Assembly (NCBI GenBank): GCA_010093705.1
Contig: MU006096.1
Location: 1,076,004-1,140,003 of the forward strand
Reading direction: 5' to 3'
Length of the DNA stretch: 64,000 nucleotides
Source of the DNA: Patellaria atrata CBS 101060
Lineage: Eukaryota
Shown here: one piece after another, positions 1 to 64,000 of the stretch
Numbering within the stretch: the stretch's first letter is position 1
Layout of the letters: the number at the start of each line of letters is the position of its first letter
Position numbers and translations under genes: made by a program
The notes under the pieces: generated by a model
Seen by the model: the letters and a program-made list of their open reading frames with translations, nothing else
The model's database searches: none
Told to the model about the DNA's origin: nothing

Positions 1-234
1 AATTGAAAGAAGTCAGGCTACATTACTTTGTGGCCCAAGTTCCTCACCATCATCCGTCCAGTTACTCCGATCACGCTTTTGACTACTTACACGGCCATGT
101 GCTTTTCATGCTCCTCAATCTCTGTGACGGAGTCTTGGAAACCTGACCTTAATACCCGCATACCTTACAACTCCGAATCTTGTAGCCCTTAAATTTCTAC
201 CGCACATGGAAACATCTTCCAATAATCCGCGAAG

Positions 235-3200
235 ATGCTCGGCCAACTTCTACACTCGTTCAATCCCTCCCGTCGCGGAGTACCGCGCCCACCTACGATG
301 ATCGAATCGGAAGTTGAAGATGCACATACGAAGAATCTACTGTTTCCAGACGCTGCTATACTGTTACCTGAGGGTCAGGCATATCACCTCTCGAGCCCGC
401 CTAGTACCGTTGGAAATGTGTCTGGAAATGGTTATGACGGAACGCAAGAAGGGAATCTTTCAGATTTAGAACACTCAAGAGACGTTAGGTTTATAATAGC
501 GCAAGATGAAGTACACGGCCATCGTGCGGTGTTGTTCGATTCAAAGCAGCACTCACTGTCCGAATCCCCGAAAGAAAGTCCTACAATGAGGGCAGTCCGA
601 AGGCCTTCCGTGAGCGGTGGACCTTCACTGCCACCTACTGGCGCCTTCTCCTCCCGTAGAGCTTCGCTAACTTCAGAAATTACTCCACCACGGTCACCAG
701 CTGCTCTCCCAGGCGGGGGAGTCTTTTTCCGTTCGCGAGCACGAAATACCTCTATATCGTCCATGCCCAACATTGATGAGACAACTTCTAATCGCACATG
801 GGAGTCGGATGAGATAGTCAAGACGTGCTTAGACTGCATGTTCGGGAATGTAGCTATGGGGTATCGTGGACCGGGTTACAAGTTTCACATTGTACCCCTC
901 GAGCCAAAAGCTCCTGAACAAAGTATCCCAAGCCCCATACTAGAAGGTTCAAGCTCTTTCGGTAGGGCGGAAGGGAGACGACGAAGTAATTTGGCACGAT
1001 CTTATACTCCATCGAATCCTCCTCCAGATCTACCTCCTTGGAGTGCTGAAAGCCCTAATCTGAGTAACAAAGACGCACCTCGCAGGACTTTAATCTACAC
1101 TCGTACCTTTTCCGTACCTGATCAGATTGAGCCAACGACTGGTACCCCTCGCGACAGTCCGATGACTCCCCATGGGTCGTTAAACAAAGGTCATAGCTTT
1201 CCATTTTCACGAAATGACGCAGGAAATAGGCCATCTAATCTTCACCAACAGAGATCCAGAGCTACTAAATCCCCAATGTACGCTATTACTCTTATAGTGC
1301 ACCTTCCAGTTTCGCAATCGCGCCCTTCGGTGCGGTTTCCTAAAATGGCCCAACGGACTCCAGGATCTCTCCACGGTCACGATTCTCTTGCATCCTCATT
1401 GGATTCAGATCAGCGTGCAGGATGGTCGCTGATTGACACTGCCTCTGTGATGGACTCGTTCTGGTCTTCAACTAGCGATGTCGATGAGCGCGTTGATGCA
1501 GTAGGACATCATTGGGATGTGATTACGCGAACTTTGAACGCACTACAAGTCGTGGCGCAGAAGAAAATTATCGAACTCTTTAAAGCACAAGGTATGGTCG
1601 ATTCAGCCGTACCTGCTTCCCAGTTGTCTAATCGCACGTCGCTCCCCACTCAAAACGGTCATCCTCAGGGCAATCGCCAACACTATCTTCGACCGTACGA
1701 ACTCGCCTTCGATAAGGAAATCAAGAATGCGGTTGCTCGTGCCAGCGAGAGGGTTGTACGTGGTATGAAGATTCCGAGAGTGATAACCGGGCAGGGTCGT
1801 TGGGGTGTCTGGCGTGAGGAAGCCAGATGGTTGGGACGATGGGCTGGTGGCCGAGATCAGAACTTCTTTTTCTTCAATCTTTTGACAGCATTCCTTGGGA
1901 CACATACTGAGTGGCTCAGCATACTTGGACCCAAATGGCATCGGAAACGACATTACGAGCAGCAGAAATCGAATGTCGGGGAAGATATTGGCCTATTTAG
2001 CAGGACCGTTATCGCCTCAACAGATAAAATGGCGGCAAGAAGATTGATTTTTCTTCTCTCTACATTCCTACCTGCATCGCATATTACTCAAGATAATGCT
2101 TCACCCGCTCGACCAAGCACGTCAGCATCGTTCAGGGCATATTCTCAGTCACCACCATCAAATCTTACCGTTTCCCGTCAACCTTCACTTCGACGGACAA
2201 TTAATCGACGTGGAAACAGAAGCCGCACTAATATGAAGCATTCCCTTCCTGGTAAGGGACAAGAGTCGTCGACCGCTAATGTTACTGAGGAAAGCGAATC
2301 AGCAGATCCTTCTTTCTCGCAGTATCATCATTCACGTCGCCCTTCAGAGGCACTGTCATTTGTCACAATAGCTGATCTCCCTAATCTCTCACATATTGAC
2401 CTGAATGCGCGAAAGTGCAGTGCTGCCACGACATCCACTGTTACCCCTGAGGATGCAATACCGGTGGCTCACTTCACGAGCCATCGCGGTACACACACCG
2501 GTCCGAGACCAGGAAGCAGCAGTAGCCTTGCCTCTACCAACCTAATCAATGCTTTGCAGAGAAATAATAGTGCCACGGCGAGCAGTCCTAGCTCGGAATC
2601 TCAACCCAGTCGATGGGGAAGTCTCATGAGCTTTTGGAGCAGCAATGGGCGACGAGAGTCGTCTACGGATCACAGTGATATACTTCAAACTACTGATGAG
2701 GGCTTGGGAATTTCTGGCGCGGGACCGAGAGTACAAGATCGGAGATCAAAGAGTCGATTGGAACAAATGGTGGATGAAGCAGGAATGGTGGGAACGTATA
2801 AGCACGACTTTGATGATCCCTCTCAACCAGTATCAGAAGACTCTGCAGCTTCTTCGCGACAACTTCCATCTGATGTTCATATCATCCGTACCGCGGGCCG
2901 ACCCATTCCGGCCCGACCGCGGACATCCCATTCGCCTCTTAAACTCTCTGTTAACTCTGCAGATGGCGTCATCGATGTCGATATTCCAATCCCCTCGTTT
3001 GGTTCACCACTCAACTCTCCTTTTCTCGGAGCTGCTCAATCTGTTTCTAGCGCTGAGGGTGGCTCTTCGTATGGCCAGACCTCGATACAGTCGTATTCTC
3101 GTCGCCAAGATCACGAGAATCGCGTCAACGTCGCCGGCTGGCTGAGCAAATTCCATCCGGATTTCTCCCTTCAGGGAGTGAATCAATATCCAGAGCTCGA

Positions 3201-4002
3201 ACGCGATATCCGAGAAGCCATGCAGCTCGAACCAACGCCGCTATCGTCTTCAGTAACGCCAACAATCGAATCCGGCCCAGTGGAGAAGTGGATCGATGTC
3301 GCCCAAACCCTGATCGCAGACACGACCTCCTTCACAGTTAAGCGAATCCGTCTCCGACGACACGTCCGCCTCATCCCGATGCCGAACCAACCTGCCATGA
3401 CGCCCGGACCGCACGCACAACGCAGTCAATACGGCAATCCGTACAGCATGGGCGCCGGCCCGAACCTCCCGATGACGGAAATGCTCCTCGGCGAGCAGTG
3501 GGACGACGAACAGATCTGCGACCTCGACGGCATCCTCGCCGACGCCGTCGAGCGCGTCCTAGCCACCAGCACCACCCCCGACACAACGAAAGACCCGAGC
3601 CGCGTCAGCAGCCGCAGCAGTTCCGTCCGCGGTCGTCCTGGTCTCCGGTCTACTCGCTCCATGGATGTGGACCGCGACACTACCAATATCACTCCAGCGC
3701 CTTCTAACACCTCTACGGCCACCGTCGTTCCAGACTCCCAATCGACTCTAGAACCAGAGGAGCAAGCGATACAGACACCCGTCTTGGAGATCCCGAAACA
3801 CGAGTGTAAGTGCGTCGTCCTAGGCGCGCTGGAACAGATCGTCAAGACGGTTAATAAAGGCGAGAAGCGCGCGAGGGAGAAGGCGGAGGGGAAGAACATA
3901 CAAGAGAGTAAGAGGAAGGAGAGACTCGGTGCTGGCGATAGCACGCTTAGGGATGGTGTTAGGAGGTGGTTGCGCGACGTCGAGGATGCCGCGGCGAAGT
4001 AG
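235..4002 (+). CDS. LST4: Folliculin-interacting protein (FNIP/Lst4-like), intronless, 1255 aa
   Basis: Long uninterrupted ORF. N-terminal VRFIIAQD...LFDS and CMFG segments fit the FNIP longin region. The central FFNLLTAFLGTHTEW...RTVI...ARRLIFLLSTFLP block and C-terminal FHPDFSLQG fit the fungal FNIP/DENN-like region. Confidence 0.8.
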   Translation: MLGQLLHSFNPSRRGVPRPPTMIESEVEDAHTKNLLFPDAAILLPEGQAYHLSSPPSTVGNVSGNGYDGTQEGNLSDLEHSRDVRFIIAQDEVHGHRAVLFDSKQHSLSESPKESPTMRAVRRPSVSGGPSLPPTGAFSSRRASLTSEITPPRSPAALPGGGVFFRSRARNTSISSMPNIDETTSNRTWESDEIVKTCLDCMFGNVAMGYRGPGYKFHIVPLEPKAPEQSIPSPILEGSSSFGRAEGRRRSNLARSYTPSNPPPDLPPWSAESPNLSNKDAPRRTLIYTRTFSVPDQIEPTTGTPRDSPMTPHGSLNKGHSFPFSRNDAGNRPSNLHQQRSRATKSPMYAITLIVHLPVSQSRPSVRFPKMAQRTPGSLHGHDSLASSLDSDQRAGWSLIDTASVMDSFWSSTSDVDERVDAVGHHWDVITRTLNALQVVAQKKIIELFKAQGMVDSAVPASQLSNRTSLPTQNGHPQGNRQHYLRPYELAFDKEIKNAVARASERVVRGMKIPRVITGQGRWGVWREEARWLGRWAGGRDQNFFFFNLLTAFLGTHTEWLSILGPKWHRKRHYEQQKSNVGEDIGLFSRTVIASTDKMAARRLIFLLSTFLPASHITQDNASPARPSTSASFRAYSQSPPSNLTVSRQPSLRRTINRRGNRSRTNMKHSLPGKGQESSTANVTEESESADPSFSQYHHSRRPSEALSFVTIADLPNLSHIDLNARKCSAATTSTVTPEDAIPVAHFTSHRGTHTGPRPGSSSSLASTNLINALQRNNSATASSPSSESQPSRWGSLMSFWSSNGRRESSTDHSDILQTTDEGLGISGAGPRVQDRRSKSRLEQMVDEAGMVGTYKHDFDDPSQPVSEDSAASSRQLPSDVHIIRTAGRPIPARPRTSHSPLKLSVNSADGVIDVDIPIPSFGSPLNSPFLGAAQSVSSAEGGSSYGQTSIQSYSRRQDHENRVNVAGWLSKFHPDFSLQGVNQYPELERDIREAMQLEPTPLSSSVTPTIESGPVEKWIDVAQTLIADTTSFTVKRIRLRRHVRLIPMPNQPAMTPGPHAQRSQYGNPYSMGAGPNLPMTEMLLGEQWDDEQICDLDGILADAVERVLATSTTPDTTKDPSRVSSRSSSVRGRPGLRSTRSMDVDRDTTNITPAPSNTSTATVVPDSQSTLEPEEQAIQTPVLEIPKHECKCVVLGALEQIVKTVNKGEKRAREKAEGKNIQESKRKERLGAGDSTLRDGVRRWLRDVEDAAAK

Positions 4003-4548
4003 GCATTGGTTTTAAGTGGGTTTGTTGGGGCGTAGGTAGGTTTATTTCCTGGGATCTTGATCTTGTCCCGTCGATGTTTCCGAGGGGCATGTAATCGTAT
4101 ACTTTCTTTCCTTTCCTTCTCCTGCGTTTCTTTTATCGAGATTCTCACGCTGTGGGATGTACTACCCCCGTATCCTTCTTCTTTCTCTTCTTTAAAGATG
4201 CCCTATGCAGAAGCTCCAGTTTTATGTTCTTCCCTTTAGAGATTCCCCCGATACGAATGTGGTGGAAGGCGAGATGGTTTTAATGACGGTAATGAGGGCA
4301 CGCTGTAATGACTAATGACGGGATTAATCACATGCATATAGACGAATTATATTCACGGCTGAGGTAGAATAGAAAGTATATGGTATCATATATAGCAGCA
4401 TTGCGGTCTTATGTGTTGCTGGTACGTGAAACAGATGCGGGTTGAATTTGAAGGTAGATGGTGATATCAAAGCTAATCAAACACACACTTTCAAAACCAA
4501 CGTTTAGGAATTCCGCTTGTATCTTCTCCCAAAAGGATGCTTCTCTGG

Positions 4549-5916
4549 TTACTTCTTCAGCGCCGCCAACGCAGCCTTGACAGCCGGCACCTCCTCATCC
4601 TTACCCAAGATGTCAGGCACAGGTCCTACGGGCGTGATACTCTGTTTCACAATCAGCACTTATCCCTCGCAACTTCCTACCAACCACCCATTCCTCACCC
4701 ACACTTAAAAAGGGGATGAACTCACAAACTGATTGATCTGACGATGACTCTTCGTATAATGCCTCTTGATATGCTCAAACTGCGTCGTGTCCCCGAACGC
4801 CGGCTCATCCCAATACAGCTTCCGCAACCACTTATGAATGGCGGGGTATCCCGAGCGTATATCCCTGATATTGCACTTGAAGTGCTGCACGTAGACGGGG
4901 TCGAAGCGCACGACGGTCGTGTACAGCCTTACGTCGGCCTCGGTGACACGGTCGCCGAAATAGTACGGGCCTGGGGAAGAAGCGAGGTGCGCTTCGACGC
5001 GGTCTAAGGCGGTGAAGAGGGCGCGCACGTTAGACTCGTACGCTTCACCCGTGGTGGCGAAACCGGATTTGTACACGCCGTTGTTGATGTCGTTGTAGGT
5101 CCATGTATTCGTCTCTTCGATTTTCTCCCGCAGCTCGGCGGGGAACAGGTCGAGGGATTTGTGGGGCTCCGGGAGCAGGCCGTCGAAGGAGTAGTACAGC
5201 ATCCGGATTATGTCGGCCGATTCGTTGTTCACGATCTTGTTGGTCTTTTTGTCGTAGAGGGTCGGCACGGTGAAGCGGCCGCTGTAGGAGGAGTCGTGCG
5301 CAAGGTAGATCTGCCGCAGGTGCGTGTAGTCGGGGTGCAGTGGGTCGGGGGTGACGTTTTCTCCGGGGACGTCCTCGTTGGGCTCGGCGAAGCGCCAGCC
5401 TGGGAGGTGGGTAAGTAAGGGTTTAGGAGTATAGGTGTTTATGGAAACATGGGGATGTATAGGGGTAGGGGGGCTTTTTGTTAGGAAGGAGATACCTTTC
5501 TCAAGCATATGCCAGTGAACGGCGGTGAAGGGGATGATGTCCTCGAGTCCCTTCAGCTTCCGTACGATGAGAGTCCGATGGGCCCAGGGACAAGCGTACG
5601 AGACGTAGAGATGGTAGCGATCTTTCTCGGGTGGATACTGAGCTCCAGGCTCAGTGGATACCCAGTTTCTGAAGCTGGAGTCCTGGCGCTTGAACTCTCC
5701 TGATTTGTCGGATGGATCGACCCAATTGAGGATGTTTTTCTTATCGTCTTTATCCTAGAGGGTGTGTAAGAGCTCTGGTTTGATAATTAAATAAGATACA
5801 ATCCTTGAACTCACTGATGACATAGTTGCGAAGCTCCGTGGTATGATTATTGACTGGAATGCTGCACTCCTAAGGTGACCTGATACTAATCTCGCTCTCG
5901 AAAGGATTGAATTCAT
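4549..5916 (-). CDS. Glutathionyl-hydroquinone reductase / omega(Xi)-class glutathione transferase (Ecm4/YqjG-like), 4 exons
   Basis: Spliced translation gives GEFKRQDSSFRNW, the active-site YVSYACPWAHR, FTVPTLYDKKTNKIVNNESADI, INNGVYKSGFA, RFDPVYVQHFKCN and ITPVGP. Three GT-AG introns. Stop TAA at 4549-4551. In-frame ATGs at 5916 and 5823. Confidence 0.92.
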
Positions 5917-6369
5917 AAGATAACAAAAGAGAGGATTCGAAAGGAGAGCGGAGAAGACGAGTATTAAAGTAAAAGATTTGAGCAGTATGTGCATGAATTG
6001 AAGGTATATCCAGCTGAACGTTGATGGTATGGTATTGACGTGCTAGATAGCTCATAGCAGGGGTGGTTTGGTGGGGAGAATGGATGACATAGCCTGACAA
6101 AAGCACCCCACATATTGATCAGGATGAATTCGTACTAGCTTCAATTGATGAATATCTGCATTACAAATGCTTTGAAAATCTCCATCTGCCTACTTCAACT
6201 TCATAAGCAATTTCCCCTTCTCATCACCAATCACCCTATCTGTATTCTGTTCAAATGTCGAATTTGGACCTTCTTCCGGCCGTCATGCATTTACCCATCT
6301 TCAATCTTCGGAATTGTACTGTACAGTTTACCCCTGACTCTGACGGTCGAGTACATTCCCAATATCAAA

Positions 6370-6580
6370 TCCACAACTCCACGCGTTGAAATAACCCCAG
6401 AACTCCATATAAAAGTCAAAGTTCATGCATAGTACACCCAGAACACACCATGCATATAAAGAAATCTATATTTCCACTTGAGGGAACGAACTCCAGGTAT
6501 AGTGCACAAACAGAACCTCCATGTATAGAAAAAAACCCAGACTCCATGTATAGATGGCGTGACCCAGAACTCATATATCA
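6370..6580. repeat. Degenerate array of about 6-7 copies of a CCCAGAACTCCATGTATAG-like motif
   Basis: Variants ccccagaactccatat, acccagaacacaccatgcata, gaactccaggtatag, cagaacctccatgtatag, cccagactccatgtatag and cccagaactcatat, spaced about 30-50 nt apart. Confidence 0.6.
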
Positions 6581-7078
6581 CCCCTTGTATCTAAACCCTC
6601 TCTCCCCCAACCCCTTCTCCGATGGTTAAGTCTCTCATTCCTATGCTCAGCTTCATCATCGCCCAATTGTTCATCAACACTGCGTTTCCTTCCCCCTGTC
6701 TGCTGGACCTGATTTTCAATTCCATATTCCATTCCGTTCATTTTCTGCTGGACAAGGTTTTCAGATTGGTATACCATGGAAGTAATTTTATTCTGAGCTG
6801 GAGCTCCATGCTGATGTGTGAGGGTAGCAAATTGCTGTCGGGAGGAGCCAAACTACCGCTGTTGTCATGCTAATGTACTCCGACGATTCGGTACCTGTAT
6901 AGGCTCAACGAATTCGATTTCTTGAGATAAATCGATATACGACTGTTGGATATTCGCTGCTGTTCGTTGTTCCGGTACAGGGTTCTCGAATTCAATTTTT
7001 CGAGTGAAATCGAACTTCGGCTGCTGAACATTCCATGTATTCAGTCTCTTCGGTACAGGCTGAGTGAAGTCGACTTCC

Positions 7079-9166
7079 CTAATTTTCTTCATGACCGCGC
7101 TTCTGTCCACCCGGTTGTTGAGGTGGCACCAACGGGTAGAGATTCGTATTGAATTGCTGCTGATTACCGGGGAATTGCTGTCGGTGTTGTACATTTTGTA
7201 GTCCATTAGGATTCATCCATGAATCGACAGTCTGCTGAAACTGTTGCTGCACAAATTGGTCGTACCCCATTCCTTGAGCTACCAGCTGTCGATGATAGCT
7301 CGTATCGTATTCAGTGTTGAGTACTGGTTGGGTCAACAGGGCCGCATTATGATCCCAACCGGGGGCCCAAAGCGACTGCCGTGTCTCTGTTTGTGGATCG
7401 CCATATGATTGCATTGGCTGCCGTGGTGGTGCAAATGGAACCCGTGGAGGTTGACCCCCTGGCACCGTCTTCATCCATTGACCGTCATGTGAGGGCCCCA
7501 AGGATTCTAGTGACGGGCGTATATTGTGTAGTTGTGTATGTGGCGTTGGCAAAAATGAACCGGCTTGTTGTTGGAGTTGACCAGTGCCAGGAGTATGTGC
7601 AAATAAACCAGCTTGTTTCTGCTGATGTAGTTGCTGCGGAGGTGCTAAGTTTGCAAATTGCTGCGATGGAGAGTGATATCTGACCACATTCATCATGGGG
7701 GATGGAGTGAACAACTGCTGGCCACCTACGTTCGTCTGCCTGAGGTTGTTTTGTGACGTCTGATACGTCTGATTTCCTTGAGTCGATCTAGATCGCGGTG
7801 GAGTCGTCAAGTCGTGGATCTCTACTATCTTATCTTGTTCGTTAAGGGGTGATGCACCCGTCAGGTCGTATATTTCTATCGCAACACCCTGCCCATTAGG
7901 GGTTTCCCGTATTTCGCAAGGGATGGTTACTTTCGGAATCTGGACGTCTGACTCTAGTCGTTGTTTCTTTAGCAGGGTTCTGTCGAAGACCGCCTTTGCG
8001 TTTTCAAACAGTGATAGTCTAGCCTTACGGTCTTTCTCGGGGTCCAGTAGGCTCAAGCACAATTCTTTATCCCACTCTAGAGCCCCCTTAATATAATCTA
8101 ACCGCTGTTTGAAAGTTAGATGATCACCGGTCCTCTGTTCGAGGGGAAGTTTATAGAACATGAATAGTTGATTACCAACTCGTCCTGCCAGGTCCTTTCC
8201 AAATTCTTTGTTCTGCAAACCCCTCTTCAGTCGTTGATACGAAAGCGACCCGGGTTGATCTATGATACTAGTCATGTTCCGAATGGCGTGATAGAGATAT
8301 CTTGCAAGCCATGTGATGTTTGTCGCTCTCTCCGTGATTGCGTCTTCATTTGAGAAAGTTGAATCGTACCAGCGTTGTAACCATTTGGACTCCTTCTGAG
8401 CGTCTTTGAAAGAGAAGTTTGGCACTTGAACATGCTTAGAGTGGGATAATGGCGCAGTCTTGCTTGACTCCGAAAGGGGTGCTTCGGCATCAGGATTCTC
8501 AGAATTCAATCGAGTTCTTTTGACATCTGACTCCTGAACGTGCAATGCGGACCTTGAAATGGCGCGCTTTTTGAGATTGACTGAGGGACCTGGAGCATTG
8601 GATTCCTCATACGTCATAGAAATCTTTAGGCCACCTGGAGCGTTAGACTCCTCATAGGTAGATGAAGTTACTAGCTCTGGAGGATCCTCATGGTTTGATG
8701 AGGTTACCAGAGTATGAGACTCCTTAGTCCTTGATGGGCCTTCTGGAGCTCCACACTCATTCGAGTTCCTGAGGGCATTTTGATATATATGAGCGAGTCC
8801 CTGTACGTCTTCATCGCTCATCGGCTCACCATTCTCTACAGCGGATGTTATTACGTGATTATACGTGACTGCAGGAGCAACGCCGCTCCTTCGCTTAAGT
8901 TGCCTGTTCAAATCTGCAATGGATGGGGAACGGACATAACCCTGATCCCCTGCTGGTTGATATGATGCAAGTTTCGCTGCTGATACTGCATCGCCTCGGA
9001 TCTCCTTTTCTTCAAGATAGTTATCGTATTCCTTCCGGGAGGAAAATAGGTGGGTTGGGTAATTATCACCCTCGTAGAACTTCTGAACATAGTGAGGAAT
9101 CAAGTAAGCAAGTCGCTCCTGATTCGAGTACTGCTTGTCGATATTGACCTTTGCTAGTCGGGCCAT
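7079..9166 (-). CDS. Uncharacterised 695-aa protein with a central helical domain and Q/P-rich C-terminus
   Basis: Long ATG-initiated ORF with an internal duplication (TYEESNAPG twice) and a globular-looking core (LARYLYHAIRNM...LTFKQRLDYIKGAL..DKELCLSLL). No named family recognised. Confidence 0.7.
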   Translation of the reverse strand: MARLAKVNIDKQYSNQERLAYLIPHYVQKFYEGDNYPTHLFSSRKEYDNYLEEKEIRGDAVSAAKLASYQPAGDQGYVRSPSIADLNRQLKRRSGVAPAVTYNHVITSAVENGEPMSDEDVQGLAHIYQNALRNSNECGAPEGPSRTKESHTLVTSSNHEDPPELVTSSTYEESNAPGGLKISMTYEESNAPGPSVNLKKRAISRSALHVQESDVKRTRLNSENPDAEAPLSESSKTAPLSHSKHVQVPNFSFKDAQKESKWLQRWYDSTFSNEDAITERATNITWLARYLYHAIRNMTSIIDQPGSLSYQRLKRGLQNKEFGKDLAGRVGNQLFMFYKLPLEQRTGDHLTFKQRLDYIKGALEWDKELCLSLLDPEKDRKARLSLFENAKAVFDRTLLKKQRLESDVQIPKVTIPCEIRETPNGQGVAIEIYDLTGASPLNEQDKIVEIHDLTTPPRSRSTQGNQTYQTSQNNLRQTNVGGQQLFTPSPMMNVVRYHSPSQQFANLAPPQQLHQQKQAGLFAHTPGTGQLQQQAGSFLPTPHTQLHNIRPSLESLGPSHDGQWMKTVPGGQPPRVPFAPPRQPMQSYGDPQTETRQSLWAPGWDHNAALLTQPVLNTEYDTSYHRQLVAQGMGYDQFVQQQFQQTVDSWMNPNGLQNVQHRQQFPGNQQQFNTNLYPLVPPQQPGGQKRGHEEN

Positions 9167-9927
9167 GACGACGGACGCGAAGATAATTATATACTTAGTG
9201 ATGGCGGTTGTTGACGGAGGTGATGATAGTTATGTACTTTAGATACAATGATTGTTCTGTTGTATGTCAACAAGCAGAAGTAGGCATGGACCATGAAAGT
9301 TTGTGCAAGCGGTTTGTAGGGAAATAATGAGACGTAGTGGATAAAATAGTAAGAAGTCCGTGGCTAAGCGTTTTGTGGGGTTTGGAAGGTAAGAGCAGAG
9401 CATGCAGGAGAGAGGAAAGTTAGAGGGAGATTACAACCGGCTACCTGGGGGTTGGACACGTCCAGAAGACCGCCAAGGTCTGTATCAAAAGGTCTGCAGA
9501 GTAGTCCAAACAAGTTTATGCATTCTTAAACAGTGTAGATAGAGATGAGAAACGAGAGCTTGCGTGAAGTGTCGATCCAAGAGCATGTGATTGCCATATC
9601 ACGCTGCTACAAACGCCGGAAGTAGAACACCTCAACACTGTGGTCAAAATCCGAAGTCATAGTATATTAAAACCAAACATTTTCGATGACACATGGACCA
9701 AAGTCCAGTAAAGATACCTACTTAGGGCTGCGGTCGAATCTTCGATGATTAAACTGGATGGCTCACACAGTCAACATAAACAAAGCAATTCTGACGAAAA
9801 TAAATAGCGCCGAAAATATCTTGTATAAGTTCAAAGGAATGTTATCTTCATTTCCCGTAAGTGAATGAGCTATAAAGAGCGTACCTGTTAAAACTGACTA
9901 TATGCGCCATAATGAAGAGAAAATAAC

Positions 9928-12736
9928 TCAAATGTCGCGGACAAGGCGAGCACCTGCCCAGACATAGGGGTAATTACGCTGATACCAGTTAACAAAGCTC
10001 TTCCGACCCGCAATTCGAGGGTGTGTTGCCCATGACCCTCCGAGAACGATGTTATGCTTTGTATCAAAGAAGTCAGCCGTATAGGCAGGGTAGAGCTTCA
10101 TAGGTTGGAAGCCCTCGTATCTCTCCAACACAGAGCTGGTCCATTCCCACACTCCACCTAGTTCTCCTTGACCAGCGAGGTTATTCCCCTTTTGGACAAT
10201 TGAAACTGGGTGCCAGTGCCGAAATCCAACATTAGCTCCCTCGAGGTTGACAAAGAGCTCGTGAGGATTGAGACCTGATACTGTGTTGGAGAACTTAGAC
10301 AAAGGATCGGATGGTGGCGTTTCTTCCACACCATCATTGACCAGATGCCTATTCTCCGTTACTTTCATTGTCCGTCCTACCCGGTAAAAGAAAGATACTT
10401 ACCCATTGACAGCTGGGATGGTCTGTGCACGAGTGTTTCCCAAGTTGGCCCTCTTGAGACGCTCAACATGCGCATATATGCTACGAGTCTCTTCCATAGT
10501 GGGTATACGACCTCCCATCCACTTAGCGCAACCGGAGATTTCATCGTAAGAAGCGGAGACCGGCCAATCCAAAGCAAATTCGAGCGGAACGAGGCCATAT
10601 ACGGTTCTAACAAATTTTCCGTCCGTTAATTCTTTGAGGCCGCCATTTTTGTACCTAGGGGAGCCATGTGCCGAGTGCGAGACACGCGACAGATGGGAGG
10701 AGTCGCGTTCGGAAACGGTTTTCCTCGAACCTACAACCCAGGAAGCGGGTAACTTTTCGATCCGATTACTTTGTAGATATTCGAGGAACTCAGCGTTAGT
10801 GATAGCTCGCGCTTTTGCCTCAAACTTGGAAACATGAACAGCTCTCTTAGGTTTCTCATTATCCCATCCGAAGTACCTTGGGGGACCTACATCGTCCTCG
10901 GCATCCTCAATACCAAGAACTATACCACTTTCTGGTATGGTAAACCACTCGTTTTCAACAGCTTCGGATCGAGCCCGGAACGCCATGGCTTCAAAATCTG
11001 GAGTGACTGTTCCAGGAGGTGGTAATGTTTTCTCACTCTGAACGAGCATGTAAAGAAGGGTCTCTAAATGCATGATTTCGTGCTCGAAACCAAGCCATAG
11101 CGCCCGTCGAATCTTAGGATTTTGCAATAATTCATCACCTTCATAAAGGCTCTTGACTCTCTCACGAACACGAGTTTGAAATCCTAAGATCTCAGCTACT
11201 GGTGGCCATGAATCCGGTATCTCACTATGAGCATGGCAAAGTTCAGGATTCTCTACGTCAGGATCGATACCACGTTCGAATATCTGGGCATAATAATTCG
11301 GCTCGCTTGGTTGTCCTTCGGTTGCGCGAGTGATATGAATGTCCATAAACGTCGGGATATGGCCAAGGTAGAAAATGCACGCGTTCCGCAGTTTTATTGG
11401 CTTGGATAGCAGTTCCTCGTTCGGAATCATGCCCTGGGTCACAACATCCCACGCAGCCCACAGACTTAACCATTCTGCTATACCGGGAAATGGCTTAGAT
11501 GCGTATATCTGCGGGTTCAAGGAGTAAGACACTTTGGAACCGGACACCATATGTAGACCTTCATACATAACTTACGTTAGCCAAATCTGATAGCATCACA
11601 AATCAAAACAAATTTTGAAGAGCGAGAAGTACCGTAGTCACCAATCCGGTTATACCAAGAAGCTCCCTCTACCAGGCCGGCCGACCTCCATAGCTCTTCA
11701 ATTTCATGAGGAGAATATTTGTAACTCTCCTCAATCCTGACTCTCTCCCCTTGCTTAATAAGGATGCCACAAACGGTGACATCCTTAATGGGAGATACGA
11801 ATGCTTGATGACGACCAGCTTGGGAGTCGTATTCGCCGATAACGCTCCACTCTTTCAGTACAAATGCATCATCTCCTAGTAGACGATTTGCATGCCGAAG
11901 ACCATTGAGAATAAACTCGTGCGTTAAGTTAATCTTATCGTTATACGCATGATAGACCTTCCATGAATCCTTACAAGAGTCTATTCCTACGAGAAGAGTA
12001 TCACTTTCTTGCATCACCTCTACAAATTTGGATAGAAACTGAGCTGCACCGGGTCTGTTGAAATTACCAATACTCGATCCTAGTGTCAAGATGCTCTTTG
12101 GTTTAGACCTAATCCCCGGGCTCTTCAGCCACTCATACCCGTCATCATAAGTCCCGTGAAGACCAAAGCACTGGACATAGCGGAACGTGTGCCCTGATAC
12201 TGGTTCAAGTGTTCGTTGGAGCTCATTTAGGTTCAAATCTAGGGCGTAATACTCGATAGGTTTCTTCGCATTCTCAAAAGCCTGGAGCAGGATGCTCACT
12301 TTACGAAGATTGCTACGAAATATGTCAGTTGCGATTGTGATTTACGCACATCTATAGGCGCGCTGGAAGCGAGATCATACCCGCTCCCCAGCTCAAGAAC
12401 AATAGAGCCAGGCTTGATGCGCTGGGCAATGCGATCAGCATAGGTACTGAGGACCTCAGTTTCGGCATTGGTAAGGTAGTATTCGTCCAGATAAGTGATC
12501 TTCTCGAATAACCTAAGTCCCGTTTCATCATAAAGTAGCAATGTTGGAAGTGCTTTTTCACCCTCCTGCTTTAGACCCTGATGGACGTCATCCGTAATAG
12601 AATAGCTGACGTTGCTGCTACGAATGTCAACGATACGTACTCCAGCATTAGAATCCGGATCCGACGGTGAGCCGAAACGACCCTGATATTTCTTCGCATG
12701 GGACATCGCTCTATCGATATCACAGTCCACGGCCAT
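9928..12736 (-). CDS. EGT1: Ergothioneine biosynthesis protein 1 (histidine methyltransferase + DinB + FGE-sulfatase sulfoxide synthase fusion), 4 exons
   Basis: KALPTLLLYDETGLRLFEKITYLDEYYLT, ELGSGNLRKV, LGSSIGNF, FYLGHIPTF, FEHEIMHLETLLYM (iron-binding His), FGWDNEKP, GGVWEWTSS and NWYQRNYPYVWAGARLV. Introns 12380-12313, 11632-11559 and 10402-10349 keep the frame. Start could be 12706. Confidence 0.95.
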
Positions 12737-14336
12737 AGTACAAAGTGAAATTCCCAATGAGAAGAGCTGCGTGCGTTTAGATGGAGCTTCGTGATGTAAG
12801 GGTAATTGATATTTATGGATTACAGTCTAGGTCTAAATTAGCGTTTGCACTTGACAGATTGAACGCCCTTTTTTAAAGTAATAGTGATATAATTACTGAT
12901 CAGCGGCGTTGTAAACACACTTACATGAATCTTGACTGCTTGGCAAATCGGAAAGATTTCAGACGCTCATGTCCAGACGAGCTTGTTTTAACGACAGAAG
13001 AACCCACGAAGGAGGATCTTCTGTAGATATTACTTGCATGAGATGGTAAGCGACTTACTACACCTCTTTCTCCGAACCCGACGGATTATAAAGATTAGCC
13101 CATGACGGGCAATTTCAGACCGTAGGTCATAGATGACGTATACATGGTATTATGTTCTTGTCTATAAGAATACACACCAGGTACGAATATCACTTGGTTT
13201 GCTTGGAAAGCTGTACAACAATCTTTTCAACCTGTCAGCCACCATCAAACATGGGCCCAAAGAGACCGCGGCTATAGACGATGAGTCGCGCAACGGAGAT
13301 GTCGAAAAGAGGGGGACACTATGGAGTCCCGGCAGTGCAGGCAAACCTATTCGGGTACTGCTATGCTAGCCGGTCATCCGCTTATGGTATCGGCATATTC
13401 ATGATCGTTTGACCAAATGAACTGCTGTACATTTAAGTTGAGACTCTGAAAAACTCTGCGGTGTTTGCACAGTTGAGTGTGGGATGATGTGGGCTGCATT
13501 TGAAGTTGGACGGACGTTCATGGGGTCGGACCAGGCTCCGGTTAGTCTCCGACCACCTGATTTTGGTGAATACAAAGGTACTTGTACTGTACAGTACAAA
13601 CAGAAGTCTAGCACTCTTATCTATGGAGAGGTAAGTATGTGGATTGGTTCATTCTTAATTATTCCTCCCGACATGTTTGTCCGAATGAAAACGGACGTTG
13701 ACTGATAACAGTGAAATTTTCGATGTGAATTGGACAGAGAAATAGGAGGTAGCATCAAATATCACACTTTCTGCACCCCAGGCATACATAGCACATGTGC
13801 CTCTATTACTACTCATAATTCGTTTCTCCCGTGTCCCTCCTTCCAATTGGATTGTTACATTCGAAGACGCGCAAACATTCAGTCTGCGAGCGGGACCACC
13901 AGGACGCGGATTCAATAAGATATCACGTAATCGGTTGGTGGACCTACTTTGAAAATGCAGATGGAAACACTAAGAATCAATGTGGATCTATGAGTTGCCC
14001 ATATGACTTTTTATTCTCGGTACGATCTTTCGAATTTTCCCATCGGAGTTGTCAATGGAATGGTACTGGTTGTTCAAGAAGGTCTAGAAAGACCGAAGAG
14101 GATCGAGACAGCTCGGACAGGAAGCTATCGAAGAGATTTACATGCAAAAACATGCATTTCACTGGAACGGATCAGTCTAGTGTATACCATTTATTTGTAT
14201 TGCTTTTGTTTCCTTGAATTCTACGTTAGTGGCATCATTACAACGAATTATCACGCCATACTACCGAAAGAACCTTATCTTGCGGCGATCCCCTTCATCG
14301 AGACCTTTTCGATTGTTGGAGCGCTCGGATTGAGAT

Positions 14337-15100
14337 CTAAGCTTTAGGCTTAGAGAAGTCCGTATAGCCCTGCCCTTTGACGTGTATTGCTGCCCAGGGA
14401 GCCTTCGATTTCCCTGTAGCTAGGTCCAGGTAAAAATCTGCCGCCGCATCACCACTAACAGCTTGTCCTACAGATTTTCCTTCGGCGGTCCTTTCATCTG
14501 TATAGTAAAAGCTAACGGAAACAATGTTAATCAAGTGGCCTACTTTAAGCTTTCGTGGTTGAAAACTTACCGGTATCCTTTTTCTGAGAAAGCAGCATCC
14601 GCAGCTCCAATCCAATGCGCACTTGCGGACTTTCCTATTCCCAAAGCCAGAAAATATCCTACAGGGATGATTGTGGTATTCAATATATTGCCCGTGTATA
14701 TGAACACTTTTCTTCCCTCTTTAGGAAGCTCCTCGAACCCCTTAATGGTCTCTTGAGCAGCAACATAGGGGCTCCACGTATTAACCTCAATGCTCTTCTT
14801 CATCTCTTCGACAGGAAGCGATAAAATGTTATCAGCGTCTGGTATCTGGACAGCGCTAGCAGCATTATACACAACGACGCTAGGATTACCCAGCGCAGCT
14901 TTCACCTTCCTGAACACCTCAGGGATACTGGTGGAGTCGGAAAAGTCAGTCTTCACGCCGAAATAACCGTCTGGCGTAGGAGTGTCCGAATAACTTCGAG
15001 ATGCAACCGCAACGCTATAGCCTTCACTATTGAAGCGACGAGCAACCGCGGTACCGATATTGGCGCCGGCACCGAGAATCAAAGCAATTGGTTTGGACAT
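14337..15100 (-). CDS. Short-chain dehydrogenase/reductase (atypical), 2 exons
   Basis: Rossmann motif LILGAGANIG, VVVYNA, FIYTGN and LGIGKSA. One GT-AG intron (about 14570-14512) joins to FYYTDER...YTDFSKPKA*. Confidence 0.85.
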
Positions 15101-16156
15101 TCTTACGTCTCCCTATTAGAAGTAAAAGTTTTCTTGTTCGGAGTAAAAGCTCGTCGATGAAAAGATCATGAGCACATAGGGGAAAGGGTGAGACTTCAAA
15201 GTTGGTGATAGAGTACATCTCCATACTTCCCTTGGCCGTGCTTTATACTCCACCTCGCTCCTTCCATACTCTCTCAACATAGAGTCCCATTCATTCAATG
15301 TCATTACTCAATGCCGCCCTGATAATCACCCCCCCTGACATGGAAGCACCTAACGTCCCAGGATTGTACTGTACCATACGCCACGAACTTCAGTAGACAG
15401 GCATACTACTAACATAATTTAGGATAAGTGTACTGTACCGTCCACACAAATCACTTACTAATACATATATTCTGCGCATGTCGATGACAAACTGATCGCA
15501 CTCTCAGTCGATTTTATGGCGGCACGCCCAAGATAGTGTCAGCATGCAGCAAGGACATAACTCATGCTGCGAATCGAACTACCTCAGTATTGCGTATTCT
15601 GCTTCCGTAATTCGTGGTTAGTTGACGGAATTACTGCGTTCTGTTGCGTATGGTCGTCGAGCCTGGAGGTGTACTCACCAACAGTAAGGTAGGTCTTGTC
15701 TTGGTAAGCAACCCCTTAGATACGCCTCTATGACCTAATAATTCAGATCCGAACATTTCCATGGCATCCCATACATCAGTGAAATTCAGGTATGAGACTC
15801 ATATATCGCATGCATCTAAGCCTAGCACCCTTGTACCCTGGAACAAACGCCCTGTTATTTCGAAACGATAGCAAGATGGAGTTCCGATGAAGGTGGACCT
15901 GTTCGATCAGCAGGCTTCCTTAACCACCACTTTGACCCGGGATTCCTTTGCATATAACACGCCAGGTAGAGAACGTAGTAGATATGACCAGTTGTAGACA
16001 TGTATTGATTGAAGAAGCTGAGGTGTGACGTTTGCCTGTTCCCTAGCCCGTCCACAACAGTGTGCGGCCCCACCGCGGGGTTCAAAACTCTCGCCAAGAA
16101 CAAACATCTTGTCAGCGAAACAATCCGAGAGTGGAATACGCAGTGCAGATAAAGAA

Positions 16157-17219
16157 ATGGTCTACTACTTCACAAGCAATGTGGTTACGCCGTCAGCCTT
16201 CATATATGTAGGCAAGGACAAAGTGGAAAGTACGCATCCTACATGATAATGAAGTAGTATTGTGGGCGAAACGAGAGCTGAAGCTGACTCCTACATCTCA
16301 TAGATGAGGAACTGATCAAATATGGGTGGGACGAGGATATATGGTAAGGTGTCCTGCATAGTACGCATCTTGACCTTCTAGATACTCCTGCTGATCCCGG
16401 TCAGGGTGAGTTCATGTTTAAGTCTACCCGAAGCCTTGAATACCAATATGAGCCGGACTTAGTTCCACGTCGACAATCTCTCCAGCGCGCACATCTATGT
16501 TCGCCTACGAGAAGGAGAGAAATGGGATAAAATACCCACAGACTTGTTAACCGACTGTGCCCAGCTGACCAAAGCAAATTCAATTGAGGGTCTGATATTC
16601 AGTATCTCATGTCTTTGCGAGTGCTGATAGCCTCCTTATAGGGAATAAGAAGGACAACATTACAGTGATATACACGCCTTGGTCTAACCTCAAGAAGGAT
16701 GGAGGTATGGCCGTAGGCCAGGTTGGATTTAAAGATCCTAAACTTGTAAGACTTATCAACTCTTTCTCCGCTCATTCCACCACGACGGTAGCGCTTTCGA
16801 TGTTCAAGATTTTGTATCGAAATGTAATCCGGTCCCAATATTCTAATTTTTGGAATCTAGGTTAAGAAGATCCATGTCACTAAGCGTGAGAATCCAATCG
16901 TTAATCGTCTGAACAAGACGAAGGTTGAGAAGTTCCCCAATCTTATGCAGGAAAGGGATGATCGGCAAAAGGAACTGAGGATCAAGGATAGGGAAATCCA
17001 GAGGCTCAAGGTTCGTTTTGAACAATATTATCAGATCTCCACACCCTCCGCTAATATGCACTCCTTATGAAGCAAAAAGAAGATGCGAGGATTGCAAAGG
17101 AGAGAAAGGAGCTCGCATGGCAACGTGATCATGCATACGATGATATTTTCTCTGAGGATGCTCTCGCAGCTTCGAGTAACCAGGATCGAGATGCAAACTG
17201 GGAAGATGACTTCATGTGA
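16157..17219 (+). CDS. JLP2: CCDC25/Jlp2 (NFACT-R, DUF814) protein, 7 exons including a 1-nt exon
   Basis: Spliced: MVYYFTS...[37 protein letters not shown]...[42 protein letters not shown]...NRLNKTK...WEDDFM*. Confidence 0.93.
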
Positions 17220-17309
17220 ACGAGAATACCCCTGGATATGGTTCTGGGGCTATATGGTCTCAACAGCACGGTTGTCGGAACATTCAGCTATTGCTTTCAT
17301 AGGACTGTC

Positions 17310-17756
17310 TCAATATAAGCACATGCCCATGCTTTCATTGAGCATTCGTAAGGTGTGGTCGAAGTGGTCGTACGCAGTGCGGTCTATCTTGAACTGATGT
17401 TCTCTTGCACTAATATTCCTGGATTAGCTTTCTGTAACGTAACGAAACAGACAGGAAAAGACGTACGCGAGATCCGCTGGTTTTGAAGGGCGTCTGCGAT
17501 GTCGATGCCATAGAACATTCATGAAGTTCTTGAGAATCTTGTGCTCTAGTCCCCTTTCTCTTGATGCATATTGGAGGAACTCGATAGTCCTATCGATCTT
17601 TCCCTGGTCGAATTGGGAAAGGTCACCATCGCGGAAGTGATGGCGAATTCTGTCGCGGATGATGTACCGCGCCGGTACCGCAAACCGAACGGCTCTGAGG
17701 GCGTGGCGATAAAGGTGCCTATACGCGTGAATAACTTCGGCCTGATGTAGCGACAT
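17310..17756 (-). CDS. Small LYR-like (DUF1763-type) protein, probably mitochondrial, 2 exons
   Basis: IHAYRHLYRHALRAVRF...IRDRIR..F, GLEHKILKN. After a GTACGT...TAG intron it ends AYDHFDHTLRMLNESMGMCLY*. Confidence 0.75.
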
Positions 17757-18115
17757 CAGATGAAGTGAAAACTGATTAGCTTCCTTACGGGAGGCTTCAG
17801 TTGGGGTAAGAGCCGCAAGGTACCTTACTAAGTATCACATTACGTAAGCTCGCTAAAGTAAAGCTCGGTGGCTCTATCCGCGCAACTACCTCACCTCTCG
17901 CCCGACTTGTTTCCCCCCTTCGACTTCACATCGTCAACGTACTTTTCGACATCAACTCGTGTCTAGAAGTGATTTTGACGGATCTTGTAGCTTCGCGCGG
18001 ATATCTGTCCCATATTTGTGGTCTGCTAAGCGCTCAAGCCGAAGGTCACGTCCACGCTGATATCAGGGAACTTTTGCTTCTGACCGTGACGGCATGGAAG
18101 CATGACAGCAACATC

Positions 18116-21083
18116 ATGACCCGTGTACAGAATCGCGCAGCTAATGCGCACAGCAAGAAAACATCAACTGCACTAACTAACAGGAAAAAGAAGCCTTATA
18201 AGATTGTGTTCGAATCCGTAACCCAGGAAAAGAAGAAGTTGCGCTCTGCTGTTCGTACTACTAGCTGTTTGGAAGTAATTTTTACTAAGATCGCGTAATA
18301 GGTTTCTTACAATGCACAAGCTCCTCTTGGATATACTTTCGTTCCTGCTGGGACTCCGGATTTGACTGAATATTGCAAGGAGCTATGTAGAACTCGAGGA
18401 AAGGAAGTGCATATTGTTTCGGTATGTCGATTTATTTCATGTTTCCCTATAAACTTACATTTTCGTAGGCAGCACCCAAAAATCGAGCACACAACAATCC
18501 AGGGAGGATATCGCATCATATTCATCGTGTTGGGCACCATTTTCCTAGTGGCATCGTTGACAAAGCTTGTGACTGGTTAGGTTACACCAGGAAAAATGGG
18601 ATATTTACTAAACACCTCGATGTTGGCATCAATTCACATTTTGCTCGATCACTTGCAAAGCACAAGAAACAATTAGGAAAAGATCCGTCGGAGACTACAG
18701 ATGAGGAAATTCGAGCTGCCATCAAGGATTTATTTCCAAAAATCCCCGATAGAGATGTTACCTCTATTTTGAACCATGCGTTTCGACAGGTTCGTTTCCG
18801 TAACATTGATATTATTGTTGCATATCTAATTTGTTTGAGCACAGGGTACCAAACGCGTCGGAAACGCAAAGGAACTAACCCTACCCAGACGCATCCAGTT
18901 GGCCGTTCTCGCCCATATCCGCCATGTCTATACTGACTATGATAAAGTACTCAAGCAGTCAGAGTGGATGGATGCAAGGCGTCATGTCGAGCCAGCTTGT
19001 CTTAATCAATTGCTAAAATGGCGGGGTGAAGACGAATCAGGCCCTACTGAGCTCGAAGATATCTTTCGTGAAACTATTATCATTGATGATAGTGATGATG
19101 AAGATTCTGAAAACCCTATTGCTGATGCATCAGACAGTGGTATTGAACGAGCACCTAGCGTTGAAATAATCTCAGAGCGTGCAAACGCTCGCGATCTTCT
19201 TACAAACGATTTGAATAACGTCGACTGGATTGACGCAGACAGTACTCAGCATGTTCCAAATCGAGCATATTTCGTCCGGAGTAAACCAAAGGTTAAACTG
19301 GTCCCAATTAACCTTCAACCTAGGGATTTACCGCTACGCGAACGACAATACATCCCAGAGAGTCCATTACGCCGCACAACCTATGATGCTCATCTGGGCA
19401 TTCGCACGGAAATGGTACCTTCAACAGCAGATTATGCCGCGGGGCGCAGTTTCCATTTTTCCAGTAACTCGGATAGCATGTACGAGTACCAAACTTTAGT
19501 CCTAAACACAACTGACAAGTCAACTTCTGATGAATATAGACGCCCATATTCGACCTCAAGTGGAACTGTGATTAATAATCAGCCACCGAACTCACACTTC
19601 GTTGAATGGAACGGAAAGCTTTATGAATCTGTGAGTAGCTGGATTCCTACCGAGGTCAGATGGGCTTAAAATCTCAAACCGAGCTAAAATTTTGGATACA
19701 CTGACTAACCTTTTGTAGGAGAAATACGTACACCGAGATCCATCACGAGTCTTGGAACGCAGGGAGACCAGACTCGAGAATCCATATCTGTTCCAAAGTC
19801 ATGTACTAACCAACCAGGGATCACAAAATACCTCCTCAAGATATATCGAATCTGAAAGGCGTCCAGTTGCTTTCCAGGAAAGTTATCCCTCAGCTCTTCG
19901 GGTATTCCAACACGCTGACGAGCGCGATATTGCTATGCCTTCTATTGAACATGATCATGATCGATTATCATTTCCAAGCAATTCGGATAAGACACTAACT
20001 CCACGTCAACATTATGGTAGGCCAGGTTTCGAACACTGCACAGGCACGTCTAAAGTGCACTTCCCGGAAAAACGCAAATCATTACCACTACCGCCAGTCT
20101 CTAATTTCAGTAACGACTTGACCGATAAACGAGCGAAGCAAGACTCGCAAATCGTAGGCGAAGACAGATTCATCCAACAATATTCGGGACAGGCCTTTGG
20201 GTTTCGGCGGACATTTCAACCTGGTAGGAGAATTACTCCACCTAACACAAGGCCTTTGGAGATCGTGGATCTCACCCATAGTGCCGAGAAGCCAAAATCT
20301 ACTGGGATTTGGCCTTATGACTGCTCTTTATCTTCACTTTCTTCGCCACAAGACCGATATAATGTGAGTGAATTTCAACAAGCAAGCATGAATGCAAATA
20401 TGCCACGTCAAGGCGCCTGTGGTTCTACTTCTTCTCGAACTCATTTCGATCGATCTGATCAGGGGAGTCAGCGTACCGAAACGGTAAGAATTGATGGGCA
20501 GCGTGAGTATAAGTCTCAAGTACCACCGCGAGTGCTCGATAATTCTTTCTCTACGCTTTCAGAAAAAGGTCATACAAGCGCTCAAGGGTATGCGCCACAA
20601 CACTTTCCTGCAACACATCAAGTCCAGGGTGAGCTACTTCGTGCTCCCGATATTCAAACTCAGCATTCCTACTTTCTTCCTTCTAATTCACAATTCTTTT
20701 CCTTAATTAAACCTTCCAATACGTCATCTTATTCATCTCCTCATCGTCCTCTACCCGTCAAGCGTAGTTCGGACCAAGAGTACGGAGACGTGGGACGTCG
20801 TTTTGTGGAGAATGATCTGCATCAACAGTCTGCTTTTCAGTTCAATCGAGGTGTGAGTTCGCATGCTTCTTTGAATGGATACTCAATGGAGGAAAGAGGT
20901 GGTCATAGGGACCTATCTGGTTCTATGGTTATGCCTTCTACTGTCGAAGGTGATCGGCATGGTCATCATACGCTTGAGGTTGTGCGGGATGTCCATAACC
21001 GGTCTCTACCGCCGGCTTCTGGAAATTATCATGATGCGATGGATATTGACGGTTATGGCCGTCGCTTGTACAAAGCAGCATAG
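18116..21083 (+). CDS. DUF2293-domain protein with long low-complexity C-terminus, multi-exon
   Basis: Spliced: PLGYTFVPAGTPDLTEYCKELCR, HRVGHHFP, AIKDLFPKIP...HAFRQGTKRVG...RRIQLAVLAHIRHVYTDYD...LLKWRGE. At least 4 GT-AG introns link ORFs 17969, 18899 and 19752. Confidence 0.8.
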
Positions 21084-23118
21084 GATTCCGAATTTATTCC
21101 ACCGTACTCGTAAGAAACCGATTCAGGTATCCGCTTTAATTTACCCATCAACTTGGACATGCCAAACCGTCTGTTAGGTTAGGACCAAAAACACACACTT
21201 ATCAAAGATAAACGATGGGATGTATGCATATGCCAAACGAAAAAAAAAGAGAAAAACAGCGAAATGCAAGCTTGAGCAAGAATCACAGTCATCTTGCTTC
21301 GGACCCTAATAGAAGGATTTGTGTGTGGCTTGTTATCTCACTATTGAGTCACAACACTAGAGCTGTACTTGTAAATGTATGGATGATGAATTGCAGTATC
21401 TTCCAAACGGTTTAAAAGCTGATCGACTTACAGAACATCACACATGGGCGATAAACTCTGCACTCTACACACATATTGAGCGCCTCACAAGCGCAATTTT
21501 CCTTTAGTTGCGTGCAAGGATATCTGGTACCTGCAGCGTTTGCACTGTTTAAGCGGAGTGTACCTGATTTTGGCGGATGCAGTCGAGACTTATTGCATTC
21601 TATTGCATTCTGCAGCATTTCGGCGGGATTTTATAGCATTTGACGTTTTATTCTCGTCTTGCAAATCTTGTATATGTCTTTCTATACTTATATACTATTA
21701 AGTAACAGAAGGCAAAATAAAGAAGAGAGAGTCAATGTGTTCTATCTACTACCAGCAATCATTTTGAGTTCCAAGTTCAATTAACACGTTACGAAGAGGA
21801 AACTTTGATTGAAAAAAGGTTCCCTTGCACGTTCCTGCATGATCATCGCTAGGAGTAGCCCTGCGAACGGACCGATTGACTTCAGGCTAAAGGAGGTCGG
21901 CATGGTCTTCAAATTCTCGGGAAACGGGATATCACAGTGTTGAAGGAGCCCGAAGAAGGATTCATGTTCATTGGCGCACAGATTCGATCCTTCTGTAACG
22001 CTTCGAGGCGACGAGGAGTTGAGGAACCCCCTCGGACCTTGGGGACGGCAACATCCAGTTCGTCTAGCGTCCACGAACACCTTTCGGTCGCAAGGGAGGA
22101 CCATGGGAGACCTTAAAGCATAGGATCCGCAAGTGGTTCGACTGGTGTAGATTTGAAGAGAGAATTCGAAATTTCGAAATTGTGGAGGGCACATGCATGA
22201 TGCCGTTGAGACGGTGAAGGGAACAAACAAGCTTGCTGCAGAATCAATTTTTTTTTTTTCTTCTATTCTGTTCGTGAGGAAGCGAGCGGCATGGCTGAGG
22301 GGTACTGCCGCAACTGTTTCAATTCGGGGAAGTGGCGTTTTGGAAGTTGTTAGAGGGTAAGAAGAGGTTAGGATAACGGGATGCACGGGGAGGATGAGAG
22401 GGGGGTGGGGGGATTGGTTAGTGGTATGGGCGCGGGATGGTATCAGGGAGCAGAGATCGAGTCTCCAGGTCTCAAGGAACGAAAGGATTCGTTTTATCGT
22501 ATCCACATGTTCATCGCCTTTGAGCACGAAATCGCAAGAGATCTTTATGGGCGCAGAAAGGGGCAAGAATTGGTGCTGATCTCTAGAGAGAGGACCAAGG
22601 GCCCCGAACTTCGAAAGTCGAAGGGGAAGTGATGAGCGGGCGTGCGTGCTCTGGCGGCCCGAGAATCACGATTCAAGCTGATCACTGCCCACACCTGACC
22701 ATATCGCTGGAAATCCAGCACGGCGAACAGAAAAAAGAAATCACGAAGAAGAAGAGAAGAATTGTGATTTTGATACTACTTGGTAAGCAGCTTTCCATCA
22801 TCCATCATCCATCATTCCATCACTTATCTTTATTCAAATTAGGCACGGTACGTCCCGGACGGACGATAAAACTAAACACCGTTTTCCCTCTTCCTCTTCC
22901 TTTTGGGCGTTCGCGCTTGATCAGTTCCGCTCGAGATGCTTGCTTCCCCGAACGCGAGCTTCAAGCCTAGCGACAAGCCGGCAGTCGTTCCTATGGGCGT
23001 TAAACAACTGTGGCAACACTGCCAAAAGGGGAGCTAAGGTAGGCGTCGGCCCTTTCCCGTAGAGGCTAACTAAAGATAAATCGTCGTAACTCTTAAAAAG
23101 CGCAACACGGAGGGGTCA

Positions 23119-23155
23119 TTGACGCTTGACGCTTGACTCTTGACTCTTGACTCTT
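23119..23155. repeat. Heptamer tandem repeat (TTGACKC)5
   Basis: ttgacgc ttgacgc ttgactc ttgactc ttgactc tt, read directly. Confidence 0.9.
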
Positions 23156-24551
23156 CCAGGTTGAGCATTATTGGAGAGCCCGTGTGTACGGAGCGTACGA
23201 TAAAACTGTTAAGCGATATATCTTCAACGAGATAATCATCCTCGCCGAAAAAGATGGGGAAGAAGAAGAAGGAATAGATTCAATTGAAACATGGACAGGG
23301 ACAACCACTCCTGCCATCCTGCAAGAACGTTGCTGCAGTTGGTGAACTTGCTGCAGCTTCATGCCAGGTGTGGAAGAGGATCGTGATTCGTGAACGCCGA
23401 CAATAGAAGTGGCTTCCATGTGGCTGGTTGTAGTGAGTAGTGAGGCATCCCAAGTTGCCTCTTTACAGATGTTCTCTATTTCCTCTAAGGTATGTTCCGC
23501 GATCCCCGTGCGCCTCTGCAAGTATAGTACTGTACCAGCAGCTTTACTGTTATTATACGAAAGTGAATACTGTAGTACCTTGGGCTTTTGAAGGTTCTAC
23601 TTTCTTGCCGCAGTATCGTACTGTACTGTGATGCACAGTACAGTACAAAGCGCTCCTGCGGTCCTGCCAGGTTTTGGTCGTCATATTGGTAACTTCCGTC
23701 TATAACAAACATCTTTTCTTCCGTAGCGTAACGGTCGATGGTGAGACGAAATAGGTCGTAGGTATAAAGGATCCATCCCCTCAACAATGTTTACCAAGGT
23801 CCCTCCATGCCGGCATCGAACCGAGGATTGGACTGGGTGCAAATCGGATGATGTTCAGTACAAAATCAAAGCTGCGGTGCCCAGGGGTTAAGTAGCCAGA
23901 CTGTTCTGATCTACGACTCAGGAGGACGAAGAAGTCCAGAGGATCGGGTGGGAGGTGATAGCGGCTTTCTCTTTTTGTCTCAGAGGCCAGTATCAGCCTC
24001 GTCGAGATGACCTCTCATCACATTATTTCACCACTTTCTCGCCCATGCCTATATTTTCTTCTTTTGAGGTTCTTGTCCTGCTTTGTGCCCACTGCCCAGT
24101 ATCACGGTACCGACTGGTTGGGTCTCTTAAAGTGTCTAATCCTGTAAGCCACAAGCATACTCCTAGCATACGCCAATCATCTCTTCCATCTCTCATACCT
24201 GCTCCTCCTAAATAACTGCGCTTAACCTATCCTTGTTCTCCTTCATACACACACCAATTCTGCCCCATAACTATCCCCCGATACCCGACCCTCCTGTCAT
24301 TTTGAGCATTCATTCTCTTGGACCTTTTCATCTTTGATTTCGTATCTTTTTTGTGCAATCCTACCCACTCTACCGCACGCTCCACTGTCCATCTATACTC
24401 CAATTGTTTCGTGCCAGTATAAGCAAAAAAGCTCGACAATTTAAAGATCGAGGGTATCCCACGACGATCTCTATCTTCCCCGGTTCGTCTTACTACCTTC
24501 CGCTCACGTGCGAGTCATTGAGAGCTTGTCGATCGACAAGCACCCCTCAGG

Positions 24552-25946
24552 ATGTCTGCTGAAGGACCACCCGTTTATGAGAGTGTCTACGACATTCCAG
24601 GAGACCGGTTCGCAACTATCACGTCGGATGATCATGGAGGCATCGTTTGGATTACGAGTTTGCTTTTCATGACCTATACACTCCTCACATTTGCTACAAG
24701 ATGCTTTATAAAATGGCACATGTTTGGTGTAGACGATTGGGCGATGGTGGCAGCGCAGGTAATAGCTTCCCATTGACAATGTTGAACCATATTCTAACAT
24801 CTAAATCAGGTAGCTGCAATGGGACAGTATGGCGCAATGTTCGTCGCGATATCAAATGGTCTAGGAAAATCAACTGCGATCGTTGACGAAATCCATGCAA
24901 CCCAGATAGGACAGGTAAACATTCTTAACTTGAAAAGTACAACAACACCTAACACAATAGTATAGGCAGTATTTGCAAGTCAAATTCTATTGATTCTTTC
25001 ACTGGGGTTGGCAAAGTCCTCAGTCATCTTGTTGATTCGTCGCGTCTTCACCCGTGATATGAAGACGTTCTGGTTCATTTGCAACATCATAGTTGGTGTC
25101 AGCATGGCATGGGCCGTAGGATCGATAATCGCTGTTTCGGTTGGCTGCACAAATGAAACCATTGTTCCCACCGCCGATCATGGGATATGTGGTGCCCTCG
25201 TCACACGCTGGAGAGTGGTTGCGATCCTCGATGTTCTCTTGGAAGCCATATTCGTCCTGCTTCCCATCTACCTTACATGGAACATTCAAATGAACGCTCA
25301 ACTCAAAGCTCGTGTCGTTGGAGCTTTTGCTTTCAGAATTCCGTACGTATCCCTAGTCTGACGTGCAAAAGAACCGACTTCTAACCCCAATCTTAGAGTT
25401 GCCATTTTCGCTATCATTTATGTCGTCTCCCTTGAGAGAGCTCTAAGACGACCTAACACTGGTGTTGCGTATGCAAATCCGATGGTCTATCTTCAAGTCG
25501 AATTAGGCTACTCACTTATCGCTGCTACCATCCCCTGTCTGAAATCCTTCATCAAATCCTTCGATACCGGCATGGGCCTCGAGATCGGCTACAGCTCCCG
25601 CGCTTACGGATCCGGTGCAAACAGCAACAATTCACAGACATATGGTACTTCAGGTTTTCACAGCAGCCGCTCTGCAAAGTCACCTGGAACCTACCAACTC
25701 AACAGCCTCAATGGGGATACCGTCTCGAAAGTTACCACCAAGAATGACGCTACTCCACGAAGAGCCCCGAGCCACGGACCCGGGGACTCGACCTTGAGGC
25801 CGGAGGACTTCAAAAATCACGCTGTCATCTATCATAGCAACGACAAGGGAGATACGACGAGCAGTCGCAGCGGGAGCCAAGAGATGATCATCCGACGCGA
25901 TGTGCAATGGGATGTGAGGCACGACTATGCGCCACGAGCACGATGA
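24552..25946 (+). CDS. PTH11-like (fungal rhodopsin-domain) integral membrane protein without CFEM, 4 exons
   Basis: Several hydrophobic helices with RCFIKW..FGVDDW, NGLGK, LAKSSV, VWNIQM-like TWNIQM, QVELGYSLIAATIPCLKSF, then a Ser-rich cytosolic tail ending SQEMIIRR. Three GT-AG introns. Confidence 0.85.
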
Positions 25947-26759
25947 AACTCCTTCCTTACAAAAACAAATTTCTTAGCGACTTATTTGAACAAGAAAAAA
26001 TAGAGAAAGTGTTCTTTTTTCTTTTTTTTTGGTTATTCTTGATCGGAGTCATCTTAGGGTTTTCGGGAATTCTGAAAAAAACAGTACGGTATCGTCATTT
26101 GAATACCCCCTACAAACTTTTGTACGTGTCATGTACGTTTTTGAGCTCGGCGCGTGGAGCACCCTTTCATCGAACCTGTTTCTACTCTTTTACGGGCTTA
26201 GATTTCTTTAGAAACCTCGTTTTTTTTTTCGTTTTTTCTTCATGACCGGAATGCTCGTGTAGATACCAAATCCAGTAAATACAAACCCTTTCAACTATAT
26301 ATGCTTGAATAAGCGCTAGGGCAGATCACCTACCATCTAAAACTTGCATTGCCACTATTAAAATTTTTATACAATACAATGATACATAGAAGACAACAAC
26401 ACTCTCCTTACCTATCCCATCACTTCGAGTCCCTCAGACAGTCTCCCCATCACTCGAGTCATATCCACAAACCCCAGAATCCAGACCGACCTGTCTCACT
26501 CCTCACACGGCGAAGGCTCGGTTCCCTATCTCTTGCGCAATCGCAGAACCTCAGAGGATTGATCACGGCAGGGAACGCGACCTGGCCTTGTCTTCTCGGC
26601 CCGTGTCCTTGTTGCGATTCGCTGCCCATCGCAATTTCGGTCGTTCCCGTTTACTTGCAACGACCTGGAGAAGCTGTGAGGATGAAAGACGCGTTTGGAG
26701 ACCCGAGGTTATGGTCTAGAAGGACAGGGAGTTCCGTACTGTATGGAGTACTTTTTTTT

Positions 26760-27494
26760 NNNNNNNNNNNNNNNNNNNNNNNNNNNNNNNNNNNNNNNNN
26801 NNNNNNNNNNNNNNNNNNNNNNNNNNNNNNNNNNNNNNNNNNNNNNNNNNNNNNNNNNNNNNNNNNNNNNNNNNNNNNNNNNNNNNNNNNNNNNNNNNNN
26901 NNNNNNNNNNNNNNNNNNNNNNNNNNNNNNNNNNNNNNNNNNNNNNNNNNNNNNNNNNNNNNNNNNNNNNNNNNNNNNNNNNNNNNNNNNNNNNNNNNNN
27001 NNNNNNNNNNNNNNNNNNNNNNNNNNNNNNNNNNNNNNNNNNNNNNNNNNNNNNNNNNNNNNNNNNNNNNNNNNNNNNNNNNNNNNNNNNNNNNNNNNNN
27101 NNNNNNNNNNNNNNNNNNNNNNNNNNNNNNNNNNNNNNNNNNNNNNNNNNNNNNNNNNNNNNNNNNNNNNNNNNNNNNNNNNNNNNNNNNNNNNNNNNNN
27201 NNNNNNNNNNNNNNNNNNNNNNNNNNNNNNNNNNNNNNNNNNNNNNNNNNNNNNNNNNNNNNNNNNNNNNNNNNNNNNNNNNNNNNNNNNNNNNNNNNNN
27301 NNNNNNNNNNNNNNNNNNNNNNNNNNNNNNNNNNNNNNNNNNNNNNNNNNNNNNNNNNNNNNNNNNNNNNNNNNNNNNNNNNNNNNNNNNNNNNNNNNNN
27401 NNNNNNNNNNNNNNNNNNNNNNNNNNNNNNNNNNNNNNNNNNNNNNNNNNNNNNNNNNNNNNNNNNNNNNNNNNNNNNNNNNNNNNNNNNNNNN
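26760..27494. other. Assembly gap (735 N)
   Basis: Run of N preceded by a poly-T tract. Confidence 1.
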
Positions 27495-27824
27495 ATCCCT
27501 TATCCCCTCCATCCCTACATACCCTCTATCCCCCCTCTCCCCCAATACGACAAGAATAATAACCGACGCCACTAACTCTAACACAGGCCCTCGAAAACGT
27601 CCTCCAGTCGATGAACAAGCTAAACCGCAGTCTGGAAGGCGTGATCGCGGTCGGGAACGAGTTTGGCGCCGTGGAGGCGCTGTGGAGCCAGTTTGAAAAC
27701 GTTATGGGGAGGACCGGGGAGGGTCCGGTGGGGGATGAGGGGGGAGAGGAGGAGGGATGATGGGGCGATGAAGAGGTATGACGGGGGGAGTATCAGGTTC
27801 TGAGGGAGGTGGGGATGTGCGTGT

Positions 27825-27850
27825 GAATGCGAATGCGAATGCGAATGCGA
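27825..27850. repeat. (GAATGC)4 microsatellite
   Basis: gaatgcgaatgcgaatgcgaatgcga, read directly. Confidence 0.85.
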
Positions 27851-28227
27851 GCAACACAACAGGTAGAATGCAAGTCACTTTGATACCCGACGATGAGCGT
27901 ATGGCATACACAATACGGCTGTTTTCAGAAGTATATGTATTGGGGCCGTCGACGGCGATATAGTCAATACAAGAAGAAGTATCTGTCCAAGGGAAAAAGT
28001 GGGATGAGATCACAGTAAAGTCATGAGCCATGGAAGCATGACAGCAACCCCATCCGTAATCAACGCCGGAAATGTATGTGCCCCCTCCCCTTTGAACCGA
28101 TTATGCACGAATAACAGAGCGTGTAGACTCCTTCCTACGAGGCGTATCCCTCAACAAATGAGAATATCCGTCACATGTCGTGTATGCATCAAAACCATCC
28201 GTCCGCCGTGGAGATTATCTGGGTCGA

Positions 28228-29154
28228 TCAGAGAACCTTGCAGGTCCGGCTTCTCTTGCTTTTCCTACTTCTGTTGCTTCCCATACCTGAGACGCGGCCG
28301 GTCTCTTCTCGTTGTTCCTCACCCACCGCCATTGTTACTGCTGTATCGAAGATCTCGTCGACGCCAATCATCTCTTTACTACTGCACTCCATATAGAGAG
28401 CGTCCATCTTGTCTGCGACGGCCTTGCCCTGTTGTGGGGTTACCGGTGTCAGACCTTGGGTCTTGAGTAGTTCAATGCAGGTCTTCTTGTAGCGGAGGTC
28501 GGATTTGAGGCCAACGAGGATGATGGGAGTGGTGGGACAGAAGTGGGTTACTTCAGGATACCACTACTCATGATTAGTCTGCTATATTTATATCATGGGA
28601 AGCTAGAGTGTCTTACCTTGTCCATGACATTCTCTAACGAGTTGGGACAGTCAATGGCGAAGCAGACGAAAATGAGGTCAGTCTCCGGGTAAGAGAGTGG
28701 ACGTAGGCGGTCGTATTCTTCTTGTCCGGCTGTATCCCACAACGCTAGCTCGACCATCTTTCCCGTAGGCGGATGAGGTGTGTGAGTAATGTAGTTCTCG
28801 AAGACTGTGGGAACATATTTCTATCACACGCTATCAGTACTTGATCATTCTGCTATGGTATACGATGCTTTGCCTTACCTCTGGAAAGTATCCTTGACTA
28901 TAGCTGATCAACAAACATGTCTTCCCACATCCGCCGTCGCCGACGACGACTAACTTTTTCGAGTACGCTGGAGGTTCTGTGATAGTTGTGGCAGCTGTAT
29001 CACTTGTGGAAGTTGTACCGTTCGAGCTAACTGTACCGTTGCTTTCGCGCTGACTGGATGTTCGGACGGGTTTACGAGCGATACCACCTACAGGATTTAC
29101 TGATGCCTGCATCGAGCCTTTGCGGCGAAGGTAATCGTAGTTCTGCGAAGACAT
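28228..29154 (-). CDS. RHO4: Rho-family GTPase Rho4, 3 exons
   Basis: N-terminal extension, [64 protein letters not shown], polybasic tail and CAAX box CKVL*. Confidence 0.92.
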
Positions 29155-29638
29155 GGTGACCGTCTATTGAAGAAAGATAAAACAAGAGAAAATGCTGAAA
29201 TCAATTACAATGCTTATGATATTCAAGGCTTAGTGCGAATAGCCTCACATGCAGAAATGCAGGGAGAGGAACGTAGGTTGAAGTTGTAGGTTCCGATTCA
29301 GGTGTGTGCAGATGTTGGAACTTTGGATTGATCCTTGGTCTGCATAGCAACCAGAGTAAACAAAGGCCAAGCCCGAACTTTAAGCGGCCACACTCAAATT
29401 TGCGCCCAATCAGAGATGGGACGAGTGGGCACCGAGGCAGGTCCACATGCGGCCGCTCCGCCCCTGGTCGTCATTTCGGATCGTCAGTCAGCACCGCAGC
29501 CCAGGATGAATACATCAAAGGAGATGAGCGCGTAAGGGAAGAATGCATCAATTCTACACCTTTTACGTCATTTCAACGCTCTCGGTGCCTCCATCATGAG
29601 CGTGTAGGACGCTGCACAAACCCACCGTATTTTCCTTC

Positions 29639-31620
29639 ATGCAATCGCCAACGCCGGCAACAGATGGAGCAAGGGAAAGTCGTTCCGCACGAGACGGAGG
29701 TACAGATACTCGCAACGCCGCTGTCATGACAGATGCACCCCGCTATGATGCGGGAATGCGGGATCTAGATCATTGTACGTTAACGGTGCATCGAGACATG
29801 TAGAAATGTAGAGACTGATTGATTTGCGCGAACGTGAAACAGACGCCAGCAAACTTCCTAAATGGCGTTACAATCTACGACAACGATTGATACCGATCGT
29901 ACGCTCTGAGACGCCCTATCTGGCACTCTTTCAAGAAAAATGTCGAACATCGGCCCTCGATTCGTACTTTGCATTCACCGCAAACTTGGGCACGCATACC
30001 TTCTTTATGATAATGTTACCTATCCTATTTTGGTGTGGATTCACAAATGTGGGAAGAGCGTACGTAAAAACCCAAGGGTATACCGAAATAGTCGGCTGAT
30101 ATAATATTAAAAGCATGGTGCACGTATTAGCTGCAGGTGTCTTCTTCACTGGCTTCGTGAAAGATATGTTGTGTCTTCCAAGACCACTATCCCCACCCCT
30201 TCAACGGATAACCATGTCTGGATCGGCTGCCTTGGAATATGGCTTTCCATCCACTCACTCCGCAAATGCAGTATCAGTTGCAGTCTATGCAATTGCTTCG
30301 ATACGGTCGAACGAGAACATCTCCAATTCCGTTCGCCTTGCTCTAGAACTTCTGTTCTACTGCTATGCTTCGTCAATTGTCATAGGGCGGTTGTATTGTG
30401 GCATGCACGGTTTCTTTGATGTCATAATCGGGTCTTTAATGGGAGCCGCAATAGCTGCTGTCCAACTTCTTTACGAAGAAGTCTTTGACCAATGGATCGC
30501 AACTAACGGTTACCTGAATCCCCTCATAGCTACGTTAATCTGTCTAGTCCTCGTCAGAGTACATCCAGAGCCTGCTGATGATTGCCCTTGTTTTGATGAC
30601 AGCATCTCTTTTGTCGGTGTTACTGCTGGAATTCAAATTGGTTACTGGCATTATGCTAATACGGGTATGGCTTGGGATAAACCAATTCCTGGAACCGTGC
30701 CGTTTGATTTTGAAGAAGTTGGACTTTTTAAATCATCTTTAAGGATCATACTTGGAGTAGTCATCATATTCCTTTGGAGAGGCGTAGCGAAACCAACCCT
30801 CTTGAAAACTTTACCAACTTTGATGCGTTTCATTACGAAGATTGGCTTGGAGAATCCTCGCAAATTCTTTCTACGAGCATCGTTAGTACTCTGTATCAGT
30901 ACTTAGTGCACTGAGCAGCTGTTAACTCAATATTAGAAGCCAATATTCAAGCGTACCGCACTTGCAGGATGATGACAATGTCATTCCCCCTGCATCGGAA
31001 ATTCCACATTTACTGACACAATTCCGTCATCCACGCCAAAGAGCAGTCTCTATTGGACCGCAATCCGCGGCAGACGCATACGAAACAATTGCATACCGGC
31101 ACAAGAGAAGGCGAGAGAGCTTATCCTCTACTGATGGCAGGAAAGACAGGAGTCCGGTGGATCCTAAGTCGCCCGCAACCTTAGACTCCGAACTTGACGC
31201 CACCCTAAGCAATCAGACAAGTTCAAATAATCGCAGTAGTAGCCCATTAGGTGTTGATCTGCTTCCCTCTCCTGTTTCCTCGCGAGTGCATTCGTACGAG
31301 CGGATGATGGGAACAGGAACGGTGGGAAAATCTCTAATCACCCCTCCGGAGAGTGTTGTAGACGTCACTACCGACGATAACCGACCTAATTTATGGACGG
31401 AGGAAGAAGAGAAGGAAGAAAGAGAGATGTTTCTGAAAATCGAGAAACCTCGAGTGAGGTATGATGTTGAAGTCGTCACCAAGCTCATAGTATATTCAGG
31501 TAGTCAATGTCTATCCCAAAACTTTCCTCCCCTGTACTAATAATCTCTATAGGTATCGCATGGTTAGCTGTTGAAGGTAACCCACTACTCTTCGAGTACT
31601 GCGGGTTAGGCATGAATTAG
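29639..31620 (+). CDS. LCB3: Sphingoid long-chain base-1-phosphate phosphatase (PAP2 family), 5 exons
   Basis: LGTHTFF, KDMLCLPRP, EYGFPSTHS and GRLYCGMH (PAP2 C1-C3 motifs), DDCPCFDDS and RVRYDVEVVTKLIVYSGI. Start may be 29726. Confidence 0.9.
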
Positions 31621-31914
31621 GAATTTTGGATTTTTATTTGAAATGTATCATAACGATCATAGTGTTGAAGTTTTGTTTATGACAAGCACTAGTCAACACG
31701 CAAGAATATGAACGGATGGCAATGTGAAGCTCGTATTTCATCTCCTACAGTAATTGTCCCTTACGGACGAGAGTCTGAGCATAGGGATTGTCTTGGCACT
31801 CACCCCCGACGTTCTCCGCAAACCCTGGCCTATGAGTTTACCTTGGCGTGCTATTTCTAAACTGTCAAAGTTGTCCTCTATGTGCCGAAGCAACAACACC
31901 AGCAATTCACAACG

Positions 31915-32701
31915 ATGGTTTGGTCGCATATAGGAAGACTCTCTCTATTTTTGGTCGCGTTAGTTTCGCATACATCCGCACATGATGACCATTCTCATGG
32001 CCAGGTTCCCATAAGCGATAATGCCAATTGGGCAACAAGGCACATGGAAGGTTAGTACTGTGTGGCCTTGACCTCCATTCTAGCACAGCAGTAAACACTA
32101 TAGTTTTTCATTGGACGTCTTCAACTCTTTGGATACCTTTTTCTTTGTACGATCCAAGCGCAATCGCTCTAGACTAACTATTCACTTGTCCAAAACAGAG
32201 GAACACCACCTCAGCTTCTTCGACGCCGGCGTCTTCTTCCGCCTTCACGATTTCGACAACACCGAAGCGTGGTCGCGCGACGACATCGCACGAACCTATG
32301 GTCTCTTTGATGAATCCTTAGCCTCGGTTCCCCAGGGTCGAAGGGACGAGATCGTGAACAGGGTCCTTGCCCTCTACGACACCGATAACTCGGGCACTGT
32401 ATCCTACGACGAGTTCATTGCGGCCGACGCACGAGGCGTACAGCTACCAGACTTCGGACTTGGTCCAGGCCACCACGGTGATGATGAGTATGAGTACGAA
32501 ATTCATCATTTTGAGAAGTATCATGGAGGTGATGACGTCAAGGAGGAGGATCTAACACATCCAGAGGATATCGAACATTTTAAGAAACATGAGAAGTTGG
32601 ACATGGAGGAGTGGGAAAGAGAGAGGCAGGAGGCATGGGAGAGGGATGGGGGAAAGGTGGTGGAAGGGAATATTCCGAAGAAATTCAGGAGAGGGGGGTA
32701 A
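31915..32701 (+). CDS. SSP120: Secretory-pathway EF-hand protein Ssp120, 2 exons
   Basis: Signal peptide, then WATRHMEEEHH across the intron (32051-32197), FFRLHDFD, EF-hand DTDNSGTVSYDE, GPGHHGDDEYEYEIHHFEKYH, HPEDIEHF and NIPKKF. Confidence 0.9.
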
Positions 32702-33096
32702 GCTATTTCGTTATACTGTAATAAGTTTTGGCTGGGCGGGGATCGTCTTGACTTTGGGATCGGCTACTGAGGGCTTACAGGTCCGCCTCGTGGTCTCGGT
32801 GGGTGTTCGATAAAACTATATGAGATTTATGGGGCTGTAAGTATACAAGCACGATGTTACGAGCTAATCGAGACGGAATCAACAGATTCAATACATGATG
32901 ACTTTGAAGGAGTCATTGGACCAAAATTTGTCACCTTTCTCGAACCCCTTCTCGATCAATCAAATATCATCTTCTGAGTCGTTCTCGTTTTTGTATAAGC
33001 GTGAATTTTGAACGAATTACCGCACAATTTTCCGACACTCTCCTAGATACTAGGGAACGTATGATCAATAGGACTTAAATATTACTATATCTTCAT

Positions 33097-35220
33097 CTAT
33101 TCTGGTTTAATACCTATGAACATAAAGTTATCTGCTTTAATATTTAGAAACTGCGGTTTCGCCCTTCCTCGTATAAGGTCTTCAATCGCAGAGCCATATT
33201 TGATCAATAAATCCTCTTTGTGCGCAGTTTGGAGTATTCCAAGACCGAATGGTACACCGTTTTCGTTTACCCCAATAGGGATGGTGATCACTGGATATCC
33301 TACCCAAAAATCAGCAAAATTAACGAGAGTCAGAACATTAGTATACTCACCAGCTTTAGCAGCAACCTGAACCGCAACACCCCCATCTGCCTGTACTGGT
33401 ACGAGAAGTCCATCAAGCGGTTCCCCTTGTGATTCAAGTGCAGCATCAATTCCTTCGTCCCTTGACTTCTTCTGTATATACGCTAAAGCATTAGTGTAGT
33501 TATCGTTCTTAATTCCCTTGGAAGCAGCACTCTTTTCAAAGGTATCCTGACCCGTAGGCCATGCGGGGTGTGTTCCAGGGACACCGCCCTCTTTCTCGGT
33601 GTGTCTGGTATTATACGCTATGATGTCTTCCAAGGTCTTAATGTTGTGCGGGTTGCTTGTCAAGCCAGAGAGGTACGATTGGATCTCGTTGTAGAATTCA
33701 GTCTTTACGACTGTGAATTCGGATTGTTCCGGGCGTCCTTGTTTGGCTGCGTAGTCCCTGTTTCCAGTATCAGTTATCTCTTATCTCTCGTTTGATGCAT
33801 AGATTATGGCTTTTTACCAGTCGGAGCCCTCAGGGGGTACAATCTCCTCGGCACTGGGAAGGTCTACATTATTCAACACCTCAGCCCCAGCCTCCCGTAT
33901 CTTCTGAATCGCCGTAATCAACCCTTCATACTCCATTTTCCCGTTCGAAGTTCTTTTAGCCCTCTCCCAGATCCGTTTCCACGGCAACCCAAACCGTGCC
34001 CCTTTCAACGCTTCCTTAGTCGTGACAAATGATGAATAGGAAGCTATAAACCTTCTATTAGATCAACTTGTGCACTACGATTGCGAAGAGAGAGTTACCG
34101 TTTTCCAAACCATGACTAATACCGTCTAACGCTATTACGGCATCGGCTACGAACCGCCCAAATGTGCCAACGGTGTCTAGGCTGCTGGACTCGGGGATGA
34201 CGCCTGCGGTGGAAGTCAGACCTACGGTCGGTTTGAGACCTACGACGCTGTTGCGATCGGCTGGGTAGATAACCTATGTTATAATTAGCATTTTATACTC
34301 ACTTAACTTTCGGGGTAGCGGTCTTGCATAGCAGTACATACGCTCCCATCCGTCTCAGTCCCCAGACTAAACGTAGCGATATTAGTAGCGACACAAACGG
34401 CACTTCCGCCACTCGAGTCTCCGGGCGCTTCTGCGAGGTTGTACGGGTTTCGACACTGGCCGCCGCGGCTGGAGTAGCCTTCTGAGCTTGGGGGTTAAGG
34501 TTAGAAGTTGGAATGGCTCAAGTGCGGAGGACGTACTAGTAGGATGCTCGCATTGCGGCCCATTCGGACATGTTGGCGTTGCCGATTAGCACGGCTCCTG
34601 CGTCTCGTAGTTTGGTAACTACTTCTGCGTCCTTTGGTACTGTGGCGCCGACGAGCACTGGGATTCTGTCAGTGGGTGTATGGCTGATGTAGGCATCAGG
34701 GGAGAACGTACTGGTGGAGCCGGCGGTGGTTTGCATGTCGTCTTTTGTTGCTATGTTCTGTGATTAAGGGGTTAGGGGATTTGTGCTAATATATATTTAC
34801 GGCGCCCAAGCCGCGTCAGCAGATAACTGAAATCAGACATACATTCTTAACTACGAAAGGAATCCCATGCAATAAACTCCTTACTTTCCCCTCTTCTCTC
34901 TCCTTATCCATTCTATCTGCGATTAGGAGAGCTTCTGGGTTCACGTCGATTACTGCCCTAACCCACAGGTATCAATAAGTACAATCCTGTTACCACAATT
35001 CAAACTGAAAGCGCTCCTATGGTATGGATCACGGTTTATAGGAATCGTACTTGACAAGTTCATCTACCACCTCCATCCTCCCAAGGTGACATTCTGTGAG
35101 TTCGTAAGAGGTGAATTTCCCCTCCGTTAGAGCTTGTTGTAGTTGTGTGATTGAGTAGTCTTCAATATTGATACCCGCGCATAGGGGCATCTCCAAGTCA
35201 TATTCAGTTTGGTTAGTCAT
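33097..35220 (-). CDS. Amidase-signature family enzyme, 9 exons
   Basis: Spliced: LHGIPFVVKNNIAT, MQTTAGS, ANMSEWA, GYSSRGGQCRNPY, PGDSSGGS, LGTETDGS, VVGLKPTVGL and AGYPVITIP. Eight GT-AG introns give a continuous frame. Confidence 0.88.
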
Positions 35221-35696
35221 TTCGGTCTAGATGCTGACCTGGGACTGGAGTATTGAGTGTATTCCGGATTCGGGCTTAGAGGACTAGTAAGGGAACTTTA
35301 GGTCAGTGACGACGAAAATGAGTTAAGTGGAAAACGAACTGAGGAATGACCAAATGAGGTACTATAGAGGTAATATCAGAAGAGGTATACTTTTGATAGG
35401 TGTCTAGTACCTATCAGAAGTGTCCGAGTTTATGGTTTGTCCGTGCCACGTGATCGAGCTCACCATTTGCTGGCAGGGTTAAGCTATCGACCCCTGAATA
35501 TCAGAGCTGTGCTGCTTTCTTGACAGAGATCCAGTGATAATATACAATATTACATTCCATTAGACGTGCAGATACCCACCACAAAATGCATACACTCACT
35601 CAATACCATTGGTAGCACTGATCCAAACACCACCCCAATGCAACCATTTCCATGTATCATATCCTCGTCAAGGCGATCATGCCAGTATATTCTCGC

Positions 35697-38753
<3,057 letters not shown>

Positions 38754-38862
38754 GTTGATATACTGTTAGTTTTGATATCGACAGGTTGATTCTGACTGGA
38801 AGGTTTGGATTTTGTTGAAAGATTGAGGGGTGAGTAGGGGGACGCGCACCGAGCTTAGTCAA

Positions 38863-38878
38863 ACGCGTCAAAACGCGT
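38863..38878. promoter_or_regulatory. Tandem MCB boxes (ACGCGT x2) upstream of MCM6
   Basis: aaACGCGTcaaaACGCGTct, 110-125 nt upstream of the ATG, plus a partial gacgcg at 38841. MCB sites are established G1/S (MBF) elements. Confidence 0.75.
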
Positions 38879-39075
38879 CTTTCAATTAAGCCCCAATTCG
38901 GACAAGCTCACTCTTCCCTTTTCATAAGTGCAACCTAAAATACCTTAACTACCTCGCACCGTCCGTTCTACAGTACAGTAGTATTTCTAAGGCAACTACC
39001 TAGCACACAGGGCTCGAGGTATGTAAGTTAAAGCTTAGTGATCAAACATACTGGCCAACCTACAGGCAATTTACT

Positions 39076-40451
39076 TTGAGCCTCTTAAACCTCCCCATCG
39101 AATTAATAGAACTTATAGTTGGCTCATTGGACTGACGATCTCCTAGATCTACGATTATGATGCAGGACTCTCAATTCGAAGGCTTGGCCGTCTTTCATCA
39201 AGACATTCTTCAGTTGCCGTCAACACTTGCTCTCCCCGACATGGCCTGCAGAATCCGGTTGATATTTCCACCTCTGATTTAGGGAAGCATCTTCATATCG
39301 TTATCATCGGCCCAATGAATGTTAGAGATGACTAATCAGTCGACTTCCAATCTAGGAATCGAGAGAGAGAAAGGAGATTCATACGCTATATGAATGAAGA
39401 GATATGTATGCAGAGATCTGGTACTGATCGCCAAATGCTCACGTGTGCCTTTCCAAACCTCCCAAATTTTAGAGTACTGTATATTGGAGATTGGGATCCC
39501 ACAAATAATGTTTATGGCATGACGGTAGCGACTTATGGGTTCATGATGATGTTGATAAAGAATTGGTATCATTCGACTAAGAGCTATAGAATCTTTTGCG
39601 GCTCTGTGGAGAAGCTGTTTACGACGGCTCTATACGCAGCAAGAGATGTCCATATATCACTCGAAGCTCTGGTTATCCACCCCTCTCTTCCCATCAAGTC
39701 ATGCGAATCGCGCCTGATTCTTCCCACGTGGGACTTACACTCGCTCAAGCATACAATCGGCAACCTTAGAACTTTAAGTTTATCGCTTGGAACCCAAGAC
39801 GTATCACAATCCAGGCACCTCAAATATTTTACATCCTCCTTACGCAAATTTCTCGAAAGCACACCAGAAATCACTGATTTCAGCCTCCAGATGAAGTTTT
39901 TCAGTGACTTGGATGTGTTCTTTACCAATCTCTCTCTTAGTGTGGAAAAGAAATGGCTGCTGTCTAAGTTACGTTCTTTCAGCTTGCTCGATTGTTCCAT
40001 CAATAAATTGCCTTTTTCCCAATTCATTCTCAACTTCAAAGAATCTCTGAGGACCCTCTGTACGGAGTGGGTTGACTTCACGTGTGCAGAAAACTAGGAA
40101 CTCTTCCTGGCGGACTTACGGGATTCCTTTTCTCTCACTTCTCTCAATCTAGATAAAGTCTCCGCAAATAGAAAACGGTCAATAAACTTCAAGGAACCCG
40201 AAGGGTACGAGGGTAATATACACGATGTGCAACTCATAGCGCGGTCCTCCATATATTGTAAAGGATCGCACATCAACAAGTTCCTCAATGATGTGATAGA
40301 GAACATCGATTACCACTCCCCCTACCCTACCACCCCCAAGAAAGGAGAGGATGATGGAGATTATGACGACGAGGAGCAACATTTCACAAACATCAATATG
40401 GCGACCCACCATGCAGATATGGCGAACCCCTTAAAGTTGGTATCTTATTGA
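39076..40451 (+). pseudogene. Degraded F-box domain protein gene
   Basis: F-box-like LSLLNLPIELIELIVGSLD / DLLDLRL*CRTL broken by two frameshifts. Stops at 39158, 39333 and 40095. ORFs 39390-40097 and 40227-40451 share one frame. Confidence 0.7.
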
Positions 40452-40694
40452 TTTAACGATGATGGAAGCTTCAAAACTTGCCTACAAGCCTGTAATGCAT
40501 TGGTTATAGTGTATTATTTCAAGTATTTTAGTATACATCTCTCAATTTCAAGTGCAGAGCATCCTACAACGGAAGATTTCATCGACTGCTGCGATACGCC
40601 GTTAGTTCCAATGGACTTAAATCAACGATACGTTATGAGACTTTGGTTCACAATTAAAAAACTATCTAATCCGAAGAAGGATGTCCAGTGCTCA

Positions 40695-41350
40695 ATTCAC
40701 TGTCAGCAAAGGTCCTATATGCTCCTTCAAAGACAGGTTGGTCATACCTGTTTTTACTCCATATGAAATTTTGTTTTTGCGTTCCATATACCGCATCATC
40801 TTTTCAGCATTTTTCCTGAGCATCGCATCGGGGAAAGTTTTAGGGTTCAGCAACTTTTGGTCGGTACCATCAACACACCAGGACGACGCAAGAACAAATT
40901 GGGAGACTGAAGCACTCTGGCCCGCTTTTAGGAGATTCTATACCCCCTGTAAAGCCCCAAGTCCCCTGACTCTGACACTCTCGGTATTGTTGTTTGGACG
41001 GTTTAAGCATAAGCGCACGATACCCGCAACCCCTATTCAGACTTAGCAAGTCCTCACACAGAAGACGCAAGAACACTACCTTTAATAACCTCGTTAAAAC
41101 TATATCTATCCGCCATCACACTCACGGTGGCAAACTCAAAGCTCCCCCCATACCTCTCAAAAAGTTCATTAAACCATTCCTTCTGCTTCGCCGCCCGGGA
41201 CGTCACACGGACTTTATACCCGAACTTGCCTCGTTGACGTAGCCGAACATGACGTTGAGGATCCCGTACTTGGTTGTCGGGTAGGCCGAAGTGATGGTCG
41301 TTGCCGAGACCGTACGGGGACTGTTGAACGAGACCGTTGATTGATGTGTA
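40695..41350 (-). pseudogene. Degraded NAD(P)-dependent epimerase/aldehyde reductase (Gre2/Ari1-like) relic
   Basis: GYKVRVTSRAAKQKEWFNELFERYGGSFEF...FNEVIK, intron 41079-41033, then GVAGIV...LQGV*NLLKAGQSASVSQFVLASS. In-frame TAG at 40938-40940. No intact glycine-rich N-terminal motif. Confidence 0.55.
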
Positions 41351-42063
41351 CTGTACAATCGGTCGAGGATATCGTGGAGAATATCCAGGTTGTTAGTGGT
41401 CGTACGACGTGGGCCGAACCCTACCGTTGGGGAGTAATGTCGTACGAAAGCATCGTCATGTTACGACAGTCATCCTTTATCGAATCGTCGCATGTATACT
41501 GTACGACTACTGGCGCTTATTTAACGGAAGCTGAGCGTATAAAAATAGGAGAATTCCTGGCCTCGGTTTACATTAGACGTTAATAGGATCTGTTAAGTAC
41601 ATAAAATCATGATATTGTAAAACACATTGGATACCTCGGGACACAACCCCTTACAAATCATAACGTGCTCGGAAACGGCCGAGACTCATTGAGTCCCCAT
41701 TGCATTATGAAACCTAGAAGGTCTAGGGAGTGGTGACTTGTCATCCTACCCCCGAACCTGAAATGCCGGTAGCTCAGATTAGAAATATAAAAGTATAATA
41801 TTTAAGAAATTTAAGGGAGTTAATGAACTTGAAAATTTTTTGAATTTAAGACCAGAACTAGAGAAATTTATATATCTTACACCTAGCTTACCCCTTTACT
41901 GATTAAGAGGAGAGTTGTAATTGTATCTCTTCTATTTGCACCAGCTTCACGACCACTTCCGCACACAGCAGTCGTAATAGCAACCTTCCATTCATATAAG
42001 AGCGTGCCACAAACACAACTCGGCTCTAGATTTTGGAACTTAAAACGAACCACACCCTAATGC

Positions 42064-43636
42064 TTAAGCGTCTCCAGCCACCTTACTCAACAAACTCGGC
42101 CTCCCACCAATATACAACCATGACACAACGGCCGTGACGAGACAGACGCCTGCAACGACGAGATTCATATTCCCATACCCAATACTATCCTTCAGGTGTC
42201 CCGAGATGAGCGGTCCAGCAGCCAATCCAGCGCTAAAAACCGCAGAGTTGATCCCGTACAGCTGGGCATAGGGTCCTTTGCTGCCGAATACTTCAGGGTT
42301 CATGGCGTAGTATCTCTCAGTCACGGCGCCGGACTCGACGATCGGAGGGGTGCCGATGAGCGCGAGCCCGAAGCCGTTCAGGGCGAGGAGGGAGGCGTAA
42401 AGGGCTATTTGCTTGGTTCCGCCTGGGTGCACCAGCCGGAGGAGAATGAACATGGGCGTGGCGTATAGGTAGCCGATGACGGAGGCTCCTTTGGTGCCGT
42501 ATTTGTCGACGGCCCAGCCTACAAAGGGGCCGAGTAGAAGATCTGTACCCCCGGGCCCGAGAAATAGGAGGCCTGCTTTCAAGGAGTCGAAACCGAAGTA
42601 GTCCCTCGCGACTGTAGGGATGGTGGCGTCGAAACTACCGAGGATGAAGGCTTGCACGAAGGTTTGCCAGGTTGCTGCAATGAGTGCCGGGTCTTTGAAG
42701 CAGATTAGGATGGGGAACTGTTTTATCCATTTGGAGTGCTGTTCTGGGAGGCGGTAAGGCGAGTCCTCGCGCTCTTCATTGGAGAGGAGAGGAGACTCTT
42801 CGTCGGTGGCTCCGTCAGTTGAACTGTATACTCTGTCTCCCTCATCGTTCGCCGATGTGGTGGATTCAACATCGGCGTCATGTACCGAGCTAGTTTCCGA
42901 CTCTGAGGACTGATAATAATCCGCATATCTCCTAGCAACTTTCTTTTCAATAACAAGTAATCGCATGAAGAAATCGATAGCTAAGAGAGATGCACCTAGG
43001 CCGAACACTCCTGAGTAACCAGACGCTCTGTAAAGCGCACCGCCTAAGACGGGCGCTGTTAGGGTTCCAATACCAATGAAACTAAAGATCTATTTCCATC
43101 AGCATCGACAAACTGAATCAGTTCTGCAAACTTACGGTACCAATGGCTTTCCCCATGTTTTCAGGCCCCACTGTCTCTAAGCACATTGCAAGACCAAGTG
43201 TCCAGACAATTGCTCCACTAACCCCCTGAAGGACTCTAGCGAGAGCAAGAGCCGCTACAGTTTGACCAGCAGCAAACATAAGCGTACCAGTTAACAAAAG
43301 GACGAGGCCTGCCATAAACGGGATCTGGCGGGAAGTTATCTTGTCTGCAGCCCACCCAACGATCGGTGATGCTATGACAGTAGAGGCTCCGTAAATAGCA
43401 AGCAAGTTCGAGACTTGGGACTGTATCTGGTCCGGTCCAAGATGGATCCGGTCTTCTAGCATGAACGGAGTGACAGGGACAACGAGAGCGTAGAGAAAGA
43501 TATCCGTAAACATGCCAATTCCTATGGAACTGATGATGAAGAATGTATTTGAGCGCCAATGGAGGCCCCACGGTGGTGTTTCATAGTGCCCGAATGCTAT
43601 GGAGCGTTTCCAGCCGGTTGAGATATATCCTCCCAT
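42064..43636 (-). CDS. MFS transporter (vesicular amine transporter-like), 2 exons
   Basis: WRSNTFFI, GMFTDIFLYALVVP, motif A GWAADKITSRQ, ARVLQGVS, GWAVDKYG and GPYAQLYG. About 12 hydrophobic segments. Intron about 43137-43090. Confidence 0.9.
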
Positions 43637-44552
43637 TTTTGAGATCTTCAAGCGACTGGTGGATGTAATGAAAATGAAGTGGTTTATATGATTGATTTTG
43701 TTCTAACAGTTCTTAGAAGTAGCATCTCGGTGAATAGCGAAAGCTATAACATGTTAATACGGGAAATAAGCTTGATGAGGAAGGCAGTACACACTTGTAC
43801 GTAGTGAAAAGAGAAAGTCAATATGAACCTCGCCCTACGTACGCCCTTCAAATGTACGCCAGCTTTTACCTCTATATGTGAAACAAATCTACCAAATGTA
43901 CAGTTAATGCGAGATGTGTACCTGATATATGTACCGTTTACACCCACTATATAATGGCCGTTAAAATTCGAGCTGAAGAGTAAAACGGTGGCGTACAGTA
44001 ATTCTGACCGTTCACGGTGACCGTATTGTTGGTCTATGACTGCATCATGCGTAGAGCGAAAACCATAAGGGTAATTCGCTAGCTGAGAGATGAATTATAC
44101 TTGGTATTAGAGAGTCATTCATATAAATGACTTTCAATTGGCCCTGGAAGTATTTTTAGGACGTATTTCATGTACTTTTTCTGTCCGCCACCGAATGTAG
44201 GAAGGAAGCACGGTTCGGCTCTTCCTTTCGTCTAGCACGCAAACATTTCGGACCAATGTAGGATTTTATCGGCCCGTTTGAGCATACTGGATGGTTAAAC
44301 GCATATTCTTAGGAATATCAGTAGTAGCAGAAAACATTCATATATACCCACTACTCTAGAACTACAACCGACAGTTGGAATGAAAGTTCACGGTCTCCAT
44401 CCACCAGCTCGGAGGTTGTCCCCACAACCTCATCAACACCTGAAAACACCTGCTCCGATGCCCCATCCCCAAATGCTCCTATTGACAATATAGACCCTCA
44501 TCATGCCCACGCTACGACGCCTATAGTCCCCCTTCAATGCAAATCGTGGAAC

Positions 44553-44693
44553 TTAAACGGGGCAAGACTGCGATCGTATCAGCAACTCCTCCTATACGCA
44601 AAAACGAGAGAATGAACCAACCGCGCCACAGGACGCACAAGTCTTCGAACCACTGCTGGGCGTATTGCATTTTGGGCAGGCCGAGGTATGCAT
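44553..44693 (-). CDS. 28-aa cysteine-rich micropeptide MHTSACPKCNTPSSGSKTCASCGASCPV, 2 exons
   Basis: Exon 1 44693-44622. 54-nt intron GTTGGT...GCTGAT...CAG (44621-44568). Exon 2 TCT TGC CCC GTT TAA. AAG-ATG start context and a TATAAA about 150 nt upstream. Confidence 0.7.
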
Positions 44694-45505
44694 CTTGCAA
44701 GCTTCTTTCGGGGATATGTAGTTTGATAGTTCCGCTGAAGTGGGTGCAGAGCTTTGATATTGCAACTGAGGTCGAGTTTGGATTTTAGGGATTGATAGCG
44801 GGGTAGGTAATTCAGTCAGGGAGGGCTAGACCTCCAACTTTATAGGATACTTATACTACAGATCGGGAGTGGCCGATGGGAGGTCCATGTGATCGAGTTT
44901 TAGCTGCTATAGGTGGGGTGCATTAAGGTTAAGGTAAGGATAGCTATCGGGAGCAATGGAAAAGCACTTTGGTATTATCGGTGAGGTTTAAGGTCATGGG
45001 TTCACGAAATTATCCTTATAGTGAGATGATGTGCGATGATCGTTTGTTAAATCAAATGGGTACAAGTACGAGGATAAGGTATTCATGTAGCAGCTATGTT
45101 AGGAACTGTGCTATAACCCCCTGATATGGTTCTCCTGAACCAGCGTAAGTCATCTCTTCCAACACTTTACCGTCAGTTCGCAAGATTAGAGTGAGAAATC
45201 GGAAGTAAGGTTTTTGTGGACAGAGAAAGACATCGTCATAGTATTCAAAGCTTGATGTGTGGTTATGTACTTGCAGACTCCAAATTCTATGCAAACGATT
45301 CCACGGTTACAATAGGGCAAGATACAACTCCATAGTGCACCCATTTGCATGCAATACTCCCTGACTCCAGAGCCAATGATGAACAAAGATAGAAATGCTA
45401 TTCATAAACTTTTCGAGAACCTCTCGCTAGAATGCAGACATGGACTCGTTATGGACATATAGAATATTTATAGACAAGAAGGATGGATAATTTTGTGATT
45501 CAGAA

Positions 45506-46951
45506 TCAGAAATGCGAACTCCACCTGAGACTAGCGTCTCTGGGAACCCAGAAGTCTTCGCTTTCACTATACAATTCCAGATCTTCGTTGGAGTTGTTAG
45601 GAGGGAGTTTTATTCGTGCTTCGATGGCGGGTGCAGAGACAAATCTAGACTTGAGTAGAGCTCTTGGATCTACCAGATCCTGTAGGATGTTAAGAGAGCT
45701 GTCCCGGACCATCAGTTGGTGTGAATTTGTGTCTTCTTTTCGGCGCATGTCGGTTCTGTGAAAGTTTTCATCAAATGGAGTCGAATCTTTAACTGGTACT
45801 GGTATGGATTCGCTGGATAAAATAGTTGAAAGGACCTTGCGTGATCTTCGTCGATGGAGCTCGGGGATTACAGCATGATCAGCTGCATCTGTACCTTCAA
45901 GTACCTGGAGTTGATGTTCGTATCCTGGGCCTGGCGTATAGAAGACAGATTCAGTCGAGTCGCCAGATCGTTCGGAAGTTGTTCGAGCCATCGATTTGCT
46001 CGAGCGCTTCTCACCAAGATGAGGCTCAGATGTTATCGGTGAGCTTGATTCCATATCTCGTTTCCGATATTGTTTATCCAAAGTATCCTCGCTGCCTACC
46101 ATAGTTGACTCGTCCGTCTGAGTTCTCCTTAATGACTCCTCAAGGAGTTTCTCGCTGACCCGCTGCCGTAACGTCGGTTCAAAGTGAGTACGACTACTTG
46201 CTCCGCTTCCACTTCGACTCCGGTTTGAATAGGCTCCGTCTGCTTTACTACTCATGAATTTGGGGGGTGGTGGGCGTTGGATCATCCACCGAGTGTCCTC
46301 TACGCCTAGTGGCATGCTGACTACCGGAGGGTGAAGGTCATTAACAGGGGCATTCGTGAAGCTAATAGAACGACGAGTAGTCGTACGAGCAGTGGGAGGC
46401 CTCGACACACCGGGGACCATGACGAAAGATCCGGCCGAGCTGGCAGTGAACGAACGAGCCGTCCTCGTCGTATTACCACCTATACGCCAGCTGGATCCCT
46501 CACTTCGTTGATGATCAATCCTTCCGCTGTTAGCGGTAACCCCTGTACCATCTAAGCCAATCCGGGAGTACGACGAAGGAGAGTTATGGTTGAAGTGCAT
46601 GTTAACACTACTTCCATTGGCGCTTTCCAGACTGCCCTGAGTTCCAGCTGACGTCAGACCCCTTGAGCTATTTGTTCGACTCCTTTTGCTCTTTCTGGGA
46701 GCCGGTCCCGGTCCAGCATCTATTTCAGCCTGCCAATATGGATTCGTAGCAAATGGTGCTGGTTGATGATATAGATCTGGTTGCTCCATTTGCAATTGAC
46801 CATTTTGTTCTCTGGATTTCTTCGCTTGTCTTCTCCGTCTCCTCTTACCAGCATACTCAGCCCAGGGTGTACAAGCAACGTAGTAGAAAAGGGCCGACTG
46901 AGCCCCTCGTAGTAACCAGTTACCAGGATGTTTTTGTTCGGTCGAAGGCAT
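45506..46951 (-). CDS. Hypothetical fungal protein, 481 aa
   Basis: Long ORF with conserved-looking islands QSALFYYVACTP, YHQPAPFATNPYW..EI..GPGP, PVNDLHPPVVS and WMIQRPPP in an S/R-rich background. Confidence 0.75.
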   Translation of the reverse strand: MPSTEQKHPGNWLLRGAQSALFYYVACTPWAEYAGKRRRRRQAKKSREQNGQLQMEQPDLYHQPAPFATNPYWQAEIDAGPGPAPRKSKRSRTNSSRGLTSAGTQGSLESANGSSVNMHFNHNSPSSYSRIGLDGTGVTANSGRIDHQRSEGSSWRIGGNTTRTARSFTASSAGSFVMVPGVSRPPTARTTTRRSISFTNAPVNDLHPPVVSMPLGVEDTRWMIQRPPPPKFMSSKADGAYSNRSRSGSGASSRTHFEPTLRQRVSEKLLEESLRRTQTDESTMVGSEDTLDKQYRKRDMESSSPITSEPHLGEKRSSKSMARTTSERSGDSTESVFYTPGPGYEHQLQVLEGTDAADHAVIPELHRRRSRKVLSTILSSESIPVPVKDSTPFDENFHRTDMRRKEDTNSHQLMVRDSSLNILQDLVDPRALLKSRFVSAPAIEARIKLPPNNSNEDLELYSESEDFWVPRDASLRWSSHF

Positions 46952-48575
46952 CGTGAAGAAACGAAGTATGGAAAAGGACCTATGTCGGCGTTCGATCCAG
47001 TCGACCGGTTCTTGTGCATACAGAGGTGTAAGGTAGGATACAAAGCGTGAGATGTTGTATATTAAACCGTCTATGATGTTGTGTATATAGTTGAGGGAGG
47101 ATTGAGGGAGTAATCAAGTTGTGATTGTCATACAGCCCACAAAGCCATGCCTTCCTCATCGGCGGTCGAGATCTGACCATTGGAAGGCGAGTGGAAGATC
47201 TTCTAGAAGGTGTAAGCCTTCAAAAGGAAGGTGTTGTAACGTAGCGTACATCCAGCGTACCCCTCGAATGGGTGAAGCGAGCATCGACGTGGTCCACCGG
47301 AGGCGCGGGATTATTGATGTAACGGTACCGCAGTGATTTGTCCGCTAATCGAGCAGGTCGATCTACGTCTTTACACAGTGTACAGTAGTGGTATCCCATG
47401 ATAAAATAGTAGTGCAACATGTCTAGTTCAGCGTTTCTCATATATGGAAAGTATGTTAGATTCAACTTAGACTATGAGATAGTCGTTAAGAAAAAGATCG
47501 TTCTACGGATGTCCACAACGTCCGCAATGCAGGGCCGTCGCCAAGCCACCGTAGCCATTCACGTGATATTAATCAGCCTATTATTCATATTTGACGTGCT
47601 AACGTTAGCAAGTCGCTCTTATATTGTAGTATACATAACTAGTATATTATAGCGAGTTTCAAAGACCAGAAACAGCTGGAGTTTGAGTGTTTTCTATTTG
47701 AATTCACGTGCTTTGATTAAGGGAACCCCCGGTGTGCGGATGAACTCCTTGTAAAGATTTCCTCCGTAAATCGTTGACCATCAAGCGGTCCAAACAATCT
47801 TCCGATGTATGGTATTGTCTTGAAACATCTCGGGTAGAGTTTTGAGTCCCCCTGTATTGTGGAGTTGAACTGTAATCTGACGTCGAGATCTGGCATGAAC
47901 CACTGTCCTCAGACTTGTAATATTCGGTCAGTCATCAGTCACTCGATATTCCGAACAGTTAGGATGGATTGAACTTAATCGATGGATGACTAGCATTGGT
48001 GAATATGCCGAAGCTGAGGTGAATAATGTTAGCAGGAGAGGACAGTTGATCTAACTCGGGATTGTAAGTAGATATGAATGGTTTCGATGTAGTGTGTCCA
48101 GTCCCCATGATAGAACCAGTAGTCTGAAAGTATAAACAATCCCCTTACATCTCAGCATAAAGCCCCGAACCTCAAAAAAACACCCTGCTATATTTGTCCA
48201 GAAATTCAGCGATATCTCATCCGCTTCGAAAAGATCGCAAGTCAAAATCTTATAGAAGAGAAGGAAGTGGGTTGATAAGAAGACATATAAACCATCAATA
48301 CAAAGGAGAATGTAAAGAGCAGAGAATGTGCGATCCCAAACTATAACCCTCCTCGTACTCATGAAGCCAAACCTACTATGCCATAAAAGAATTATGAAAA
48401 AATGGTAACCGACTCAAGCTGCACGCTCGAGAGAGAAAAGCCCACAAACGCCCTAAATGCGCCACGAAAATATGAAAGGCTCGTGGGCCAACGGCTAAGT
48501 TGCTAAAGCCGCTATCGTACAACCAGTCCCCAATGAATACTCCAGAAATGCAGATAGAAATAATTGAGGCCCAGT

Positions 48576-51193
48576 CTAAAAGTCATCGAGGTGAATTTCG
48601 TCAGGATTGGATGTGGCTTGGACCTGAACTTGAGGTGCCTTTTGTGGTACATTACCACCCTCTGGTCCCGTGCTCGCTGCTACAAAGCCGAGAGGCGCGC
48701 GGGCCTGCCGCTCCAGTGCCGCCATTGCATCAGCTTTCTCTTGTGCGGAATCAGGGATTCCGGAGCCGTTTGTAACGTTTTCGCCGTTCTGTTGCTGAGA
48801 GCGGGCCAGAGCTTGGGAAGCGATGAAGTTGACGTCGGTGCTTGAAAATTGTTAGTACAACGTTGCGTGCGTTTAAAGGGATGAAAAATATAAGAGACAT
48901 ACTTGTACTGTGCTTGCACACTCCTTTTAACTCTCAACATCTCCTTGAACGTGTCTTCATTGCCATGCTGCACCTCGAAGCTCTCCCACTTTTGCCAGAA
49001 CTGTGGACTTGTCCTCGGATCACAAAACTGGCTTGCGTGGCCGTAGATTGCTCTTGCACGGTCGATTTCACCTAGTCTCCTTTCCTGCTCGGCGAATTTG
49101 AGACACATCTCCTTTGCTTCATTATCAGGTAGCGCGGCAATAGCACGCTCGTAAATAGGTCTGGTAGATGTGAGGCCGAAGTTAGATGCAGATTTTGTGA
49201 TATAAAAGTTGAACATTTCCATTCTGTCTTCGTCCGCAACAGCCCGTGTTGCTCGCTCATAGATCCGCATAGCATGACGAGCGAGACCGCGCTCCTCTTC
49301 TAGTGCACCGTACATGAGATATAGTACCTTAGCGAATTTGGGTGGAACCTCTTCGACCGCTTGCTCAAACAGGTCACGGAGACGCTCAATACCAATTTTG
49401 CGGTCAACCGCTTTGGTGAGGTATAAGTTCCAAAGTTCGAATGCAACCGGGTAAGAAAACAGATCAAGGCCTCGTTCGTAGATCTTAAAGCTCTCTTCGA
49501 AGTATTTGTTCTCTTCCAATAAGTTGGCGTAGTTAACGACTGTTTGTGGTGTGGCGATTCGCAGTTCGAAAATACGTTCGTACACTTTCTTGGTCTCCTC
49601 TAAGGTGCTAACACTTTCGACAAGATCGACGTAGAAGGACCATAGCTTCCAACTCTTGTGCACGCGTTGCTGCGGAGAGAGCGTCTCGTCAAAATAGTCG
49701 ACGGTTGATCTTTTGGGAGCTTGCGTTGCTTTCGCCATAATCTCTACCGCTTTGTCGAAGTTCTCATTTCTGAGTTCCATTTCGGCCCATTCGCACCACA
49801 TCTCTGCAAGTTCTGCTACCGATTTGAAGGGTACCTTCACGGATTTCTCCATAATTACTCTTGCATTCCGAAGGTCGCCCCCATTCTCATAGAATTTAGC
49901 GTAGTTGGTCCAGAGTTCATGGAACCTCCCTACAGCTTTCTTTGGGTTTATTGCCGCAATAGCGTCGGTATAGGTTTGGACAATCTCCTCTTTGTTGTCG
50001 CCCCAGAGTCCCACACGCTTTTCCCATTCGCTAACATTGTTTGGATTCTGTCGGAGTAGGACATCGTTGATAAGAAACGGTCGACGATCCATAAGTTGTT
50101 CGAACCGCATCATCCGGATGTCGAGATCAAGATCTTGGTCTTCATCCAATTTGCCTTTATCTGAACGAGCAGCTGCTTCTTCCATTTTGATACTCATTAG
50201 AGCTTCTTCAGCTTCCGCATATGTATCGAATACGATAGTGAAGTCCCGAACAGTCATAACTGTTGTGATTCCCTCTTCGAATATATCTCTCGCCCTCTCG
50301 AAATCCCCCTTGTTGATCCAATATCTCGCCAAGCCTACCCATAGGATGCCTCTTTGATCAGAAAATCGTGCGATACCACTGCGGATGATCTTTTCCACGT
50401 CAATACCACTATCGTCGCCTGTTTCAATATCCTTCGCATGATCAATCATCAGTTCAATCATCTCTGTCCAGAATTGGAAAGGTCCCTTTGCTTCTTTGCT
50501 TTTGAATTTTGGGTTGTCTAAGATTTCCATGTACTTTTTCACAGCTTCAGTATACTGTCTCATATCAATCAGTAGCTCGATAAAATCTTCGACGTGCTCC
50601 GGATGGATTTGGAGATACCGTCTCCAGATTTTGATAGCGGTCTCGCCCGAAGCTGAGTTCGCGAACGGGCGATAAAGGGCCCATATTCGATTATGCTGTG
50701 TGACAGGCAATGCTCTAAGCGCCCTATCAAACGTCCTTCTTGTCGTCGTTACTAGTGGCTGCTTCATTAAGAACTCGAGATACATTTCCCAGATCTTCGG
50801 CATCTTATTCAGCAGCACCAACGCGCGCTCAAATAGAGCATTCACCTTAACAAACTGTGGCGCAAACTTGGCTGGATTACGATTCCGAAGATGTTTTGTC
50901 CTAAGTTCTAGGTACATCTTCCACAGCTTGTAACTACGAGGGAGAGTCGTGACGGCGCGCTCGAGTACAAAAGCTTGCTCAAGGAGAGTGCCGTGTTGCC
51001 GCTTGAACGCAACATAGTCGAGCCATGGTTTGATGCTGCCCGGTAGCCGGATGATATCTTGCTCGTATATGACATCGTTCTCGGATATTAGGTATAGGTG
51101 GGACATGGTGGTTGATGAGGCCGGTTTCGAAGCAGACTTTCTCCGGGGTAGTATGGAAGTGAGGGTCGTCGGCCTCAGAAGCTCTCCAGGCAT
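48576..51193 (-). CDS. SYF1: Pre-mRNA splicing factor Syf1 (HAT repeats), 2 exons
   Basis: YEQDI, LPRSYKLW, FERALVLLNKMPKIW, LLRQNPNNV, RIATPQ and [26 protein letters not shown]. The last exon ends NPDEIHLDDF*. Confidence 0.96.
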
Positions 51194-51565
51194 CGCTTCC
51201 AAATCGATGCTTGGGATGCACTGAGGACCGTCGATTGAGTGCAAAGAGAGGTTAAGGGAAGGGTGGGGGAGGGGTGCTGGTGAAGAAATTGGAGTCGACA
51301 GATGGTGGTTCGATCGGACGGCATTGATAATTGGTTTCAGTTTCTGCGAAACAGGTCAGAGCTGAAAAACGACAAGTCTTGCCGACCAGTGCCAAGACCC
51401 ATAGCTATCAACCCCCAACCTCAGTGATGATGTACCATGCGGCAACACTGTCATATTCGTGTTCAATTCTCTAAACTTCAGACGATACTTCTACCAGGAC
51501 CCGACCGAGGCTGAACAATATTTAGCGACAACCTCTGAAACTCAGTCTCGAACGATCTAGCAACA

Positions 51566-52553
51566 ATGTCCGGCGGCGGGGTATGTTTGAAGCTTCCAAG
51601 CTACCATCGACATGATCAGGATAGCTCATATATATCTAGCAAAGGGAAGCAGTCTTCCCAACTCGGCAGTCGCTGGGTCTTATGAAGAGTAAATTGAAAG
51701 GAGCACAAACCGGCCATGACCTACTGAAGCGGAAAAGTGAAGCTTTAACAAAGTAGGGTCCTCTGGCTTCTCACAATTTTGGGTCCTATCCAGCTAACCC
51801 ACATTCCTTAGGCGTTTTCGAGGTGTGTAATAATGCTCTCCATCGATCCATCCTACGGAGACTATTCCAGATACATGAGCTCTCTCTAACGTGGCCATTT
51901 TCGCAGAGATTACCCGGCGCATTGACGAAGCAAAACGAAAGATGGGTCGAGTAATGCAAATTGCTGCTTTTTCCTTGGCCGAAGTAACTTACGCTGTGGG
52001 CGGCGATATTGGATACCAGATTCAAGAGTCAGTCAAGAATGCCAAATTCCGTGTGCGGACCAAACAGGAGAACGTCTCCGGTGTTTTCCTACCGCAATTT
52101 GAATCGTACCAGAAAGAAGACGTCAACGACTTTGGGTTGACAGGGTTGGGAAAGGGTGGTCAACAGGTTCAACGGTGTAGGGAGACCTACGCTAGAGCGG
52201 TAGAGACACTCGTAGAACTCGCCAGTCTGCAGACCGCGTTTGTGATCTTAGATGAGGTTATCAAGGTTGTGAACAGAAGAGTCAACGCAATCGAACATGT
52301 CATTATTCCCCGCACCGAAAACACGATCAAATATATCAACTCAGAGCTTGATGAGCTCGACCGTGAGGAGTTCTACCGACTAAAGAAGGTCTCTGGAAAG
52401 AAAGAGCGTGATGCAGCAGCCGCTGAGAAAGAACGGAATCAGAAGACGGCGGAGGCAGAGGCAGAGGGTAGCGATAAAGAGAACGTGCAGGGAGATAATC
52501 TAGAAACAAAAGATCTATTGGGAGATCAAGATAACGAGGATGTTATATTCTAG
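51566..52553 (+). CDS. VMA8: V-type ATPase subunit D, 4 exons
   Basis: [17 protein letters not shown]...[16 protein letters not shown]...ENVSGV.LP...GLGKGGQQV...[14 protein letters not shown]...[15 protein letters not shown]...DVIF*. Confidence 0.96.
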
Positions 52554-54208
52554 AGTCAGGGGCAAGTGCTAGGACAGTAGATGTTCCCATCAAATATTAT
52601 GGTTGTATGGCATGATTCTGTAACCACGCGAGCGAACGGACGGGTTTATCGATACTTCTAGTCTGATGCACATTGCGTAACATGTACTGTACAGTTGCTA
52701 TTTCAACGACTAAATCGAACAATAACGTATCATGGAGACTACGGTAGATCTTTGCCCTCGAGTGTCTAAGTACCTTTTCATTTCGTCGTCCCTGCGCTTC
52801 AGTATTCGTGTCTTATAAAACATTTCTTGTTTTCTCTACATGGTATTTCCTAACGCATAAGGTCAACTCCTTCGCAGCACTGAGGAGGGCGACGCGTTTG
52901 TCGTTATGCGGCAAGCTGAAGATGCCCGAGAGATGCCATATGCATATTGAGCCATTGTTGAGTGCCACTCGTATAAACTGCACATGCACAACCGACTTGG
53001 GGCGGAGAGGTGATGAACTCACTTACCTGCGTTTAAGGGAAACCTTACCTTCCAGTTATTGAGTACATGTGAGGTCAGCAGCACCGCCACACTAAAGAGA
53101 CGGTTCAAAATCCCCCCCTAGCTGAATGGGGAGAGCCTAGATTCACGGTACAGACGGCTCTCGTCTAGCCCAAGGGTTGGATCTGATAACCGAATTGATG
53201 AGTTCGATTGCCAGACACTGTACTACTGCACTGCCATCTCTTCCCCATATTGCACAGAATCCAAAAGTCGACTTTGAAGCTTCGTTGAAATAAACATCCG
53301 CTTAAATTCAAAAGTCGATTGCGATCTCAAAAGATGGGTGAGACGACAATCTAGACTTCCAGGGGTGCCCAAAAGAGATGGCGCGTGTCGCTCAGGATTT
53401 CCTTCAAGTCATGACCTCCTGTGGCTTGCTCCCCGTCCAATGCGCGTCTGCCACTTTCAGACTCGATTTCCTTCCTCAGCTGAGAAGGGATATTGGCGTC
53501 TGCAGAGTCGCGTGTCATGAGGAGGCAAAATCATTTCTCAAGAGGAAACTTGTACGCGCTTGTGTGACTGAGAATTGGTGTGATCTTGGATATCTTTCCG
53601 TTAGATGCAATCATCGATAACTTCAAAAGCGCGATCTGATGTGGGTGACACCGAGATGAGATGAGAAACTTGGTTTTTACGCTTTAAGGTCGAGCCGGGG
53701 TAGCCACTACCTGTCGTTTATTGTTATTATGCAAGGGAGCCACAGGCTACCACGGTCTGTTGGACTCACATGATGGTTTGTGTAGACTGGAAAGATCGTA
53801 GATATCAGTCAGAAACTCGAACTTTCCGAATCATAACTACGTGTCAGAGTTGACGTACTTCCGGAAAAGAGTGTTATATAGCGATTGTCCTCAATTGTGG
53901 ATTTGTGACCTGAAATTCGCAATATTTTTACTTGCGTCGCTTGCTTTACATGCTCTCTTTTTGCCCTTGTTGGAGGCTTGGGATGATGAGATCTGCGTCA
54001 TAACTACACGATCTACACCAGGTTTTGGCGCTTTATGATCTAGTCCAGATTTGTCCCCGCCAGCTTTAATCGCCAAACATAAACCCCCAGCGTCTCCTTT
54101 CAGCGTCACACCTCGATAGCTTTTTTTTTTTTCCCTATCTTTCCTGCTCCTCTAATACATCCATACCAACTCTTGATCGAGAAGTTTCTTTTAACTCCTT
54201 GATCAAGG

Positions 54209-57200
54209 ATGGATACCTTTCGCCTTCTTGCGCGACAAGCTCCCTCCGTGGTAAGTTCTCCCTATAAACGCGCTTGACCTACCCCGGTTCTCGTCTCGTC
54301 CTTCTTGCAGAGCAGCGATCATACCCATCTGGAGTGATCACCTGTCATCCTGGCAATATATCAATTATGTACGCAATATACTTATACACTGTATAGGACG
54401 AAAGCAACGACGAGAATATTGGTTCTGCCCAAGATGATACTAAGAACTCCAATTCCGCCAGCACTCTTGTCTCGACCTTAGTCCCAGTCTTGCTAGTTGC
54501 CCTTCTTTTCTTCGCTATTTTCCTCATCCTTCGCCGCATCTTTCCAAGAAAGTACAGCCCTCGCTCCTTCGTGGGTAGTTTACGTGAAAGGTATGTCAGA
54601 AGCTCCTCAGTTCCATCTCATCAGACCTATTTCAAGTATAGTAAGGCTATGGTAAGATAAACTAATCAATTTTATAGTCGCCGTTCCCCTAACCTTCCTT
54701 CTGGACTGTTCAATTGGATCGGTTCTTTCTTCAGTATCCCTGATTCCTATGTTCTCAATCATCACTCTCTCGACGCATATCTCTTCTTGAGACTTTTCAA
54801 AATCTCTATTGTCTGCCTGCTGGTTGGAATTGCTATCACTTGGCCCGTGCTCTTCCCTGTCAATGCTACCGGTGGAAATGGAATGAAGCAATTCGATATG
54901 CTGACATTTGGTAATGTCGCCAACCCATGGCGCTTTTGGGCCCACGCAGGTTGTGCTTGGCTTTATTTTGGTAGGGAAATACCCAAGTCTATTCGTTGTC
55001 TCTTACAGATTACTGACTAGTATAGGATTCATTATGTTCATGATCACAAGAGAGAGCATATTCTATATCAATCTTCGCCAGGCCTATCTCATGTCCCCCA
55101 TGTATGCTAGTCGCATGTCTTCGCGCACTGTCTTGTTCTCCTCGGTACCAGATGCATATCTGGATGAACGTAAACTCAGAGAAATTCTTGGAGAGCATGT
55201 CAGACGCGTGTGGATCCCCACAGATGTTAGCAACCTTGAGGATTTGGTCCAAGAGCGTGACAAGGCTGCTATGAAATTAGAGGGAGCTGAGACTAAGCTC
55301 CTCAAGCTTGCCAATAAAGCTCGCCTAAAGTCTGTCAAGAAGAACGGTGGTCGTAATGAGGAGGAGCAAACAGGAATCACGAGTGATGGTGCAGAATCAG
55401 GCTCCATTGCTGCGCGTTGGCTTACTCCTAAGCAACGACCCACTCATCGCTTGAAGCCATTGATCGGCAAGAAGGTTGATACGATTGAATGGTCCCGCGC
55501 CGAACTGGCTAGGTTAATTCCACTAGTTGAGGAAGAGCAAGCCAAGCACCGTGCCCTTCATGCTGATACCAAGAGGATCAACTCTGTCTTCGTCGAGTAT
55601 GACAGCTTGCCGGAAGCTCAGGCAGCTTATCAGAGTTTGACCCATCACCAGGCTCTTCATATGTCTCCCCGCTTTTCTGGATTCAACCCTCACGAGATCA
55701 TCTGGAAGAACCTGAGAATCAAGTGGTGGGAACGGGTCGTTCGCGGTTTCGCTACTACCGGACTTGTCACCGCTACTATCATCTTCTGGTCTATCCCCGT
55801 TGCCTTCGTTGCATCCATCTCTAATATCAATTACTTAATCGAAGTTCTTCCTTTTCTCGAGTTTATCAACAAATTGCCCACCGTTTTGCTCGGTCTGGTT
55901 ACTGGTCTTCTTCCCACTATTCTCTTAGCAGTGTTGATGGCTCTTTTGCCCATCTTCCTCCGAGGTTAGTACAGATATTTGGTTACCCTTTTTATTCAGT
56001 ACTGACTATTGACAGCAATGGCGAGACTCGGTGGTGACCCAACCCTTTCTCAAGTCGAACTCACCGTCCAGAAGTCATACTTTGCTTTTCAAGTCGTTCA
56101 AGTTTTCCTTGTTGCTACTTTGGGTTCTGCAGCTTCATCTGCCGTAGGAATTATCATCGACAACCCTGGAAGTATAACTTCAATGCTTTCGAAACAGATA
56201 CCAAAGGCATCTAACTTCTACCTTGCATATTTTGTGCTTCAAGGGTTAGGTGTTGCTGCGGGCTTGCTTCTTGGGATTGTTGGCCTCATTCTTTTCTATC
56301 TACTGGGGAAGCTTTTTGACAGCACACCTCGTAAGATGTACAGACGCTGGTCACAATTGGCGAGCCTCGGCTGGGGAACTGTATTCCCTATCTACACTAA
56401 CTTGTTCGTTATTGGTATGTGACTTTCTTCTTACATCAACCCATTTTTACTAACATTTAGGCAGCGATCTGTTACGCCTGCATTGCGCCTCTTGTTCTAG
56501 GCTTCGCGGCGATTGGCTTGTGGCTCTTCTATTTCGCGTACCGTTACAATATCCTTTTTGTTTACGACGTCAGCATTGACACCAAGGGTTTGGTCTACCC
56601 GCAGGCCCTCCAACAGCTCTTCGTGGGTCTTTACATCGCTGAGATCTGTCTTGTCGGTCTTCTCGGTGTCAACCTTAGCAATGTTGGGGCCATCGGACCA
56701 TTTGCGCTGGTCATCCTCCTCCTCATCTTCACCGCTCTCTATCACCTCTCTCTCAACGCCGCTCTTGGACCCCTTCTCAGCTATCTTCCCAAGAGTCTTG
56801 AGCCAGAGGAGCGTCGCCTGCTGGCTGAGACCGAGGAATCTGCTATCGAGAATAACGGTGCTGGATCTCACGAGCCCAAGCCTGCTGTCTCAACTATCAA
56901 ACATCTTCCCCCTGCCCCTCACAAGAAACCAAGCATGATCCAGAAATTCTTACGTCCCGATATCTACACGGACTATGCCACCATGCGCAGGCTCATCCCA
57001 GCAGAATTCTCCGGCGTCGATTACGAACCCGAGGTCGCACGTGACGCATTTTTCCACCCCGCCATCACGTCGCAAGTTCCACTGTTGTGGATCCCCAAGG
57101 ATCCGATGGGTATCAGTACCCAAGAGATAAGGGAGACGGGCAAGGTTATTCCAATCACAGATGAGGGCGCGCATCTGGATGAGAAGAATAAGATCATTTG

Positions 57201-57252
57201 GGATGTGGAGAATAGCCGTCCTCCGATTTATGAAAAGCCGATTGATTACTAG
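54209..57252 (+). CDS. OSCA/TMEM63 (CSC1, DUF221; Phm7/Rsn1-like) channel, 6 exons
   Basis: YSPRS, SLDAYLFLR, TWPVLFPVNATGG, SRTVLF, IIWKNL, FWSIPVAFV, YFAFQVVQVFLV, PKASNFY, YRYNILFV, YPQALQQLFVGLY and LLWIPKDPMGIS. Confidence 0.92.
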
Positions 57253-58000
57253 CGAGCGAGCATGCATTTTTAGTATTGCAAAATTGATACTCTATCACCT
57301 GATACCCTGGGATGGGAAGTGACGAGATGGTTATTGAGGGGTGCTTGGGTTGGATGATGGGGTCGTGTTGTATTTTTACCTAGTCTTATGTAGTGGTAAT
57401 GATAATTTCGGATATTTGGTTACTTTCGTCGTTGTTGTGTGCTTGCTAGAACTGATTTCCGATCCTCTCGTACGGAATTTACCTGTCGTACAGATCACGC
57501 TTGCATACGTAGGCTGTCCTCTACCGTGGTCTGCTGGCTGTACATTTCCTACCTACCTGTCTACATGTTCGTATACCAGCTCTATCATATTAACTTCCCC
57601 TCCCCTCAACTGCACAAAACACATCTATGCCACCTTACACCAAAGCAGCCATGTTAGCATCGTCTCCCGTCCATCCACACAAACGTACGGTAGCTACCTC
57701 ATCCTTGGTTGTACAGTACAGTACAGTACAGGTTCTACTCAGCTTAATTGGTTAGGTTCCGTATACCGTACTGAGGCGTACTGTACTGTACAAATACTAT
57801 TTCTTATGCCGTACTGTATAAATCCTATTTCTCTCTGCCATACGGGGGATATGGGTTCATGCTACGCGAGACGGTGGATGTTTTGATGCTGTAATTTCAA
57901 CACAGCATTTCCTAATTCCATGGACTCAGCAACACTTAAAATTTTCATTTCATAGACGAATCCCGCATTCTAATCTAAAAGGAACAACACGCAAACCCCC

Positions 58001-59445
<1,445 letters not shown>

Positions 59446-60785
59446 GTTTTTACGTATTTCTTGGGGATATAATCAATTCGTAGAAGCTGTAGAGGAATTT
59501 TCGAGGAAGAGGCAGGTCGTGTGCGCAAAAGATCTGGTACCTGGTAACTTTTTATGCTTGATCTACCTTACTCCTCGTTTCCACCAGTGAGGGTAGCATT
59601 GAGCTCCTCGTGTACGCGGTATGAACCGTCAGGGAAAGAATAAACCTCATCTCCGCTCCGCTACGTGTTTCTAGGCTTTCCACCCCTTACTACCATTCTT
59701 GAGTACGGGATATCCGATCAAGGTGGGGTTGAAATGTCAAGGGTCATCCCACCTCGGCAGTCGGGATCAAACAGGTGACCCGAGACCGGATTAGGCCTAG
59801 CACTCCCGTTCCGCGTGAACTTATCACGGGGAAAGAGCTGCTGTTTGCGACTTCCTCATGGACGCGTTCTCATGAATGGAATGTCCTCCAACTTCTTCAC
59901 AAACCTTCACCAACTCTCGAATAACAGCCTAGGCTTAGTACCATGCATCATCCTCGCTTGCTCCTCTTCGACTTCTTCGTAATAAGAAAATCTCAGAGAA
60001 AACCTCCTCATCATTGTCAACAACACACTTTGTCGCATCTGTCATCGACGTGAAATCCGCTGCGCTTCCTTACGAAGCACCTATTCAATTTCGCTTCCTT
60101 CTAGCCATTGAGCTTCCTCAGTATTATGATAAGACCGACAATAACAGTTGACAATAAGCACCTTCGAAAAATTTGCTGTTGTTGTGGTTGACGCGCGACA
60201 ATCGTCGAGGCAGACAATAGCTTCGCAGTATCTCGGTAAGTAACAATAGCCATCAGACAATAGAGCGCGCAGTATCGCTTTCACGCATGAGAGTTTTTGG
60301 GCGCAATTGCAAGAAGAATCAATTGTTTTGATTGTTTCTCGCTTGCTATTGTCGATTTCCCGACATATACCTCAACCTCTCCGTCCATTCCCAATCTTCT
60401 CCAGCCATTTCTTCTTCTTCCTAGCAAACCCTCTCTGCAGAACCTGTCCCTTCGAAAACAATCCCTCAATCCTCACAAGCATTTTGTGTTGATCACATTT
60501 GGTTCGCACTTCCATACAAATACGCTCGCATATAGATCCTCTTGCTAACGTCAATTCAGCTTTAGACCAGAAGAAGAACCTACTCACTTTACACTCACGA
60601 CATACCTCACTTCAGAAAATCTTCGCGCTTCCGACACTCGACACACCTCCCTACACAAGAAACCTCTTCTCACTTTCCGCATCACCATACCTCTTTGACG
60701 AATACGGTATTCGTATTCCACATTTGTCACACATCTCGACCTCACAATTCGACATTTTCACGAGACCATCCATACACTATCAGAT

Positions 60786-62678
60786 ATGGATGCCACTCCT
60801 GGACCTCGTCGCAGCGCTCGTGTTGCGAGTCAGACTCCGGCTCCGGCTGGAGTCTCGGCCCAGCCTGCCGCCAAAGGCATGGCTGCCCCAAAATCCCGAG
60901 CCCGTGCAAGTGGTGCTCGATCCCAAGTCACCCCTGTGGCTCAATCAATTGTACATGCTGAATCATCAACAGCTGTACATAGTTCACCTCGCGGTGCAGG
61001 TCGAGCTCGGAGCAATGCTCCGCTCCCATCTATCAACGCTCGCGAGTCGTACGCATACGGTGGCCGTGCTCGCTCCAACCTTCCGGATGCGATCACGGAC
61101 CCAGTTGCTGTCAGCTTTGGCGATGCCCTGGACGAGGGACGTGCTGCTGCCGTCGATCGCGACAGCGATCGCGAATCCTCCAGCAGCGTACGGAGTTTCC
61201 GGATGCGTCGCAACTTCCCAGCGGCCATCAATGAGGTCGCTGAACCAGACTTCGCTCGTGACGTTGCTGTACCAGCAAACAGCAACATCAATGACACCTC
61301 GAAGAGCTTTGGGTCGGTTCACGAAACCGGAATTCATCGTCCCGGTGGTATGGGACAAACCAATGTTGGAGGTGACGACAGGGCCACCTTCACCACAGAA
61401 ACCATCCGTGACCCAACTCCTGTACGCGTCATCACGCATGGCGTTTCTGCTGTTCTGCGCCGTGCCGTCGAAGCGCACTGGCGCTACCTTCTGTACTTCC
61501 TAGTTACCGCCATCATCATCGGTGTACTAGGAGCGCTGTGCTCCTTCAATGCGAGCTGCAAGAATACGGTCGCCAGTTACAATCCTCTGGCTCCAATTGC
61601 GCGCTTCATCGACCAGGAAGCGCGCATTGCGAAGCTAGAGGAAGAAAACCGCCTATTCAAGTCGCAGAAGTACGGACCAGTGGTTGTCGAGTCTGGCGAG
61701 ATCCCAGACGGTATCTCTCGTGAAGAAGTCGCCGGAATCGCTCGTGATGCTGCTGTACAAGCTGGTATCACCGAAGAAAGGGTTTTCGAAATCGCCCGTG
61801 ATGCTTTTGCAAAAGTTGGTATGACTGAAGAAAATCTCAAGATGCTCGTTCGAGAAGTCGGTATCACCCAGGAAGATGTCAAGGCGCTTGCACGGGATGA
61901 GGCTACGGAAGTAGCTAAGGAGGTAGCTAACCACTATTTCCATAATCGCATGCCTGGAGCCATACAGAAGCTTTTCAAGCAATTCATCAAGCATGAAAGG
62001 CCCGCCAATGACGTCTATGTTTTCGATCCTCTGCGTACCGTCAACTTCTTTTCCCCATCGCTTGGTGTAGTCATCCATCCCTACCTTACTTCCCCGACAT
62101 ACGAGAAGCCGCGCTCTCTAGGTCATCGTATCTACCAATCCTTCATCTCCCTCCCAGCTCCTCACCCTCCAATGGCCGCCCTTGAGCGTTGGAACGAAGC
62201 TGGCGATTGTTGGTGCACTGCGATGGAACCTATCGGTCGAGCCCAGATTGGCATCCTCCTCCCGAATCCTGTCTACCCGGAATACCTCACTATCGAGCAT
62301 ATCCCGAAACCCGAGACGCTGGACATCAAGGCTGCGCCAAGGGTTGTTCAGCTCTGGGGTGAAGTGTTCTCTGCTCAGTCCCGTGCAGATATCATGGCGC
62401 AATTGGAATCCTCACCTGGCTGGGTAAGAGAAGATTGCACCAACCCTCCCAGTCCCAACTATGTATGCCTGGGTGTCTTCAGATACAATGCCATGTTCGA
62501 AGCCGCCGACGATCCCCCTCGCAAGAAGCACATCCAGTCCTTCAAGCTAGATGTTGACCTCGCAAGCATAGATGTTTCGATAAAGGCGGCCGTGGTGCGT
62601 GTCCTTCATAATTATGGCCAGATCTACACATGTCTCTATAGACTACGCCTTCATGGGCAGACCATAGCCACGACGTAA
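60786..62678 (+). CDS. SUN-domain nuclear envelope / spindle pole body protein (Sad1/Mps3-like), intronless
   Basis: Disordered basic N-terminus, one TM helix (YLLYFLVTAIIIGVLGAL), coiled coil, then a SUN domain: NFFSPSLG...TSPT...GDCWC...TIEHIP...APR...NYG..YTCLYRLRLHG. Confidence 0.88.
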   Translation: MDATPGPRRSARVASQTPAPAGVSAQPAAKGMAAPKSRARASGARSQVTPVAQSIVHAESSTAVHSSPRGAGRARSNAPLPSINARESYAYGGRARSNLPDAITDPVAVSFGDALDEGRAAAVDRDSDRESSSSVRSFRMRRNFPAAINEVAEPDFARDVAVPANSNINDTSKSFGSVHETGIHRPGGMGQTNVGGDDRATFTTETIRDPTPVRVITHGVSAVLRRAVEAHWRYLLYFLVTAIIIGVLGALCSFNASCKNTVASYNPLAPIARFIDQEARIAKLEEENRLFKSQKYGPVVVESGEIPDGISREEVAGIARDAAVQAGITEERVFEIARDAFAKVGMTEENLKMLVREVGITQEDVKALARDEATEVAKEVANHYFHNRMPGAIQKLFKQFIKHERPANDVYVFDPLRTVNFFSPSLGVVIHPYLTSPTYEKPRSLGHRIYQSFISLPAPHPPMAALERWNEAGDCWCTAMEPIGRAQIGILLPNPVYPEYLTIEHIPKPETLDIKAAPRVVQLWGEVFSAQSRADIMAQLESSPGWVREDCTNPPSPNYVCLGVFRYNAMFEAADDPPRKKHIQSFKLDVDLASIDVSIKAAVVRVLHNYGQIYTCLYRLRLHGQTIATT

Positions 62679-63358
62679 CCCTGAGGCGTATGTTTGAAGA
62701 GTTGGAGCTGGTGACCTTTGTGGTTGTCTAGTGCTTGATTTTTATGGTATCTCTGTTGGAACTGGTCTTTTATTCGGTGTCTGGAGCTGGATGATATGAT
62801 ACCTTTGTTCAGATGGATGCATTTTCGGTGTTTGGTCTTGGATTAAATTAACTTTTGTCTGGATGGATTCTTTTTCACACTGTGCAGATGGAGTCGATTG
62901 GACTTCTTTCTGCATGGATGGTCTTCTGATTTTGAAGATTTCTACGTTTCGTTTCCGACTGGTGGATCTGCTGTGATGTGACGATAGTATAGGGATACTA
63001 ATCAAGGTTTCGGACGCGATTGTAATGACTATGCTACAGAAAGAGCAGAAGCACAGTATAGTATAGTGCGGATAATCAGTTATAGGCTCCATTACGTTAC
63101 CTGGTATACGGTAGGGTTTGGGTTTTGAGGGACGGGGTTTGACGGGTTGGGGTTTTTATGTATATAGATTGTAGAGTCGGTATGTAAGGTAAAGAGCACG
63201 GTATCATGGACAGCACAGTACCATAACGGAATAGAAGGGAAGGTTATATATCCCTAAACGCTACAGACACAGAAGCCCATACCCTCCCATCCACTCAATC
63301 ATCCGCCTCCCTGCTCTCTACCCTCTACCTTCCTTCCACACAACACCACGAACCAACC

Positions 63359-64000
63359 CTACCTCACCGTCGCCCCCTTCAGACTGCCTACAACACAAAC
63401 CCCCCCCTTCGTCCTCAACCTCGCCACACCCTCCGCACCCCTCTCCCCCTCCCTCAGCGCCTCCACATCCCCAACTCGAAACCCCACCTCCGCCTCCTCC
63501 GTTGTCACAAACCCCGGCTGCAAACTCTCCCAAACCTTCTTCTTCGGATTCAGCACTTTCTCCGGCTCGCCCTCCCAGCCCTCAAAAAAAACCCTATCCC
63601 CCGCCACACTCCCCTGTGGGGGCTGCACCAGCTCCACCGGTCCCTTATGCGCGTCCACCTCCCCCTCCTTCACGCGAGGCGAGGCCGCCAACACCATCGC
63701 GGCGCTCTTGACCCCGCGCATCGTGACGGGCTTGAGGTTGCACACGGCGACGATCTTGCGGTTTTGCATTTCCGCGAGGGGCACCAGGCCCGCGAGGCCG
63801 GAGCACACGGTGCGCACGACCTGCCCGTCGTATTCGGAGGTGTGTTCGGTGCCGGGGGGATCCCCGACGGCGATGGTGGAGATGTAGAGGCTGTCGGCGT
63901 TGGGGTGGGCGATGGCGTGGAGGATGTGGCCGACGCGGAGGTCGATGAGGGAAGGGGAGAGGGGCTTTTCGGGGGCGGTCTCTTTGGCGGGTTTGGGCTT
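63359..64000 (-). CDS. ARC1: tRNA-aminoacylation cofactor Arc1, C-terminal tRNA-binding OB/EMAPII domain (5' part outside window)
   Basis: IDLRVGHI..HPNADSLY...RTVCSGL...VCNLKPVTMRGVKSAAMVLAAS...LNPKKKVWE. The frame is open to the window edge. Confidence 0.9.
   Translation of the reverse strand, partial: KPKPAKETAPEKPLSPSLIDLRVGHILHAIAHPNADSLYISTIAVGDPPGTEHTSEYDGQVVRTVCSGLAGLVPLAEMQNRKIVAVCNLKPVTMRGVKSAAMVLAASPRVKEGEVDAHKGPVELVQPPQGSVAGDRVFFEGWEGEPEKVLNPKKKVWESLQPGFVTTEEAEVGFRVGDVEALREGERGAEGVARLRTKGGVCVVGSLKGATVR

Follow-up and report, generated by a model that had tools for sequence, protein, structure and literature searches.

A very probable single-nucleotide exon between two back-to-back introns rebuilds a tryptophan codon in a fungal CCDC25-type gene

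At the ratchet points of recursive splicing, an acceptor adjoins a donor (AG|GT), so that the exon between them has zero length; the introns concerned are very long, they are removed stepwise, and nothing is left behind in the message. Exons of a single nucleotide have already been described in Arabidopsis APC11, in Fusarium CYP621A and in Coprinopsis, and the CCDC25 case presented here is a further member. The APC11 exon is constitutive and was shown experimentally with reporters; in the portion of that paper drawn on here, it lies between two GT-AG introns, for which the authors argue intron definition and removal one after another (Guo and Liu 2015, PMC4674806). For Fusarium CYP621A, the exon is one G with a canonical acceptor before it and a canonical donor after it (AGGGT) and is backed by junction reads from the SRA; the sections of the article cited here present it as the second known case and the first fungal one (Nelson and Syed 2026, PMC12940212). 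A long-read annotation of the basidiomycete Coprinopsis cinerea contains 13 exons of 1 nt in 13 genes, which go unnamed in the part of the text that reports them (PMC12230235). Stwintrons, in the extracts used here, consist of an internal intron placed within the donor, the branch site or the acceptor of an external one, all of which is removed; they include an alternative [D1,2]/[A2,3] form, which has been proposed as a cause of 1-nt intron shifts (Fekete et al. 2017, PMC5587772). Among the papers listed by full-text literature searches, none links CCDC25 or DUF814 to a 1-nt exon.

The window analyzed here is a 64,000-nt stretch of the genome of Patellaria atrata CBS 101060. On its plus strand, seven exon pieces at 16157..17219 code for a small NFACT-R_1 protein (DUF814, CCDC25/Jlp2 type). 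The names CCDC25 and DUF814 are those given to its relatives by public sources; JLP2 is presumably the name for a gene of this type. Exon 1 (16157..16229) runs from the ATG to a phase-1 boundary, and its translation is the N terminus of the public protein P0001. The 74-nt intron 1 (16230..16303; GTACGC..TAG, with a CTGAC branch site) follows, and an intron was also found at this place in the genomic orthologous loci that we inspected. Exon 2 (16304..16343) ends GAT ATA TG, the final TG being bases 1 and 2 of a Trp codon. The 61-nt intron A (16344..16404) has the donor GTAAGG, the acceptor CAG and a CTGAT branch site at 16391-16395, the A of which, at 16394, lies 10 nt before the 3' end. The 57-nt intron B (16406..16462) has the donor GTGAGT (16406-16411) and the acceptor TAG. 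Between them stands the G at 16405..16405, which splice-site enumeration and conservation identify as the putative single-nucleotide exon and the third base of Trp38 (TGG). Exon 3 (16463..16589) opens with TTC CAC GTC GAC, the start of a 10-residue stretch of the NFACT-R_1 core. The rest of the gene consists of introns at 16590-16641, 16746-16860 and 17011-17072, exons at 16642-16745 and 16861-17010, and a last exon at 17073-17219 that includes the stop.

The sequence CAG|G|GTGAGT at 16402-16411 splits the 119 nt between exons 2 and 3 into complete introns of 61 and 57 nt. An initial annotation of this DNA had described the same layout (TG|GTAAGG, CAG|G16405|GTGAGT and TAG|TTC), and its coordinates and intron lengths were reproduced in our analysis. 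We consider it very probable, from the genomic and comparative evidence that follows, that G16405 is a genuine constitutive one-nucleotide exon lying between two back-to-back complete introns and rebuilding the Trp codon. Intron B of the window has no strict (CTRAY-type) branch-site match by regular expression; TTGAA at 16436-16440 is a candidate for this role.

Set beside the known systems, this locus is like Fusarium CYP621A in having a lone G in AGGGT context inside a conserved protein motif, in needing that G for exon-phase compatibility, in the short fungal introns on both sides, and in being missed by annotation pipelines. The Fusarium G is the middle base of a Gly codon, whereas the G of CCDC25 is the third base of Trp; the Fusarium exon, in the published passages used here, belongs to one genus and its close relatives, whereas the CCDC25 layout occurs in loci nearest Dothideomycetes, Eurotiomycetes, Sordariomycetes and Pezizomycetes; and the Fusarium exon has its SRA junction reads, whereas the P. 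atrata exon is known from DNA and comparison (PMC12940212). With APC11 the locus shares the two flanking GT-AG introns. APC11, however, is a plant gene in which, according to the passage cited, the identity of the exon nucleotide is irrelevant to splicing, while CCDC25 must have G for its Trp codon (PMC4674806). The Coprinopsis annotation, as far as its cited section goes, agrees with our case in that 1-nt exons recur in fungal genes and that their omission breaks gene models (PMC12230235). The likeness to stwintrons, in the parts of that work consulted for this comparison, lies in two short U2 introns within one intervening sequence of Pezizomycotina, in their consecutive removal, and in related species having introns 1 nt apart or one of the two (PMC5587772). 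Unlike the parts of a stwintron, the CCDC25 introns are complete from the start and do not overlap, and G16405 is left in the mRNA. The initial annotation had related the locus to stwintron-type splicing; this kinship does not hold, since the splice signals of each intron are left uninterrupted by the other, A and B have their GT..AG ends intact before any splicing, and one nucleotide stays in the mRNA. The locus resembles ratchet points in its acceptor adjoining a donor and in stepwise removal, but differs from them in keeping 1 nt that is needed in the mRNA and in having introns of minimal fungal size, 119 nt in total.

Measured against the conserved protein, the exons on either side of the site differ in phase by exactly one nucleotide in the window. 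When 16344-16462 is taken out as a single GT-AG intron, the frame is broken, just as the initial annotation had stated for one intron across this span, and a stop is met. When G16405 is kept, an open coding sequence of 642 nt results, which specifies 213 amino acids and reads ..GWDEDIW followed by the 10-residue stretch that opens exon 3. We enumerated the splice sites of this region, combining all 14 GT/GC donors with all 8 AG acceptors. Four solutions were open, two with a single intron and two with two introns, and there were no others. Both single-intron solutions take an AG within exon 3 and lose the conserved FHVDNLSS; both two-intron solutions use G16405, and GWDEDIW is kept in one of them only. 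A 15-residue stretch across the junction is kept by one canonical solution only, that in which G16405 is a 1-nt exon. The claim that the Trp and the frame need G16405 is borne out by this enumeration, in which the exon provides the sole canonical solution that keeps the motif, with P0001 as its product.

Exon 3 alone matches Pfam PF05670 (E = 1.7e-9), and PF05670 (NFACT-R_1) is full length in P0001, which equals the window product (residues 1-112, profile positions 1-112 of 112, E = 1.7e-33; 115.9 bits against a curated cut-off of 29.8). A public protein search with exon 3 alone returned 860 relatives, the best 120 of which were used. The top match was P0001 (KAF2838840.1, DUF814-domain-containing protein, Patellaria atrata CBS 101060), which has 213 amino acids and is identical to the 1-nt-exon model over 213/213 residues. 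The deposited P. atrata annotation therefore already yields the Trp; the junction in P0001 may owe its form to homology and not to transcripts.

A one-base frame problem is also what a homopolymer miscall would produce, and the junction might be read as an assembly error, with a base missing at the border of one ordinary intron, or as a trace of a pseudogene. A search for sequencing runs of this organism listed two, both from one sample and both DNA-like, and no RNA run. Logan contigs of these two DNA runs were compared with window positions 13000-21000; each run gave one contig, identical to the window over these 8 kb and without an indel or joint, at word depths of 316 and 453, although the two runs may be the window's own source data and thus not independent. 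These contigs gave no sign of the missing base at an outer junction that the initial annotation had named as a refutation, with the same proviso about their source, and an assembly error at the junction is unlikely. The same frame problem together with an internal AG|G|GT recurs in 13 other distinct loci from different samples, and the remaining open reading frame of the window gene is intact and conserved. We regard an error or a pseudogene as barely conceivable, and return to the reading of G16405 as an exon.

Orthologous loci were sought by scanning metagenome contigs with an alignment of 21 orthologues, and 80 of the 347 confirmed loci were examined. One of the two search patterns, WFHVDNLS, matches only sites or cDNAs that have no intron there, so the proportions that follow are biased toward absence of introns and are not natural frequencies. 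In this sample, the TG|GT..AG|G|GT..AG|TTY layout was present in 19/80 fungal loci (18 complete, and L026 cut inside intron A), intron B alone (TGG|GT..AG|TTC) in 5/80, and contiguous Trp and Phe codons (W-FHxD) in 55/80, 52 of them recognized by script and 3 (L050, L052 and L067) by tblastn. The last locus, L057, ends before the junction site. A single intron starting after TG, which would be the state with A only, was found in 0/80 loci. Two of the 52 loci that the script scored as contiguous, L047 and L053, have an intron that lies not at the site but a few bases upstream of it.

The 18 complete loci and the window contain 14 distinct intervening sequences, among which the only similar pairs are L017/L068 and L027/L075, leaving 12 independent sequences. 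Across these twin-intron orthologues, intron A measures 49-90 nt and intron B 52-163 nt, and the total intervening lengths of the 14 sequences cover all three residues modulo 3. A branch-site-like motif, defined by the same regular expression as for the window, occurs in intron A of 13/14 distinct sequences and in intron B of 10/14; intron B of the window is among the four without it. The weakness of the branch-site match that had been noted for intron B is therefore confirmed for the window, while most of its orthologues do have a match there. Apart from the splice signals, the introns of these 14 sequences share no conserved sequence. An internal AGGGT with both halves at least 40 nt long was nevertheless found in 12/12 independent sequences, compared with 0.4-5.6% of shuffles per locus; the product of the shuffle chances over the 12 is 2.9e-22, and the recurrence of AGGGT in every independent orthologous sequence excludes chance. 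The conserved AG-G-GT that the initial annotation had proposed to look for in orthologous loci across Pezizomycotina is thus present, and in several lineages of that group. With the G, xW-FH[VA]D is read in 13/13 further distinct twin loci, and without it the frame breaks in each of them, an early stop being visible in 3 of the 13. The prediction that skipping the G would shift the frame holds in all of these loci as it does in the window. Two real introns would be expected to keep their splice signals while the sequence around these diverges; an odd single intron or an assembly error would not.

That odd single intron deserves consideration in its own right, since an intron of 118 nt with non-canonical ends, either GT..TA (16344-16461) or TA..AG (16345-16462), would make G16405 intron sequence and yield the same mRNA as the 1-nt-exon model. 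Mapping programs, moreover, usually depict such junctions in this way. We know of no spliceosome class that uses GT-TA or TA-AG ends. A 118-nt intron also leaves unexplained the AG|G|GT with its donor-like hexamer and the branch-site-like motif that precedes it (AG|G|GT in 12/12), and it does not explain P0220, an open reading frame described below that is missing intron B only. We judge such an intron highly improbable and continue with two introns and an exon of one nucleotide.

Hints at the RNA level come from relatives, whose open reading frames and contigs were taken to derive from RNA on account of their lack of introns; for Aspergillus and Tuber, the presence of AG|G|GT in the genome is deduced from protein models and not from DNA. 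The 1007-nt contig L003 has an intron-free open reading frame of 213 amino acids; of the 204 residues in the Tuber melanosporum model P0252, this frame matches 203. The differences between the two are confined to the junction, where L003 has TGG and then directly TTT. P0097, a Logan open reading frame from 17 contigs, agrees with A. fumigatus models in its two end portions and has DVW-FHVD at the junction, whereas the genome-based A. fumigatus models carry intron-derived residues ahead of FHVD. Both sequences speak against the idea that the main transcript skips the G, with the protein made by frameshifting or editing or not made at all, since these intron-free sequences of relatives read W directly and then FHxD. 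Against the same idea, Trp38 is invariant in the 21 sequences of alignment A1, which were chosen for a correct junction, and Trp is present in 3/3 distant intron-free loci with FHAD or FHTD, which a W-containing search pattern cannot match. A main transcript without the G is scarcely credible, and inclusion of the G remains the preferred reading.

The Logan open reading frame P0220 has a tail of 175 residues identical to A. flavus models and reads Arg and then FHVD at the junction, and its head equals residues 39-49 of the A. flavus model P0213, where they lie upstream of the junction. The simplest reading of these residues is that the head represents the 3' end of intron A and the Arg the AG plus G, so that P0220 would come from a transcript with B removed and A retained. 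Public models with ..R before FHVD had also been considered as a state with intron A only; this was rejected, as the A. flavus genome also gives ..CDQ before FHVD, and the Arg before FHVD is for that reason most readily explained by the AG of acceptor A joined to the G, with intron B spliced. The converse of P0220, with A removed and B retained, may be represented by P0251, a JGI open reading frame identical to L003 downstream, although this is a codon-level guess. A reading with intron B only was likewise tried and rejected for A. fumigatus, at the level of proteins: its models are compatible with it except P0230, whose acceptor position needs AG there. When the 7 cDNA-like loci (L001, L003, L038, L048, L050, L052 and L067) were compared with the 14 twin loci by blastn, no pair exceeded 88% identity, and thus no cDNA and genomic sequence of the same organism could be paired. 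For the Penicillium-like twin locus L032, RNA-derived open reading frames included no exact match, the best full-length one having 91% and one 111-amino-acid fragment 97% identity.

According to the model that we favor, the pre-mRNA would carry two complete, independently defined U2-type introns, A and B, with one G between the acceptor of the former and the donor of the latter. Removal of both introns would join TG, G and TTC, giving Trp38 and then Phe39. An acceptor and a donor that are 1 nt apart leave hardly any room for two spliceosomes at once. Each intron would be recognized by intron definition, and the two would leave in succession, as the factors recognizing acceptor A would overlap with U1 at donor B; the same argument is made for Arabidopsis APC11 in the part of that paper cited here (PMC4674806). 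Whichever intron went first, the remaining one would be an ordinary intron, and no fixed order would be required. The initial annotation, in contrast, had intron A leave first and its excision rebuild an exon end for donor B. The GT of donor B and the bases downstream of it are present beforehand, so they need no rebuilding, and the order of A before B is called into question by P0220, in which B seems to have been removed and A retained; this suggests that intron B is able to go first, or that A can be retained. If donor A were joined to acceptor B, the G would be skipped and a frameshifted, prematurely terminated message would result. The locus offers a natural system for asking how, and in which order, spliceosomes treat an acceptor and a donor 1 nt apart.

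The distribution of the layout bears on its age; the taxon labels of metagenome loci refer to the nearest named protein only and are in this sense guesses. The last exon of L032 has 91% identity to Penicillium cinerascens. That of L056, a type represented by three loci on contigs of 28-181 kb, has 95% identity to Wilcoxina mikolae and 92% to Trichophaea, followed by Tuber, Morchella and Pyronema, and from these nearest relatives L056 is assigned to a Pezizomycete. L012 has ~82% identity to Podospora/Cladorrhinum. At the DNA level, AG|G|GT is thus seen in loci closest to Patellaria, Penicillium, Wilcoxina and Podospora, and the CCDC25 case would be the most widely distributed example of a 1-nt exon. 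In a quick single-gene tree of 93 rows, built from the residues downstream of the junction and weakly resolved (31 of 90 inner branches open), the twin loci are scattered over the whole tree. The five loci with intron B only form a single clade (support 99) that also includes a cDNA-like contig, and the clades of intron-less loci lie close to Cladosporium, Zasmidium, Myriangium, Ascochyta and Erysiphe. Common ancestry with later losses would be the simplest account of a layout found near four classes, one of them early diverging; the layout is probably old within Pezizomycotina. Both introns appear to have been lost in some lineages, and the pair to have been reduced to intron B alone in one clade.

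Such persistence near Penicillium, Wilcoxina, Podospora and Patellaria could mean that the layout is kept for regulation, with two-step splicing competing with a direct joining of donor A to acceptor B (119 nt) that leaves out the G, and the skipped form passing to NMD, a switch of the kind that the initial annotation had suggested. In the window, such skipping would shift the frame and lead to an early stop; it would break the frame in 13/13 other twin loci as well. An indispensable regulatory role, however, is hard to reconcile with the loss of both introns (55/80 loci contiguous) or of intron A (5/80) without other visible change in the gene. The introns have no conserved sequence or structure beyond the splice signals that such a role might use. 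The RNA fold of 16334-16472 is in no way unusual (z = 0.23), and an Rfam scan of 16000-17400 at E <= 1 gave no match in 16344-16462, with two weak matches elsewhere in the gene that are far below gathering scores. We hold a regulatory function to be unlikely. A broader proposal, equally doubtful in our estimation, is that the layout dates from the ancestor of Pezizomycotina, would exceed every other known 1-nt exon by a wide margin in age and in breadth of conservation, and has been kept as a control that sets stepwise splicing against G skipping, through unproductive splicing and NMD, on the level of a protein related to ribosome quality control; piecemeal loss of the introns would then provide a natural route to 1-nt differences in intron position and phase between lineages.

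An exon of this kind also leaves its mark on public gene models. We surveyed 350 proteins, picked by similarity, rich in Eurotiales and Pezizomycetes and in no way a random sample, and used the 222 that had a true N terminus and at least 190 amino acids. The expected xW-FHxD was correct in 114/222 of these full-length sequences, and the remaining 108/222 were aberrant exactly at the junction. The practical effect is that the junction is wrong in about half of the sampled full-length models of a small conserved protein, and annotation software could readily be tested on the CCDC25 locus. Among the 108 aberrant models, 33 are without the two residues xW, as if the GT of a Val codon had served as donor; 25 have xW plus extra residues, reading on into intron B; and 10 have xC plus extra residues. 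Another 13 read xC-AH and have lost WFHVDNLSS, which fits the joining of donor A to an AG in exon 3, as in the enumeration for the window. The other 27 are of further kinds; one of them, from Pseudogymnoascus destructans, goes on in the frame that skipping of the G would give. These types of error are those that a 1-nt exon would be expected to cause. The models of A. flavus/oryzae conflict among themselves, with lengths of 183, 205, 219, 220 and 224 amino acids, as do those of A. parasiticus, with 211 and 213, and conflicting junction models occur also in A. fumigatus and in Tuber species.

Public protein models of the CCDC25/Jlp2-type protein are frequently aberrant exactly at the Trp/Phe junction, where the Trp38 codon, completed by the 1-nt exon G16405, is joined to the TTC of exon 3. 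Such an aberration was found in 108 of 222 full-length public sequences, a set picked by similarity and rich in Eurotiales and Pezizomycetes. The aberrations among these orthologues fall into a few recurring types, and several conflicting models coexist within a single species in Aspergillus flavus/oryzae, A. parasiticus, A. fumigatus, and Tuber spp.

A JGI ORF, P0251, is the same as the Tuber-like cDNA contig L003 across 175 residues; it starts with 22 different residues, followed by FHADNL. As a guess made at the level of codons, the first codons of P0251 would fit the end of exon 2, the single G, and the start of intron B, and the ORF could represent a transcript from which intron A has been removed and intron B retained. 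In A. fumigatus, three gene models (P0087, P0228, and P0230) have 10 extra residues following ..ANSIE, which the intron-free Logan ORF P0097 lacks; therefore, a further intron of the gene is also mis-modelled. P0097 itself continues beyond the stop with W, as if the ORF caller had taken TGA for Trp.

Five orthologous metagenome loci (L042, L043, L074, L078, and L080) have only the second intron, the counterpart of intron B (16406-16462), in the arrangement TGG|GT..AG|TTC and with a length of 59-61 nt. Together with the cDNA-like contig L001, they form one clade in the tree (support, 99), and it looks as though intron A (16344-16404) alone was lost in these loci. In two other, related loci, L047 and L053, the Trp codon has no intron, and an intron lies between Glu and Asp codons a few bases upstream of it; the feature is located ~60-70 nt before the FHVD codons.

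P0237, a protein labelled Lyophyllum atratum (a basidiomycete), shares 86% identity with the last exon of L056, a Pezizomycete-like locus. Its neighbours in the ranked matches to that exon are Wilcoxina, Trichophaea, and Sphaerosporella, which suggests that the record is contaminated or mislabelled.

The convergent neighbour of the gene in the window is a 136-aa ORF on the minus strand (17427-17834). It matches the Complex1_LYR family weakly, scoring 20.6 bits (E = 4.3e-4) against a cutoff of 24.8.

Follow-up and report, generated by a model that had tools for sequence, protein, structure and literature searches.

Gene content of the locus

The window analysed here, i.e. the whole stretch of 64,000 nucleotides, carries a short open reading frame (hereafter the micro-ORF) on its minus strand. 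The micro-ORF is located in a gap of 1.87 kb between an ORF of 481 codons (45506-46951, minus strand) and an MFS transporter gene (start at 43636, minus strand). The MFS transporter gene consists of two exons, and the micro-ORF lies 917 nt upstream of its start codon. The site had been described as otherwise empty DNA by a sequence-only reading that preceded this work, and this agrees with the size of the gap and with the five other frames across the site, which have no Pfam match at E <= 1. The other genes of the window encode FNIP, GST, MCM6, SYF1, PAP2, RSN1/PHM7, an epimerase and a SUN-domain protein. These are housekeeping genes, and no metal-handling or peptide-biosynthesis gene was found among the genes of the window.

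The product of the 481-codon ORF belongs to no Pfam family. It has 126 relatives, the best of which are only 35-37% identical, and every named one among the best matches is from Dothideomycetes. Judged from these matches, the source of the window is a dothideomycete that lacks a close relative in the collections. In this protein family, some UniRef names read 'signal peptide-containing protein', the N-terminal Gly/Cys/Pro positions are invariant, and a PVN[DE]LHPPV motif is present. Apart from the genes, positions 26760-27494 are an assembly gap of 735 N, and the long open frames that it creates in each of the six frames at approximately 26300-27700 are spurious. A stop-free frame of 116 codons without ATG was also observed at 43744-44094 on the minus strand; it lies in the AT-rich promoter region of the MFS gene, and its translation is not protein-like.

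Reading frame and intron-like segment

The micro-ORF is a frame of 33 codons, MHTSACPKCNTPSSGSKTCASCGAVGSFSRFCV, opened by the ATG at 44693 on the minus strand and ending at 44592 when it is unspliced. The start context is gcaagATGc, with A at -3. The elements assigned to the micro-ORF and its flanks are collected in Table 1.

Table 1. Elements of the micro-ORF and its flanks (positions in the window)
Element	Position	Strand	Description
TATAAG	44850-44855	-	11 nt further up than TATAAA, at -162
TATAAA	44839-44844	-	151 nt upstream of the micro-ORF ATG
Putative leader	44694-44838	-	G-poor, A/C-rich; no ATG in the 145 nt from TATAAA to the start codon
Exon 1	44622-44693	-	Start codon and 23 codons; both CxxC knuckles, CPKC-x9-CASCG
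Intron-like segment	44568-44621	-	54 nt; donor GTTGGT, branch CTGAT, acceptor CAG
Intron-retained end	44592-44621	-	Nine further codons and stop, giving a 33-residue product
CTGAT branch motif	44578-44582	-	Branch A at 44579, 11 nt before the intron end
Exon 2	44553-44567	-	Four codons, Ser-Cys-Pro-Val, and TAA (44553-44555)
Putative 3' trailer	44341-44552	-	G/T-rich; one TATATA at 44341-44346

The predicted spliced product has 28 residues, including 5 Cys (18%), 1 His and two Lys. It contains no acidic residue and no signal peptide. The fifth Cys is located three residues after the second knuckle, and both this Cys and the His are outside the knuckles. The ATG context, the TATA box, the 54-nt segment, the 28-residue product with its five Cys and one His, and the junction 44622/44567, all of which the sequence-only reading had reported, were found at those positions on the minus strand. 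Two sequencing runs contain the stretch; both are contigs of one sample, probably DNA, and show no joints, which has no bearing on expression.

We defined an intron-like segment as GTNNGT followed by CTRAY 6-25 nt before YAG, with a length of 44-90 nt. Such segments start at 0.31-0.44 per kb per strand, real introns counted in. The introns of neighbouring genes whose positions are fixed by the frame are 46 nt long in the MFS gene, with the branch CTGAT, and 54 nt long in MCM6, and both have the donor GTAAGT. Other likely introns of the window have the donors GTGAGT, GTATGT, GTACGT, GTAGGT and GTTAGT. Among these, GTTAGT at 55965, in one likely real intron, is a precedent for T at position +3 of the donor. 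The GC content is 0.583 in exon 1 versus 0.463 in the intron-like segment. Judged from these sequences, the putative 54-nt intron fits the local introns in size and in branch type, and its donor GTTGGT would be a minor variant. The segment had been called a canonical intron, a term that goes a little too far for a donor that deviates from the GTAAGT of the neighbours. We also considered a model in which exon 1 is joined to the open frame 44351-44497. This model needs introns of ~170-200 nt, and no CTRAY was seen by eye in the ~35 nt before either acceptor; it was rejected.

The codon usage of the micro-ORF was compared with that of the long ORFs of the window. Its log-odds value is -0.23 per codon, which is below that of 95% of 211 null short ORFs and below that of all 290 coding windows. 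This value is dominated by the rare Cys codons and by the amino-acid make-up, and the codon bias of the genome is weak (GC3 0.49); therefore the codon log-odds is not decisive.

Putative promoter, leader and trailer

TATAAA is not a common element in front of the genes of this window. It occurs within 250 nt of the start in one of the ten long genes, and at -40 to -250 in 3.7% of 6,495 short ORFs. Over the 150 nt that precede the micro-ORF ATG, the composition is A.32, C.31, G.15 and T.22, with a GC skew of -0.36, and seven of the ten long genes of the window have comparable leaders (-0.32 to -0.58). In the 200 nt past the stop of the micro-ORF, the GC skew is +0.39; five of the ten long genes have values of +0.32 to +0.40 there. 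The TATATA of the trailer is presumably a 3'-end signal, an assumption that we base on what is known from yeast and other fungi. Both skews together (<= -0.3 upstream and >= +0.3 downstream) are found at 508 of 78,112 position-strands outside the long ORFs (0.65%). These fall into five places, and the largest of the five clusters is centred on the micro-ORF.

The other four switches from C-rich to G-rich are at 34984-35086, 41115-41152, 57012-57105 and 63611-63657. The switch near 57050 is inside the multi-exon RSN1/PHM7-type gene, and the remaining three may indicate short exons or additional small genes.

The pattern of skews is symmetric between the strands, and therefore it cannot alone pick the strand. 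A real short transcription unit at this site might have another product than the peptide, namely a non-coding RNA, a promoter-associated transcript or a plus-strand gene. An ORF of 83 codons on the plus strand (44537-44788) has skews of -0.51 and +0.43, as such a plus-strand gene would, but it has no Pfam match, no TATAAA and T at -3. Furthermore, its Atlas recognition score is 1683, whereas that of the micro-ORF is 2422; the mark of 2300 was reached by 91 of 100 real and by 9 of 100 shuffled proteins. As for a non-coding RNA, no tRNA was found, and no Rfam family reached its threshold in 43500-45600, where the only match was SNORD69 at 43521-43587 (E 0.22, 24 versus 37 bits). It would also be a further coincidence that a zinc-ribbon-like frame stands at the first ATG of a unit of 300-500 nt. 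We regard another product of this kind as improbable.

The micro-ORF is on the same strand as the MFS transporter gene and upstream of it. If the MFS mRNA had a long 5' leader, the micro-ORF might be an upstream ORF that regulates the transporter gene, but there are eighteen ATG in the 916 nt from the micro-ORF stop to the MFS ATG, and the MFS gene has a TATAAA of its own at -52 and its own G-poor leader. This makes an upstream ORF a very improbable explanation.

In the putative leader of the micro-ORF, TGCACCCA was observed at 44740-44750 on the minus strand. We take it to resemble the iron-responsive core of yeast Aft1. By a rough estimate, ~0.07 chance matches are expected in 300 nt on both strands. 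Iron regulation in filamentous ascomycetes involves other regulators than Aft1.

Resemblance to zinc ribbons

Profile searches revealed that the product of the micro-ORF resembles zinc ribbons. The unspliced 33-residue ORF matches Pfam Zn_ribbon_3 (PF13248) with 23.2 bits and an E value of 4.5e-5, which is below the cutoff of 27 bits for this family, and exon 1 alone scores 21.8 bits. CPKC-x9-CASCG is aligned to positions 4-25 of the 26 positions of Zn_ribbon_3, and it has the knuckle layout of that family, in which the linker is short, the first Cys is followed by Pro and the last one by Gly. Lower scores were obtained with Zn_Ribbon_1 (PF13240; 15.7 bits, cutoff 25) and DZR (PF12773; 18.0 bits, cutoff 27.3). 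NCBIfam gave weak partial matches only, the best with 14.4 bits against a cutoff of 45.

As controls, we used ten natural frames with CxxC-x(6-14)-CxxC, nine from related fungal contigs and one from the window. These frames, which have the bare motif, did not exceed 12.8 bits with any family of zinc ribbons, and for eight of the ten no match at all was obtained. The score of the micro-ORF is therefore ~10 bits above that of motif-matched controls. Among 177,635 distinct sequences of the PDB, the best match was 1mea_A, the 28-residue zinc peptide of methionyl-tRNA synthetase (MetRS), with a non-significant E value of 0.063. AlphaFold2, run on the single sequence, gave a mean pLDDT of 56.8 and no hairpins, a result that is uninformative for a lone short sequence.

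From the profile matches and the controls, the interpretation of CPKC-x9-CASCG as a zinc knuckle is supported as a resemblance. The sequence-only reading had assigned the two CxxC motifs to a zinc-ribbon knuckle pair. The Zn_ribbon_3 score, the match to 1mea_A and the low scores of the controls favour this assignment as a resemblance, but the score stays under the family cutoff and the PDB match is not significant.

Comparison with known Cys-rich peptides and proteins

Zn_ribbon_3, Zn_Ribbon_1 and DZR occur for the most part as domains within larger proteins, chiefly prokaryotic ones, and the same is true of four of the five phmmer matches described below; the product of the micro-ORF would be free-standing. 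The E. coli MetRS zinc peptide (1mea/1med) is similar to it in that both belong to the 28-residue class and have CPKC-x9-CxxCGA. The MetRS peptide was cut out of an enzyme of 550 residues, and the micro-ORF product differs in that it would stand alone. We take 1mea/1med to have been solved as an isolated peptide, judging from the chain length of the entry; a peptide of this size and spacing would then be able to fold around zinc on its own. No MetRS similarity flanks the ORF, and a MetRS pseudogene was rejected.

Haloarchaea have C(P)XCG micro-proteins, e.g. in Haloferax volcanii and Brz of Halobacterium, which are stand-alone, shorter than 70 residues and equipped with at least two C(P)XCG-type motifs (PMC11241148). 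By the definition of the family, Pro may be missing from one motif and Gly from one; the proteins are predicted to be built of knuckles, and most of them bind zinc (PMC11241148). With a product of 28 or 33 residues, the micro-ORF fits this pattern class, which is not a homology family: CPKC-N has Pro and no Gly, and CASC-G has Gly and no Pro. With 28 residues it would be shorter than any member in Haloferax, none of which has fewer than 30 residues (PMC11241148). Moreover, the C(P)XCG micro-proteins are archaeal, whereas the candidate gene here is eukaryotic and has a TATA element and a putative intron. No sequence relationship to a known C(P)XCG member was found, as no small protein is among the five phmmer matches described below.

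Short fungal copper metallothioneins are another class to which the micro-ORF product is similar, in size, in having no signal peptide, in being rich in Cys, Ser and Gly, and in being easily missed by annotation. Family-8 copper metallothioneins have ~25 residues with repeated CxC, and about a quarter or more of their residues are Cys. The micro-ORF product has a lower share of Cys (5/28) and matches no Pfam profile of metallothioneins, and it is not a family-8 metallothionein because it has no CxC. A wider form of this idea is that the gene is real and that its peptide is a metallothionein-like Cu(I)/Zn(II) thiolate buffer or a redox CxxC peptide. The five Cys, one of them in the tail, and the His would suit such a function in a peptide of 28 residues, and short fungal copper thioneins of ~25 residues do exist. 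Some of the C(P)XCG proteins of Haloferax bind other metals or none (PMC11241148). Against a thiolate buffer, the Cys content is only 18% without any CxC motif, the best matches among profiles and structures are to zinc ribbons and not to metallothioneins, and the window has no metal-homeostasis gene as a neighbour. Such a buffer or redox peptide is quite improbable in our view, and a redox or metal-buffer role of the peptide is pure inference.

Other kinds of short peptide genes were considered and rejected. A precursor of the a-factor type has a C-terminal CaaX box, with Cys four residues from the end. The spliced product ends with Cys-Pro-Val and the unspliced one with Cys-Val, and a CaaX lipopeptide pheromone precursor was discarded. 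A RiPP precursor was also discarded, since there are no biosynthetic neighbours in the window.

Searches for relatives

A phmmer search of 1.84 billion representatives gave five matches at E <= 1e-3, and none of them is a small fungal protein. They have 154-346 residues; four consist of repeated zinc-ribbon units, and one is a run of CxxC-G-H knuckles. In a collection of 5.8 billion clusters, a word search with the stop-to-stop frame of 77 codons covered proteins of 30-41 and of 42-135 residues, and none of these has three 5-residue words in common with the query. The best Atlas score, 0.89, was to unnamed clusters of 22-41 residues and is a lead only. In the window itself, no paralogue was found (next best match E 0.064). 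The sequence-only reading had put forward tblastn of exon 1 as a check for a conserved Cys pattern. This check was negative in related fungal contigs with a total of 927,773 bases, where the best match had an E value of 0.1 and contained a stop; exon 1 is a query of 24 residues, a length at which homologue searches are weak. In the literature we found no description of a stand-alone zinc-ribbon micropeptide of fungi, in a search that was far from exhaustive.

We also looked for the orthologous gap in metagenome loci that contain an orthologue of the 481-codon gene, using the best 80 of 126 confirmed loci. None of the 80 has an MFS gene within 6 kb downstream of the orthologue. When the 269 window frames of at least 70 codons were compared with the 80 loci, a match was obtained only for the 481-codon gene's own frame. 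The orthologous gap is not comparable because the loci share no other gene with the window. The conservation test is thus of little power, as the nearest relatives available are 35-37% identical in the neighbour protein and have no synteny. As for the 481-codon family itself, it is conserved across Dothideomycetes, and its genomic neighbourhood is kept in 0 of the 80 metagenome loci.

A gene at the micro-ORF would be an orphan and possibly lineage-specific, because no relative was found.

Chance expectation and the setting of the frame

It is necessary to ask how often such a frame arises by chance. Two CxxC-x(6-14)-CxxC strings occur in the six frames of the window; besides that of the micro-ORF, there is an Arg-rich string at 63841. 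The window was simulated 300 times with a second-order Markov model. Per window, 0.48 strings are expected for the bare motif, 0.13 when the motif has to lie in an ORF with ATG and 0.063 when a Met has to precede it by no more than ten codons. The last value extrapolates to roughly 30 such frames per genome of ~35 Mb. A similar chance expectation follows from the Pfam E value of 4.5e-5 if a window is taken to have several hundred short ORFs, a number that was extrapolated. The ORF and the motif alone are within chance.

The setting of the micro-ORF was examined with five features: an intron-like segment that starts in the ORF, a 5' skew of <= -0.3, a 3' skew of >= +0.3, TATAAA at -40 to -250, and A at -3. 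The micro-ORF has all five. Among the 202 other ORFs of 24-45 codons outside the long ORFs of the window, the maximum was three features, reached by one ORF, and it was likewise three among 3,812 ORFs of this size in 80 fungal loci. When the range was widened to 20-60 codons (6,495 ORFs in ~1 Mb of fungal DNA), all five features were found only in an overlapping out-of-frame ORF at 44521-44670. No other of the 6,495 ORFs reached four features, and two others did so at a skew threshold of 0.2. The skew thresholds and the TATA range were set after the locus had been seen, and the ORF had first been picked partly for its TATA, start context and intron. Since the thresholds are post hoc and the ORF was partly preselected on the features that were tested, the setting looks rarer than it is, to an unknown degree.

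It is quite possible that the micro-ORF is a chance ORF in intergenic DNA, in which the Cys pattern, TATA, intron-like segment and composition coincide without function or translation. The motif with a nearby Met is expected tens of times per genome, no homologue was found, the Zn_ribbon_3 score is sub-threshold and the codon log-odds is poor. AlphaFold gives no confident fold, which says little for a single short sequence. In addition, very many windows were scanned, so that rare coincidences get picked up. On the other hand, the five shared features occur in no independent short ORF among the 6,495, and chance would also have to supply the leader free of ATG and the zinc-ribbon score ~10 bits above the controls. 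If the micro-ORF is a chance ORF, it is a warning that a Cys pattern can coincide with promoter-like and intron-like signals, and that post hoc context statistics overstate significance.

A candidate gene for a zinc-knuckle peptide

We consider it plausible, while well short of certain, that the micro-ORF is a genuine orphan gene encoding a C4 zinc-knuckle peptide that stands alone. Support for this gene has so far come from context statistics alone. The sequence-only reading had proposed a stand-alone gene that annotation pipelines would miss. The rare, gene-like setting speaks for this proposal indirectly; no homologue with the Cys pattern was found in searches whose reach was limited.

We infer the transcription, splicing and translation of the micro-ORF as well as the metal binding and cellular role of its product, and they can be pictured as follows. 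The gene would be a small independent transcription unit on the minus strand, extending roughly from 44,800 to 44,300. The first ATG of the unit would open the gene of the 28-residue peptide, or of 33 residues if the intron is kept. In the peptide, Cys6 and Cys9 would be on one turn and Cys19 and Cys22 on the other, and one Zn(II) would be held tetrahedrally by them. The two knuckles would be joined by a nine-residue loop rich in Ser, Thr, Pro and Gly. The fifth Cys, which comes from exon 2, might be a spare ligand or a redox handle. The peptide would be a small basic module of the cytosol or the nucleus, and its most likely role would be that of a small zinc-stabilised adaptor or regulator.

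If the gene is real, filamentous fungi carry free-standing zinc-knuckle peptides below the size limit of annotation pipelines, and a complete C4 metal site fits into 28 residues as an independent gene product. Such a gene without detectable relatives would also bear on de novo gene birth. That it is an orphan, perhaps newly arisen, with its own TATA and 54-nt intron, encoding a minimal autonomous zinc-ribbon protein of eukaryotes whose metal-binding fold came from intergenic DNA, is a tentative idea and on balance unlikely.

Other Cys-rich frames

The Arg-rich CxxC frame of the window (63817-63924, plus strand) has no Met upstream, and its Pfam match, of the rubredoxin type, scores 10.6 bits. 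A motif scan of the 80 metagenome loci revealed ten short frames with the bare pattern; one of them has a Met upstream, and none is like CPxC...CxxCG. Two further Cys-rich sequences were observed in metagenome contigs. The fungal contig L004 has a tandem repeat frame at 1676-2171 on the minus strand, which consists of eight CFECF...CKCFEC units, and contig L037 has a run of ~20 Cys codons at 2331-2400 on the plus strand.
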